From Cetorhinus maximus (lineage: Eukaryota): a stretch of DNA of 64,000 nucleotides. How positions within the stretch are numbered: position 1 is the stretch's first letter; each line of letters begins with the position of its first letter. A program made the position numbers and the translations under genes. The stretch spans positions 23,746,001-23,810,000 of the forward strand of contig NC_135906.1 of the NCBI RefSeq assembly GCF_964194155.1, given 5' to 3'. Positions 1-64,000 of this stretch are shown here, piece after piece. The notes beneath the pieces are model-generated. The model ran no database searches. It had not been told where the DNA came from and was given only the letters and a program-made list of their open reading frames with translations.

Positions 1-1304
1 ACAAATTTTCAATCTGTAAAATGCCCTGATGCAGCAATTAAACTCTGAATGACCCGAGGCTGATGCACTTAAAAATTGCATTCAACTTTAGCGACAGAAT
101 AATACCTGCTGTTAATGCAAGGTAGAAAACTCCCATCTTCATAAAATAGCATGTCATCCAACACAGTATGAGCCACACCGTCGATTATCTGCTAATATAA
201 AATAAACTACCTAGTATCTTTAGATCAGCCAAGTTTACGGGAGCGCAGGCTGTATTTTCAACAAACACACAATAACAGAGCTGTTCACCATTTCAAAATA
301 TTCATGAGCCCAAAATGATAACTTGTGAACCGATTTATCCCCTAATGAGTCAACACTTCATTAGTAATTTACTTGCTGATGTAAGTGAACAGAAATCCAC
401 AACATTGAGTTAGTTTCCGATATTTGTTTGCAGCCAAGTGTTTCAGTTTCAATTTCTCGTAAATTGTGCTGAATTGGGTGATAATTATACTCGTTGATGC
501 CCCACTTGCTGTGAGTTAGTGGGTTGGCCACCCTCTCCGCCGCGGTGCCAACTCGCAGAAATAGAAATCATAGAAATTTACAGCACTGAGGGAGGAGGCC
601 GCTCAGCCCATCATGTTCTCACCAGCCCACAAGGAGCCATCCAGCTCTCAGTTCCCAAGCCTTGCAGAACAGTTTTGAACAGACTTGAAACGTTAACTCT
701 GTTTCTCTCCCTGATGAGGCTCCAGAGTGTTAGCATAAAAAAAAAATGATGATATATGCTCTCACACATAATGACATCAGCTCACTTTTTTGAAGGCAGC
801 TTGTGTGTTAGAACGGGTGCAAATCCATGCTTATTTGATGATGCTCCACTGACTTTATTATCAGCCACTTTGGTGTATCACATACATTGATATAACCTGC
901 ATTGTTTTTTTGCTTGGGTTGGTGCATTAGGATTTTCTCTTTGTTACGTAATTGGTACCCAGTCACAGTTTTCTCATTTTAAACACTAGTTTGGTGATGC
1001 GAAACAACAAGAGAGAGAGAAAGAAAAGCAATCCTCAGCTTCAGCAACTCACCTCTTCAGTGAGGCACAACCTCAATCCCCTGTTTGAACGGCGCTTGGT
1101 ATCCCCATCAACCAGTCACAATGGCGGATGTATCTGAAAGTAGCAGAATCCACCCCCCCTCCCCCCCTGCCGGTATCTCACTCAATCGCCATGCTTCACA
1201 TGCGCAAAGCCAAGGCTCTACAGAAGCCTGGATCTTTACAGTGGAGGAGGAGGCCATTTGGCCCATCGTGTCTGTGTTGCCTCCTTGCAAAGCAACAACT
1301 TGCA

Positions 1305-1622
1305 CTCGTTCAGTTAAAAACGTTCCCAGGGCACTGCACTGGAGAAATATCGGACAATGTTTGACACTGAGACACATAAGGAGGTATTAGGACCGATGAC
1401 CATAACCCCTGGCTGATTTAAGGAGCGTCTTAAAGGAGGAGAGGTGGAGAGGTTTAGGTGGGTGAGGGGGAGGTGGAATTCCAGAGCTTAGGGCATTGAC
1501 AGCTGGAAGCACAATTGCCAATGGTGCAGCGATTAAAATCTGGGGAGGCGCAAGAGGCCAGAATTGGAGTACAGAAATCTCAGAGGGCTGTCGGGCTGGA
1601 GGAGGTTGCAGAGATAGGGAAG
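1305..1622 (-). mobile_element. L2-like LINE 3' fragment
   Basis: 'tttaaggagcgtcttaaaggaggagaggtggagaggtttagg...gaattccagagcttagggc...ggaggaggttgcagagataggga'; a plus-strand relative lies at ~32780-32980. Confidence 0.65.
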
Positions 1623-1769
1623 GAATCCACCACTAGTCTCACTGCAATGGGCTCTTCCTATGTGTGTGTGGCAAGGCAATCATGTACAATCCTATCCAAC
1701 CTGCAGTCCGTACGCACTCCCTTTCCAACTCATTCATAGACTAGGATCAGGAGATCAAACTTAACATTT

Positions 1770-2115
1770 TTTTAAAAAATTTGTTCATGGGATGTGGGTG
1801 TCGCTGGCTAGGGCAGCACTTATTGCCCATCCCTAATTGCCCTTGAGAACTGAGTGGCTTGCTAGGCCATTTCGGGGGGCATTTAAGAGTCAACCACATT
1901 GCTGTGAGCCTGCCAGTCACATTGTAGGCCGGACCAGGTAGATTTCCTTTCCTAAAGGGCATTAGTGAACCAGGTGAGTTTTTACGACAATTTATTTTGT
2001 CATCATAAGAGCCTTAATTCCATCTACCATGGTGGAATTTGAACCCAGGTGCCCAGCGCATTACCCTGGGTATCTGGAGTACTAATCCAGTGACAATTCC
2101 ACTACACCACCGCCT
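1770..2115 (-). mobile_element. tRNA-derived SINE sharing its 3' tail with the LINE family
   Basis: Reverse complement of the 7798-8155 element (A/B-box-like head; gggcaattagggatgggcaataa tail). Confidence 0.8.
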
Positions 2116-2354
2116 TCATCACAAATCGTGCAGTACAATTATCCACTACACAATAATCGTGGCTTCCAAAAACAGCACTGTAAATGAACGTGAATTCAAA
2201 GGCCGCTAATATTAACTCTATCACTAAATCCCTGTCTGTCAGCTCCACTGTTGTCAGTTCTGAACAAACCTGTTTCATCGTCCTTCCTGTGACGAGTCAC
2301 TGTTGACATTGTCTTACCTTGTCCTTTCTGGGCTGTTCATTCCAAGGAGCAGCA

Positions 2355-2812
2355 AGGCTCGGCTGCTATCGCCCTCACTTCTGAGACACGAGGTTCTGGG
2401 TTCAACTCACACACCAGGGCTTGAGCACGAAAGCAATCAAGGCTGACCCCCCAGTGCAGTATTGAAGGTGCACTGCACTGCTGGCTGTGTTGGCACCTTG
2501 GATGTGATGTTAAACCGACACCTTGCCTGCTTGCTCAGGTGGATGTAAAAGGTCCTGTGACACTATTTTCAAGACAAGCAGCGGATTTATCCCCAGTGTC
2601 CTGATCAATATTTATCCCTCCACAAAAAAAATGTCCAGATGATCTGGTGATTATCACATTGCTGTTTGTGGGAGCTTGCTGTGTGCAAATTGGTCACTGT
2701 GTTTCCTACATTACAACAGAGACCACACTTAGAAAAGTACTTCATGGGCTGTCAAGTGCTTTAAGTCATCCAGTGGACGTGAAAAGCGCTATGTAAATGC
2801 AAATCTTTTTTT
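2355..2812 (+). mobile_element. DeuSINE-like (SacSINE1/AmnSINE1-related) SINE
   Basis: tRNA-like head, central 'ctcaggtggatgtaaaag...attgctgtttgtgggagcttgctgtgtgcaaattgg' domain, L2-like tail 'gtgaaaagcgctatgtaaatgcaa'. Confidence 0.75.
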
Positions 2813-3390
2813 ATGTCCTAACGCGTCCAGGGCCATGACAGATGTTCCAGCTGTTTCCAATCTTGAACCATTGCAGTCATCCTTTTTTGAATCTTGGAGT
2901 TTGAGCTGGAAGGCACACAGCTTTCAATGCAGATTTTTAGTATGTTAAATATATCTGAAATATTTTACAAATGTGCTTTGAACTGCTTGTCACATGTACA
3001 AAGAGATTCCTTTTTTTTCTTTTAAAATTACTTCAGAGGAATATATATAGTCTCTCTGCAGCTAATAATTTAGTTACATAACGTCAATCCTCCAGTGCCA
3101 AAACGTACCAGAATTCTCTAATTCAGTCCGCAGTAATGAACACGTCAAAATGCTGAGCTGATTTTGTGTTTGAGTTCCTGGAGGCTGCAGGAGGCACAGG
3201 CTGCTAATGAGATTTTGTTTGTGCTTTTCAGTCCTTGCTGATGCAGGCAGTCAAAGTTAAAGGTCTCCCCCGTTCCCCCCCACCATGGCATGGCCAGTGT
3301 TTTCTCAGAGGAGGCTTCAGCAAGGGGGCTTCCTTTCAACTGAGGCTAGACACATTTGCTAACCTGTTAACCACTGGAGTGCGATAAGCT

Positions 3391-3958
3391 AAGGATGGAA
3401 TGTGCCTTTGCAAAGAAGGTCTGTGACGAGATGGTTTTTGTCAAGGTTCATCCTGAGCAGTTCTGTGACGCAGGACTCCATGTCCTACAGACTGTTTCCA
3501 GGAATGCACACCGGGATAAACATCAATTAGGACTGGAGGGCCATCAACTAGGTGAAAGACGCTTTTTGGTCTGCCCGAAACTTGCTGCTCTTCTAGTGCA
3601 AAGAGTTGTCCTCGACCAGGTGTTGCAGGCTGGCATAATCCAAGGTCCAGGACCACTTGCTGAGGGATGCACTAAATTTGGGGCAGCCTCTGCAAAGGTT
3701 CAATGGGCAAGGGCCTCTGCCTAAGGCCCTTCATCTGTAGTACACCCAGGGGCTGGAAACTGAAGAGCCCCTTGGGCTGTATGCCTGACATGGAATTTAT
3801 ATTGTGAATATTAAGAGTATTGAAATTGTATTGAGGCAACTCAGAGGATGCTGTATGGAGCAAAGTTGAATGTTATTGCACTTTCTGTAATATTCAATTT
3901 GTAATGTCTTGGAATGTGCTTTTACAAATTCTATGAATAAAGTATATTTTTGAAAAAG
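3391..3958 (+). mobile_element. Tx1/L1-clade non-LTR retrotransposon 3' end
   Basis: Frameshifted ORF2 C-terminus (ECAFAKKV...SRFIPSSSVTQDS...KDAFWSARNLLLF...GAASAKVQW), then an AT-rich UTR and 'aataaagtatatttttgaaaaa'. Confidence 0.7.
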
Positions 3959-5680
3959 CTATGGGCCCTGACAGTATTCCGGCAATAGTACTAAAGAGAA
4001 CTTGCCGCACCCCTAGCCAAACTGTTCCAGTACAGCTACAACATTGGCATCTACCCGGCAATGTGGAAAATTGCCCAGGTATGTCCTGTACACAAAAATC
4101 AGGGCAAATCCAACCCGGCCAATTACCGCCCCACCCCATCACTCTACTCTCAACCATCAGTAAAGCGATGGAGGGGGTTATCAACAGTGCTATCAAGCGG
4201 CACTTGCTTAGCAATAATCTGCTCACTGACATGCAGTTTGGGTTCCTCCAGGGCCACTCAGCTCCTGACCTCATTACAGTCTTGGTTCAAACATGCACAA
4301 AAGAGCTGAACTCCAGAGGTGAGGTGACAGTGACTGCCCTTGACACCAAGGCAGCATTTAACCAAGTGTGGCATTAAGGAGCCCTAGCAAAACTGGAGTC
4401 AGTGGGAATCAGGGGGAAAACTCTCCGCCGGTTGGAGTCATACCTAGCACAAAGGAAGATGGTTGTGGTTGTTGGAGGTCAATCATCTCAGCTCCAGGAC
4501 ATCACTGCAGGAGTTCCTCAGGGTAGTGTCCTAGGCCCAACCATCTTCAGCTGCTTCATCAATGACCTTCCTTCCATTGTAAGGGGGTGTTCACTAATGA
4601 TTGCACAATGTTCAGCACCATTCGCGAATCCTCAGATACTGAAGCAGTTCATGTCCAAATGCAGCAAGACCTGGACATTATCCACATAATGTAAAAGCAA
4701 AATACTGTGGATGCTGGAAATCTGAAAAAAAACCCAGAAAATGCTGGAAAAGCTCAGCGGGTCCGACAGCATTTGTGGAAAGAGAAAAACAATGTTAATG
4801 TTTCAAGTCTGTATGACTAGGATCATACGGACTCGAAACGTTAACTTTGTTTTTCTCTCTGGACAATATCCAGGCTCGGGCTGACAAGTGGCAAAAGTAA
4901 CATTTGCACCACACAAGTGTCAGGCAATGACCATCTCCAACAAGAGAGAATCTAACCATCGCCCCTTGACGTTCAAGGCATTACCATTGCTGATTCCCCC
5001 ACTATCAACACCCTGGGGTTACCATTGACCGGAAACTGAACTGGACTAGCCATATAAATACTGTGACTGAAAGAGCAGGTCAGAGGCTAGGAATCCTGTG
5101 GCGAGTAACTCACCTCCTGACTCCCCAGAGCCTGTCCACAATCTACAAGGCACAAGTCAGAAGTGTGATGGAATACTCCCCACTTGCCTGGATGAGTGCA
5201 GCTCCAATAACACTTAAGAAGCTTGACACCATCCAGGACAAAGCAGCCCGCTTGATTGGCACCCTATCCACAAACATTCACTCCCTCCACCATCAATGCA
5301 CAGTGGCAGCAGTGTGTACCATCTACATGATGCTCTGCAACAACTCACCAAGGGTCCTTAGATAGCACCTACCAAACCCACGACTGCTACCATCTAGAAG
5401 GATAAGGGCAGCAGATACATGGGAACGCCATCACCTGGAAGTTCCCCTCCAAGTCACTCACCATCCTGACTTGGAAATATATCGCTGTTCCTTCACTGTC
5501 GATGGGTCAAAATCCTGGAACTCCCTCCCTAACAGCACTGTGGGTGTACCTACACCACATGGACTGCAGCGGTTCAAGAAGGCAGCTCACCACCGCCTTC
5601 TCAAGGGCAGTTATGGATGGGCAATAAATGCTGGGCCCAGCCAGCGATGCCCACATCCTATAAAATGAATTTTTAAAAAT
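3959..5680 (+). mobile_element. 5'-truncated LINE (CR1/L2-group reverse transcriptase), decayed and interrupted at 4685-4858
   Basis: RT fragments 'NPANYRP', 'QFGFLQGHSAPDL', 'GVPQGSVLGP', 'YKAQVRSVMEYSPLAW'; 3' tail ggcaataaatgctgg...cccacatcc...tgaat. Confidence 0.9.
4685..4858. mobile_element. Palindromic PLE-terminus-derived short repeat inserted in a LINE
   Basis: 'aaatactgtggatgctggaaatctgaaa...gctggaaaagctcagc' arm followed by an inverted partial arm; flanked by ctggaca(t/a)tatcca at 4671-4684 and 4859-4872. Confidence 0.8.
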
Positions 5681-6674
5681 AGTTCCACATTCTCACCACT
5701 CTCTGATTCTCCTGAATTCCCTATTGGAATTCTTGGTAACTATCGTACACTTATGGCCCCTAGTTCTGGTCTCCCTCAAAAATTCGAACCATTCAGAACC
5801 CACCTGTTTACACTTGGGCTAATCCCCTATGAAAACTTAAAACCCGCTATTATGTCACCCCTCCCCACCCCAGCCTTGGCTTTTCCAGAGGGAGTGCTAA
5901 TCCCTAGGGAAGCTTTAAAAAAAAACCTCATACGTGGTAAAATTCCAAATATCTCACGAATGGAGCACATGGCTTTGCTTGGGTGCATTAACGATTCTGA
6001 CATTCACTGTGCCTGATAGCTCCTGTCAGAGGCAGGTAACATTGCTGAGTGTCAGCCTTTACCAAGTTGCCTAACTGGATGCGGAGGATGAGAGTTCTTC
6101 GCTTATCAATTTGAATGCAGCACTGAGCTGCTGTTCTTCCTCCCATGAAAGAGCCAAAGCGACTTGTGTCTAATGGGTATTTTGACTAAACATTTAACTT
6201 GTTTCCACAATTCATTGCTCAGGGCCTCACCCAAATCTCTTTTGATTGCCTGTACACAGAAGGTCTGTTTAGCGATAGTTAGCACAACTGATGCGGGTCT
6301 GTTATATTTTCTTCTCTCTCTCTCAGGGAAGTGTCCTTGTGACAAAAAATACTGCAAGAGGGGGACCATTCATTTCAAGGTACAATCGCAAAAACTAGCG
6401 ACGCCAAGTCACAGCCAAACTATTTCACAACATGAAAAGCAAAATAAAGAAAGATGAAGGAAACGTTTTGCATAACCAGAGGGAGAAAATGGCATGAAGC
6501 ATACAGACCAGAGGAACAAAGTGGCTTTCTTTGATTTAATCTTAGTACAAGGGCAATGAGGTCACAACCAATTCGAAGAACATCTCAGAAAGTTTTCAGG
6601 GGTGGAGGGAGGGAACGACGGAATGACGTTAGGAGGTTCCGATGTGGCGTCGTGTTCCCCAACGCAAATTCAGG

Positions 6675-7000
6675 TAGGGTCGACAACCCTCCAGGATTGG
6701 CCTGGCTTTTCCAGCAATAGGAGATCAATCCCCAGGACACTGCTGCATGCAACCATGGAGAAAAATCATCGGGACATTAAAAAAGATTGTTTTTTTTTAG
6801 TCATTTTCTTTGAACATTTCTCTTTACCAGATTTTAAAATATTGAAAATGGGGAGAGGGAGTCCGTCAAGCACCCTTCAATTGGGTAATGAGGCAGTACG
6901 TCACAAGGCTGGATGTGTTGGCCAACTAATGGCTGGAGTTTGGGGGCAAATCATGTGATTAAACCTCCCGGAATACATTTAATCACACCGGGCAACCCTA
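6675..7000. mobile_element. hAT-like MITE
   Basis: Ends tagggtcgac... / ...ggcaacccta; flanks aattcagg (6667-6674) and aactctgg (7001-7008) match at 6/8, consistent with a decayed 8-bp TSD. Confidence 0.55.
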
Positions 7001-7349
7001 AACTCTGGGTTTATCTCCTCTCGTCATCTGAAGATGTCAACAAATCCTGGGTACAGGTGAAGGTGTTGACTCAAGTTGGGATATGGTTGTAGGTGATGAC
7101 TTACTGAGCATAGTTGCTGAAGTTCAGCTCCCCATGGCTGTCAGAGTATCTCAGATGTTTAGTTCTGCCAGTCACATGCTGTTTAACACAATCATCGGTG
7201 TGCTGTTGCAAATCAATTGATAACTTTCATATTTGAAATTACCATGTTAAAATAATTTGTAAAGGCATCTATGGTGAATATGTTAAGCAGATAAGGACCA
7301 GAGAAAAGTACACTCTCACATTTTATACCAAAGGTTTCAGAAAGATCTT

Positions 7350-7775
7350 AGGCCTTTATTCATTAGAGTTTAGAAGAATGAGGGGTGATCTTATTGAAAC
7401 GTACAAGATTCTGAGGGGGCTTGACAGGGTAGATGTTGAGAAGATGTTTCCACTAGTAGGGGAATCTCAAACTAGGGGACATAGTTACAGAACAAGGGGG
7501 CACTCATTTAAAACTGAGATGCGAGGGAATTTCTTCTCTCAGAGGGTAGTGAATGTCTGGAAGTCTCTACCCCAGAGAGAAGAGGGCTAGATCACTGAAA
7601 GTTTTTTTAAAGAGGAGGCAGTTAGATTTTTGAAATATCGGGGAGTTGAGGGTTATGAGGAGTTGGCACCAAAGAAGAGTTGAGGCCTGGGGCAGATCAG
7701 CCATGATCTTATTGAATGGCGGGGCAGGATTGAAGGGGCCGAATGGCCTACTCCTGCTCCTATTTCTTATGTTTC
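7350..7775 (+). mobile_element. CR1-like LINE 3' end
   Basis: 'RGDLIETYKILRGLDRVD...FFSQRVVNVW.SLP' and tail 'aatggcctactcctgctcctatttcttatg'. Confidence 0.9.
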
Positions 7776-7797
7776 TGTTCTTATAATTCTAGAAGAC

Positions 7798-8155
7798 TGT
7801 GGTGTTCCGGTAACGTCACTAGACTACTAATCCAGAAACCCAGGCTTGTAGTCTGGGGGCAAATCCCACCGTTAATTAACAAATCTGGAATTAAAAGCCG
7901 GCCTCAATAATGGTGACCATGAAACAATTGTTGTAAAAACCCATTTGGTTCGCTAATGCCCGTTAGGGAAGGAAATCTGCCGTCCTTACCCGGTCCGGCC
8001 TACATGTGACTCCACACCCACAGCAATGTGGTTGACTCTTAACTGCCCCTCTGAAATGGCCTCGCAAGCCACTCAGTTCAAGGGCAATTAGGGATGGGCC
8101 ACAAATGCTGGCCTTGCCAGCGACGCCCACATCCCATGACGGAATAAATTTTTTT
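7798..8155 (+). mobile_element. tRNA-derived SINE with LINE-derived 3' tail
   Basis: Head 'gtggtg..ggtaacgtcactagactactaatccagaa..aaatcccacc', body 'agggaaggaaatctgccgtccttacc', shared tail. Confidence 0.85.
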
Positions 8156-8249
8156 AAAAAGAATTGATTGGCTATCAATATAAGGAAAGATAGTACAGCC
8201 TGTGATCCTTTTCTCAGGAATAAGTATCTGGATAAGAGTGAGGGATGGA

Positions 8250-9045
8250 CTAAGGGTCTTTGAAATTAGGAAGGACTTTGACAGGATGGATGTGGGGGAG
8301 TCCAAAACTAAGGTCGTAAATAAAAGGTGGTTACTAATAAATCTAATAGAGAATGCAGGAGAAACTTCTTTACCCCACAGAGTGGTGAGAATGTGGAACT
8401 CGCTACCACATATAGTAATTAAGACAAACAGCATTGATGTATTGAAGGGAAAGCTAGATAAACACGTGAGAGATAAAGGGATAGAAAGATATGCTCACAA
8501 GAGTGAGATGAAGTCATGTGGGGTCATCCCGGTTAGATAACACCTGGAGTACCAGTTCTGGGCAACAAATTTTAGGAAGTATGTATTGGCCTTGGAGGGA
8601 GTGCAGTATTGATTTACCTGGAAGCCAAGAAATAAATTACAAGGAGGATTACACAAACTAGGATTGTATTCCCTGAGGTTTAGCAGGTTAAGGGGTGATT
8701 TGATCAAAGTTTTCAGGATATTAAGGGGAGCGGATAGGGTAGATTGAGAGGAACTATTTCTGCAGGGGGGAGCCAAGGGCTAGGGGGCATAATCTAAAAA
8801 TTTCAGGAGTGAAATGAGGAAACACTTTCACACACAAAGAATAGGGAAAAGTTCGGAACCCTCTTCTGCAAGCAAATGGATATTGTTGCTATTTTTAAAT
8901 CCGGCAGATTTTTGTTATCCAAAGGTATTAAGGGATATGGGACAAAGGTGGGGTATATGGAGTTAGGCCACAGATCAGCCATGATCTCATTGAATGGCAG
9001 AACAGGTTTGAGGGGCTGAATGGCCTCCTCCTGTTCCTGCATTCC
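8250..9045 (+). mobile_element. Two adjacent CR1-like LINE 3' fragments
   Basis: 'HRVVRMWNSLP'; second tail 'ggctgaatggcctcctcctgttcct'. Confidence 0.8.
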
Positions 9046-9597
9046 TCGGTGGGCCATGTGGAGCATAAACAGCGGCGTTGATCAGTTGAGCTGAACGGCC
9101 TATTCCTGAGCTATTAATTCTTCGTAAAGGTGTATAACCTCGCTTTTCCCAATCTTCGACCTTTCCTGCTCTGTCTGTTTGACTATTGGCAACTTGCAAT
9201 TAGCAGAGGAGGGGAGAATATTGTAGGAGACATTCAGCTCCTTGGATCTGCTCCAACATTCAGTTAGATCCTGGCTAGTCTCTTGCTGCCTTAGCTCCAT
9301 ATCCCTTGTTACCCTTGCCTCACAAAGATCTATTGATCTCCGTCTTGAAAGTTCCTATCATCCCCCAGATTGCACAGCCTCTTACGGGAGAGAATTACAG
9401 ATTTCTACCATCCTTTGTGTGAAGAAATGCTTTCTGGGTTCCTTCTTCCGAATCTGGCCAGATTTTAAGGATAAGTCCCCTTGACTTCCCCCATCGGAGG
9501 AATCAGTTTCTTCATATCCACCTTATCGAATGACATTTTAAACAACTCAGTTTGATCATTTGTGAGCTTTGATAATGATTGCTGCCTAACTGTTCTT

Positions 9598-9895
9598 TAT
9601 TTCTTTCATGGGATGTGGGCATCACTGGCAAGGCCAGCAATTGTTGCCCGTCCCTAATTGCCCTTGAACTGAGTGGCTGTGCTAGGCCATTTCAGAGGGG
9701 CAGTTAATCGTCAACCACATTGCTGTTGGGTCTGGAGTCACGTGTAGGGCCAGGCCGGGTAAGGACGGCAGATTTCCTTCCCTAAAGGGGCATTAATGTA
9801 ACAGATGGGTTTTTAATGACAATTGATGATGGCTGTTATGGTCACTATTACTATAGTCCAGATATATTGAGTGAATTTTTAAATTCCACCACCTG
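9598..9895 (-). mobile_element. Same SINE family
   Basis: Reverse complement of 7860-8150. Confidence 0.8.
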
Positions 9896-10123
9896 CTTGG
9901 ACCTCACCCTGACTGTGGCCAGTTGTAAAAGCCTTTCTATTGCTGGAGCTAAGACCAGCAGCCGCAACTCAGGCTGGACATTGAATCTTCCTGGTCTTTA
10001 AAATTAGAGTGGGAAATTGTTAGGCTGTCAGGCAAGTCACCCTCTTTCTCCTTATAACACTTGTGTTCAACACCAGGCTAAATGCTGCTTCTAACGCTAA
10101 TTGAGAAGAGTTGCAGACACATC

Positions 10124-11393
10124 GGGCGCGATCATCCCAGTGCGGTAGGGGGCGGGAAAAAGGGCGTTTTACCCGCTGGCCGCAATGGCAGGTTTTCATG
10201 CCGTATCATCCCAATCCCGCCTCATTAATCGCGCATTCCCAGGAGATATGCCCCTTCGCTGGCGAGTGGCCTCCGATTTCCCCGACACGCCGTCACCTCG
10301 CTGCTTCCTCATGCCGGCCGCCATTTTTAAAGCACAGCTGTGCGCACACCTCTCAGCGCTTCCAGCCCAGGACCTGCTGCACTGAAGACATGGCTCCAAA
10401 AGGCAAGAAGACTGCGGCCGCCGATTCAGTGATGCATCCCTGCGACGCCTTCTGGACACCGTTGGAGCCCACCTCGATGTCTCCTACCCCCACTCTGGCC
10501 GCAAGAGGCCCATCAGTGTCACCACTCCCACTTGGCAGGTGGTGGCAGTGGTGGTCAGTGCCAACGCTGTACACAAGAGGTTGGCCATCCAGTGCAGAAA
10601 GAGGATGAATGATCTCATCCATGCCACCAGGGTAAGGCAACCATCTCATCACTCTAAACTCACCCACTCACAAGCCCATCACACATTCACTGGCATCTCA
10701 CTCACTGCCAGCTCAAGGGATATCACCACTCTCTCTCTCACACGCACCCTCACATCCCCATCTGGCCTCATCTCCTCTGGAGATGCCTCCTCAGCCCTCA
10801 CCACCTTGAGGCCACTTGCACAGATCAACATGTGCCCCCCACACACACCCTGGGATAACCTTCTTCCCCAGTACAGCCCTCACCCTGCAGCCTCTTCCTT
10901 TGCCTGAGGCCACTTCTCCCCCTTCCCCCAGCAAACCCCAGCCCTGCAGACATTGAAAAGCCACCCCCGCCTTACGGCTGGTCTGGTGGGTAGAGACCTG
11001 CCCGTGAGCCCCCCCTAAAAGTGATGTGGTGTTGCCTGTGAAGCCTGGCGCTGATGACTGCGAGTGCTGCCCGAAGCAAGGTGGGCAAACAGACCTCGAA
11101 GTCCTGAGTGAAGTGCAGTTTGCCAGGTGCATGTCGCTTATATACAGCTGTGAAACACGTCGGCCATGCCCGGGTGATCCAGCGTGGGGGGGATGATTCC
11201 GGTGAGCTGGGTTTATTATGAGATGCAGAGGTATTAAAATGACATTCCTGATGTCTGCCGGCAGTGGGAAAGGCCGTTGACAGGCGGAGCGGACAATCGC
11301 AAATTGATTTGATGATGGCGTGAAACCGATTTTTGGAATTCCCGCCATATTGTCCGCATATGCCCGCCAACGGAGAAGGAAAATTCCACCCCC
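10124..11393 (+). mobile_element. Internally deleted PIF/Harbinger-type DNA transposon
   Basis: CpG-rich block with imperfect TIRs (gggcgcgatcatccc ... ggaaaattccacccc) and a Myb/SANT-like ORF remnant. Confidence 0.7.
10390..10631 (+). pseudogene. Frameshifted Myb/SANT-like (trihelix) DNA-binding exon of the Harbinger element
   Basis: MAPKGKKTAA/RFSDASLRRLLDTVGAHLDVSYPHSGRKRPISVTTPTWQVVAVVVSANAVHKRLAIQCRKRMNDLIHATR then GTAAGG donor; F...L..V / W..VA..V / QCRKR.NDL pattern; one frameshift near 10420. Confidence 0.75.
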
Positions 11394-11469
11394 TGGTATG
11401 AGGGAGCTGAGATCCACAGGGACAGGTTGTCTAGCTCACTGTGTCTCCCACCTTGTTACCTCAACGGTG

Positions 11470-11830
11470 AAAAGAAAAGAAGCTTGCATTTCTGTAGCGC
11501 CTTCCACCACCGCACGACATCCTGAAGCACTTTGCAGCCAGTGACGTACTTTTGAAGTGTAGTCACTGCTGCGATGCAGGAAACTTGGCAGCCAATTTGT
11601 GCACAGCAAGATCCCACAAACAGCAACGTGATAACGACCTGATAAAGGGCCAGAAGAATAAATATTATCCAGGGCACGGGCAGTAACTCCTCTGCTCTTC
11701 TTCAACATGTTGCCACGGTAGCTCTTACATCCACCTGAGGTGGCAGAGGGTTTAACGTCACATCCAAAAGACAGCGCCTCCAACAGAGCAGCATTCCCCC
11801 ATTACTGCACCCCGTGTGTCAGCCTTGCAC
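11470..11830 (-). mobile_element. DeuSINE-like SINE; a partial opposite-orientation copy follows at ~11890-12088
   Basis: Reverse complement of 2440-2812. Confidence 0.75.
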
Positions 11831-12757
11831 CGATAATTCAACATCTCCTGCGCTGAGCTTGATATTCCCATCAAACCAACACCCAGTGCCATCGGGTGTG
11901 TCCTGGCCAACATTTACCACACAAGCAACATCACTAGAACAGAATATTGGTCACTGATCTCATTACTGTCGGTGCACAACTTGGCTACTGCCTTTCCTAC
12001 ATTACTTCAAAAAAGTACTTCATTAGCAGTAAAGCAGTTTGGGATGTGCTGAGGTCGTGACAGGCGCTACACAAATGCAAGTCTTTCCTCCCCAGCCAAG
12101 GGTTGGGGCCTGGCAAGGGGAGAGAACAAGAGGTAAAAGCAGGTTAATCAAGATTCTACCTAAAAATTAAAAGGGGCGTATTTCAGCAATTGGTTTGGTA
12201 CAGGCCCCTCCGCATCTGGAGTGTGGGTCCCAACCCAATAAAGACCGATGGGGACTGTGGAGTTCCCTTTCTACCAGCAAGAGTCCAATGCGTTTCACTG
12301 CCAAGAGAGCGCGGAAGAAGAAAATGTCCTTCAGCCCAGCAAGCCTACTCCTGCCATGCACCAAATACATGGTACCCTAAAAATTGATAGTTCCATGTCC
12401 GAGGGTCACTTTTTTTGACTTTCTGTCTGGCAGGCACACAGCAATGCCATGCAGGGGAAATGTATACAGTCATCAGATTGAGTTGTGTTGAATACAAATA
12501 AGAGGCAAAGTGGGCTTTGACCAAAGGAAAGAATGAGTTGACTTTGTTTATGTGTTTTGTAACCAGTTATCAACAGAGTTCCCAAAATACGGTCTGTTGA
12601 TCTGGGATTGTTACTCAGCTGTTTAGAACGAACCTAATACTCCCACACAAAGAATATCTCCACCGTACCTTATTTAAAGACAGTGTCTTAAACTTCACAA
12701 AGAATCGTCAGAATTGAGGATTCGTGACACCGTGAGAAGATCACGGGTGTCAGTCTT

Positions 12758-13095
12758 CAGAAACTCACCAAGCCTCCTTCGACAGCACCTTCCAAACCCA
12801 CGACCACTACCATCTAGAAGGACAAGGGCAGCAGATAGATGGGAACACCACCACCTGCAAGTTCCCCTCAAAGTCACTCACCATCCTGACTTGGAAATAT
12901 ATCAGTCATTCCTTCACTGTTGCTGAGTCAAAATCCTGGAACTCCCTCCCTAACAGCACTGTGGGTGTACCTACACCACATGGACTGCAGCGGTTCAAGA
13001 AGGCAGCTCACCACCACCTTCTCAAGGGCAACTAGGTATGGGCTATAAATGCTGACCCAGCCAGCGAAGCCCACATCCTGTGAATGAATTTTTTA
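12758..13095 (+). mobile_element. 3' end of the same LINE family
   Basis: Closely matches 5340-5680. Confidence 0.85.
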
Positions 13096-13129
13096 AAAGT
13101 CAATTCGATTCCCTCCACGCATGTTATTA

Positions 13130-14445
13130 AATGGCTGAGTGCACTGGACACAGCGAAAGCTATATGTTGCAATAACATCCCAGCCCTAGCAATGAAGACC
13201 TGGGGACTTTGCCACATGGTTGGCCAGATACCTGTGTTGTAGCTGTGTTGGAACAGCTTGGCTAGTAGCATGGCTAGTTCTGAGCACAGGTCTTCAAAGT
13301 CCCCAGGTCCATCCAGTCTTCAAAAAGCAAGACAGCTCCAATCTGGCCAATCACCACCCCATCAGTCTACTCCTGATCATCAGCAAAATGATGGAAGGTG
13401 TGATCAACAGTGCGATCATTTGGATTCTGTCAGGACCTTTCAGCTTCAGACCTCTATACAGCCCTGGGCCAAACATGGAGAGAAGAGCTGAATTCCAGAG
13501 GTGAGGTGAGCGTGACTGCTCTTGACAGCATTGACTGGTTGTGGCTTCTTGTTGCAAAATCGAAGTCAATGGGAATGTGGGGGAAACTTGCTGGAGCCCT
13601 TCCACAAAGGAAGATGACTACAGTTGTTGGAGGCCAGTCGCCAGTCCCAGACCATTGCTGCAAGAGTGCCTCAGGGTAGTGTCCTAGGCCCAACCATCAT
13701 CAGCTGCTTCGTCAGTGCCCTTCCCTCCAACATAAGATCACAAGTGGGGATATTCGCTGATGATTTCAGTGCTCAGTTCCACTCTCAATTCCTCAGATAC
13801 TGAAACAGTCAAAGCCCATAGGTAGCAAGACCTGAATAACATTCAGACTTTGACTGCTAAGTGTCAAAATAATATTTTTACCACACAAGTGCCAGACAAT
13901 GACTATTTCTAACAAGAAAGAGTCTAAACATCTCCCCCTGACATTCAATGGCATTACCACTACTGAATACCCCACCATCAACATCCCAGGATTACCATTG
14001 ACCAGAACCTAAGCTGGACTAGTCATATGAATGCTTGGCTATGAGGCTGGATGAGGCAAGCTGCAACATGACTCAAGAAACTCAACACCATCCAGGACAA
14101 AACTGCCCACTTGATCAGCAGCCTGGCCACCACCACTCCCTCCAACACCGATGCACCATGGCTGCAGTATATATGTGGCTTCATCGGCATCGCCTTCCAA
14201 ACCTGTGACCTCTACCCCTACAAGGGCAAAGATACATGGGAACACCACCAACTGGAACTTCCTCTTCAAGCCACTCACCACCCTGACTTGGAAACATATC
14301 GCCGTTCCTTCACTGTCCTGGAACTCCCTCCCTAACGGCACTGTGCATGTACCTACACCACATGGACTGCAGCAAATCAAGAATTCCCAAGGGCAATTAG
14401 AGGTGGCCAATAGTTGCCATTGATGCTCATATCCTGTGAATGAAT
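13130..14445 (+). mobile_element. Older, decayed copy of the same LINE family with an internal micro-inversion
   Basis: RT remnants (gtgcctcagggtagtgtcctaggcccaacc; ttcgctgatgat = FADD) and the family 3' tail. Confidence 0.85.
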
Positions 14446-14727
14446 ATGAGGAAGACCATCTTCATTGGTTGTTTTTCTGAAGCAGTTCCAGTGATTCCAT
14501 TGGTTCCATTTTTTTTACATTCACCCTATAGTTGGAGGAGATCAGAGGTTTGGGAAGTACTACTGATAAGTAGAGTCTTGGTGTAATATCTCCCTCCCTG
14601 GCTCAGTGTTAAGTTTTGTTTGATAATCGCTCCTGTGAAGCACCTTGAGACATGTTAGTGCGTCAATGGAGCAACATAAAAGCAAATTGTTGTGCATAGA
14701 ACTAAATAGCAGAAATACCTCAAACAT

Positions 14728-14960
14728 TATTTTTTTCCCAAAAGTATACTATATTCATAAAATTCATGAAAGTACATTACAAAACATTTTGACTTGAAAC
14801 TTATAAGAAAGTGCAATAAAATTCAACTTTTCTCCATATAGTATGTTCCACTCTGAGGTGCCTCAATACAATTATATTTACAACGCACATTCCTTGTCAG
14901 GCATACAGCCTGAGGGGGTTTTTGGCTCCTCGGTGAGCTATGAGCAGAAATATCTTATAC
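14728..14960 (-). mobile_element. Tx1/L1-like 3' UTR fragment
   Basis: 'ttttttcccaaaagtatactatattcataaaatt...tacattacaaaacattt' resembles the reverse complement of the 3890-3958 tail. Confidence 0.5.
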
Positions 14961-16984
14961 ATCCCACCTGTAATGAATGAAGACTGGGAATTCCACAGTC
15001 CCTTACACCCGAGTCAGCCCTGACTGATGGGATGACAGGTCTCTTTCTGGTGACTCTAAGGATCCTACGCAACACGAGTTTAGAAGATTAAAAAAGGAGG
15101 CCAATCAATCCGTGAAGGCACATTTCCCATGGACATTGTACAATCTGTCATGAACTTCAATTTTGTTGACTCCTGGAGCCTTCCAATTCCCATAATTGTG
15201 CAGTTAGTTGAAGGGGTCACTAGGTGGCAACCAGGAGTTGGACACTGGCTGATGTTCTCTCTCTCTCTCTTCCATCCTAGAGCCTTGAGCTGGGAATGCT
15301 TGATGTTGACACTGGGACAATGAAATGGGTAGAGAGTTCCATTTCCTAGCACTAATATTCCTAACCTGCTGGGCACAGAAATGTGTACATGCTGTTCAAC
15401 AATCTTAATCTGCTCACAAAGTCTACATGCATCTAGTCATAGTCCCAAAGGACCATAGGTATCACGTCTGCAGCAGAGGTGACATTTTTGGCTACTCGCA
15501 GCCTGAGGGGTGTACTCTGCAAGTGTGGGGCAAGGTGAGGAGGCAGGGTCTCCATGAACTACCACAGCAGGTACAGGGATTGAACCCATGCTGTTGGCAT
15601 CATTCTGCATCACAGTCTAGCCAATGAGCTAACTGACCCCCCCACGACATCTACATAGAAGTAAAACTTCACACAGTAAGTCACCCACCCATAAAACTTA
15701 TTGCCAGAAAGTATCAGTTAAGACCCCGTGTCTTGTAGAATGACGCAACACAGAATGAGGCCATTTGGCCCATCGTGCCTCTGCCAGCGCTCTAAAAGAG
15801 TTATTCAATTAGTCTCACTCCCCTGCCTTTTTCCCACGGCCCTAAAATTTTTTCCTCTTCCAAGCATTTCGCTAATTCCCTTTTGAAAGTTATTACTGAA
15901 TCTGCTTCCACCACGCTCATTCAGGCAGTGCATTCCAGATCGCAACAACCCGCTGCTTATAGGTTGGGGCGTGCACTGCGCGAGAGCGTGCTGGAGGCAG
16001 ATTCAATCGTGGCTTTCGAAAGGGAACTGGATAATTATCTGAAGAGAAAGAATTTGCAGGACTACGGGGAAAAGGGGGGTTGTTGGGGGGGGTGGGGGGG
16101 GCGGGGTCGGAGTGAGACCAGCTGAGTGGTCCTTACATCGAGCCAGTAGGGGGCGTGACAGGTCGATTGGCCTCTTTCAGAGCTGTAAACATTCTATGGT
16201 TCTGTGATTCATCTCCACACCTCCCCTGCTGCACCCCCACCCACTTGACATTATTTCCACAGCAGCTAAAAATAGGCGGGCTTCCTTATCTTGATATTCA
16301 CCGTGAACGTTCTTTAGAACCCATAACAAAAGATGTTCTTTATTATCAAATATCTCTTGAAGAGGCTGACACCTCCTGGGATAGAATACTAGTTGAATAC
16401 AGGATAGTGATCAGTAGTGTTAAACCTTGCTTCCCCTCTCTCCCTTCCCCTTTATATTGCTGTGGGGAAGGGAGGGCTGGATGCATTTTGATCCATGTAG
16501 CATTTTCACTGTGGCACTAGCTAAGATTCACTAGCTCATCAGACCTGGGACTGAACCCAGGGCTCTCTTAGTTTATATGACTCAGCCTAGACCAGGACAG
16601 TATATTTACCTACTGAGATATCTGAGGAAGACAAAGTGTTCAATAAGATATATTTACTCTGGTTTTAAATTGTTGGTTGAAGCAGGAAATTGTCATCAAG
16701 TCATTGAAATCTGTACAGGTGTGTACAGCAGCAAACACTGCAGACTGCGCCCCCACCAGGCCTAGACTTCACACTGCATGTGCAAAGACATCATTCCATA
16801 ATTCTTAATTTCAACAATATTACTTTGACTCCATTTTGTCTACAAATATTAATTGAAAAAATTATTTGTAGGGAACCTTAACATTTTTATTTAGTTAATT
16901 TTCTCCTCCCAAGGGAGCTACCCTTGCATTTCTTCTGAGTGTCTTCTGGTACCTTCACTCATTTACCTCTCCTAAGTGGTTATT

Positions 16985-17240
16985 GTGGCAGTCTTGTGGT
17001 GCAGTGGGTAATGTCCCTGCCTCTGAGCTAGAAGAGCCAGGTTCAAGTCCCACCCAAGGACTTGACAGCCAAGGAAGGTGTGTTTGTAACATGGCAAAAC
17101 TGGTTGAGTATCAATCTGCAAATCCTTGCAATATATGCCATGTGATGGAAAGGACATTGGAGTCTCTACCACCACTATCCATAGCACTGGACTGTTTAAA
17201 AAAAAACATGCATGTTACCACAGCAACCCAGACTGTTGGC
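16985..17240 (+). mobile_element. tRNA-headed SINE of a third family (other copies ~55005-55210 and ~57945-58225)
   Basis: Three copies share 'gtcttg..gcagtgggtaatgtccctgcctctgagc..ggttcaagtcccac..ggacttgacagccaaggaaggtg..tatcaacctgcaaatccttccaa'. Confidence 0.7.
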
Positions 17241-17507
17241 TGGATGGCCAGTGTAGATCAGATTGGGGCTTGATTTCCATTCTAGCTGGGGTGGATTTGG
17301 GACCTGCTTCTTTGCCAATGCTGTGGATCAGTCCTGCCTTTGTGCAGAGGAGTGGCTGTAGGCATCATAGCCTGCTACTGGAGAACAATCAGCAGGAACA
17401 TGAGACAAATTCCATCCTCTCCACTGGCCTACAGGTACCACTGTGATGTTGGTCTAGTCAGAGACTGTCTGCAGGTACAGGAGGAGAGGAAAAAAATTAT
17501 ATAGACA

Positions 17508-17698
17508 CAAAAATAAAATGCTGGAAATACGCAGCAGGTCTGGCAGTATCTGTGGAGAGATAAATAGGGTTAACATTTCATCAGAACCTGAAACATTAGC
17601 TGTTTCTCTCTTCACAGATGCTGCCAGACCTGCTGAGTATTTCCAGCATTTTCTATTTTCTTTTCAGATTTCCAGCATCTGCAGCATTTTGTTTTCGC
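17508..17698. mobile_element. Palindromic PLE-terminus-derived short repeat
   Basis: 'tgctggaaatacgcagcaggtctggcagtatctgtggagag' mirrored by 'ctcttcacagatgctgccagacctgctgagtatttccagca'. Confidence 0.8.
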
Positions 17699-18230
17699 AT
17701 TTATATAGTGCCTTTCATGACCTCAGAATGCCCCAAGTCCTTACAGCCAATGAAGCACTTCGGAAATGTAGTTGTAATTGTAGGAAATGAGGCAGCCAAT
17801 TGTTGTACTGCAAGCTCCCACAAGCAGCAAAGTGATAATGACGAGATAATAAAAGGAAAATACTGCAATTGCTGGAAATCTGAAATAAAAACAGAAAATG
17901 TTGGAAAAGCTCAGCAGGTCTGGCAGCATCTGGAGAGAGGGGAGGGAGAAGAGTCATACGAACTCGAAACATTAACTTTGTTCCTCTCTCCACGGTTGCT
18001 GCCAGATATGCTGAGTTTTTCCAACATTTTCTGTTTTTATTTACAATGGCTGGACAACCTTTATTTTAATGATGTTGATTGAGGGATAAATATCAGGCAG
18101 GTCATGAGAACTACCCTGCCTTTCTTAGACATAGTGCCATAGGATCTTTTATGTCTAACAAGAGAGGGGCGATGGGGCCTCGGTTCAACATCTCATCCGA
18201 AAGACAACCCCTCCGACAGTGCAGCACTCT
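17695..18230 (-). mobile_element. DeuSINE-like SINE interrupted by a PLE-derived repeat
   Basis: Tail 'gcatttatatagtgcctttcatgac'; body resumes at 18041. Confidence 0.7.
17851..18040. mobile_element. Palindromic PLE-terminus-derived short repeat nested in a DeuSINE-like element
   Basis: Forward arm 17851-17940 and inverted arm 17948-18040 with gagtcatacgaactcgaaacattaact; the SINE resumes at ~18041. Confidence 0.8.
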
Positions 18231-20004
18231 GGTGTGGTTCAACAGACACTAACAGCTTTCTGGTAGCTCAACTTTAGCTGGATGTGATCTGCTTTGCACC
18301 TCCTTGTAACCAGCCAAATATCTGGAGCAGCCCAGTGGGAGGATTGTGAATATAAACTTGTGGGGTAATGGTTGTTGGTGTTGCAATTGCCATTGTCAAG
18401 AGATCTAATACCTTTTGCCCCTGCTCGTCATGTGAAACTCCATCAGAAATGTACTTTAAGCATGAGACCTTAAAACCAATAGTTGTGTTAAAGGCTTTAT
18501 TGAACTGCATTGTGCACTGATTGTTGATTGTAGATTTTTTTCTAAAAACTCCAACATTTAAACAATTAAAAAGGAAATTCGAAAGCAGAAATACAAACTT
18601 TTGGATAAATCTCGACTATCTGGGATACCTTTATATTCAAAATAAGTACAATTTACAACAGTACACTTTCCAACCCCTACTCAAACATTTGAAAAATAAT
18701 CACTTATGGATCTGCCTCAAGTGGCGACAGAGAACACTCAGCACTCACTGGTGTCTTGTTTATGAAACCATTCTGTTGTAATTTCAACTTCACAATATAA
18801 ACTGCAGCCAGGTTAGTTATTATTAAAATTAAAGATCTTTGTGGAGTTTTTTTTTTGGGGGGGTGGGTTATAGACAGTGACCAGAAGCTGCAGTTTTATT
18901 TGAATCGCTGCAGAGAAACAGAGGGAAATTTTTTCTTTAGAAGCTAGGTTGAAGCTGCTCTATGTAAGGTTATGGGTTCAAACCCTCACTACAGCATTTG
19001 AGCACATTGTCTAAAATTAACACTTTCAGCAGATCACCGAGTGCTCAGGAATTGTCAGAAATGGGGCTTTCATATAAGATGCTTAAATTGTGGCACTATT
19101 TGCTTGTTCAACTCTGTAAGGCGTCCCACAGTGCTACGAGGAGCGGGGGAAGCTCTCCAGTTGCCAAGGGTTATATGTTAAAACATTGTGAACTTATCAC
19201 CACTAAAAACAGATGAACTGATCACTGGTGATGAGGGGAAAAACTTCATGCAGGGAGTGGTTAGGATCTGGAATGCACTGCCTGAATGTTTGGTGGAGGC
19301 AGGATTATTATCTGAAAAGGAAGTATGTGCAGTGCTATGGGGAGAAGGCCGGGGAGTGGCACTAGGCTATATTGCTCCTTCAGAGAGCCAGCACAGACAC
19401 AACAGGCCAAATGGCTTCCTTCCGTGTTCTATTTTATGATTTCATTCTTTCAGGCCTTGCGGTGCACGAACTGGCTCACTCATCAGTGACTGCATAGCTA
19501 AGGACCTTCACTGACTAGGAATCATCTCAGAGGATGACCTGAGGACATGATAGGCGCTATACAAATGCACTATTTTAAAACTCAATTGGATGTGGCTCAC
19601 CTAAATTTCACGTTTTCTTGTTACCGGCACAATTCTTGCTGGGACTCTGAATCCTCAGGGATCAGTACGCTGTTCTGCCCAAGTAGCTGTACATGTATGT
19701 ACGTGCTTAGTGAATGGCATTAGACTATTTGACTAGAAGAGGGCATCCCACCCGAGTCCATCCTCACTGGTCACCCACCCATGCGGGCATTGAGGCAGAA
19801 CTCATCCAAGACTAAACCTGTTGCTCTCACGGTATCTATGACCAAAGCACCACAGCCGCTGGTGCATTTACCCAGTAATCCACTGAGGACAATTATAGCT
19901 CATTGTTTTAAAAAGCAAATTGAGTACTACCTATTGGTACATACAAGTGGATTAGCATCGGGCAGTCCCAATATCTCAGGGAGGCAACAACTGATTTTGT
20001 CATT

Positions 20005-20105
20005 AAAAAAACAAGATGCTGGAAAAGCTCAGCTGGTCTGGCAGCATCTGTGGAGAGAGAAACAAGATTCAACATTTTGAGTCCGTATGATTCTTCTTCA
20101 GGGAC
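20005..20105 (-). mobile_element. Single-arm PLE-terminus-derived repeat
   Basis: 'tgctggaaaagctcagctggtctggcagcatctgtggagagagaaac...gagtccgtatgattcttcttcag'. Confidence 0.7.
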
Positions 20106-21029
20106 TGATTTTGACACCTACGCTCACACTGAACCTCAGTGTAGTGGGTTCACTCTAAGCACTGCACTGAAATCACCAACGTTTCCCCTGTGTGCAGGGT
20201 TTTTAAGTCTATTTGGAAGCAGAAGATACAAGTTGGTAACATATATATTTTGTTTTCAATTTTCTGACTCATTCAAAGTTGAGGAAAATTAACCTATTTC
20301 CACTGGTCAGAGAGTCAATAGTGGGCAGAAATGTAATCACTGAAATGCAGACGAGATGGGTTTAGATAGTGTTATTAAAACTGGAAAAGCTTTCTGGAAT
20401 GCCCTGCCAACACCAGATCTGGAAGCACAATCTGCGGATTTTAAAAAGGCTTTAGGCAAGAAATTCAATAAGGGCAGGGGGATTGTGACGAAGCGGATTG
20501 CTTTTTCAGAGGGTTGGCAAAGGTGCAATGGGCCAAAGGGCCTCCCATCCCTGCTGTAAAACTCCACAATTCTGCATACCTCGAGAGGGAAGAGACACAG
20601 CCACCAACCCTGAACAAAGTTCGGATGACTTCCCTGACCAACAGAAGCAGCCGCTGATGGACAATGAGGCGGCTGTTTTATTCTGGAGAGCAAGAGTGTA
20701 ACCGCCCTTACTGATCACCAGTTGCTAGCTGCAACAGTGCCGCCCCCTCCTCTTCCATCAATAAAATTCCTAAAAACACAGCAACCTGCAGTGATTGTAT
20801 ATTTCAAGATTTTTAATCATACCCCATCTCCATCCCACAAAGAATTATAAGCAATACAAATAATTTAGTTCAACCTTTGTAGTATTTCAAGTTTTCAACT
20901 CATTACAGCAACTCTTAAGGAATATTAATAGCTGTTAGTGTGAAGTGCTGCTACTTTAAAAAGGTAGCGTTAACTTTGCTAATTTTCTTTCTTCTCCTGA
21001 AGGCGGGAGTCTGGCTATGGTCATTCGTC

Positions 21030-21305
21030 ACCTTCCAGTATCCGGTCCCCGTGATCATTCTTCGCAGTGTCACAAGTTATTGAATCATCGAGGCACGGTC
21101 GTTTGGAAGGGGTGGGGAGCCATCACATTCATGCCTGATCCCACTCTCACCGGTCAACTACAAATATGTATTTTCCAACAAGGGTCACCGCCCAACAGAT
21201 CAGGAGCAGGGGCCCTGGCTGACTCTCTCTGCTCCAGCCCTACTTTCCGAGGTCAGATGCCGGACCCTCTCCTATAACTGGGGCGAGTTCAGCCAATGTG
21301 ATACA
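21030..21305 (-). mobile_element. LF-SINE-like element
   Basis: Minus strand 'agtcagccagggcccctgctcctgatctgttgggcggtgacccttgttggaaa...gggatcaggcatgaatgtgatg' resembles the LF-SINE core as I recall it. Confidence 0.55.
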
Positions 21306-22046
21306 GATTGGGAACTACTCAGTCACATGCCACATGTTTGGACTCAAATGAGTTACACTGGGGGAGCCTAAACGGTCACTCTGCATTAAGTAACATTTGG
21401 AGATGGGCTCAGAAATGTAGTCTACATATAAACAAGAAACTTGAAATTGCACAAGCCAAGTTCGTCACTTGCAGATTAGGATAAATTAATTTTTTTTTTA
21501 AAAACCAAACCATTCCTCCTTATGTATCCTTCCCCCTTCTCTCTGCCCAGCCTGCTTCAGTAGGTTTGGGTTGGTTAAAACCCAGCCAACACCGATTGCA
21601 ATGGACCTGCCTCCCAATTGACTGAAGTAGTTTGGACAATCGCCTCAAGTGAGCAGAAGGCAGGAGATGGTTAATCTAGTACGTTAAAATAAATTTGGCA
21701 CGTTTTCATTACCCTCCCTACCACAGCAGCTGCAACATTAAAACACAAATGCAACTGCAGCTTCAACAGTCACTAACTTTTGGGGAGCCATCTGTCGGCT
21801 TACGAACTGGGTCAGAGCAGATAATTCATTCAAATTTCAGTCCTTGGTATTTGAGGGAAACTAAATGCACAGGGTATTTGCAGCCACCTACTGGCTTACT
21901 GCTCCTATAGTATTTAGTCTGCTTTGTGACTTTATTAACTTTCCCAGGATTATGGACTCAAAACAAGTCACCAAAGGCTTCACAAACTACTGTTAAGAAC
22001 GAACACAATGCACACGTGCAGTGAGAGCACCGTGAATAGTTCGGTG

Positions 22047-22052
22047 TTTATT
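22047..22052 (-). other. Candidate polyadenylation signal (AATAAA) for GET3
   Basis: tttatt on the + strand about 1.65 kb past the stop; a second copy at 21931-21936. The actual 3' end cannot be proven from sequence. Confidence 0.4.
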
Positions 22053-23697
22053 GACTTCCCCCAAATTATGAGCACCCTCTGGCCCCAAAAAATGGTGTCG
22101 ATTGTCGGGAGCACACCAGGCACCCTTTAACGGTATTCTTGTACCAAGTGGGCATTCACAGATGTCAGATCAGCAAGCGATGTCAAATACCCATTATCAG
22201 GGAAGATGAGGACCAGGAATAAGAAGCGCAGTTAATTGCCCTCATTCTTAGTTCAAAGCCAGTGTGGCCTGCCCACTTCTGCCCTGGCAGACCTCATATC
22301 TCTTTGGCCCCTGCACTGTCCCAATCATTTGATCTTTCTGATCTGCTGTGTCTCATTATTTCAACTGGCTGAGCCACCTCAGGAGATGAAAAGACAATTG
22401 TCTTGAAAGTATACACAGTCCACTCCCAAGGCTGACCCCTAACTCATGGAAAGATCTTCAGAGGCAAGTGACCACCAACCACATCTAGCCCAGACCATGA
22501 ACAACCTCAAAAAAGAGAGAATCTACAAGGGAACCTGGAAGCAGACCGAATGCAGCAACAGGATCATGTCTGAAAAATACCAGGTCTGCATGGGTTCTTC
22601 ATAAACCATTTTCTTCATTAAAATTTTCTTCAGATTGAAAATAAAACCTTTTCCAGTTGAAAAAAACAATCCCATAAAGCACATCAACACAGGTACAGTT
22701 TGACCCAAGTGTCGGATGCAGTAAACCAAATCAAAGGCCCCACAACATCAGAACAAGCAATACCGGTTAAAAAAATGTGTATTAGGTTTAAAAAGTTAGT
22801 TATCTTGTCAGTGGTTAGGTTGAGAATCGTTTTCTCATTGTAACCCATGGCCTGCGAGAGATAGAAGATGCAGTCAGCATGCTTATATTAAGATACTTTA
22901 TGGGGGAGGTGGGTGGAATAAAGAACATGCTGATGTAACATTCATAGTATTCATTAAGAGTGCTGAAATAGTAACAAAAATGAGAACTCGTTGCCTAATA
23001 TTGGGCAGCAGGCTCCCATTCATAAACAACAAGCAATTTTAATTGCTGCTGACGTGAAACAGAGTTCTACGAAAGAGAATTGCCTGTGTCAAAGTGTTTA
23101 ATGGGCTAGTTTCGCAACGCTGAGGTCATATTCTCCAGTAGCAGCAACTGTGGAAAGGGGTGGGGAGGGGAGGAGGGTGGGTGTGGGGTGGGGTGGTCAC
23201 TGTTGCTTCCTAACACAATTGCTGCACTTGTGGTAAACCATTCACTTCCTTTCGGAGGTGCTGAATTAGAGAAACAAGAAAACTATGCCACAGTGACTGA
23301 GCCTCTGGATAGTAGGAGGAGGATTCCGGAGGCTGCGTCAGGTCCTCAAGTCATGGGATCACTTGAGAGAGGATGGAAAAACATCAAGGGGAGGGGAGGG
23401 GGAGTCGAAGCTTAAAAGCCATTTCCTTTAAAGTCATCAATCACAGAATAAAGCTTTAGATCTATAATGCTTCGTTCTACAACCCCAGCTTTGACACAAC
23501 CTGTTGAAACCACATGTAGGCAATACAAAATCACCTCCTTAAAGTTACAATAACCAAAAAAAAAAAAAATCTGGCCAGAACAATAAATAACATCCAAGTA
23601 TCCCCTCCCCATGCTCCTTCCTACAAACGTAGTGTTAATAAATTACAAGTCTCAGATTTCTCTGCTTCAGTCTCAAAACGGAATGAGGGAAGTCTGT

Positions 23698-23826
23698 TCA
23701 TTTACTGGGTGGTTTGTAAGGCTCAAGCAGGAGCTTAGAGAAGGTATTGACTTTGTCGGTGCCCCTAACTTCATGAGGTAACAGTGGGAGCTTCACTATG
23801 TGAAAATCTTCATACAGATCCTCCAT
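23698..23826 (-). CDS. GET3: GET3 final coding exon 7 ([42 protein letters not shown])
   Basis: Translated by hand; acceptor TTTTAG|; TGA at 23700-23698; the seven exons sum to 1029 nt (342 aa + stop). Confidence 0.97.
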
Positions 23827-23990
23827 CTAAAAGGAAAACAAAAAGACAAGCTAAAATCATCTTATTCAAAAAAGATATTTAAGATCTAAATGGTGAACTA
23901 ACCCTCATAATAGCAAGGACAGACATGGAAACATCTATGTGCCTGACACACTAAAAATTTGAAAGTACCTGGCAAGGAAGTCATTATTAT

Positions 23991-24541
23991 AGAGCTTGAG
24001 TATTGCTGAAGAGAGAGATGCTGTTGAAGTTTTTTGCCTTGTACTCATTGGGACAGTATCGCAAGAATACCAAATCTCAATGGGACACAACAATTTATAC
24101 TGCATGAGAAGAGGGTGCTGATTGGTTGGCAAGTGAACTCTGATTGGTAGAGGCATTGCCACAGAGAGTGCGCCAAGAAACAGTTAACTGCCAAGCTTTT
24201 TGTTTCAATTCAAACCAGGCAAGTCGACCCCAAACTTTTGTTTAGTTGAGAAAAGGGGAACAGTCATTTTCCTTGGCTCGTTCCCCATGGCGTATGACCT
24301 TGACCAGAGTCGACTTGCCTGATTTGAATTTAAAAAGCTTGGCAGTTAATTGTCCCCTGGTGCATTCTCCATGGTAACTCCTCTACCAATCGAGTCCACT
24401 TGCCAACCAATCAGTACCCCTTTCTCAGGCAATAAAAATTTGTTGTTTCCTTTGAAATTTGGTATTCTTGTCATTCTGTCTGGATGAGTACAACACGAAA
24501 AGCTCTGATAACATGTCTTTTTTCAGCATTACTCATGTGCT
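23991..24541. repeat. Long inverted repeat (~240-bp arms, ~75-bp spacer) in GET3 intron 6; probable PLE-type inverted termini or MITE-like element
   Basis: Arms 23991-24230 and 24307-24541 are reverse complements, e.g. ctgattggttggcaagtgaactc / gagtccacttgccaaccaatcag and caggcaagtcgac / gtcgacttgcctg. Confidence 0.85.
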
Positions 24542-24744
24542 GTAACGATATTAAGCTGCCAGATCAGTTTCATTCAGGCAGTGCTAAAGGCTTGAACAAA
24601 CCAGTTAAAAACAAAAAGCTTTGATTGATTCAACAATCACAAGCATCCTGAACTCAGGCATCAGAAGCTAATTTGAACAGAATTAAGTACTCATTTTAAA
24701 TTCATAGCTGTTGAAAACAAAGCAAAATCTATCGGTTCATTCAA

Positions 24745-24850
24745 CACAAAAGCAGAATACCGCAAATGTTGGAATCTAAAATGAAAACAGAAACTGCTGG
24801 AAATACCCAAGTCAGGCAGCATCAATGGAGAGAGAAATAGAGCTAACTGT
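24745..24850 (-). mobile_element. Degenerate PLE-terminus-derived repeat (GET3 intron 6)
   Basis: 'aaaagcagaataccgcaaatgttggaatctaaaatgaaaacagaaactgctggaaatac...agagagaaatagagctaac'. Confidence 0.65.
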
Positions 24851-24974
24851 TTTTAATATTGGAGTTCGCAGCCCGGTCAGTAATTTATCCCTCTCACTTC
24901 CTCCTTGCCCTCTTCCACTCCCCTGCCAACCTCTCTCAGAGTCCTTACATTTAAACTTGGATTGCATTTGCTTT

Positions 24975-25635
24975 AACGTAGGTGGTTGAGAGATGATCTA
25001 AGTGAGGTGTTTCAAATTATAAAAGGGATTAAATAGAGTAGTTACTGAGAAACTATTTTCTCTGATGGGGAAACCCAGGACATGAGGGCACAATCAATGT
25101 TCCTTCAAAACTGCTCAACCAAAGTCAGGCAGCACATGTTGAACCCCTTTAAATTATCTTGCACATGCAGTCACGCAACAACATTTAAAGGGGCCACCCA
25201 CTTAAACAAATATCAGGAAACACTGACCACAATCTTCAAATTTCAGGAGAGAAATCTAAAGGCACTTTTTCCACACAAAGGGTAGTGGAAATCTGGAACT
25301 CTTTCTGGGTCATTTGAAATTTTCCAAGAGGGATTTAGTAGGCAGGGATATCAAGTGGCATAGGTCAAAGAGTTTGAGGGGGGAAATAATGGAGTCGAGC
25401 TACAGGTCAGCCGCAATCTAAGTGAGTGGCGGAACAGGTTGGAGGGGCTGAATGGCCAACTCCCACTCTGATTGGCATCTTTTACATCTTGATTGCACCT
25501 AGCTTGAAAGACCATAAGACATAGGAGCAGAAATTAGGCCATTCGGCCCATCGAGTCTGCTCCGCCATTCAATCATGGCTGATAAGTTTCTCAACCCCAT
25601 TCTCCCCGTAACCTTTGATCCCCTTACCAAGCAAG
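24975..25635. mobile_element. CR1-like fragments in both orientations (GET3 intron 6)
   Basis: Plus-strand tail 'ggggctgaatggccaactcc' (~25460) followed by minus-strand tail 'cataagacataggagcagaaattaggccattcggccc' (~25514). Confidence 0.7.
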
Positions 25636-25789
25636 TCTGAACTGTGCTTAAATCCTCTCCGATAAAGAAAATAAAAAGAAACTTAATTCACTTCAAGCAT
25701 GAGGTTAACCTAGTCACAGTTTAGCTGGTCACATCTTCTGTGCATAATATTGCACCCAAGTAGAAAATTCATGCCCATTATGACCGTAC

Positions 25790-25990
25790 CTGATCTAGAT
25801 ATTTTGATTGGATTTTGTGTCGAGCTTCACACATCCTACATGGTTTCTCCCCTGGATCTGGAAACACCAGTTGGTTTACAATGATGTTGTGGCTGTCGAT
25901 TTTACACTTGGCCAACTCTTGAATAAGTCGTTCTGTCTCGTACAAGGACAGAAACTCGGCGATGCACACACAGATGAATGTGGTCTGTTC
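25790..25990 (-). CDS. GET3: GET3 coding exon 6 ([67 protein letters not shown])
   Basis: Acceptor CTCACAG|, donor |GTACGG; Zn-binding CxxC (CRMC); 201 nt. Confidence 0.97.
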
Positions 25991-26154
25991 CTGTGAGAAG
26001 TAAACAGAAAAGGCCGTAGAATAGGTTTAGTAGGCAACCACCATCTTGCATCTCACCAACTAAAACAGAGGTGACTGCAAGAGAAATATTAGCTTCGATT
26101 TCATACATTTCCTTTCACTTATCCCAACTTTCTCCGGTATCCCTCTTGGCTGTC

Positions 26155-26570
26155 AGACATGCCTCAGTGAGTAGCACACGTGTCCATGACTCAGGTGGTT
26201 GTGGTCCCACACCAGGGTCTTGAGCACAAGATCTAGGCCTTCACTTGTGCAGTAATGAGGGAGTGCTCCAGTGTCAGAAGTGCTGTCTTTCAGATGGTGC
26301 ACTAAACTGAGCCCTTGGGTGGACATAAAAGATCCTGGACATTATTTCAAAGAGCAAGCGAGTGCTGGTGAATATTTATATTTAGCCCTCAATCAACATT
26401 ACTAAAATGGGATCATCACATTGCTGTTTTTGGGATCTTGCTGTGCGTAAATTGGCTAACATGTTTCCTACATAATAACAATCACTACACTTCAAAAGTA
26501 CTTAATTGGTTGCAAGTGTTTTGGGAGGTCATGTGGTAGTGAAAGGCATAATATAAAAGCAAGTCTTTCT
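26155..26570 (+). mobile_element. DeuSINE-like SINE (GET3 intron 5)
   Basis: Colinear with 2355-2812. Confidence 0.75.
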
Positions 26571-28107
26571 GCCACTCCTGCTCAGAAAGTTTTCTCAGGT
26601 ATCATATGCGTGGAGCCCTGCTGCTAATTTGCTGCTCCTTGTATGTCAGCAAAAGATGTTAGCCAGAGGAGCAAGACAAGCATTCCTGAACCTGTCCTAT
26701 TCTCATTCCCAATCCTTGCCCTAAACATCCATTAACAAAGGAAAGTAGTAAAATCCCTGGTAGATTATTACTCACAGCTCCTCTCAAAGTTAACCACAGC
26801 ACCGCACTCTATCCTAGACAAGATTAGCTAACTCAGTAGAGATTAGAATTCCTATATTCAGTATGATTCAACAGCAGACATTCCCAAGAGAGCCTGTGTC
26901 TGGCATACATTTTCATGAATCCTATTTCGAAAATATTAAGGGTGCCTTTACAATGTTAAGATGTGAAATTGCTGGAGATGTCAACTAGTTATAGTATTAG
27001 TGCAGTCCAGCAAAACTCTCTTCTACTGCAGGTCTCCACCCATACTGTACCAGATTCAGGTTTAATATCAGAATTTGGATTTACACAATAACTTTCAGCT
27101 TACAGTAAGAAAATCACTAACACCATTGCTTGTAGTAAAATGTTGGAGATACTCAGTTGCTCTGCGTATGTACAACATACATACACACGTACTAAATACT
27201 TTTAACCACAGAATTCACAGAGCTCTCAACCTCCGAATCACTGCAATTGCTGCCAAATTTTTGAAAATAATATCTGTATAAATATTGGAGAGCGCCAGGA
27301 ATTTATAGAAGAGAAACCAGTACTTTGCATTTGTACGAAGCATATATAGAAATCAGGAATGAGAACCAAGACGAAAAATCAAATGAAATGCATTTTGGTG
27401 GTGGGGAGGCGGAGGGGGGGGAAAGAGAAGAAAAGAGCATAAAACAAATTACAGAGAGTTGGCTGCGCATTTTACTGAGATTATCCCCTAGTAGGTGAAG
27501 ACAGGTTGGGGTGGAAGGTACTGCAAGTCCAAGACGCTGGAACAAAAGGAATGAGTGTGTGATGAGTGAATATGGGAGGGGATGCTGCAGTTTCACAAAA
27601 TAAAGTGCAAAATAGTCATATTCTCACTGGAACTATCTGGGTAAGAATATTTAATAGGAGTGACAGCCTAGGGGTTACAGTTCTGGACCAGCATCCCAGA
27701 GTTCATGAATTCAATAAATTCAGTAATCTTTGGGCTGCCACCAGGTTTAAAAAAAAACTACCCGCAGGGATGGGGTGGGTTCCTGTCCAGTCTCACACGA
27801 CGCGGTTTAATCTTAATAGTGTCAAGGCAAATGGTGACGGGCAACACATACCGATTTACCAGGCAGTGTCCCCTGTAATCTAGGAGCTGACACTAAACTT
27901 GGGTTTTTCAATGTTGTGAGGGAAAGCAAGAGAGCAAGAACGTGGTTGGTAAAGGATGCTGCATTATAGATTTGTGCACAAAGAGTTTAAAAAATTCCAC
28001 ACACCAAATCAAAGATTCTGTAGAATGACGACTTCAGCTAAACCATTAAATCTCAAGTCACTACTGATCTCACGTTAAGTGAAAAAAACCAATGAAGCAG
28101 TAATTAC

Positions 28108-28215
28108 CGGGTCTTTAAACTGCTCGCTGACTGAACGAATGACGGGTAAGGTCTCCTCTAGCTTCGATGCAAGTTGATCTGCATTCATGTCACCGAGTCC
28201 AAGCATACTGCACAT
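28108..28215 (-). CDS. GET3: GET3 coding exon 5 ([36 protein letters not shown])
   Basis: Too short for the ORF track, translated by hand; acceptor TTTCAG|, donor |GTAATT; 108 nt, phase 0-0; matches vertebrate GET3. Confidence 0.96.
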
Positions 28216-28671
28216 CTGAAATGCAGGCAATGATTAAATATGTGCACAGCTCGATCCAACAACCAGCACAAAGATTACACTTATCACCGACAATTCAAGT
28301 ATCAATTATTCGAAATTTAAATGTTTGCATACCATCACAGCCACCTTAATTGTTTTTATTTTAAAAGTCAATGCATGCAGCCTTATTTACATTTATTCTG
28401 AAGCAAGGTATCCTAGCTAATTTTAATCCAAAATACTGCATGCTCTAACATTAAAGACTGACTTTAAAAATGCACGCTATTAAGTGTGGAAGACCACCTG
28501 TACACAACAAGAATTTGCAGGTATCACACCAGTGATTCACCAACGTGCACAGCAAGATTCCACAGCTGTTCGGCACCAAGATCAGCTAAACCAGAACAAA
28601 CTGGATATTTGTCAACCAGTGGAAAGTCTCACCCAACTCCTGTATAAGTGTGTCACACAGGATCTGTTACG

Positions 28672-28900
28672 GAATAAAAACAGAAAATGCTGGAAAAACT
28701 CAGCAGATCTGATAGCAGCTGAGGAGAGAGAAACAGAGTTAACATTTCGAGTCTGTTATGACTCTTCTTCAGAGCTGAGTCATAAGGACTCGAAATGTTA
28801 ACTCTGCTTCTCTCTCCATAGATGCTGCCGGACCCGAGTTTTTCCAGCATTTTTCTGTTTTTATTTCAGATTTTCAGCATCCGCAGTATTTTGTTTTTAT
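28672..28900. mobile_element. Palindromic PLE-terminus-derived short repeat in GET3 intron 4
   Basis: Arm 28672-28776 mirrored by 28777-28900. Confidence 0.85.
28737..28776 (-). ncRNA. Minimal hammerhead-ribozyme-like motif in a palindromic PLE-derived repeat (GET3 intron 4, sense to GET3)
   Basis: Minus strand reads AGCT-CTGAAGA-A-GAGTC-ATAACA-GACTC-GAAATGT-T-AACT: canonical CUGANGA and GAAA with a perfect 5-bp helix II; helix I has one mismatch and ACGU has decayed to AUGU. Confidence 0.55.
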
Positions 28901-29488
28901 CTGTTTACAGAATATACTTTGATTAAGTACAGTTGAGACCATTGTGTGGTATAACATCAGAGATATACAGCAGATTCCAAGGCATAAGTGATTGCTAAGT
29001 TTTACAACAACCCAAACATATGCAAGTTTTAAATAAACTTTTAGGAGACCCTGCAATTAGACAGTGCCTCAGGGGCTGAATAAAAACTGTACTTAATATA
29101 CATAGAAGACTCAGACTTTGTTTAGCGCTTATTTCCCTTCACCTGATCTTGTTCCCTTCTCTCAGTGATTTTTTTTTAATTGAGTTCTGGTGCAACAACC
29201 CCCTATTATTTTGAAGTGACATGTATAACATAGGTATTAAGTGTTGGGAAGCTTTTTGTACACAGGGAAAATATCTATTCTTGCCCACTTTCCAGTTGTG
29301 GACACCAATGGTATACAGAGCAGGAATGCTGTCATATTTCATTTTCACCCACTTCCTAGCCCATAGAGGCTCAAAAGTACCACACCCAGCACCTTTACCT
29401 ACCGACAGAGCAACCACAATCTCATTCTTAACACCAATTTCCCTTCATTCTATTGTCTAATAGGTTTCAGAGCAGATGAAGCCACTAC

Positions 29489-29639
29489 CTGGGAGATGAA
29501 AGGGCTGATCTGGTTCTTAATCTGCATTAGTCTCCCAAGCCCCCGCTCAACGATAGTTGGAAAGTTCAGGAGTCGTAGTGTGTGCCCTGTTGGTGCCGTG
29601 TCAAACACCACCACTGAGAAGTTCATGCCTTTCACCAAC
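29489..29639 (-). CDS. GET3: GET3 coding exon 4 ([50 protein letters not shown])
   Basis: Acceptor TTTTACAG|, donor |GTAGTG; switch II motif DTAPTGH; 151 nt. Confidence 0.97.
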
Positions 29640-31164
29640 CTGTAAAACACGAGTTATTTAACAAAAGGGGCTGTGTTAGACTAAAAAAAATTATCTGCAG
29701 CAAATGTCACGATGGAACCATATTCACCTGCAAATCAGTGCCCACAAATTTATACCCCTAAACAAATTAACCGGACAGAGGTTTGCGAATCTCACCAATT
29801 CTACAGCTGTATCTTAACACGTTCTCAAATTGCATCAAGACATGTAAAGGGTCCAATTTTGTAATATATAGATCTGCATCAAGCATTTTACATCTATTAT
29901 AATATGACCTGTGCCAATTAACATGCAAGGAGAGCCACAATAACCCACCCTGTCACTTATATGAAAGAATTTTGAGAGTCGGAGTTTCACTAATATAACA
30001 CGGCTATGAGTAAGCACCTTTTTAGATTTTTCAGAGGTTGTGTTCTGGTTCTAGTGAGATAAACAGTGGGCTGAGGGCTCAGCGCGCAATGGGATTTACT
30101 ATCTATACAGCTCTGACATTCACATTTAGCTCCAGGTCAGCAAGTAGCTCAGTAGAAGTATTCCCACCCCCCCTACTCCAAAACACCACATTTTTCAAAC
30201 TAAAAACAGGTTATGAAGGTTAATTTAGATCGCCTGAATAAAAAAATTAGAAGATAAAATCTCCACGTCTGGCAAAGTATAGATTGCACAACAGACAGGG
30301 GATAAACACATTACATAGAGTGTACAGCAGAATTTATAGCACAAAAACAGGCTATTCAACCCAACTGGCCATGCGGATGTTTATGCTCCATGAGTCTCCC
30401 CTCTACGCACCCCCCCCCCCACCCCCCCTTGCTTCATCTAACCCTATCAGCATAACCCCCTATTCCTGTCTCTCGTGTCTATCCAGCTTTCCTATGTTCT
30501 CAACCGCTCCATGTGGTAGTGAGTTCCAGATTGTAACCACTCTCTGGCTAAAGAAGTTTCATCTTAGCTTATGCACCCATAGTTATCTCATACACAGTGC
30601 CCCTCCACCCTTATGCCTCACCCCAAGTACAACATCCAACTCAAATGGTTCCAGGGCTTTCTTCTCCATTAGTTGGTCAGAAAATCCACTGCTCACTCTT
30701 GAAGACCTTCTTCACATCAGTTACTGCTAGTCTACATCCAGTACACATTAAGGGCCAAAGTGCACGGGAACATTTTAAGTTACCATGAACACACTCGCAC
30801 CTTATCCCACAATAGTTTCTGTCCGCAATTATGGCAGTTCCTCAGGTTTGCACCCGTTCACACTTAGCAGCTCCACCACAATCCTGCTTGAAAGCCAGGG
30901 CCCTGGATTCTCCATAATTGGAGCTAGAAACCCGATTCACAGAGAAGTCACACATACAAACCAACATCTTATCCTTCAAAAATAAAAAAACACCAATAAT
31001 ACCATTCCACCAACATAATTCATCTATAATACTAAAATATTACAGATTTAAATAAAGAAACAGAACTGCAGTTTAAATCAGATCTCTCAAACAAAGTTAT
31101 CCCAACCTACTATCTTTTGATGAAAATAAGGCTGTACAACTTTACATATTTTTGGGTCCAAGTA

Positions 31165-31548
31165 TTTTCTGGAATTTAGATGGTTAAGGGGTGATTAGAT
31201 CGAAGTTTACGATATTAAATGAAACACTTAGGATAGAGGAACTATTTCCACAGCTTAGGGAGCCTAGGACGAGGGGGCATAGTCTAAAAATTAGAGCCGG
31301 ACCTTTCTGGAGTCAAATTACACGCAAATTTTACGAGCAAAGGGTGGCAGAAGTTTAGAACGTTCAAACAGAAAATGATGCTAGATGCAGTGCTGATTTT
31401 AAAACTAAGATTGATAGATGTTTTTGTTAATCAAAAGTATTTAGGGATATGGGACAAAGGTGCATAGAGTTAGGTCACCGATCAGCATGGTCTCACTGAA
31501 TGACGGAACAGGCTCAAGGGGTTAAATGGCCTCCTTCTGTTCCTATCT
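31165..31548 (+). mobile_element. CR1-like LINE 3' end abutting the GET3 exon 3 donor
   Basis: 'ggttaaggggtgattagatcgaagttt...aaatggcctccttctgttcctat'. Confidence 0.8.
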
Positions 31549-31568
31549 TCCTTTCCCTTTTACGTTAC

Positions 31569-31717
31569 CTCATGACTTCAGCGTAGCTCATAGCTTCATC
31601 GATGCCTGGGAACGCACTCATCGCCTCCTGCATCATCTTCTTACCCATGCTCAACATGTTATCTTCCTCAAAAAATTCATCAGGTAATTCGGCCACTCCC
31701 AGGCTTGGATCGATTTC
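31569..31717 (-). CDS. GET3: GET3 coding exon 3 ([50 protein letters not shown])
   Basis: Acceptor GCAG|, donor |GTAACG; PGIDEAM motif; 149 nt. Confidence 0.97.
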
Positions 31718-31906
31718 CTGCATGAGGAAAGGGTAAAGCCACAACAAACCTAAGTGTGTTCATCCTTAGAATCCAAGTTCACACAGGATACAAAAGTCCC
31801 AAAAGCTGCTTTTCCACCCCCCTCCAAACGGCAGGTAAGCTGAAAACCTTTTACGGCCAAAGGTCCTATCCGACACATTAGCCTAGTTTTCTCATTCCAA
31901 CATTCA

Positions 31907-31976
31907 AGAAGCTGATTCATAATAAAATCCTATCCTATGTTAGAAGCTGAATCATAATAAATCCTAACCTACGTTA
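31907..31976. repeat. Imperfect ~35-bp tandem duplication next to a SINE head
   Basis: agaagctgattcataataaaatcctatcctatgtt / agaagctgaatcataataaatcctaacctacgtt. Confidence 0.8.
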
Positions 31977-32272
31977 GGGTTCAAATCCCACTACAGCAGA
32001 TGGTGAAATTTGAATTCAGTAAAAATCTGGAATTTAAAGTCTAATGATGACCATGAAACCATTGCCGATTGTTGTAAAAACCCATCTGGTTCACTAATGC
32101 CCTTTAGGGAAGGAAACCTGCCGTCCTTACCTGGTCTGGCCTACACATGACTCCAGACCCACAGCAATGTGGTTGACTCTCAAAAATGCCCTCTGAGCAA
32201 GGACAATTAGGGATGGGCAATAAATGCTAGCCTATCCAGCAACGCCCACATCCCGTGAATGAATAAAAGAAA
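31977..32272 (+). mobile_element. Same SINE family (GET3 intron 2)
   Basis: B-box 'ggttcaaatccc', body and tail as above. Confidence 0.85.
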
Positions 32273-33612
32273 AACATTCCGATAAATAAGCACCCCTTCA
32301 AGGCAAATATATCTTTCCTTAAGTGCGGAGCCCAAAATTGAACCCAGTTCTCAGATGGGGTCTGACCAAGGCTCTGGAACTGTTAAGCTGTTTATTGTAA
32401 AATGGAGGATTTCAAAAAGGTGAAGATACAATCACAGGCATAAACATTTTTAAACACATCTGTATATAACAATTAACTTATTTTCAATATTACTACAAGG
32501 TGCAATTGTCCAGTCACGTATTTAACTCTTTTGAAAACAAATAAATACAGATAGGATTGTATTATGATTCAGCTTCCTGAATGCAGGTTGCTATTTGTCT
32601 AGTGCACATTATCTAGTCATATCTGTCCAGCTGGATTTTCAATACAATTTCCCATGTTTGACTAGGTATCCTCATTTGCAGGAACATTCTTGCATGAAAT
32701 ATGAATAGAAATCTCCCTCAAAGCAGCGAATCTGGCTTATAAGTGAATTATACATTTAGTGTATGCTTACAACTTAAGGGTGACCAGCCTTACAAACCTC
32801 CAGAAACACTGCATTCCTTCATTCTGACCTCTTGTTTATCTCCCATTTCCTACACTCCAATATTCGCTGTGCCTTGAGCTCTGGAATTTCCTCACTAAAT
32901 ATCTTGCCTCCCTTTCCTCCTACAACTCTGACCAAGCTGTTGATCACCTATCTTAAAATGTCCTTTTTTTGTCTTGGTATTAACCTTTGGCAGATGGCAA
33001 TCAAGTGAACTGGCTAGATCAAACCCGCCTGAAGAGTAAAAGTGCAAAGCAGGTAGCTGACTTGGGGGAAATTGAAATTTGAATTAACATCTGCTGAGAA
33101 CAGTAATTGAGGCCCGATTCCTTTCTGAGGAGATCTTAGGATTTTTATAAACTGGTGTTGGTTAGCATGGGTAAACCATGAGCCTATACCAGAATGATCA
33201 TAAAGGGACAGTGGCAGCAGTGGTCTTTTCTTGCTCAAAACATTATTTTTATTTTAATATAAAACTGTCCTCCCAATCAGATTTACCACTTTTGCAGGTT
33301 TGAAAGCTGCAATATTGTTAAGGATTGCTTTGGCATTCAGGCTAACTGCAGCACGTAGACACATGTTACCAAATGTAATAGTCGAATCTTCTGTGTAACA
33401 GATTTGAATAGCACTCTTACTACAAAGCAGCTGCAGCATTTTTCCCCTACTCACTGTTCACATATGGAATCTCTAACTACAAAAATTACAGCAACGTCTG
33501 AATTATCAATTCTTGGTTTACTTCATTTGCTTTGCTAAATAAATGGTTTGAGCCACATACACAATATTTAATTTGTACTATTTTATTCTGCATTGCTTGT
33601 AGTTTTACTTAC

Positions 33613-33760
33613 CATAGCAAACAGATTGTCATAACCTTTCACTTTTGTTGGTACTTTGGAGAATTTCTGATCGAATGCATCAGAGATATTATGGGCAGGA
33701 TCTGTAGAAATGATCAGCACACTCTCTCGAACCTCCGCTAACTGCACAGCCAAGCTGCAG
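33613..33760 (-). CDS. GET3: GET3 coding exon 2 ([50 protein letters not shown])
   Basis: Acceptor AAAACAG|, donor |GTAAGT; switch I motif STDPAHN; 148 nt, restores phase after exon 1. Confidence 0.97.
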
Positions 33761-33967
33761 CTGTTTTGGAGAACACATTTACAAATTAGGTACAACTATA
33801 TGAAACATTAAAAGTGATCATTGGAGCAAGATCTGAGAGAGGTCCTCATTTATTCCTTCCTTTCTTCCCACAGCACATGGAGCTTGCAAGATTGAATAGA
33901 GACAACACTCTATACTCAGTGATTTTGGTGCAATAATGGAACACAAGAGAAAAGGACCAGGTGTGAT

Positions 33968-34560
33968 TTTTTAAAAAATATATTCATTCATGGGGTGTGG
34001 GCATTGCTGGCTAGGCCAGCACTTATTGCCCATCCCTAATTGCCCTTGAGAAAGTGGTGGTGAGCTGCCTTCTTGAGCCACTGCAGTCCATGTGGTGCAG
34101 CACCCACACTGCTGTTAGGGAGAGAGTTCCAGGATTTTGACCCAGCAACAGTGAAGGAACAGTGATATAGTTCCAAGTCAGGATGGTGTGAGACATGGAG
34201 GGGAGCTTTCAGGTGGTGCTGTTCCCACATATCTGCTGGCCTTGTCCTTCTAGGTGGTAGGGGTCGCAGGTTTGCAAGGTTCTGTCAAAGGAGCCCCGAC
34301 TTGTAGATGGCACACAATTCTACCACTGTCAGCTGTGGTGGAGGGGATGTTTGTGGATGAGGCGGCAATCAAGTGGGTTGCCTTATCCTGGATGATGTCG
34401 AGCTTCTTGAGTGTTGCTGCAACTGCACTCATCCAAGAAAGTGGAGAGTATTCCATCACTCTCCTGACTTGTGCCTCGTAGATGCATATAGGCTTTGGGG
34501 AGTCAGGAGGCGAGTTACTATCCACAAAACTCCCAGCCTCTGACCCACTTTTGTAGTCAA
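33968..34560 (-). mobile_element. LINE 3' fragment, same family (GET3 intron 1)
   Basis: Reverse complement of 5050-5680; ORF 'YEAQVRRVMEYSPLSW'. Confidence 0.85.
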
Positions 34561-34684
34561 TGACACTAGCTCCAATAATCCTCAGTACCTCAGCCAACAC
34601 TGCAACAAATGGCCCTGGTCCCCTTTTGCTATCAAATCACCATCTAAGAGAAAATGAAGCTGTTATTCCTCAAATCTGGCAACC

Positions 34685-34738
34685 AGCACAAGCACTGAAA
34701 AGCTTTGAAAATAGCACAAGCACTGAAAAGCTTTGAAA
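34685..34738. repeat. Perfect 26-bp direct duplication (period 28)
   Basis: agcacaagcactgaaaagctttgaaa twice, separated by 'at'. Confidence 0.9.
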
Positions 34739-34964
34739 GTGAACATTTTACACAATCCCCATCATTTTCCTTATGAAGTTCACCATTAATAACAAAAACA
34801 ACATGCTATGTCAAGCAATTTTTCCCAATTCAGATTTGGCAAAGCAACCCTTTAACAGGAAAAACTAAGGGATAAGATTTTTTTTAAAAAAATACATCCT
34901 ATCAAATGAAACTCACTCAAAATAAAACACCTTAAAATAATCCAGTTAAATTTTGCCACAATTT

Positions 34965-35572
34965 TCAGCAGTTGGGAAGACAAATGGGATATTTAATGCA
35001 AGGAGATAAAAGGAGTATACAAGGATAAGGAAGTCTTGCTGCAATTGTACAGGGCTTTAGTGAGGCGAAACATGGGGTTGTACAGTTTTGGTGTCTGTAC
35101 CCAAATAACAACACACTTGCTTTAAGAGAAATTGCAACAAAGGTTCAGTAAATCAATTCCCGGGATGAGGGTTGAACCATGTGGGCAGGTTGAGTAGAAT
35201 GAAATGTGACTGCACTGAAATGTGCAAGTTACTTAGGGGGGCTCAACAAGTTGGATGCTGAGAAGTTGTGCTGGAGTGTGCAGAACTAGGAGTTACAGTC
35301 TCAGGATAAGGAGTCAATCATTTAAGACTGAGGAGGAGAAATTTCCTCACTCATAGGGTGGTGAATCTTTGGAACTCTCTACCTTGAGAGCAATGGATTC
35401 TCAGTCCTTGAGCATATACAAGACTGAGGTTGATAGATTTTTGAATTCTTAAGGGAACCAAGGGATCAGGTTGGAAAGTAAAGCTGATATAGAAGATCAG
35501 ACATGATCAAACTGAAGGACACAGCAGGATCAAGAGAACATAGAGTCTAAACCTACTCCTATTTTCCATGTT
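34965..35572 (+). mobile_element. Decayed CR1-like LINE (GET3 intron 1)
   Basis: 'gtggtgaatctttggaactctctacc'; tail 'cctactcctattttccatgtt'. Confidence 0.75.
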
Positions 35573-35766
35573 CAACATAATATGAAAAATGACATTTATA
35601 TGTACTCCATTGCCTGTACTGTAGGATAGTGTATTAGTTTGTAATTGTAATACAATCTCAATTCAACATTACCCTTCCTATAACCTAACGAATAGTTTCC
35701 AGCTGAATTCGGTCAGCTCTTTTTGTCACTACATCACTGTTACACGCTTGCATGTTTTTAACCCGA

Positions 35767-35786
35767 ATATATATATATATATATAT
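35767..35786. repeat. (AT)n microsatellite
   Basis: atatatatatatatatatat. Confidence 0.9.
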
Positions 35787-35917
35787 GATTTTTCCTTAGA
35801 TGCAAGTTGAAGTGCAATTCAATCTTTGGGGAATGCAACGTGTTCCTTGAATAAAACACCACTGGGAAGAAAACAAAAGTGAATAAAATGTTGGGGTAGC
35901 TCCCTCCCTGCTTTTAC

Positions 35918-36060
35918 CTGCAGGTGGTTTTGCCCACCCCTCCTTTCCCACCCACAAAGATCCACTTGAGGGACTTCTGCTCGATGATGTTAACCAAGGT
36001 GGGCTCCAGAGGCTCCACGTCTATTGCATCCTCAAACTCCTCGTCCATCGCCGCCGCCAT
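35918..36060 (-). CDS. GET3: GET3/ASNA1 ATPase, coding exon 1 ([47 protein letters not shown])
   Basis: ATG at 36060 in context GAGATGG; deviant Walker A motif [10 protein letters not shown] of ArsA/Get3; donor AG|GTAAAA; 143 nt, phase 2. Confidence 0.97.
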
Positions 36061-36664
36061 CTCCGATAGAATCACGTGAAGGGGGGAGGGGGGGAAAGGG
36101 GGCGGGCCTCGAACTTCCTCCCTTTCTATTTATTTATCGATAATTTTAAAAAGACAACCGTCCTGAACATCTAACGACTTTTAGTGCCAGTGACAGCCGG
36201 GAAGGGAACATCGGCCGACAGGTTTTACTTTACATTACATTACAAGCATTCCTCACACCACGACCCCTCTCCATCGTCAACGCTGATTGGCGCGGGCCTG
36301 CTCAGTAAAATACATTCCAATTGGTTAGGCTACAATATAATCAAAATCCTATTTTAAAATAAATAGCTTTACAACTCCATGATTATTAAAATGAAGTTGT
36401 TCGTTTTTTAAAATAATTAAAATCTGTTTTTGATGCAGCACTGTTTAAAGATCCGTCATGCTTTGCGCCTTTCCGTTGGCCCACCTTTTTTCACATTTAA
36501 TTACCGCCAAAGCTTTTGCCCAGCCAGCATAGCAAAGTTTTTATTTTTTTTTGGCAGTAATGGGTCTGAGCCGTCCTCTGTCTTGTTTAGCGCGCATTCA
36601 AAAAAAAAAGAGATTGGTTGAGGTGGCTATCTCCCAGAAGCCTCGGCGGCCTCTGTTCCCCAAG
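36061..36664. promoter_or_regulatory. Bidirectional promoter shared by GET3 (-) and TRIR (+)
   Basis: Divergent start codons about 600 bp apart. Contains TCACGTGA E-box (~36072), GC box GGGGCGGG (~36099), CCAAT boxes (ctgattgg ~36283, ccaattgg ~36317, gattgg ~36612) and YY1-type AGATGGCG over both ATGs; both first exons are CpG-rich. Confidence 0.85.
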
Positions 36665-36952
36665 ATGGCGGACAGGCGGAGGAGCCGCGAAGTTTCTGGA
36701 AGCTCCGAGGCGAGCGACACGGACGGTGGTGGCGGCGGCGGCTCGGAAAGCAAAGGGGTGAACGCCTTCGCCAACGATGGTAGCTTCATGGCGCTTTTCA
36801 AGAAGAAGATGGAAGAGCAGAAGCTGAGGAGTGAAGGGGGAGCCGCGCCGAGCGGCGGGGATATAGACAATGGAGGCAAGAGGAGTGTGGCCGCTGGCCA
36901 GGAGCAAAGTAATGAGGCCCAGAGCGACAGGAAGAAAAGCGTGCTGAATATT
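36665..36952 (+). CDS. TRIR: TRIR (C19orf43; telomerase RNA component interacting RNase), coding exon 1
   Basis: ATG in AAGATGG context; family motif VNAFANDGSFMALFKKKMEE; donor ATT|GTAAGA; 288 nt, phase 0. Confidence 0.93.
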
Positions 36953-38194
36953 GTAAGAGCGAGAGATTTTGCTCTCAATTTGCCTCCTGGTTAATGAGCA
37001 GGGCTGGGAAGTTGGAAGATGCTGTTAGTTCATTCCCCCTCTTCACCCCTCTCCTCACCCTACACCCCCCCCCCCCCCCCCCCAAAAAAAATGTTATCCA
37101 CTATCTTGCCTGAATTTACATTTTGATTCCTTCATTCATCAATTGTAGAGGCAAATCAGCTCCTTTTATAAAAATGCAGTTTCACGTGATCGCCAGAGCA
37201 TTTTAAATCCAGCCCTGAATTTTCTTTCAAAGCAAAAATCTCAGCCAAAGGTTTGTAAGTCTGAAATAAAAGCCACAAATGCTGGAAATACAGGGTCAGT
37301 CAGCACCTGGAAAGATAAAGGTGTGATGCTCCTCTGGACTGATGGATTGGCACGGTGCCAGCTGTTGCTCAGTGGGTGGTGCTCTTGCCTCCTGAGTCAG
37401 GAGCTTGGGACTTTGAGCCCTACTTCAGAGACTTGAGCAAGTATTCCAGGCTGATACCTCAGTGCTACACTGTCTTCCAGATAAATATTAAACCTTGCAT
37501 TTAATGGGTAAGGAGAGGCAATATAAATGAAGTGGCCTAATTTTTATGGAGACACAGGAATAGTAAAAACTGGTGACTCACATGCACACATCTTTGAAGG
37601 TGACAGGACAAGATGAAGCTGTTTTAAAAAGCATAGTTGACCCTGGGCTTTATAAATAGAGACATGGAGTGCACAAATGTAGAAATTTTGAAGTTACTGG
37701 TTTGACCTCAGCTTGGAATGTTGTCTCCAATTCTGGGCACCACACAGTGGCAAGAATGCCAAAAATAAAGGTTTATAACACATACATACAAATAGCCTTT
37801 TCCCCTTGAGCTGCTGGTTGACCTGTGCATTTCCAGCATGTTTTGTTTTTTGATATCAATGTTTAAATTGTCTTGACATACTCCCATTCAATGAGGACTT
37901 TTTCTAATGGGTTCTCATAAAATTTTCAATTGTTCTTTCCTCTTTGTCGGACTGAGTTTACAGAGAATTGTTCTGTTTGAGAAACATCATTTTCGCAGAG
38001 GGAGCAGGAACTGTCTCACTAAACTTAAAAATTGTTGGTCATTTTTAAGTATGACCTTGTTTTCTAAAGTAAACACAATTCTCCATTGGTTTCTTCTCTT
38101 GCTATGGATGCTAAGACTTCTGCAATCTATCATTAAATTTAACTTTATCATCCTTAAAGTTGCAGTGTAAATACAGAGTTACTGAACTTGGAGA

Positions 38195-39050
38195 ACTTAA
38201 ATAGGAGCTGGAGTAGACCACTTTCTCCTTCAAATCTGCTCCACCATTCAACATGATCATGCCTGACCTACTTGAACTCGCCTTCCTGAGCTATCTGCAC
38301 ATCTCTTGATTGATTTGGTACCCAAAAATTCATCGGATTCCTGTCGTGAATAAATTCAACGATGGAGCATCTCTTGTGTAGAGAACGCCAAAGATTCACA
38401 GCCCTTTTGAGTGAAGAAAATTCTCCTCATTTAATCCCTAAATGGTTAACCGCTTGCTTGAGACCACCATCTTAGCATCTACCCTGTTATCATAAGAACA
38501 GGAGTCTCTTGAGCCTGTTCCACCATTTAGTTATATCAAGGCTAATCTGAATCCCAGCTCCATTTCCCTTCCTTTGCTCCATATCCCTTGATACACTTGC
38601 CTAACAAAAATCTCTCACTCCATTTCAATTAACCTGGCATCCATGGCCTTTTATTGGAGTGAGACGGACTTCCACTATCCTTTGTGTGAAAGAAATGCTC
38701 CCTGACTTCATGCCTAAATGGTCTAGCTCTGATTTTAAGATTGTGTCCTCTTTGCCTGGATTTCCCCAATGGAGGAAATAGTTTCTGTATCTATTCTATT
38801 GAATCTCATTTAAAACCCTGGATTAGATTACCCATCAATTTTCACGGAAATACAAGCTAAATTCATACAATTGGTCTACCCTCTAAGCACCACTTCCTCA
38901 CTTCTGAATTCCAGCTCCCTTAAGATAAAAGCCAAAATATTATTAGCCTTTCTATTTCCTTTTTTTGTACCTGTGCACCAGTGACTAGTGTACATGGGTG
39001 CCTAAATCCCATTGTCCCTCCACAGCACTGCTCTCACCATTAAGAAACGC
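38195..39050 (-). mobile_element. Two CR1-like LINE 3' fragments (TRIR intron 1)
   Basis: Reverse-complement tails 'ataggagctggagtagacca' and 'cataagaacaggagt..cctgttccaccatt'. Confidence 0.7.
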
Positions 39051-40371
39051 TGTGAGTGAGGCTCCACTTAGGAGGAATGGAACTCCAATGCTGTGTCAAA
39101 TTGTCCTTAGGTACTTACTGTAGGGCTCTCTCTGAATACATGCCCCAACCTCCCTGGCCCCACAACTTATTAAAGCTACTTGATATTTTAAATATTTAGC
39201 GAATGTGGACACATCCTGCCTGTATGCTGTATAAAACATTTAAATTATAATTACTGGTAGAGAAGCTTGTAACCACACTGTTCTTTGTGGAACGTTTTCT
39301 GATGCTTCTGGTACTACTGTCATTATGATTAGAGTGAGAATGTAACACAGTTCCACATTTGGAGTACCTTAGTTACAAATCTGAAAATTCCCTTTTATAC
39401 TGTTTGTCAGACTTTTCCTCCATTTGTTTCAATTGTTTCAAAAATGGTTAATCACTCTTGTTATAGAAGTGCATGTTTGACATAACTAGCATTCTGGTTA
39501 ACATGACCCCATAGTTTCAATAGAAGTCTACACATGGCTTCCTAAAATTTCTCTTTTCTGTAGAAAGTACTTTCTTTGTTAGTGGCCCAGTGGATTGAAT
39601 GATTTTCACCTTTGAGGCCTGGGTTCAAATCTGGCCCACACTGACAGGGTAAAAGCCTCTCCTGCCTGCTGGATGTTAAAGATCTTATGGGAAATGATTT
39701 AGGGCAGTCTCAATCCAGTTCCAAAAAGCACGACTTAGCAATCTGGCTGTGAAAGGCTAGTGTACGAAATGAAAAGATGTCATACCTGTGCCATAGAATA
39801 TCTTTGAGCTGAGATAGATTGATACTGTCTAAAGAGAGCTTTATTCTTCAAGTATCTGTAATGCCTGATCTGGTGTGGCTCGATGCCGACACCAGCAATA
39901 TTTTTTAATACAATAATTCAAAAGTCGTTACAAAAATACTAAGGAATGTATGTTTCCCTGCAAACTTCTACATCCTTGTCAGCATGCTGGTGGAGGGGTG
40001 GGCTAGGATGGAGAAAAGTAAAATAACTTGGGTGGGCATAGCTTCAATTAAGAGTGTTTGCCCTGTTTTGTTTTGGACTAAGTTCAGGCTACAATGCCCA
40101 GTTTACACAGCACAGTTTAACTTCAGCTTGGGGGTCACAGCCACTTTGCACTGATGTTAGCCTAATGTAAATGCAGCTCTTTTTTTTTCCTTCACTTTAT
40201 TTCACACTGGCAGTGTCACACTCTGGCCATTTATTGACTTTGAGAGTGAACAACAGTATCACAGTTGATTGAGGAACAAATAAGAATGGATATTAGTTTC
40301 TGGAGCAGCTGAAGTGTCATCAATTGAAGATTAAAAGTCACTGAAAATCATGTATAGGAAGACTTTTTTTT

Positions 40372-40535
40372 CATATTTCTCATGGGATGTGGGTGTCGCT
40401 GGCTAGGCCTGCATTTATTGCCCATCCCTAATTGCCATTGAACTGCCACAGCCCGTGATGTAGGTACACCTATTAGGAAGGGAGTTCCAGGATTTTGACC
40501 CAGTGGCTGTGAAGAAACGGTGATTATAGTTCCAG
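40372..40535 (-). mobile_element. LINE 3' tail, same family (TRIR intron 1)
   Basis: 'catgggatgtgggtgtcgctggctaggcc...gggagttccaggattttgacccag'. Confidence 0.75.
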
Positions 40536-43500
40536 TTTTGTCCCAATTCTGGTTCTGTTGAGACAGCTGGTGTATGTGAGGGAATGACTTTTGTAATTTC
40601 AGTTCTTCCAGCTACCCTTTTGGTTGCTGGCAAGATTCTATGTCTTTATTAAGATTTTAAATCTTGGGTCAAAAGATTCCTTCAAAGGTTTACCTGGAGT
40701 AGAACTGTATACATTCAGGCTGTTAACAATTGTATTGTATCCCAGGAATTTCGGCTTAAATTACGATGTTGGATGATTCATCTTCAGAGCATAAAACTAT
40801 TTTTCAGGTTTTCAGAAGCAGACTTCTCTTCTGCTGGAATAAACACTCAATGTTGCATTAGTTTGCATTGTGCGAGAGCAACATAGAGGTACTAGCCCCA
40901 GGTGTTTACATAAATAAACCTGTCTCTCTTATCCCAGCTACCAAATCATACAACTACTAGAAGACATTTCAGATCAGAAAGATAAACTAATATTGCTAGA
41001 TCTGGCTGTTATGCTTTCAATTCTATATTTTACAAAAAAATTAAAACTAGAAAATTACTGCTGGTACCTAGTTCAGAAAGATAGCAATATATTAGTGTCT
41101 CAGTCCCCTTATATATTTTACAGTTTCAAGAAGCTGTCATGCCCTAATATGAATGTTGGACTTATTTTGGGGCTGTTATCTGTCAGCTTAGCCAGGTGAT
41201 GTGATGTATGAAACCATGTGACATTTGTTTCTGAGCACCAACACATCATTGCTCTGTTCATAAAAAGTGCATTTAATGGGACGAGATGATCTAATAGTAT
41301 TTGGTTTTTGTCCACACTAATTACAAGAGAACAGGATTAAATTTAGTTAATGAAAATGTGGCCTTAATTAACTCAAAATATTACACTGTGTTCATGATGT
41401 CAGCTAGACAGAGACCAAATACTTATTACATAGACTTAAAATAAGTTTGGGAATGTTTCTGATAATTCTTCTGCAGGTATCTAATGTATAGATTACACTA
41501 AAGCCTGGTGCATTGTAGCTGTCCATGAGGCAGTTGGCTTCTATGGTATTCATGAGGATATAAAACAAGGGAATAGTTCTTGTTAAAATAGTAACAGCCA
41601 GGCTTATAATTGTTGCAGCCCTATAATGTGAGGACTTGGGCAGCTTTATTTCCCAATGGGGTTGGATTCCAGTCTACAAATGGGTCTCGTTTAGAGCATT
41701 AAAAATAATGTTATTGGAAATGTTACTGGTGCTGTATATGATGGTGAAGCAGTGACTCAATGTTGCATTTGATCTACAAATCCTTGATGCTAACTGAGTC
41801 TTCAGCAGATTGCAAAACAGGTTAAAGTGTTTTACCAAGCATGGCTTCAATTAGTTGGTCTTATCCGTTACTTTCTAAATATTAGTGTTTTCCTTGGGTA
41901 AAGTGAAGTACAGTCCTGTTAAAAAGTAACTGAAAATCTGAAATAAAAACTGGGAATGACCAGCAGCAGAAGAAAGTTTTTATTATTAATTCAGGGTGTA
42001 CCCTTCACCTGAGCTGCATTGGTGTCTTATAAAGTGGAACTTTTGACTCCTTATTGAATTCCTTTTTGACATGAGCAGCTAGTCATGTAAGACATGCAGA
42101 GTTTTGTTTTTTCAAATATTTGGTCACATTGATGGGTTAGAGGTAGCTCCACCCATTATTAATAATCATTCAGACCTCATTGCAGTGTTCTAGCGTGTTG
42201 GCAGAGCAGAGGCTTTTCTGCTGCTAGTTATTCTGCAGCCTTTATTTCAAGCCCAGGGACTGGTGAGCAGTCAGGGTGTGATCGTTGTAGTGCAGACCTG
42301 CCACTGATATTACGTGCTGTAATCTAAACACAGCACTCTCCAGGCCATGCTTCCCATTTATAACTTTTGAGCGTAGATTTGAAATTAGCTCTAACTTTCA
42401 AAGCATATGGGATTATTTTGGACTGAAGCTCCTGAGATCACTCTTGGAGGAAAAGAAAAATGACAGACACATCAGCTAGCCCACTGATCATCCTGTGATC
42501 ATTTTTGTTAGAATGTTAGCAAAATTAAAAACTGGTGCACCTACATATGGAATTTGGTGAGCAGTCCACTTGATCGATGACCATATTCTTGATTTTACAT
42601 TTTCATCGGGGGGTTCCCAGCTCAATAAATGGAGCTGCAATAGTGCAGGAGCCAAGAGGTATCACTTTGTAAACTCACTGAGTCAAACATGCAGATCCTC
42701 GAGTTGAAATATTTTGAACCTGCTTGTTAGTGGGAAATTGCAGTCGGAAATTCCATAAGCAATGGCCACAAAGCATAGCAGTAGCAGAAAGGCCTTTTAA
42801 ACTCTGCATGAGTGAATTTAGATCCACTTGCACTGAGTGTCAGAAGAGGTGTGCAATGTAATTATATGCATCTGTACTGAAGTAAACTTAAAGATTTTTT
42901 TCTAAAGTTGAAAGAACTTATCCAATAGAAAAGCTTTGAGTGGCTGTAAAGCTGTTAAACCCCACTTTCTGTTTAATTCCATGTTTCTAGGTTAAGATTC
43001 TTTTAGAAGAGAAGATTCAAAACCATCTGATTTACAACATTGCTTATTCATAATTATGTATGTGGGTAATGCCACTGGATCTGTTTTCACTCTTATCTCC
43101 GAGAAATATTGAAAATTGCAACACAAAATTCAATTTGCAACCTAGCTCTTGTTGCAAGAAAACTGTTAGTGATCTCTTGATGAGTTTGCAAATACTCACA
43201 TTAAGTCTCTGGCTAATTCAGTACCAAAAAGATTTAAAGAGCTATTGGTGGTTTATAAAATGGTAACACCCACACTGTCACTTTTGCCTTATAGGGGAGT
43301 ATAAGGAATGGCCTACCTCCGCTCACAGTAGCTTGTGTACTGTATGTTAGAAGTGCATTGAGACGTTGACGTGGGAGATGCATTCTGTTGTGGAATGAGG
43401 TCTAATTTCAGGATCCCTGTTTTATTACATAGTGGGCAGCATTGACATTGCAGCTCCAAGCGCTCGTGTAATGGTTGCAGTCTTCTGTCCCTTACCCCAG

Positions 43501-43578
43501 GTGGGAAAGCGGCGAGGTGGGGCAAAGCTAGCCCTCAAGACGGGAATGGTAGCCAAGAAACACAAGGCTGAAGAAGAG
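43501..43578 (+). CDS. TRIR: TRIR coding exon 2 (VGKRRGGAKLALKTGMVAKKHKAEEE)
   Basis: Acceptor CCCTTACCCCAG|, donor GAG|GTAAGG; conserved VGKRRGG..LALKTG.VAKK; 78 nt. Confidence 0.95.
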
Positions 43579-43829
43579 GTAAGGTGATACTTTCTGTGCA
43601 GTCTACCCTGAATTGTCTCAAACTGTGCACGCATGTACTGCTTTTGTGTGTTCATAAAGCATTTCACTGTAATCATGTCAATGGGAGCCAGCTAGTCTCT
43701 TCCCAACACGTTTTCACTTAAAAGGAGACACAGTCTCCGTGCAGCCTCTGAGGCTGCCCTGTCGCTAAATTTTATGGTCATTAAGCTGTCCGCAATCCTT
43801 GTATTCATTTGCTTAAATATTTTCACTTT

Positions 43830-44345
43830 ATAGAATGATGCAGCACAAGAGAGACTATTTGCCCATTGTGCCTGTGTTGGTTCTTTGGTAGAGCTATCCA
43901 GCTAGACTCACTATTTGCTTTTTCCTTATAGCCCAGCAAAACTTTTCCCTTGAAGTAGTTACCCAACTCCCCTCAAAAAGATGTAATGAATCTGCTTCCA
44001 CTAGCCCTTCAAGTAGTGCATTCCAAATCATAGTAATTTGCTGTGGTTTTTTTGAAAGGTTTTCTCTTGTCACCCCTAGTTCTTTTGCTAATCTCCTTAA
44101 ATATTTTCCTGGTTCTCCATCCAGTGGAAACAATTTCTCTTTATTTACTCTTATCAAAACCATTCATAATTTTGAACATTTCTATTGAGTGTGCTCTTAA
44201 CCTTTTCTAAGAAAAATCCAACTTCTGCAGTCTGTGCAATTAATTGAAGTCCCTCAGTCCAGGTATCATTTTAATGAGCCTCTTCTGCAGCCTCCCTAAG
44301 GCTTTGACATCCCCCCGCTAAAGTCCAGTGCCCAGAATTAAACAC
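43830..44345 (-). mobile_element. CR1-like LINE fragment (TRIR intron 2)
   Basis: ORF remnant 'WNALLEGLVEADSL'. Confidence 0.7.
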
Positions 44346-44829
44346 AATCCTTGTTTGTCTGTTCATCAGTATACTATTGAACCTTAATAAAGTTTTTTAA
44401 GTATTAAAAGCATGTCAACATTTTTGAACTGGTGAATACTTGTTTTCTGTCCATTTCCTGCTAAGTTTCCTAATCTCAACCAAGGATTATTGCTGTTAGC
44501 CTGGTCACCGCTGGCTGAGGGCAGATCAACTATTGGTGCTCCACTAACAAATACCTTTGGGTCTTCCCAAGGTAGGCTCAGGAATGCCTTCCTGAATGAA
44601 GTACCAAAGACCGTGACTGTAGCAAGTCAGTGCCTTCAGGAAAACAGGGAAGACAAAATCAAAACAGTTTGGTCTGTTAAACAGCCAGCGAATTCCTTCT
44701 GGCATTGCACCTGGTTTAGAATCCAGAACCCTAGTCTATAGTACTAAAAGTTCAGTCCTGCAGTTGCCTCAGTGCAGCTTCTGTTAAACTCCCAGTTCAA
44801 TCTATCTTTTTTTCCCATTCTCTTTCCAG

Positions 44830-44937
44830 GCTGAGGCGCGTGGAGGAGACGCGTGGGCCAAATACATGGCAGAGGTGAAGAAATACAAAGCACATCAGTG
44901 CAGCGACGATGACAAAACTCGGCCTCTTGTTAAATAG
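44830..44937 (+). CDS. TRIR: TRIR final coding exon 3 (AEARGGDAWAKYMAEVKKYKAHQCSDDDKTRPLVK*)
   Basis: Long pyrimidine tract then CAG|; conserved C-terminus DAWAKYMAEVKKYKAHQC.DDDKTRPLVK; TAG at 44935-44937. Confidence 0.95.
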   Translation, partial: AEARGGDAWAKYMAEVKKYKAHQCSDDDKTRPLVK

Positions 44938-47659
44938 CCGTATTTGCGTGCTCATGCAGCCAAGAACTGTATTATATTTTACAATCGTTAAGATCAAGTC
45001 CTCCACCCATTGCCCTCACTGTACAGCCAGTATGAGATTTTTTTTCTTTTGACCGCCTGAAATACATATTTATTTGGATTTGTGGTTTGAAAACAACACT
45101 TGCAGACAAAAATCCAATGCATTGTTTAATTTTCAATATTGAAATCCTGTCCACTTTCAAAGGGTGATTTATAGTGTACAGTTTCTGTAGAGTTATATCC
45201 CACATCCTGTTTTCAACGTAGAACCTGGTAGCCAGACACTTTTCATCTTTATTTTTTATAACATGCACGATATAGCTCCAATTGTCAGTAAAAAAGAACT
45301 CCATGCATATTTGCTCTTTTGTGCCTCCAGTTATTAGCTACAAAATCGTAGCCAATTTTAAAACTTGTATCCAATATTGTACATTCTGCTGGCCTCTTGG
45401 CATGTGTTGGCCAAGCTGGCTAAAACATAGGGAGCGGCTAGCTTGATCTCTGGCTGGTCAGATGCCTCACAGCATTTCAGTGTTGGGAGGATCCCAGTGC
45501 CTGACTGGTGCTGGTGAGGTATTTGTTTTTGATCAGAAGTATTACATTACTAGCATTAAGAGCTGAACTGTAAGAGGCAGTAGTATGACTTGTTTCTAGT
45601 GGTCTTTTGGCTACAGCACTAATGCTGGAGACCAATGATTTGAATCATAACCTTGACTGGCCTGAGCTTCTTCCTTGGGATGAGTCTATCCAGAGGGACA
45701 AAGCTGCAAATGTGACCACTGCTGTACCTCTTGAGTGGGTTTTCTGATGGGACAGCCAACAAGCGGCTCAATGAGTGGGATTGCCCCAACAGAAAGTGGG
45801 AATGGGCAGTGTGGATGCAGGTGGCTAAAGTGAGCACAGAAAATGGGACCGGACTAGGAAATGTTTCTCAAGTTCTTAAAACTACCTCAAATGTATTCAG
45901 TGGAACATTATGACAAAGTTCTTGTTGCAACCTACCCAGCTAGGTTTTAACCTTGTTGGTATTGCTTATCTTCCAGCAGTGCTAGCGAGAGACACCGCTT
46001 CTTGTCTAATGCTTGAATTTTCCTTTCCCATTAGTGACCACTAAGCCTGTGTGGGTGGCAGCATCCACAGCCTACTGACGCTGGAATGGTCTATATGACC
46101 GCTTAAGTCAAGATAGAATGAGTTGGTTCAAAACTGTTAAAGATTTACCAGAGCAGTGAAAAGAGCACCTCTTTCTCAGTTAACAGATTACAGAGAGGTG
46201 GAATGGGGAAAGCAGAAGAGTCGATTTGGTAGAACCCCTGGGCAATGGTAGTGGCTGCATACTGCTGACAATAGTCGGGATGAAGAGGGAAGAACTAGAA
46301 GCTCGACGCTGGCCGTATCTTACAAATTGCAAAGCAGGCGGCTCTACGGTTCCTGTCTTTTTTTCAGTCAGGCAGAGCTCTCACTTTAGCCTGAAGTGTA
46401 GTTCAAACTGCAGGTTCATGCTGGATCTCCATAGGACTGTTACTGCAAACACCTGATTTGTATAGGATTTATCTGTAATATCAGTTACACTTATAGACAT
46501 TTGGATGTGGAATGAAATGGATGTTAAATGGGACAAAAATAGATAAAATAGAATAGAACTAGATTGTAGAATATTAGATGTTTCCTTGAATTTAACAAAT
46601 TAGTAATTTTGACTTGATATTTAAATTTCCCCTCTTTGAATTGTCCCTCTCTCTGTTCAGTCTTTCTGGGTGTGCCTTTGTTTATCCCAGATCTTCACCA
46701 CCCTTTCTGGCCAATGGCTTGCAGATGTGAGGTATTCCCAGGCACAGTGTAACCCACCTGATATTTTCCTACTAGTTCATTTAGTTTGGGGGAGGGACTG
46801 ACTGATTTGGGGATTGAGTTGTCATTCACCTTTTCTCTCCCATGTGCTGTTTAAGGATCTGACATTAGAAGCAGACTCTCCCCTGATAACTCGATGGGGA
46901 CTGAGCCATCCAAGCCGGAAAGTTCATTCTGGTCTATGCTTTATGAGCTGATTTCAGATGTATAGTATTGTTTGGTACACGGGACTGGGAAGCTGAAAAA
47001 TCATCTAGGGCTCCTGCTTCTGATCGCTGTCTTAACTGCCTCCACGGAGAGATGCATGCATTTGGGTGTTTACTGAGAGTGTTAGCAACACCTCTCATGG
47101 TCAAGTAGCCAGGGTTTGCTGTATGCACTCGCATGAAGGATGATCACTTGGATGATATATTGTTATGATGATATGCCTTGCTAGTGTTTCTAGAAACCTG
47201 CCACTACAGGAGTTGTCGCTCTCTGGATGGAAGGCAGACCAAAGAAGCACTAACAACTTTGTTTTAAAAGATTAAGTTTTTTGTTTTTCAATCTTAACTT
47301 GAAATAAAGGGACCAAAAAGCACCCACTATCAAATGAAACCATGTCATTCACCCCCTAAATGGTTCAGTGATGAATAGCTGAGCAATGTCATGAATCCTG
47401 TGGCTTTGCTGAATTAGCTCTTCATGGCCAGGTTAGAGCACTACAGTTCCCTTCAGCTCTTCCTGGGTTAGGGAGGAGGAAATTTGGCACTTTTCCCATT
47501 CCTGTTTTGTATGTATGGGGTTCAGATATGATGGTTTGGTAGTTGAATAGTCTGCTCCTTGCTATCCAGACTGGTTTGTGAATAGCAATTTGGGAGAGTT
47601 ACTGGAGGGTGTCAACATCCAATGGAATTAAAACCAAGTTTTCAACACCTTGAGTGTCA

Positions 47660-48022
47660 GTCTTTTAACTCAATGGGTGACACTTTCACCTCCTGAGTCA
47701 AGTTGTAGGCTAAAGCATCTCTCAAGATACTTGAGCACACAGAACTGCACAGAATTCATTTAGATCGAGGAACTGCTGCACTGTCAGAGGTGCCATCTTT
47801 TGAATGAGACGTTAAATGTCTACTCGCGTGAGTGTGTCGGATCCCAAGGCACTTGTAAAGGAAGAGCAGGGGAGCTCTGATGTTCTGTCCAACTCTTAAT
47901 CTGTTTCTTGTGTTGGTTTGGGTTATTTGATCAGTTATCTCTTGTGTAGAAGGGCTTTGCAGTTTGCAAATTCGCTATGAATCGATTTTGAATGTTCTGA
48001 GGCTAAAGGCGCTATGTAAATT
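47660..48022 (+). mobile_element. Degenerate DeuSINE-like SINE
   Basis: Head, 'ctgcactgtcagaggtgccatcttttgaatgagacgttaaa', tail 'aaaggcgctatgtaaat'. Confidence 0.65.
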
Positions 48023-48968
48023 CATGTGGGAGAAGAGAAAAAGCTTTTTTTATAAACAATGTGTGTGGGATTGGAATTGAATCTGAAGTTCCTAATTATG
48101 TGCAAATAGCAGTATCGATTAGGGGTTCTGGAAGTTTGTAATAAATGGACAATCTGTGACTGGCTTGGCCATGCTGGACACCCTGAGGATACATTGTTTC
48201 CCATTGCTCCTTATGCATGGATATTTAGGCCAACACTTGGATGAACTGATTCTCAATCTCTTGACAGCTTTAACAATTGGACCTTTTAGCTTTGGCAGGT
48301 AAGATGGTGAGACAAATGTAAAATGTAGCCACAGAATAAATTCAAACCTTCCTTTATCCAGAATCAATGCCGTTTTACCCAAGTGAAATCTGAGCAAGCC
48401 AATGGTTGTGAAGAATTTAGACTGTGTCATTCACACTCACTGACTAATTTGAATTTTGGATAACTTGGGATTTCATTTGGTGCTGGTATTCCAATCTGAT
48501 GATAGATAATTAAAGATCACTTTTCCCTTGTAATTCACAGACGTAAATGTGGTTTTCTCCACCACTCCCTCCTTGCCCCGGAACATTTTGGCATTCCTGA
48601 ACATTTGCTTCTAGAATGTAACACTGTTTAACTTAGCTCAACATCGCTGTCAACTCTTCAATATTCAGTGTCACTGCACGGCCACAAAAGATCTTTAACC
48701 AAGTTTTGGGGAGGTGTGGGGAAAAAGGAACGTTCTGGAACGCCGTCATTTGGTTTTGAGTAAAGGCAGTACCCGGTTCATTCGTTTGGCTATTGAACTT
48801 TTGCTGATATTTAAGCATTTGCCTTTTAAAATCCAGTACTTGCCTACAATATACAAAACAGCTGATGGTTGTGTCACATAACCAGTGGTGTACATGTCTA
48901 GTATCTGATGTATCAGTGACATTTCGCAGTGCCATGCTATATGTTTTGCATGCAAAGCAGTCTTAAAA

Positions 48969-48974
48969 AATAAA
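48969..48974 (+). other. Candidate distal polyadenylation signal for TRIR
   Basis: AATAAA closing a repeat-free, UTR-like AT-rich stretch (~48600-48980); other AATAAA at ~47303 and ~48335. Confidence 0.3.
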
Positions 48975-49548
48975 AAAAAAGCCAGTCACAATGCCTGGAA
49001 ATCCGAAATTCACAAGCACTTTCCAATCTGCAACGTCCCTCACACAAACTTTGACTTGTTGTTTATTTAACGATTAACTGTGGTACTTTTGGATGTTTTA
49101 CCTGCAGCATTGGACCACCAACTAAATTAACGCTTAACGTAAATCCATTTAATTAGGTTAGCTAATTTGATGCTGGAATTTACATTTGATGCACAAAAAT
49201 ACCTTGGTGCAAAAAGATGAACAATGACTTAATAGAATAGACTTACATGGTATATTGAGCTTTCAATAAGCACTGCCTTGTGCCACATATAAATCTGCCA
49301 CAGTGCTTTTAAACTTGTGACAGTACTGCACAGTTGGTTTCAATGGTATAGATCACAATTTGCACGTTCATGAATCTAATTTCATTTGTTTTGGAGTGGT
49401 GCACTCCCTGTTGCACAGATAAGGGTGCCAACAGTTGTGTTTTTGATGAGTAATGAAAGTTGTGGAGTTGAGAGGAAGAGCTGATAACGGCACTCCAAAC
49501 TTTGCGTTTTATTGTTGGAAATAGATTGCCTCTAGTTTTGTGGGGAGA

Positions 49549-49822
49549 GGGTGGCGTAGTGGTAATATCAGTAAACCAGAGGCCTAGGGTTACAATCCCA
49601 CCCTGGCAGCTGGTGGAATTGAAATTCAATTAATAAATTCTGGAATTGAAAGCTAGTCTCTGGTGATCATGAATTGATTGTCATTAAAAACCCATCTGGT
49701 TCACCAATGCCCTTTTAGGGAACGTGTGATTCCAGACCCACAGAACTGCCCTCAAAGAGCAATTAGGGGTGGGCAATACCTGTTCACATTGTCATTGACA
49801 CCTAGGCTTCCATGAAAGAATT
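49549..49822 (+). mobile_element. Same SINE family, internally deleted
   Basis: A-box 'gtggcgtagtgg'; body 'aaaaacccatctggttcac'. Confidence 0.75.
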
Positions 49823-49874
49823 TTAACGGCTTTTTATCCAGTCTTACCCCACAAGCCAGGACCTTTGCCTGAGG

Positions 49875-50100
49875 TTCCCCGATGTCCCAGTGGGTAAAGA
49901 GGCAGTGTGTGAACTCAGCTCAAATGGATCAAAGGCTTCCCGAGTTCTTCCCCACTGAATTGGCTGATCTGACAGCGATCGGGCGCTGAGGTTGATGGCA
50001 GTGTCCCTGGGGGGGCGGCAATCAACCAGGGGTTCAAGCTGCTGATCCCACTCCAGTGATCCCTGCTCACAAGTGGCAAGACCTCAGGTGTTATGTGCAT
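49875..50100 (+). mobile_element. LF-SINE-like element
   Basis: 'ctgaattggctgatct...aatcaaccaggggttc..gctgatcccactccagtgatccctgct'. Confidence 0.5.
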
Positions 50101-51007
50101 AACTACAACCAACCAAGAATGAGCAAGAGAAGGAAGGCAGATTTAAAAAAAAAACCCTACTTTTAAGGGGCAGTTCACTTTTCTATTATCGGCTGTCCAC
50201 ACAAAGCTGCACTTTCCAGTAAGAGTTCACCCAGGTGGGTATCATGAGAGCCACTTCTCGCTAAGGAGGATGTGGTTGAATGCAGATCATTAGATAACTC
50301 AGCACAGACTGGGAGACACACGGTAGCGCGCACTGTTGTATGCTAAATACTGTATCCTTTTTAAAAAAAAAACCCAGGGGCGTGCACAAAGAGTGTAGTC
50401 GAAAGCATGAATTTGTTGTGTTCCCTTCATTCTGGTCTCCTACCATTCACTACATTTCGCCTATTCTTTATTCCTTTAGTTTGCTCTCCAACCCGCTCAT
50501 TTGCACCTGTCGTCGTTACATTGTACTGTCCACAGTCACTACCTAAAGAACCGTGCTTCAGATGCTGAACAATCTTTTTTTTGGGCCATCCTTGATTCTG
50601 AATAAAAGCGTTGTAAACAGCTTTTGTGTTACTGAGCTCACAAGCCACCAAATCGGTATCTTGAGACCCTTAATATAACGGAAGAGCATATGAGGCCTTG
50701 ATGGAGCTAGGAGTGTGGGATATCAAAATCACAGTGGAATGATCTGCAGCTTGGTTGAGAGTAGTTGTAACGGTGTGTATGTTTTTTTTAAAAAAGAAGT
50801 CCTCATTACATTCCCGACCATTGTGTTCAGCAGTGGAGCTAAGAAACTTTACAGCACCATGTGTTATGGTCCCGAATGAGATCTGCCAAACACTTGTGTC
50901 CTTTTCTGTATAGGTGTTTCAGAAGTTGTGAACTTTTCGCCTCGTGATATGTTAACAATGAACCTCCCCCCCGCACTATCAGACCAGCAGCCCAGCTCCA
51001 ATATCAA

Positions 51008-51210
51008 GATAAAAGCAAAATGCTGGAAATCTGAAACAAAAAACAAAAATTGCTGGAAAAGGTCTGACAGCATCTGTGGAGAGAAAGACAGAGTTAACGT
51101 TTCGAGTCCGTATGACTTCTTCAGAGCTAAAGAGACATAAAAATGTGGTGAAATATAGTGTTTGGTTGTGGGGGGTGGGGGGGGAATGTGGAAGTTGGAT
51201 AGAAGGCAAG
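51008..51210 (-). mobile_element. PLE 3'-terminal fragment, with an inverted partner fragment at ~51423-51472
   Basis: Same terminal repeat followed by a G-rich segment resembling 56130-56210. Confidence 0.75.
51092..51128 (-). ncRNA. Degenerate hammerhead-like motif in a PLE-derived repeat
   Basis: Minus strand AGCT-CTGAAGA-AGTC-ATACG-GACTC-GAAACGT-T-AACT; a 2-nt loss removes the closing pair of helix II. Confidence 0.45.
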
Positions 51211-51714
51211 CCACACGAGGGCGCAGCTCCAGAATTAAAAATTGGAATGACTGAATCTTTTGGAATAACACGCACCACAGTCTCAAATGGAATATACATG
51301 GAAAAAAAATACTTAAGCAGCTCGCTTATAAAGACAAGGTGATTACAGGAGTGATGCTGAGTGGAGGAGAAACAGATTAGTTAAATGGAATTCTGCTGGC
51401 TTTGGTGTCAACTGGTTAAAACTCCACCGATGCTGCCAGACCTGCTGAGTTTTTCCAGGTAATTCTGTTTTTTGGTTAAAATGGATACTGGGACAGATTG
51501 TCGTGTGCTAAAGCGCCCGTTCTGAACCATTAAGAGCTGGTGCAAATCTCGCCAGAATTATGATTGCCAACTCAGTATAATTACAGATAGTTGCAGGTGC
51601 AAGAAGGCAGCTTAAAATGAAAGTGGAACATTATATACAAGGAAAATTTAAAGGGACCTTAAAGGGAAGTAGAAGAGGGACAAAGGTCTTGGTATGTTAT
51701 CGCAGTTGTTGTTC

Positions 51715-51902
51715 CTAGATTACTAATCCAGAGATCTGGACTAATGAACAGGAGACGTGTTCAAATCCCACCACAGCAACTGAGGAACTTAAATTCAATT
51801 AATTAAATCTGGAATTAAAAGTATCATAATTGTGACCATGCAATTACCAGGCTGTCATTAAAAACACATCTGGTTCACTAATGTCCTTTATGGAAGGAAA
51901 CT
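51715..51902 (+). mobile_element. Same SINE family, 5' part
   Basis: 'tactaatccagag..gttcaaatcccaccacagc..catctggttcactaatgtcc'. Confidence 0.7.
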
Positions 51903-52071
51903 TTATCTCCAGATCATTAATGCTGCACATTAATTACTGCTAGGCCAGTAACAACTACAATGTTGCCATACTGCCAACGTTAGCATTGGAGATTGGGAAA
52001 AGGAAATCTGGGGGCATTGGGTCCATCCTATCTGTGCCAATACTTTGTTTAGAGCTTTGTAAAACCACTTC

Positions 52072-52678
52072 TATATAAATACTGTGACTACAACAGATCA
52101 GAGACTAGGAATCCTGTGGTAACTCACCTCCTGACTCCCCAAAGCCATCTACAAAACACAAGTTAGGAGTGTGATGGAATACTCTCCACTTGCCTGGATT
52201 AGTGCAGCTCCCACAATACTCGGGAAGTTTGACACCATCCAGGTCAAAGCAGCCCCGCTTGATTGGCACCCCATCCACAAACATTCACTCCCTCCATCAC
52301 CGATGCACAGTGGCAGCAGTGTGTACCATCTACAAGATGCATTGCAGAAACTCACCAAGACTCCTTATCCAGCACCTTCCAAACCCACAACCACTACCAT
52401 CTAAAAGGAGAAGGGCAGCAGGCATATCGGAACACCGCCACCTGGAATTTCCTCTCCAAGCCACTCACCATCCTGACTTGGAAATATATCGCCATTCCTT
52501 CCCTGTTGCTGGGTAAAAATCCTGGAACTCCCTCCCTAACAGCACTGTGGGTGTACCTACACCACATGGACTGCAGCGGTTCAAAAGGCAGCTCACCACC
52601 ACCTTCTCAAGGGCAATTAGGGATGGGCAATAAATTCTGGCCTAGCCAGCGACACCCTCATCCTATGAATGAATAAAA
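52072..52678 (+). mobile_element. LINE 3' fragment, same family
   Basis: Matches 5052-5680. Confidence 0.85.
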
Positions 52679-54695
52679 AGTTCACATCCAACAGCCCCAG
52701 CACAATAATACCACAGGCTTCGTAGAAATCAATGTGCAGTTGATACTTTATTTTTTTTAAAAATATACATACTTTTACATGATTTATGTTACCAGCAGCT
52801 AGTATAAACTAACAAAGATATCATTTGTACTCAAAATAGAGTATCGGGCAGTTTTGGATTTCAACATCTTGACTAAAATGTGTTTAGGTTGATTTGGGTA
52901 ACAAAAATGAATTAATGGGAAAATAGGCTGTACAGGGCTGAGCTGAGGATCGTTTAAGGTGGCAGTCAGTGGGGGTTTTGATGCTTGTAGCTAGCAAGAG
53001 ACTGTGTGCAAGAGTTACCATATTGTCGTTCTCTGTTCATTGTCACAAAAAAACAAGGCTCCTCTACACTCAAATACAGAACCGATATCTCTGCCCCAAG
53101 TGATGCAGAGGATAGTCGTGCAAGGCTGAAGATAGGAAGAACTTGGAAATACGAGGCATCGTTAATGTAGAAAGTCTTATGTGCAAATTAAACAACCACC
53201 ATTGTAACATTGGGAATACACTGCAACTGCAACTGAAAGAATAAGCCCTTATAACAGAGAGATTCTGACAAAGTACCTCTGCCACAAATGGGGAGCTGTG
53301 TATATTGTCTCTTTCCTACTTTTACTTAAGCTTGCCATTTTACAGCTCCCCGCACCCCCTCCTACTTTAACCTCTGCGGCTGCAGTTACTCTTGAGAGCA
53401 TCGATTCTTGGGCTAACACTGAGATGTAGTCTCCAGCTTTGGACACTCAGGATTAATTCTCACCCATGCGAGCGCGTTGACAAAAAGTACTGACTGCAAC
53501 TCCAAAAAGTGCAGATGATATGTTTTATTTATATCCTTGAACTTTTTGTATTGCTCACGTATTTTCCTCTCTCTCTGAGGACAACAACCTCTGTTAATTG
53601 TGATGGCCTTCAAACTTAACAGATATGCAGAAACATCGGTAGAAACATGGGGTGACTGGCTGCTTCAATTCTAACCTGAGGGCACAGCCACCCACTCACA
53701 TTAAGGTCAGGCACCGACCCCATGGGTTTCTGAAACCTGTTATTTTCAGTGTGCACTATACACTATAAAATCACTTCTAAATGTTTGCAACCAATATTTT
53801 CCTCACCTGGGCTGTGTGATTTTATCACATATTAAATGTTCACTCACTGCTGCCAATTCCCAGGCAAAGGTGGAAACTGGCCTCAGACTGGGGCCCTTTG
53901 CTCATCATTCATATAACATGCTAGGTATACATGTACAAGTTAACTCCTATGACACTACAAACTCCCAAGTACTATCTTTAAGTAAAGGGAAGTTAGAGAG
54001 TGGGAATCATTAAACCACAGCACACAGCCACAATTCAGTCCCCATTTTAAAGTCATGCTGTGTGTCCTTATTTTTAGATTTCCATTATAAATTCCTATGC
54101 CCACATTTATAATGGAAACTGCCTGTGGGTGTGCAGCAAGCTTCCAGAGGCAGATATGATTTCTAACATAATAAACAAGCTGCTACAGTCCTTAAGTGTT
54201 GCACCTGATCCATGTGGACTTCAGTCACACAGTCTGAAAGGTTAAATACATGAAATTCTCTCTTTCAGCTCTCCTCTCTCCAGGTAACATCATTCTCCCT
54301 GTCCAATAGACGGGTCAACCCAGCATTGCTCCCTCCAAATTACCAGGGTAAAATTAGGTCGCTCTTAGTAAAACAGCGCAAGACTAACAATGATGCTTAA
54401 AAGCCAATCATCTGATTACACTCTAAATCAAACAGCCACAAACTTTAATCAGAGGTTATAGTGCAATCCTAGAGACATTTCAGTCTGCAACAAGATCTGC
54501 GGTAGTGCATGGGTTAAAAAGCACTTCTAAGGTTTACCCCACTGTTGGCCCATTAGGTAAAGGTATCACCTGGTGTAATATTTAGCCAGAGACCAGTAAG
54601 TCATAGGTCTCATTATCGGTTGGTAATGAATAAGCTGATCTCAGTTGAGCGATGTGTTGGAGTGCTGTAATTAACCAAGGGCTGACAGACATCTC

Positions 54696-54984
54696 AGGCT
54701 GAATTTTACTAGCCCCCAGGTGGGCTCAGATTGACCCCCCCCCCCCCCCTTCACTGATTTTTAAAAATTTCAATTTACTTACATGATGGTGCCCTGAGAT
54801 CTCAGGCATACCTCAGCAGCATGTACCTCTCTGGATGGCACTGCTGAGGATTCACAGCTACCTGCCCTCTGAGATATGGCAGACTCCAAAAGCAGACAAT
54901 TAGGAGCCTGTCCCACTGAGGGCTTGCAACCCTCATTTCACCCTCCAAGTTGGGGACCCAAAAACTGTGGTAAAAATTCAGCCC
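54696..54984. mobile_element. MITE with Harbinger-like TIRs
   Basis: ggctgaattttac ... gtaaaaattcagcc inverted termini, ~290 bp, no ORF. Confidence 0.6.
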
Positions 54985-55986
54985 CTCTCGTCAGTGTTCG
55001 AAGGAGGTCTTGTGATACAGTGGGTAAAGTGGGTACAGCGTCCCTGCCTCTGACCCAGAAGCTCTTGGTTTGAATCCCACTCCAGGACTTGACAGCCAAG
55101 GAAGGTACGTTCATAATGAGGCCAAACGGGTATCAACTTTTTTGTAAATCCTTCCAACAAACTTATGGCAGGCGGTAAGAGCGGGAGAGATTCCTGGTCA
55201 GCCATGCTTGATGCAAGCTATAGCCCCTGGTGTCAGGCTGATGACCTGTTCCAGGAACAAACTAGCCATAAAAACGGACATGAGCATGTGCTTTGTCTGC
55301 CTCATGAAAGGAGAGCTCCAAGTCTAAACCAGTGTGCACTGCTGGACTGTCTGCACATGGATATGTCTGTGATAATGATTCCATTCTGTGCTTAAATAAC
55401 ACACCAAAAGTGGCTATGTACCACTAAGGTGAGGTGGGAGTACAGTCATTCCTGGTGCAATCATACCCCTGTCTTGAGTCAGCTTCAAGAGATCCTTTTA
55501 TCCCTCTTCCAAACAGAAATCAAGTCCAACTAATGCTGAAGTGCGACTGTTCTGAGATTACCTGAAACCTAACCAGCAGCTCTGAGAAATCTTAACGCTC
55601 AACATTCGAGCCTTTTGAGTGCAAATGGTATCGCCTGATAATAATCCACAATTTAATATCTGGAATGGGCAGTTGTCTTATGAGGAAAGGCTGGGCAGGC
55701 TAGGTTTATATCCACTGGAGTTGGGAAGAGTAAGAGGTGACTTGAATGAAACATATAAGATCCTGAGGGGTCTTGACAGGGTGGATGTGGAGAGGATGTT
55801 TCCTCTTGTGGGAGAATCTAGAACTAGGGGGTCACTGCTTAAAAATAAGGGGTCGCTCATTTATGACAGAGATGAGGAAAGATTTTTTTCCTCTCGGAGG
55901 GTTGAGTGAGTTTGGAATTCTCTTCCTCAAAAGGTGGTTGAAGCAGAGACTTTGATTTTTGTTAAGGCAGGAGTAGATAGATTCTT

Positions 55987-57078
55987 ACAAAAAGCCAAAA
56001 GCTACTGCGGATGCTGGAAATCCAAAACAAAAACAGAATTACCTGGAAAAACTCAGCAGGTCTGGCAGCATCGGCGGAGAAGAAATCAATTAACGTTTCG
56101 AGCCTTCATGGCCCTTCGGCAGAACTGGAGCATAGTTACAAGAAGGGAGAAATATAAATTGGTTTAAGGTGGGTGGGCGGGGGGGTGGGGGGGGGGCGGA
56201 GAGACACATTGAGGGTGTGGTGATTGTGGAGATGAGCAGATAATCAAAAGATGTCACAGACAAAAGGGTCAAAGAGGTGTTGAAGGTGGTGGTATTTGTC
56301 TGAGAAAAGTGCTAATTAAGAATGGAAGACAGGATATTCAAAGTACAGCTCTAGTGGGGGTGGGGTGGAAAGACTAAAGGTTTTAGTTTTAGATTTAAAA
56401 ATAATGGAAATAGGTGGGGAAAGAAGAATCTATATAAATTATTGAAAAAAAAAAGCCGGGGGGGGGAAAGAAACGGGGTGGGGATGGGGGGAGGGGGAGT
56501 TTAAGATCTAAAGTTGTTGAATTCAATATTCAGCCCGGAGGGCTGTAAAGTGCCTAGTCGGAAGATGAGGTGCTGTTCCTCCAGTTTGCGTTGGGCTTCA
56601 CTGGAACAATGCAGCAAGCCAAGGACAGACATGTTGGCAAGAGAACAGGGTGGAGTGTTAAAATGGCAAGCGACAGGGAGGTTTGGGTCTTTCTTGCGGA
56701 CAGACTGCAGGTGTTCCGCAAAACGGTCGCCCAGTTTGCGTTTGGTCTCTCCAATGTAGAGGAGACCGCATTGGGAGCAACGAATACAGTAGACTAAGTT
56801 AGGGGAAATGCAAGTGAAATGCTGCTTCACTTGAAAGGAGTGTTTGGGCCCTTGGACGGTGAGGAGAGAGGAAGTGAAGGGGCAGGTGTTGCATCTTCTG
56901 CGTGGGCATGGGGAGGTGCCATAAGTGGGGGTTGAGGAGTAGGGGGTGATGGAGGAGTGGACCAGGGTGTCCCGGAGGGAACGATCCCTACGGAATGCCG
57001 TCAGGGGGGGTGAAGGGAAGATGTGTTTGGTGGTGGCATCATGCTGGAGTTGGCGGAAATGGCGGAGGATGATCCTTT
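55987..57078 (-). mobile_element. 5'-truncated Penelope-like retroelement with GIY-YIG endonuclease frame and 3' terminal repeat
   Basis: ORF 56501-57094 contains CxxxRCxTC, 'VYCIRCSQCGLLYIGET', 'RFAEH', 'HF' and 'GLN' typical of PLE endonucleases; flanked by the direct repeat GATAGATTCTT at 55976-55986 and 57079-57089. Confidence 0.92.
56088..56126 (-). ncRNA. Minimal type-I hammerhead-ribozyme-like motif in the PLE terminus (variant core)
   Basis: Minus strand reads AGTT-CTGCCGA-A-GGGCC-ATGAA-GGCTC-GAAACGT-T-AATT: helix I, CUGANGA-like box (A6->C), helix II, GAAA, palindromic ACGU in place of helix III. Confidence 0.5.
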
Positions 57079-59621
57079 GATAGATTCTTGACAAGCAAGG
57101 AGGTGAAAGGTTATCGGGGGTAGGCAGGGATGTGGAGCTGACGTTAAAATTAGATCAGCCACGATCTTTTTGAATGGTAGAGGAGGCTCGAAGGGCCGAA
57201 TGGCCTACTCCTGCTCCTATTTATTATGTTCCTTAAAACAGGAGGAGCTTAGATGAATGTATTTCGTACCGTACAATTTGAACCCAAAGAGGTTTCATTT
57301 GCTCACATTCCTGCCCAGGCTCCATAAGAACAGGAGGTCATTTAGCCCCTCAAGCCTGTTCTGCCATTCAACGAGATCGTGATCTGTGACTTAACTCCAT
57401 CTACCCACTCACCTTAGCCCCATATCCTTTAATACCTTTGGTAAACAAACATCCATCAATCTCAGTTTTAAAACTAACAGTTGATCTTGCGTCAATTGCT
57501 GTTTGCAGAAGACAGTTCCGAGTTTCTACCACTGTGCGTGTGTAGAAGTGTTCCCTAATTTCACTCCTGAAAAGTCTGGTTCCAATTTTTAGACAATGCT
57601 CTCTAGTCCTAGAAACCCCGGGCAAGTTGGAAACATAAGGCTGCCCTAGGATACGGAACCAGAGAGACCAGGAAGGTTCTGGCTTCAACCCCGGTCTGTA
57701 CAGGGTCGATGGATCTCAGTTGAGATTAACATCGTTGACCTTCCTGAATTCTGCTGGAGTCTCCAGGAATGAAGGGTTAGTCTCCTGAAAGCTGCTGCAG
57801 CCCAGGGAAGGGAAAAAAAAATCATGTGGACATTGAAGTGTTTTTCGTTTTCTATGAACTTTTTGTTATTAGTTGTAAAAATATTGGAATATGGAGGGAA
57901 GAAAGTGTTGGATGATTCTTGAGTGGCTGTTAAGGATTCTAGGAGGTCTTGCAGCATAGTGAGTAATGTCCCTGCCTCTGAGCCACGGGTCCAGGTTCAA
58001 GCCCCACCTCCAGGATTTGATGACCAAGGAAGGTGCATTCATAATGCGGCCAAACAGGTCGAGTATCAACCTGCAAATCCTTCCAACACACGCCAAAGGC
58101 AGGCGGTAAGAGCGGGAGAGACTCCTGGTCAGCCAGGATGGAACGTTGGAGCCTCTACCATCACTGTCCGCGGTTCCAGACTACAACATGCATGCAAAAG
58201 TGTACGTTACCACAGCAACTCCGGCTCCCTGGGTGAACTGTAACACACCCTCACCATCAAATACTCTATTTGCTTTCCACTTGGCATGGGAAGGCAGAGC
58301 CCTGTGAGGATGGACAGAGTGGCAAACAAAGGCAGGAGGCATGTGATGATACCTCCTGGCTTGGCAACCCTTGGTTGCATTAGGGGTTGGATCACAATCC
58401 AATGATCCTCTGCTTGACAGTGCACATCAGTAAAGGGTAGGATAGGTCCCAGCCCATTGTCAAATAACCTGCCTGCACTCACAGTCCAGCCTGGTGCCTG
58501 AAGGCAGATAACTTGAGTATGACAAGGGAGAGCAGCAATCACCCTCGGAGAGCCCAGCGGTGGGGAAGCAGACTCACAGATGGCACCAAGTTACAAAGGC
58601 ACTAGATTCAACAGGCCCGAGGAAGGTCTGCATTTCAACACTTCAAATGGTAAACAAAACAATCCTTCTATTACTTATAAATATTTAAAGGGAAAAAAAA
58701 ACTTCAGCGCTGTGGGGAAAATGAACTAAATGAGCAGGTCTACCAACAAGCCAGTACAGACATAAGGGGCCAAATGGCCTCCATTTGCACTGTAACATTT
58801 GATTATTCTAATTGGCTATTTTTCAGCGTTTTGGTTCATTAAATCGCACAAAATTTCAGAAAATCTGTTATTTGAGCACTTTGGTTACAAGCTTTCTGCG
58901 GTAAAGGATAAAGTGCTGTGAGACTGATTGAATCAAAGTCTTTCTGGCCAATCCCTCTCTAAGGCTGCGGGAACTCGTTCCCTTATTCCATACGTCATTG
59001 CTAGCTGACAGGGGGACTTCACCAGCTCTCTAGCGTTCCGGCAGTCCGCTGCATGGAAACCCCTCCCAGGGTAGCCTCTGAAATGTACCCGCCCTTCACC
59101 ACCCACCTCCCCTCCCCACAACAGCGCAGGGAAACGCACGAGCTCCACACTGCACTTCGCTTCCAGCTGGCCAGGATCAGCGTTCCAGTGGTGAAGCTGA
59201 TGGGTGCAAAATGTCGACACCTGACATCCACCACAGGACCCAGCAGGCTCTGCAAATCAGTGGTTAAAAAGTAAACACGAACCAAGGCCATCTTGCTTAT
59301 TCGAAGGCAATTAGAGGTGGGCAACTCCCACATCCCGTGAACGAATAAAATAGAAACCCATCAGTGGCGGACTCAGAATAGGTTGTGCTAGAAGTTCAGC
59401 TGCCCCTGGTGCAGCACCGAGCTGGCTGATCTCAGCAGGGGGCTAGGGTTGCAGCCAGCCGGTGCAATCCCCCTCAGCACCACGGGTCAGAGGAAGGATA
59501 GTCTGAATTCCTGCCAGTCCAGCGACAGCTGAACAAGTGATGCTCAGCCGCGGAACAGAGAGAGCACGTGCACAGGAACACTCACCAGCTCGAATCTCCT
59601 CCTCCAAGTCGCACAGCTTCC

Positions 59622-59846
59622 TGAATTGGAAATATACCGGCCGCTCCTTCGCTGTTGCTGGGTCAAAATCCTGGAACCGCACCTCACACCCACTGCCCCC
59701 CTCCCCTCCTCTAACAGCACTGTGGGTGTACCTACACCACATGGACTGCACTGGTTCAAGAAGGCAGCTCACCACCACCTTCTCCAGGGCAATGAGGGAT
59801 GGGCAACAAATGCAGACCTAGCCAGTGACGCCCACATCCCATGAAA
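59622..59846 (+). mobile_element. LINE 3' tail, same family
   Basis: 'gggtcaaaatcctggaac...ctaacagcactgtgggtgtacctacaccacatggactgca...cccacatcccatgaa'. Confidence 0.8.
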
Positions 59847-60679
59847 GAGATGCACCCTCTTCCGCCCCCCCCCCACCACCACCACCCCCCCACCACCACT
59901 TGGTTGAATAACTTTCCAACAATCTCTGTCTACTCTCGGGGCACCGCAAAGTTTCAGGAGGGAGAAGGGCCTGACCTTTGCATCCGTGGTACCCTTTGGT
60001 CTCCATGGCACCATCCCCTCTGTCCATTCAGAGGGCCCGTTCCTGGCACTGCTCTAACCCTGTCCGTTTCCAGTCCCCAGCCTGAGCCCCGTTACATCAG
60101 AAAAGGTAACGGGCAGGAAGCAAAGCCGCCTTGGCAGGAACACGAGGGAGCTGCCGTTACCTACTGAGTCCCAGGGTAGGGCAGCACTTGGACAGAACGT
60201 CGATGCAATAATCAACAAAAATCCAACTTTAAAGTCAAAAAACGTACAAAGCTTTTGCCCTGGTGTCCCAGTGAGCAACACAGTTGTGTGTGTGTGTGTG
60301 GCCGGGAGCGAGGCAGCTAATACTGCATGTGTAGAGAAAGCTAAATCCAAAACTCCTTTTGTGCTGTTAGAGTGGGGCTACTGCTCCCACTTTGGTTTTA
60401 ATCACATCCCTTTTAGCCAGTTAGTGTTAAGTAGAAGATTTGGCCAGTTGACTGTTTTCCCAGTTGGAAAAATGCACTGTCTGGTACACACCTAAAAGCT
60501 ATGGTTCATTTTGGTGAGATGACAGGATATTTCTTTGGTCTGAGTGAGTGCACGATTCTTTCCCCCACACACCCCCCCACCCCCCTCCCCCCCAACCCCG
60601 CCCCCCTTCCAACAATTTCTTTTCCCCTTTGGCAGCAAGACATTCAAAGTGCAGTGAGGCTTGGAGAGGCCGAGTTAAG

Positions 60680-60851
60680 TCAGTTGGTCTCGTAGGATGA
60701 GAGCAAAGCCGCGTCTACGGGTTCCATACATGAAGGGCACGTGAAGGATCTCATGAGCCACTCATCAATGCATTCCATGTGGTATATGTGCATACATGGC
60801 AGAAACCGGATAGGATCGCCATACACAAAGTCCATCATACAGATCACACAC
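60680..60851 (-). CDS. RNF11: RNF11-family E3 ligase, final coding exon with RING-H2 (ECVICMMDFVYGDPIRFLPCMHIYHMECIDEWLMRSFTCPSCMEPVDAALLSSYETN*)
   Basis: Acceptor CCTTCTAG|; C3H2C3 RING-H2 pattern and RNF11 C-terminus SSYETN; TGA at 60682-60680; phase matches exon 2. Confidence 0.95.
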
Positions 60852-60944
60852 CTAGAAGGGGAAACAAAGCATAGATTAAATGGTACAATTTTATAAAGGG
60901 TGGGGGGAGGGGGGAGGGAATGAAGGAGCAGGGAGATCTTGGGG

Positions 60945-61632
60945 ATATACCCACATACACAAATTTTTGAAGGTGGCAGAAATGGCAAGAAGGTTGGTTT
61001 AAAGTTAAAAGCACAGAGGATACAAATGCTGAACTTCATAATAAATACAGACACAGAGTAGAAAGTTATGGTGAACCTTTATAAATCTCTGGTTAGGCCC
61101 TCAGCTGGAGTAGTGTGTCCAATTCACGTTAGGAAGAAGTGTCAAGACCTTGGAGGGTGCAGAGGAGATTTACTAGAATTGTACCAGGGATGGGGGAACT
61201 TCAGTTATGTGGAGAAACTGGGACTGTTCTTCTCAGAGCAGAGAAGGTTAAGGGGAGATTTAACTCAAGGTGTTCATAATTCTCAGGGGTCTTGATAGTT
61301 TCCCCCGGTCTACTCTGTTTCCAGTTGCAGGAGGGTCAGTAACCAGAAGACATAGTTTCAAGATAATTGGGGGAAAAATATAGCAGGAGTGGGGGAGAAA
61401 TGAGAATTGTTTTAACCATTGTGTTGTCTTAATGTGGAAGGCGCTGCCTGAAAGAGCGGTGGAAACAGATTCAATAGTAACTTTCAAAAGGGAATTGGAT
61501 AAATACTTGAAGGGGAAAAATTTGCAGGGCCACAGGGAAAGAAATTGAGCGGGTATGACGAGTTATACAACTCTTTTAAAGAGCGGGCAAAGGAACGATG
61601 AGCCACACAGTCTCCTTCTGTATGATTCTATG
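60945..61632 (+). mobile_element. CR1-like LINE fragment (RNF11-like intron 2)
   Basis: 'NLYKSLVRP', 'SYVEKLGLFFSEQRRLRGDL'. Confidence 0.8.
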
Positions 61633-62194
61633 TTTAGAACTGATCCTGAAAGGAGTTTCTTGTAATGAGTGTAAGGGTGTTACGAGGTCGAATTTCTAGG
61701 CTATCACCTGTGCTCTCTCCATTGTTAGGTAAATGGGAACATGCGAATTAGAGCAGGAACGCAGCAATGCAGAGAGGAGGCCAGAAACAGCACCGCCACA
61801 CTCTAGCCAGCCGCCTGTTTCCTCTTCATCCAATACTAGTTACAGTATAGGACAGAAGTGTGGAAAACCTTCCTTAGTAATATAATCAGCCTGCTGACAC
61901 ACACATGAGTAATGGTCACTAGGACAAAGTACCATGGGGGAAAGATCCACCCGAGCGACAGTCAGCAGGAGGGGAGAACGCTAGCAACTAAAAAATCCTT
62001 GTTTAATTTATTAGGCAACTCGACAGTGTTTCGATTTGATCCATTTCTGCACACTTGAAGAAGTTATCGATACGATGCAAGTTTACACCTGTTGTAAACA
62101 GGATGCAAAGATCACGGACATATAAAATTTATTGCTTCTCCGTTCTTGACAATAAATTTGTGCTCTGCCACTCACGGCAGAGAACACTCTGGGA

Positions 62195-62480
62195 TATTGC
62201 CCAAGTCACTATTCCTCACACGTCAGTCTGCGCACATGCCTATCAGCAGGCCATTTGACCATGGAAGGCATCGCACCCAAAACCTGATCTCGTCCTCACA
62301 CAACACCCATGTTCGTGTTTTATCCTCTGCATTGTGAACAGGGCAGAAACCTCAGCTGGATGTTCCCTCCCTATTGCGGGGATCCTGCCAAAAAAACATT
62401 CCCCCCGCCCCCCTATTGAAATCAGGAACAAAGTTGGCAGCGAACCTGGGGCCGACTGAGTCCGTATTGCTCAGTGTTAG
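62195..62480 (-). mobile_element. LF-SINE-like element (RNF11-like intron 2)
   Basis: Minus strand 'gtgaggacgagatcaggttttgggtgcgatgccttccatggtcaaatggcctgctgat...gaggaatagtgacttgggc'. Confidence 0.55.
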
Positions 62481-62946
62481 ACTGGGAAGAGAACCAATCC
62501 ACTAAGCAATCAGGGAATATTCGTAAGCTATTAATACTAGCTCATTTGAACCATGGAGCCAAACAGCACAGAAGGCCGTTCTGCCCATTATGCTTCTGCC
62601 AGCTCTCTGAAAGAGCTATCCAGTTTATCTATCCCACTTTCCTGCTTTATGCCCACAGCCCTTCAGATTTCTCCCTTTGAAAGTTGAATCAGCTACCACC
62701 ATCTTTCAGGCAGTGCGTTCCAGATCACGACAAATTGCTGTGTAAAGAAACTTCTCTAAATCTCCTGGCTGCAATATTTTGCCAATTATTTTAAATCTGG
62801 GCCCTCTGGTTACCGACTCTCCTGCCAGTGAGAATAGTTTCTGCCTGACCACTCTGTCAGAAGCCCACCTTAGGAAAGGATAACTGGAGTATCCCAGCTG
62901 CCTGCCATGCTGCCTCCAGCTCCCTTTCCAATGCACTCATACTCAC

Positions 62947-63116
62947 TCCTTGATTTTCTTGTTTTGGCTGTCCTTGCCAAAGTCAAAGCTGCCTTTGGGA
63001 AGGTGCTGGATCAGACCAAGTCTCTGCGCTATTCGGATCTGTTCTTCCTCTGTCAGCTGAGTTGCCAGGCGGGTCTGACTGGGCGTTGGGTGATAAACTG
63101 GAATTTGCACTTGTTC
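62947..63116 (-). CDS. RNF11: RNF11-family E3 ligase, coding exon 2 (EQVQIPVYHPTPSQTRLATQLTEEEQIRIAQRLGLIQHLPKGSFDFGKDSQNKKIK)
   Basis: Acceptor TTTCAG|, donor GA|GTGAGT; closely matches RNF11 'PVYHPTPSQTRLATQLTEEEQIRIAQR'; 170 nt. Exon 1 is beyond the window end. May be a paralogue rather than the orthologue of human RNF11. Confidence 0.92.
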
Positions 63117-63171
63117 CTGAAACGCATGCAATTCATTTGTTAGGGAATAAACCATATGCAACAAGATCCCC

Positions 63172-63890
63172 AACACTCACTCCCTCCACTACCGATGCAC
63201 AGTGACAGCAGTGTGTACCATCAACAAGATGCACTGCAGCAACTCACCAAGGCTCCTTTGACAGCGCCTTCCAAACCTGTGACCTCTAACATCTAGATGG
63301 GCAAGGGCAGTAGGCACATGGAAACACTACCACCTGGAAGTTCCCCTCCAAGTCACTCATCATTCTGACTTGGAACTATATCGCCATTCCTTCACTGCCA
63401 TTGGGTCAAAATCCTGGAACTCCCTCCCTAACAGCACTGTGGATGTACCTACACCACAAGAACTGCATTGGTTAAATCAATAAGGATTATTAAATCTTCA
63501 ATTAGGAACACAAATTAAAAAAGGGTAGGGACTGAGTTTTACCAGGCTGTTACCAGTAATGAATGACGTCAGTAGCGTGGAGAGCAGTCGGGATCTGGAA
63601 TGTTCTACCTGAAGTAATTTTGAAAAGGAGTTGGATGGATAATTGAGGATAAGGAACATACAGGATTACAGACAAAAAGCTGGGATTGAAGGACTAAATA
63701 GGAATGCTCTTCCAAAGTGACATTCTAATACTCTTCCAAAGTGGGCTGAATGGCCTCCTTCAGTGCTGCATGTTTGTATGACTCCACGGTTCAAGAAAAC
63801 GGCTCATCACCTCCTTCTAGAGGATAAGGAAGAATGGGCAATAAATGTTGGCCTTGCCAATGGCACTCACGTCCCATGAACAACTAAAAA
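63172..63890 (+). mobile_element. LINE 3' fragment split by a CR1-like insert (~63475-63786), in the RNF11-like intron 1
   Basis: 63172-63475 matches 5275-5575; resumes 'cggttcaagaaaacggctcatcacc...gggcaataaatg' at ~63787. Confidence 0.75.
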
Positions 63891-64000
63891 GATAAATAGG
63901 GATGAGGAAGGCCATTTGACCCCACTTAGTTCATCCATCCAATTATTTCTTACCATGTTTCTGAGGTTTATTAACCTCCACTCTCCCGTTTGCAGTGGAA

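Follow-up and report, generated by a model that had tools for sequence, protein, structure and literature searches.

Head-to-head Penelope-like element ends in a shark GET3 intron probably arose as one-off by-products and not from a self-spreading ribozyme family

Does the short palindrome at positions 28672-28900, in intron 4 of the GET3 gene of the shark Cetorhinus maximus, belong to a ribozyme-bearing family that spreads in its own right, with junctions set by ribozyme cleavage, or is it a by-product of a larger retroelement? In the 64,000-nucleotide stretch of DNA analysed here (the window), this insert is a head-to-head pair of arms of the pLTR of a Penelope-like element (PLE), with a tail on one arm and a decayed target-site duplication (TSD) of about 15 bp (Table 1). 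Positions in the terminus are counted from +1, the A opening the 5' strand of hammerhead helix I; on this scale the predicted hammerhead cut falls after +35, and 3' ends are of two kinds, near +105 and near +137. The seven coding exons of GET3 are on the minus strand and, as the preliminary description had it, the insert lies inside intron 4 with its hammerhead-bearing arm in sense.

Table 1. Features of the intron-4 insert and of related copies in the window.
Feature	Position	Strand	Details
GET3 intron 4 (host)	28220..29488	-	
Target-site duplication, left copy	28662..28676	+	About 15 bp; overlaps the final bases of the short arm
Target-site duplication, right copy	28899..28914	+	By eye
Short arm of intron-4 insert	28673..28776	-	Spans pLTR +1 to about +105 without a tail; same sense as GET3
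Long arm of intron-4 insert	28777..28900	+	pLTR +13 to +137; tail of about 32 nt; without CUGA
Inversion junction of intron-4 insert	28776..28777		0-2 nt microhomology
Minimal type I hammerhead motif	28737..28776	-	Core scan, architecture as in the relevant part of PMC4209133, and folding
Independent fold-back	4689..4860		Long arm starts near +14 and 3'-short arm near +12; TSD of 14 bp
Independent fold-back	17504..17695		Left arm to about +2; helix II deleted (by eye)
Independent fold-back	17849..18049		One arm starts at about +38 to +44, the other at about +7 to +11
Solo arm	20001..20101	-	Start near +5
Solo arm with tail	24744..24852	-	Start near +29
Subfamily B copy	51009..51206	-	Native upstream sequence kept, with TATA-like box
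5'-truncated ORF-bearing PLE, subfamily A1	55985..57080	-	GIY-YIG part, 3' UTR, TATA-like box, hammerhead motif, tail

At the junction of the intron-4 insert, the left arm ends at +1 (or -2) and the right arm begins at +13 (or +15), and the distance from the centre of the fold to the predicted cut is 35 nt for the left arm and 23 nt for the right arm. Compared by eye, the flanks of the insert match in 14 of 16 columns, with one indel and one substitution, and an ungapped scan scores the TSD at only 7 bp. The hairpin has a folding energy of -123.6 kcal/mol (z = -14.2 against 200 shuffles). The insert belongs to subfamily B, an older subfamily with a mean identity of 0.88, and it looks old itself, since contigs of a second organism label enter its arms from both flanks; judged from these contigs, the insertion seems to be shared with the second label, and no empty site was found among the contigs aligned to the insert. 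No sign of function was seen for this copy, which is an ordinary product of a known class.

The PLE terminus recurs throughout the window. In addition to the copies in Table 1, arms are located at 663-725, 37254-37316, 37807-37850, 51407-51479 and 55994-56196, the intron-4 pair being matched at 28671-28900; the recurrence reported earlier is real; the profile had no match on reversed sequences. The arms near 37255 and 37790 are weak (E = 4e-6 and 2e-3 in the profile search). Those near 51008 and 51423 are probably two insertions, as they belong to different subfamilies (B and A1, respectively) and the roughly 200 bp between them does not align to the family. At least four inverted two-arm copies had been counted before, and those at 4689, 17504, 17849 and 28671 bear this out, all being head-to-head with junctions within the hammerhead span. 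Two older palindromes, at 23997-24535 (within GET3 intron 6) and 15826-16075, have arm identities of 74% and 68% and do not match the PLE-terminus family. On the plus strand, the window also contains an exon of a gene divergent from GET3 exon 1 (36533-36994), which we take to resemble TRIR/C19orf43, and a RING-H2 exon (60680-61078), presumably similar to the C-terminus of RNF11.

The ORF-bearing copy in the window has a GIY-YIG domain above the cut-off at 56504-57154, and elsewhere the full-length candidate L230 encodes RVT_1 (E = 9e-7) and GIY-YIG (E = 3e-4), both slightly under the cut-off, in one 646-aa frame; L230 and the other such candidate, L231, are both 5'-truncated. By eye, the linker between the reverse transcriptase (RT) and endonuclease (EN) parts of the protein has a three-cysteine motif. 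We assign the elements to the EN+ PLEs based on an RT followed by GIY-YIG, a pLTR with a minimal type I hammerhead, a tail at one end, an inverted 5'-truncated copy and a TSD; the parent ORFs examined are of subfamily A1 and the intron-4 insert is of subfamily B. A donor-like AG/GTAAT at about +84 in subfamily A (56046-56052, minus strand) is absent from B and may mark an intron of the element.

A profile search of 157 evenly spaced 10-kb stretches (1.57 Mb of the 3.99-Gb genome) returned 173 arms and 21 head-to-head pairs with a close junction, while the reversed control, made on the first 117 stretches and the window, gave 0 arms. Scaled up roughly, the genome would contain about 440,000 arms and about 50,000 fold-backs (53,000 as scaled). 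Long copies sort into five subfamilies, four of which have fold-backs, and the 3' ends are bimodal, at about 100-113 and 130-137. Three individual loci have unusual structures: L214 (C1:17447750-17448200) has two short extra pieces of the +1 region between its arms, as if priming had been retried at the template end; the arms of L228 (C1:116375950-116376400) differ at one subfamily-separating site, reflecting either two templates or a single mutation; and L125:3807-4159 is a three-arm cluster, with two arms in tandem on the minus strand and one inverted.

A scan of the window identified three core-like hammerhead matches, of which only the one at 28772 (minus strand) belongs to this PLE family. 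This match retains, as previously described, CUGAAGA, GAAA and a 5-bp helix II, along with a bulged A: the 5' strand of helix I (28776-28773) is followed by CUGAAGA (28772-28766), the bulged A, helix II (28764-28760/28753-28749) and GAAA (28748-28745), with the predicted cut between 28741 and 28740. The ACGU needed for a dimeric helix III has decayed to AUGU, and helix I contains one C-A mismatch. Within the palindrome, the predicted pair probability of helix II is 0.000 and GAAA is predicted to be fully paired; for the arm alone, helix II reaches 0.03. The folding model thus predicts a dead ribozyme, unable to fold. An Rfam search returned no hammerhead family match, and its sub-threshold miRNA-hairpin matches at the palindromes were taken as chance. 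The full core with ACGU is kept in only 4 of 27 short subfamily B arms, and among short arms there is no clear signal of selection on the core, with non-CpG changes at 19/267 in the core and 161/1678 elsewhere. Two further observations concern ribozymes in a wider sense. A sub-threshold match to the CPEB3 (HDV-like) ribozyme model at 58010-58084 on the plus strand (26.7 bits, E = 0.007) lies inside a three-copy repeat, with the other copies near 17013 and 55040, and may be a repeat-borne HDV-like ribozyme. Genome-wide, the uncut hammerhead motif is found 5865 times in forward and 2220 times in reverse orientation, other anchors being balanced; a large one-strand tandem array of hammerhead units could explain this skew.

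The intron-4 copy had been placed in a non-autonomous family that is mobilised by the PLE machinery and looks like a MITE but is retro-derived. The retro-derived nature and the MITE-like look are upheld, and manufacture by the PLE machinery is most likely. The idea of a separate family is not supported, since junctions and lengths vary and the fold-backs occur in four subfamilies, each with its own variants. Junctions varied both in the 30 best genome-wide matches and in 25 pairs, and the exact junction of the intron-4 copy occurs five times genome-wide; given this variation, the origin of each pair from one subfamily and the rarity of the exact junction, we see no master element. The commonest symmetric junction (369 copies) is explained by AGCT. 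Among 18 young loci picked by eye, 17 of them two-armed, the arms have subfamily variants in common in 16 of the 17 pairs, which is equally compatible with one template or two.

Each fold-back instead carries marks of its own insertion. In 48 pairs with both arms near full length, 30 of them selected by similarity, the TSD score is at least 8 in 30 pairs; among 2256 mismatched-flank controls, 1.1% score as high. The median TSD is 13 bp. One long (tailed) arm is combined with one short (tail-less) arm in 43 of these 48 pairs; among the 18 unselected pairs, this combination is seen in 14 (p = 0.015, tested against 50%). The second arm ends at +40 to +74, at no fixed site, in several of 26 fold-backs drawn from the unselected set (22), the window (4) and loci L208-L211 (4, selected). 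Three classifications were rejected: a non-autonomous family with a master copy, as neither a fixed structure nor a fixed junction was found; a MITE, because of the unequal arms, a TSD of 8-16 bp and the variable length; and a non-LTR retrozyme, because the insert is an inverted pair with one core and not a direct tandem of intact hammerheads. The end-piece inserts are probably one-off by-products and not a self-spreading ribozyme family.

The arms stop at +1 far more often than at the predicted cut. Two joined cleavage products would give a palindrome centred on the cut. Genome-wide, 369 exact 22-nt palindromes are centred on +1 and 0 on the predicted cut; the uncut control motif has 8085 matches. 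Breaks were also counted by eye in the 15 bases upstream of fixed anchors, for the first 100 matches listed on contig C1, with a pattern that excludes C at the first place and with two loci appearing twice in the subfamily B +1 set. Among the matches listed, 39 of 100 in subfamily B depart from the native upstream sequence within about 5 nt of +1, and 14 of 100 in A1 do so within 3 nt of +1, whereas breaks at the cut number 9 of 100 (B/C), 1 of 100 and 1 of 100 (two A variants), with Fisher p values of about 1e-6 and 7e-6. Unselected subfamily B arms start 25 times at -12 to +5, 26 times at +6 to +31 and six times at +32 to +40; in one unselected pair, L092, the arms join exactly at the cut (+36/+36). 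The clustering of junctions at the ribozyme, which had been noticed before, is thus upheld, but not the proposal that cleavage defines where the template is switched: the junctions lie near the ribozyme since its 5' edge is the boundary, not because of cutting.

Base pairing at the junction has a part in this pattern. In subfamily B, the antisense arm can pair with AGCT and with the upstream pyrimidine tract, so that the +1 peak may be inflated, and perfect palindromes are also found upstream of +1, at three young loci and at L056. Due to this pairing in B and the centring of the three young upstream palindromes on self-complementary words, we consider that microhomology contributes. The antisense arm also mimics the upstream tract, so that independent local alignment overshoots subfamily B junctions; calling both arms by a joint split is better, yet misplaces some pairs (L129, L131, L142 and L173), and we therefore placed weight on the pattern counts.

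What, then, is +1? Of 35 long copies, 27 have TATA[AT][AT] at -28 to -31, and the motif is matched just once elsewhere in the upstream sequence; +1 itself stands in what we take to be an initiator-like context. From this motif spacing we infer that +1 is the likely PLE transcription start. The spot, a pyrimidine tract with AG, also resembles a 3' splice site, and in Drosophila Penelope an intron ends at the corresponding spot and the promoter is internal and TATA-less. In the upstream listings of B and A1, no spliced upstream exon is common to the broken copies; a cap-derived G at -1 is not evident in the break listings of B and A1, and the -1 base is C in 12 of 14 A1 breaks. A pair of TATA and initiator-like motifs in a rotifer pLTR (Adineta Pen2a) is described in a part of PMC3846280. 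The putative start-site boundary is the only addition made here to the published architecture; among the openly accessible article texts searched, no paper on shark PLE fold-backs or on such a boundary was found.

We consider it fairly probable that the intron-4 insert arose in a single event, with both nicked strands priming in uncleaved PLE RNA and being extended to or near its likely 5' end. In such an event, both nicked target strands would prime reverse transcription inside the uncleaved RNA. If priming takes place some 105 or 137 nt inside the RNA's 5' pLTR, it would yield short cDNAs that run off at +1; at the 3' pLTR, it would yield long truncated copies. The two cDNA ends from the staggered cut would then be trimmed and would anneal through 1-6 nt of microhomology, giving a head-to-head insert with a TSD. 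The short products, without a TATA box, would probably be dead on arrival. Whether most short shark PLE copies are likewise paired run-off copies of the first 105-137 nt of uncleaved mRNA is, in our estimate, an even question. The single-event model draws on the sections of PMC11167929 on another PLE in vitro: there, cutting and extension affect both strands, reverse transcription starts internally at two sites on either side of the tail, and the main template is uncleaved RNA. If the run-off reading is true, the junctions map the PLE start (TATA at -30, start at the first helix I strand), and the ribozyme would sit at the very front of the mRNA, where cutting removes the cap and does not shape the insert.

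Other routes could lead to similar inserts. No special RNA end is needed if twin-primed, 5'-truncated cDNAs simply join at self-complementary words, with +1 favoured by AGCT/CAG and the pyrimidine tract. This would fit the perfect palindromes on AAGCTT (-34) and ATATAT (-30), the 1-6 nt overlap at many junctions and the palindromes at pLTR 5' ends mentioned in part of PMC3846280. We regard it as unlikely, however: in subfamily B, 0 palindromes are centred on the longer self-complementary GTTAAC at the cut; breaks at +1 are also seen in solo arms and asymmetric pairs (14 non-fold-back rows among the 100 B matches listed); and A1, with little local symmetry, has 14 breaks at +1 per 100 matches listed, compared with about 5 per 100 between -6 and -12. 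Even less probable is a single cDNA or antisense RNA that folds back, self-primes and copies the second arm, as outlined in a passage of PMC3846280. The variants common to both arms in 16 of 17 pairs and the sometimes far shorter second arm agree with such copying, and only one of the 17 pairs differs, at one site (L228). Yet the zero-spacer palindromes, centred on the self-complementary words AGCT, AAGCTT and ATATAT, leave no hairpin loop, so annealing of two cDNA ends is favoured over a loopless hairpin or self-priming; moreover, the second arm usually ends at about 100-113, as unpaired arms do (59/132), and both strands were extended in vitro in the experiments covered by that portion of PMC11167929.

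Closest to the idea in the preliminary description is a loose non-autonomous pool of short pLTR-only RNAs, transcribed from promoter-bearing truncated copies and mobilised in trans, to which we assign the same low probability as to self-priming. Short arms do outnumber long ones in B, upstream sequence is kept in 17 of 95, and pLTRs suffice in trans according to a section of PMC3846280; against this stand the lack of a master junction (five exact copies), the formation by every subfamily of its own fold-backs and the short copies without a TATA-like box. Hammerhead self-cleavage as the maker of the template end, and hence of the junction, is refuted as the main route and very improbable, with a minor share possible. 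The +36/+36 join of L092 and the 9 of 100 B/C copies that break within about 4 nt of the cut, among the matches listed, are what such cleavage would leave. Opposed to it are the 0 exact palindromes at the cut, the single break per 100 matches listed in each young variant, the absence of an excess in B (six arm starts between +32 and +40, compared with 26 between +6 and +31) and the in vitro finding, in the relevant part of PMC11167929, that cleavage is unnecessary.

The inserts matter beyond this intron. Tens of thousands of fossil junctions bear on how the inverted ends of PLEs form and on the role of the hammerhead; they speak against a template defined by cleavage and suggest a start site at the 5' edge of the ribozyme. 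Hairpins of this kind can be mis-filed as MITEs or as ribozyme elements.

Several known systems resemble parts of this picture. In L1 twin priming, the second primer comes from the other nicked strand, and retroviral strong-stop DNA is a run-off at the 5' end of the RNA. Unlike the products of L1 twin priming, the shark arms overlap on the template, so that two RNAs, or re-use of one, are needed; the likeness to strong-stop DNA is analogy only. An inverted copy, a tail, a TSD and a junction palindrome are described for PLEs in passages of PMC8557442, PMC3846280 and PMC8969392. The EN+ PLE insertion units in the first two of these, with an inverted 5'-truncated pLTR and a one-sided 30-40 bp tail, are like the shark inserts in their head-to-head arms, one-arm tail, TSD and junction overlap, as well as in the TATA and initiator-like pair of the pLTR (Adineta Pen2a). 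The shark arms differ in consisting of the pLTR alone, with a TSD of about 13-15 bp as against 8-10 bp in Adineta, and the shark fold-backs number about 50,000; the start-site boundary is absent from the passages of PMC8557442 and PMC3846280 compared.

As treated in part of PMC4209133, the minimal hammerheads of metazoan PLEs likewise have a bulged base before helix II, a palindromic 15.2-16.2 and a short helix I, and are mostly solo, with some opposite-strand pairs 100-700 bp apart; the intron-4 copy, in contrast, no longer has the ACGU palindrome and is trapped in a hairpin. Palindromic derivatives of PLEs do not feature in PMC5753468. For Poseidon of Anolis (PAc), the sections of PMC11167929 compared also show a spacing of about 30 nt between two 3' ends and no indication of insert ends being set by ribozyme cleavage, but those sections do not address inverted products, and the RT-EN linker of the shark protein looks cysteine-rich, in the manner described for Neptune. 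Finally, the animal non-LTR retrozymes of the relevant part of bioRxiv 10.64898/2026.07.22.740005 are, like the shark inserts, PLE-derived and ORF-less with a type I hammerhead; they are direct tandems with at least two intact hammerheads, whereas the shark inserts are inverted, dispersed and mostly decayed.

Follow-up and report, generated by a model that had tools for sequence, protein, structure and literature searches.

Penelope-like retroelements carry minimal hammerhead ribozymes, which Cervera and De la Pena described in 2014 (PMC4209133) as type I motifs without a helix III and with a palindromic 15.2-16.2 (C-G) pair. They possess an extra base at the A9/G10.1 junction, a G10.1-C11.1 pair and an NUH cleavage site, and they lie in the terminal repeats and are dispersed in huge copy numbers. 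Among the rows of its supplementary alignment considered here, every one with a readable core has A6, the consensus is CUGANGAH, and the only core variant is U3-A8; one of its supplement files contains no shark term. The metazoan minimal hammerheads are described there as weak even as dimers and slow even with A6. Two further systems come close to the motif presented here. The hammerhead of phage Bcep176 has a natural C6 (Perreault 2011, PMC3088659; Naghdi 2020, PMC7151607), and the Poseidon element PAc of Anolis (Frangieh 2024, PMC11167929) is a vertebrate Penelope-like element with a hammerhead upstream of two reverse-transcription starts that define its tails. In the accessible text of the latter report, the Anolis hammerhead cleaves only with the protein of the element. 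The role of the Penelope hammerheads is described as open, and processing, circularisation, a mere passenger or a brake are considered (PMC8557442, PMC11167929).

In the window, by which we mean the whole 64,000-nucleotide stretch of Cetorhinus maximus DNA analysed here, we found a motif that shares with these minimal hammerheads the type I layout without helix III, the palindromic 15.2-16.2 bases, the extra base, the G10.1-C11.1 pair, the NUH site, the place in a terminal repeat and the huge dispersed copy number. It differs in that U or C stands in place of A6. Reading from 56127 to 56087 on the minus strand, one meets the 5' strand of helix I, the core CUGCCGA, the extra A, helix II, GAAACGU, U17 and the 3' strand of helix I. 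The features of the locus are the following.

57079-57089, minus strand: target-site duplication, 5' copy, 11 bp, last 2 bases common to the element
56501-57080, minus strand: C-terminal part of the ORF with CX4CxxC linker and GIY-YIG endonuclease, 5'-truncated at 57080
56131-56500, minus strand: 3' untranslated region of the element
56087-56127, minus strand: minimal type-I hammerhead motif, A6C variant, with palindromic ACGU in place of helix III
56123-56127, minus strand: helix I 5' strand, CAGUU
56116-56122, minus strand: core box C3-A9, CUGCCGA, with the variant C6 at 56119
56115, minus strand: extra A at the A9/G10.1 junction, typical of Penelope minimal hammerheads (PMC4209133)
56100-56114, minus strand: helix II, GGGCC (56114-56110) and GGCUC (56104-56100), with the 5-nt loop AUGAA
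56092-56099, minus strand: G12-A13-A14-A15.1-C-G-U16.1-U17 (GAAACGU 56099-56093, U17 56092)
56087-56091, minus strand: helix I 3' strand, AAUUG; AACUG in most sisters
55987-56091, minus strand: U-rich 3' segment of the pseudo-LTR, leading on to the ORF start in tandem copies
55976-55986, minus strand: target-site duplication, 3' copy, 11 bp

Re-reading of the sequence bore out the minus-strand letters given for 56088-56126 in the original prediction. Helix I comprises five pairs (one of them G.U), one more than had been drawn. The C3-G8 pair, U4, G5, A9, G12-A13-A14, A15.1-U16.1 and the NUH site are all present; G56114-C56100 forms the G10.1-C11.1 pair, A56115 is the unpaired base between 9 and 10.1, and ACGU is palindromic at 15.2-16.2. 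The extra A, which had been suspected of being a variant or decay, is no variant but a conserved feature of the metazoan Penelope hammerheads (PMC4209133). Position 6, A in the CUGANGA box, is C at 56119, and because A6 is lacking we file the motif as a variant. Hammerhead numbering would place the scissile bond at 56092/56091.

The sister repeats with GAGUC/GACUC that had been cited for comparison are indeed found in the window at 28733-28779 and 51088-51131, both on the minus strand, the latter with a 2-nt deletion. Besides the motif itself, a loose scan of the window gave two, both with the canonical CUGAAGA (51098-51124 and 28743-28772), which lie within these spans. A model built from the sister copies recovers both canonical motifs and several decayed pieces; it includes the window copy, so that the score of this copy itself is circular. 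The Rfam covariance models gave no hammerhead match for the window motif, a negative that is uninformative because six sister copies with a canonical core were missed as well. The folding energy of the window copy (-10.1 kcal/mol, z -0.72) is not significant alone; three sisters gave z values of -1.93, -0.48 and -1.24. Co-folding of two copies gave no clean ACGU helix-III dimer, which weighs neither way. The stop of the GIY-YIG frame precedes the motif by about 375 nt, in line with the downstream position that had been proposed, and the frame matches PF01541 with E 1.3e-5, above the curated cut-off. The original prediction is supported in part: its identification of a minimal hammerhead of type I, placed in the terminal repeat of a Penelope-like element, holds.

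The element is Penelope-like and of the Neptune type, very abundant and recently active. Its assignment comes from the linker sequence, which reads CPRRRCNTC in the window frame and fits the CX2-5CxxC between reverse transcriptase and endonuclease that marks Neptune-type elements (PMC8557442); given this linker, a "Poseidon-like" label was dropped. The window copy is a 5'-truncated insertion of 1.1 kb (57080-55987, minus strand), 94-96% identical to longer copies over about 1,050-1,100 nt. Among 17 regions chosen for paired motifs, one (L127), which belongs to the youngest subfamily, contains an intact frame of 924 codons, a single ORF with reverse transcriptase (RVT_1, E 5e-7) and C-terminal GIY-YIG (E 4.5e-4, just under the cut-off), and its inverted arms are 100% (2,678 nt) and 99.96% (2,611 nt) identical. 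Two others have frames of 694 (L126) and 920 codons (L130), the latter being a read-through of a junction. Same-strand tandem motifs stand 1,984 and 1,735 nt apart (L123 and L125). The motif belongs to the pseudo-LTR, because in L123 the ORF start follows about 150 nt past it.

Partial tandems, inverted 5'-truncated copies and a tail were all seen in the element family. The ends of 83 distinct C6 copies after the predicted scissile bond fall into two clusters, 35 at +55-74 and 45 at +100-124, with one at +80 and two that run on; the window copy ends at +105 and hence within the distal cluster. These clusters are likely start sites of reverse transcription, and the pattern agrees with the pair of starts described for Anolis PAc (PMC11167929). 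The host repeat into which the window copy is inserted (55976-55986) was hit independently, at an identical site, by another C6 copy (L031), hinting at a target hot spot. Additionally, 66 nt of the terminus of this element, lacking the hammerhead and inverted relative to the motif, lie at 51407-51472 (plus strand).

Another observation concerns the tandem copy L123 (minus strand), counted from the predicted cut: between about +50 and +145 a donor-like site CAG/GTAATT is found (about 56042-56037 in the window), and the tandem copies have a pyrimidine tract and AG just ahead of the ATG of the ORF. Site and tract suggest that the 5'-UTR holds an intron some 95 nt long, as it does in Penelope. In the oldest A6 family, however, the GT is missing. 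The 22 public runs consisted of contigs that were guessed to be RNA or of unknown kind, one small-share metatranscriptome excepted; the four that were aligned, which carry no information on ends, strand or level, contained no joint matching this candidate intron.

The original prediction had left open whether CUGCCGA is a lineage variant or decay of this one copy. The genome-wide counts decide for the former. The exact C6C7 core pattern with a 15-nt helix II occurs 14,921 times, compared with 0 for the reversed-pattern control, so that the motif is not a chance match. Motifs of the same geometry with any A6 core number 14,923 (reversed control 0) and those without A6 make up 54,600 of the 69,523 exact motifs (reversed control 2); the patterns demand two intact CpGs and one helix length, the older A6 families are therefore undercounted, and the ratio is no census. 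In the youngest helix-II context we counted 7,086 C6, 3 A6 and 2 G6 motifs, U6 being left out of this count. The helix II of the family with a non-C base at position 6 gave 12,188 matches, and the first 100 listed were all CUGUUGA. C6 is fixed in the youngest subfamily. Decay of the window copy is thus ruled out by the counts and by this fixation.

We gathered 159 distinct copies, 52 of them with a linked ORF end, to follow the history of position 6. In a tree from the ORF end only, the A6 and old U6 rows are basal (with a midpoint root, and bootstrap values that are not fully settled), and all C6 rows group with young U6 rows in a branch with 100/99 support. Topology tests on 30 of the 52 rows, with groups named after the first tree had been seen and just 5 A6 rows, rejected U6 as one clade (p-AU 7.7e-5); A6 and C6 as single sides were not rejected (p-AU 0.36 and 0.38). 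Over the ORF end, pairs of copies are on average 0.015 apart in C6C7, 0.066 in U6 and 0.05-0.08 in the A6 groups; the 32 C6C7 copies thus differ by 1.5% on average. Position 6 has likely changed twice within one lineage, from A to U to C; we infer this order because A6 is taken as ancestral from the alignment in PMC4209133 and because of the placement in the tree. The order of the subfamilies is partly assumed, and some of them consist of 6-8 copies. Coding constraint on the motif was rejected, as the short ATG-led frame across the motif is not present in the older subfamilies.

Is the fold itself maintained? The covariation alignment held 91 copies (74 distinct), two of them wrong-strand rows that give two spurious C-G cells. 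Helix II is paired in 95.9% of its cells and helix I, for which the support is weaker, in 70.6%. One pair of helix II is U-A in 60, C-G in 9 and U.G in 3 of the 74 distinct rows. That helix II keeps its pairs while varying, as had been proposed from the comparison with the sister repeats, held true; the covariation comes down to a single two-sided change (U-A to C-G) plus a one-sided one (A-U to G.U), both inherited by many copies. The covariation score of 0.168, compared with 0.144 in shuffled alignments, exceeds all slid controls and 500 of 500 shuffles, and it is inflated by the relatedness of the copies. Pairs with a two-sided change are not in excess (5 against 4.1 in the shuffles, reached in 168 of 500).

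Events were also counted between the subfamily majorities, starting from the first U6 subfamily. After the loss of A6, 3 of 31 fold-constrained positions changed, all of them keeping the pair, against 8 of 11 free positions (Fisher p 1.8e-4); the endpoint comparison gave 3 of 31 against 6 of 11 (p 0.005), and the ten core bases 0 of 10 against 5 of 7 free unpaired bases (p 0.003). The constrained and free classes were drawn after the subfamilies had been seen, and the patterns by which the intermediate subfamilies were retrieved require the core. The changed pairs are A-U to G.U and U-A to C-G; for the latter, 3 of 158 copies show the intermediate U.G. C3, U4, G5, G8, A9, G12, A13, A14, A15.1-U16.1 and the NUH site were unchanged over five subfamily steps, and the loop bases moved. 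The downstream flank is also fairly conserved, with about 6 differences in 68 nt between the oldest U6 and the youngest C6 subfamily. Altogether this is moderate evidence that the hammerhead fold is still under selection.

We give an evenly balanced probability to the reading that the motif is an attenuated, still-selected minimal hammerhead of an autonomous, recently mobile Penelope-like retroelement in which position 6 became fixed as C. The C6 motif likely folds as a hammerhead and would cut slowly after U17 (56092), probably helped by a second copy or by the protein of the element, so that cutting may happen occasionally, in tandem transcripts or on this protein. Cleavage would be throttled and not abolished; a throttled ribozyme is in keeping with A6 having been lost and likewise with G8, G12 and the NUH site having been retained. 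That copies begin 55-124 nt past the scissile bond, on its downstream side, offers a likely reason for such throttling, because fast cutting in the 3' repeat would cost the element by severing the template from the priming region unless the ends are re-ligated. Every copy with an intact motif and upstream sequence would have stemmed from RNA that had escaped cutting, or had been re-ligated, at its 3' motif.

The natural A6C hammerhead of Bcep176 cleaves at less than 0.1 per min (PMC3088659), with 0.004-0.05 per min reported in 1-3 mM Mg2+ and about 0.3 in Mn2+ (PMC7151607), and in another hammerhead, a fast one that cuts at 0.3 per min in 0.3 mM Mg2+, A6C left a rate of 3.6e-6 per min (PMC7151607). 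In a full mutational scan, mutants of the CUGA region showed low activity with the exception of a C3-G8 swap (PMC9901934). A close rival, possible though we do not think it probable, is that the motif no longer cuts and that its hammerhead-shaped fold persists as a structural signal with position 6 now free, be it for binding or positioning of the reverse transcriptase-endonuclease near the start of reverse transcription or as a translation or promoter element. Position 6 has indeed changed twice like a free position, the families without A6 dominate the exact motifs and include the youngest, and the motif stands close, at 55-124 nt, to the ends of the copies. In Anolis, insertion in vitro did not depend on cleavage, and uncut RNA served as the substrate (PMC11167929).

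The copy junctions point in the same direction. Genome-wide they held no clear footprint of cleavage: starts at the predicted cut are rare, 104 copies in all, compared with 24 and 44 at two control positions to which tighter filters were applied. Of 30 such junction loci examined, 23 were tagged as inversion junctions and 2 more were recognised as such by eye, 4 were genomic flank and 1 was a double mutant; microhomology accounts for many of the inversion junctions. A plain hairpin signal, however, would not need the catalytic G8 and G12, the rest of the core and the NUH site, all of which stayed unchanged, and N17 alternates just between the cleavable U (104 of 158 copies) and C (54). Separately, the 5' strand of helix I, 0-8 nt ahead of C3, seemed to be where many copies start (5 of 30 C6, 9 of 30 U6 and 16 of 30 A6; L031-L120), often as hairpin inversions centred there, the A6 count being perhaps inflated by missing reference sequences. 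Such starts may reflect a stall of the reverse transcriptase or a short non-autonomous form.

We consider it unlikely that the ribozyme died at A6U and was then carried along by a decaying master gene, with the remainder yet to erode. At silent sites the lineage has moved away from its oldest U6 subfamily by only about 16% (8 of 51, judged from 2 copies), and against this silent-site rate of the ORF the ten untouched core bases are not significant (p 0.18). The single two-sided change could also have been reached by two transitions via the tolerated U.G. Neutral erosion sits badly, however, with the lack of any pair-breaking change at the 31 constrained positions when 8 of the 11 free ones changed, and with the number of helix I pairs, which went from 5 to 4 to 6 through the subfamilies, two pairs being regained and the six pairs found in the C6C7 subfamilies. 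Finally, that C6 forms a manganese-gated switch for the RNA processing of the element is very improbable: A6C prefers Mn2+ over Mg2+ more than 10,000-fold in one hammerhead (PMC7151607), but the route went via U6, for which we found no such Mn2+ data in the literature, the authors of that study themselves doubt the biological relevance, and our analysis gave no link of the element to manganese.

As a variant derived from the minimal hammerheads, the motif would work like one at best. Minimal hammerheads of Penelope elements, their extra A and the A6C change have each been described before. The shark motif has the substitution in common with Bcep176; the latter is a single phage motif, whereas the vertebrate retroelement carries it fixed in at least 14,921 copies, C6 having likely been reached through U6 on a minimal scaffold without helix III. 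With PAc it shares the vertebrate Penelope-like host and the hammerhead upstream of two clusters of ends; unlike in PAc, the ORF begins about 150 nt after the cut site and not in helix II, the linker is of the Neptune type, and the activity is putative. Full-text literature searches gave no match for A6U or A6C fixed across a dominant vertebrate Penelope lineage, with the proviso that Lunse et al. 2017 may list A6 changes, and nothing of this kind appears in the accessible text of PMC6765202 and PMC6155905 or in the main text of bioRxiv 2026.07.22.740005.

A stronger version, in which the ribozyme was tuned down stepwise from A6 to U6 to C6 in a lineage that outnumbers its canonical-core ancestors and keeps a protein- or ion-gated cut, strikes us as rather doubtful. 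If it were true, tens of thousands of ribozymes that CUGANGA-based searches do not see would depart from a core base held to be invariant. Should the variant turn out to be dead, what is learned would shrink to the ribozyme being dispensable, as already suggested by the Naiad elements, which thrive without hammerheads (PMC8557442). The genome holds a dated natural series of near-identical A6, U6 and C6 elements, those with non-canonical cores being the youngest and, among exact matches, the commonest; this series could show whether cutting matters to a successful element. Moreover, most motifs of this kind in a genome can escape a search that demands CUGANGA.

Other features were noted in the window. 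A match to the HDV-like CPEB3 model at 58010-58084 (plus strand) scores 26.7 bits, below the gathering score of 35; by eye P2, P3, P4 and the C-A-A-A joiner are present and P1 is imperfect. It has a sister at 55080-55131 (plus strand) and belongs to an abundant repeat with 5,495 candidates, and 7 of 14 sister loci (L169-L182) also match the CPEB3 model at 24.8-31.8 bits. The segment just upstream of the match resembles what we take to be the head of a tRNA-derived SINE. On the minus strand, a frame at 60680-61078 ends in the RING-H2-like CVICMMDF...CMHIYHMECIDEWL...CPSC and is presumably the last exon of a host E3-ligase gene.
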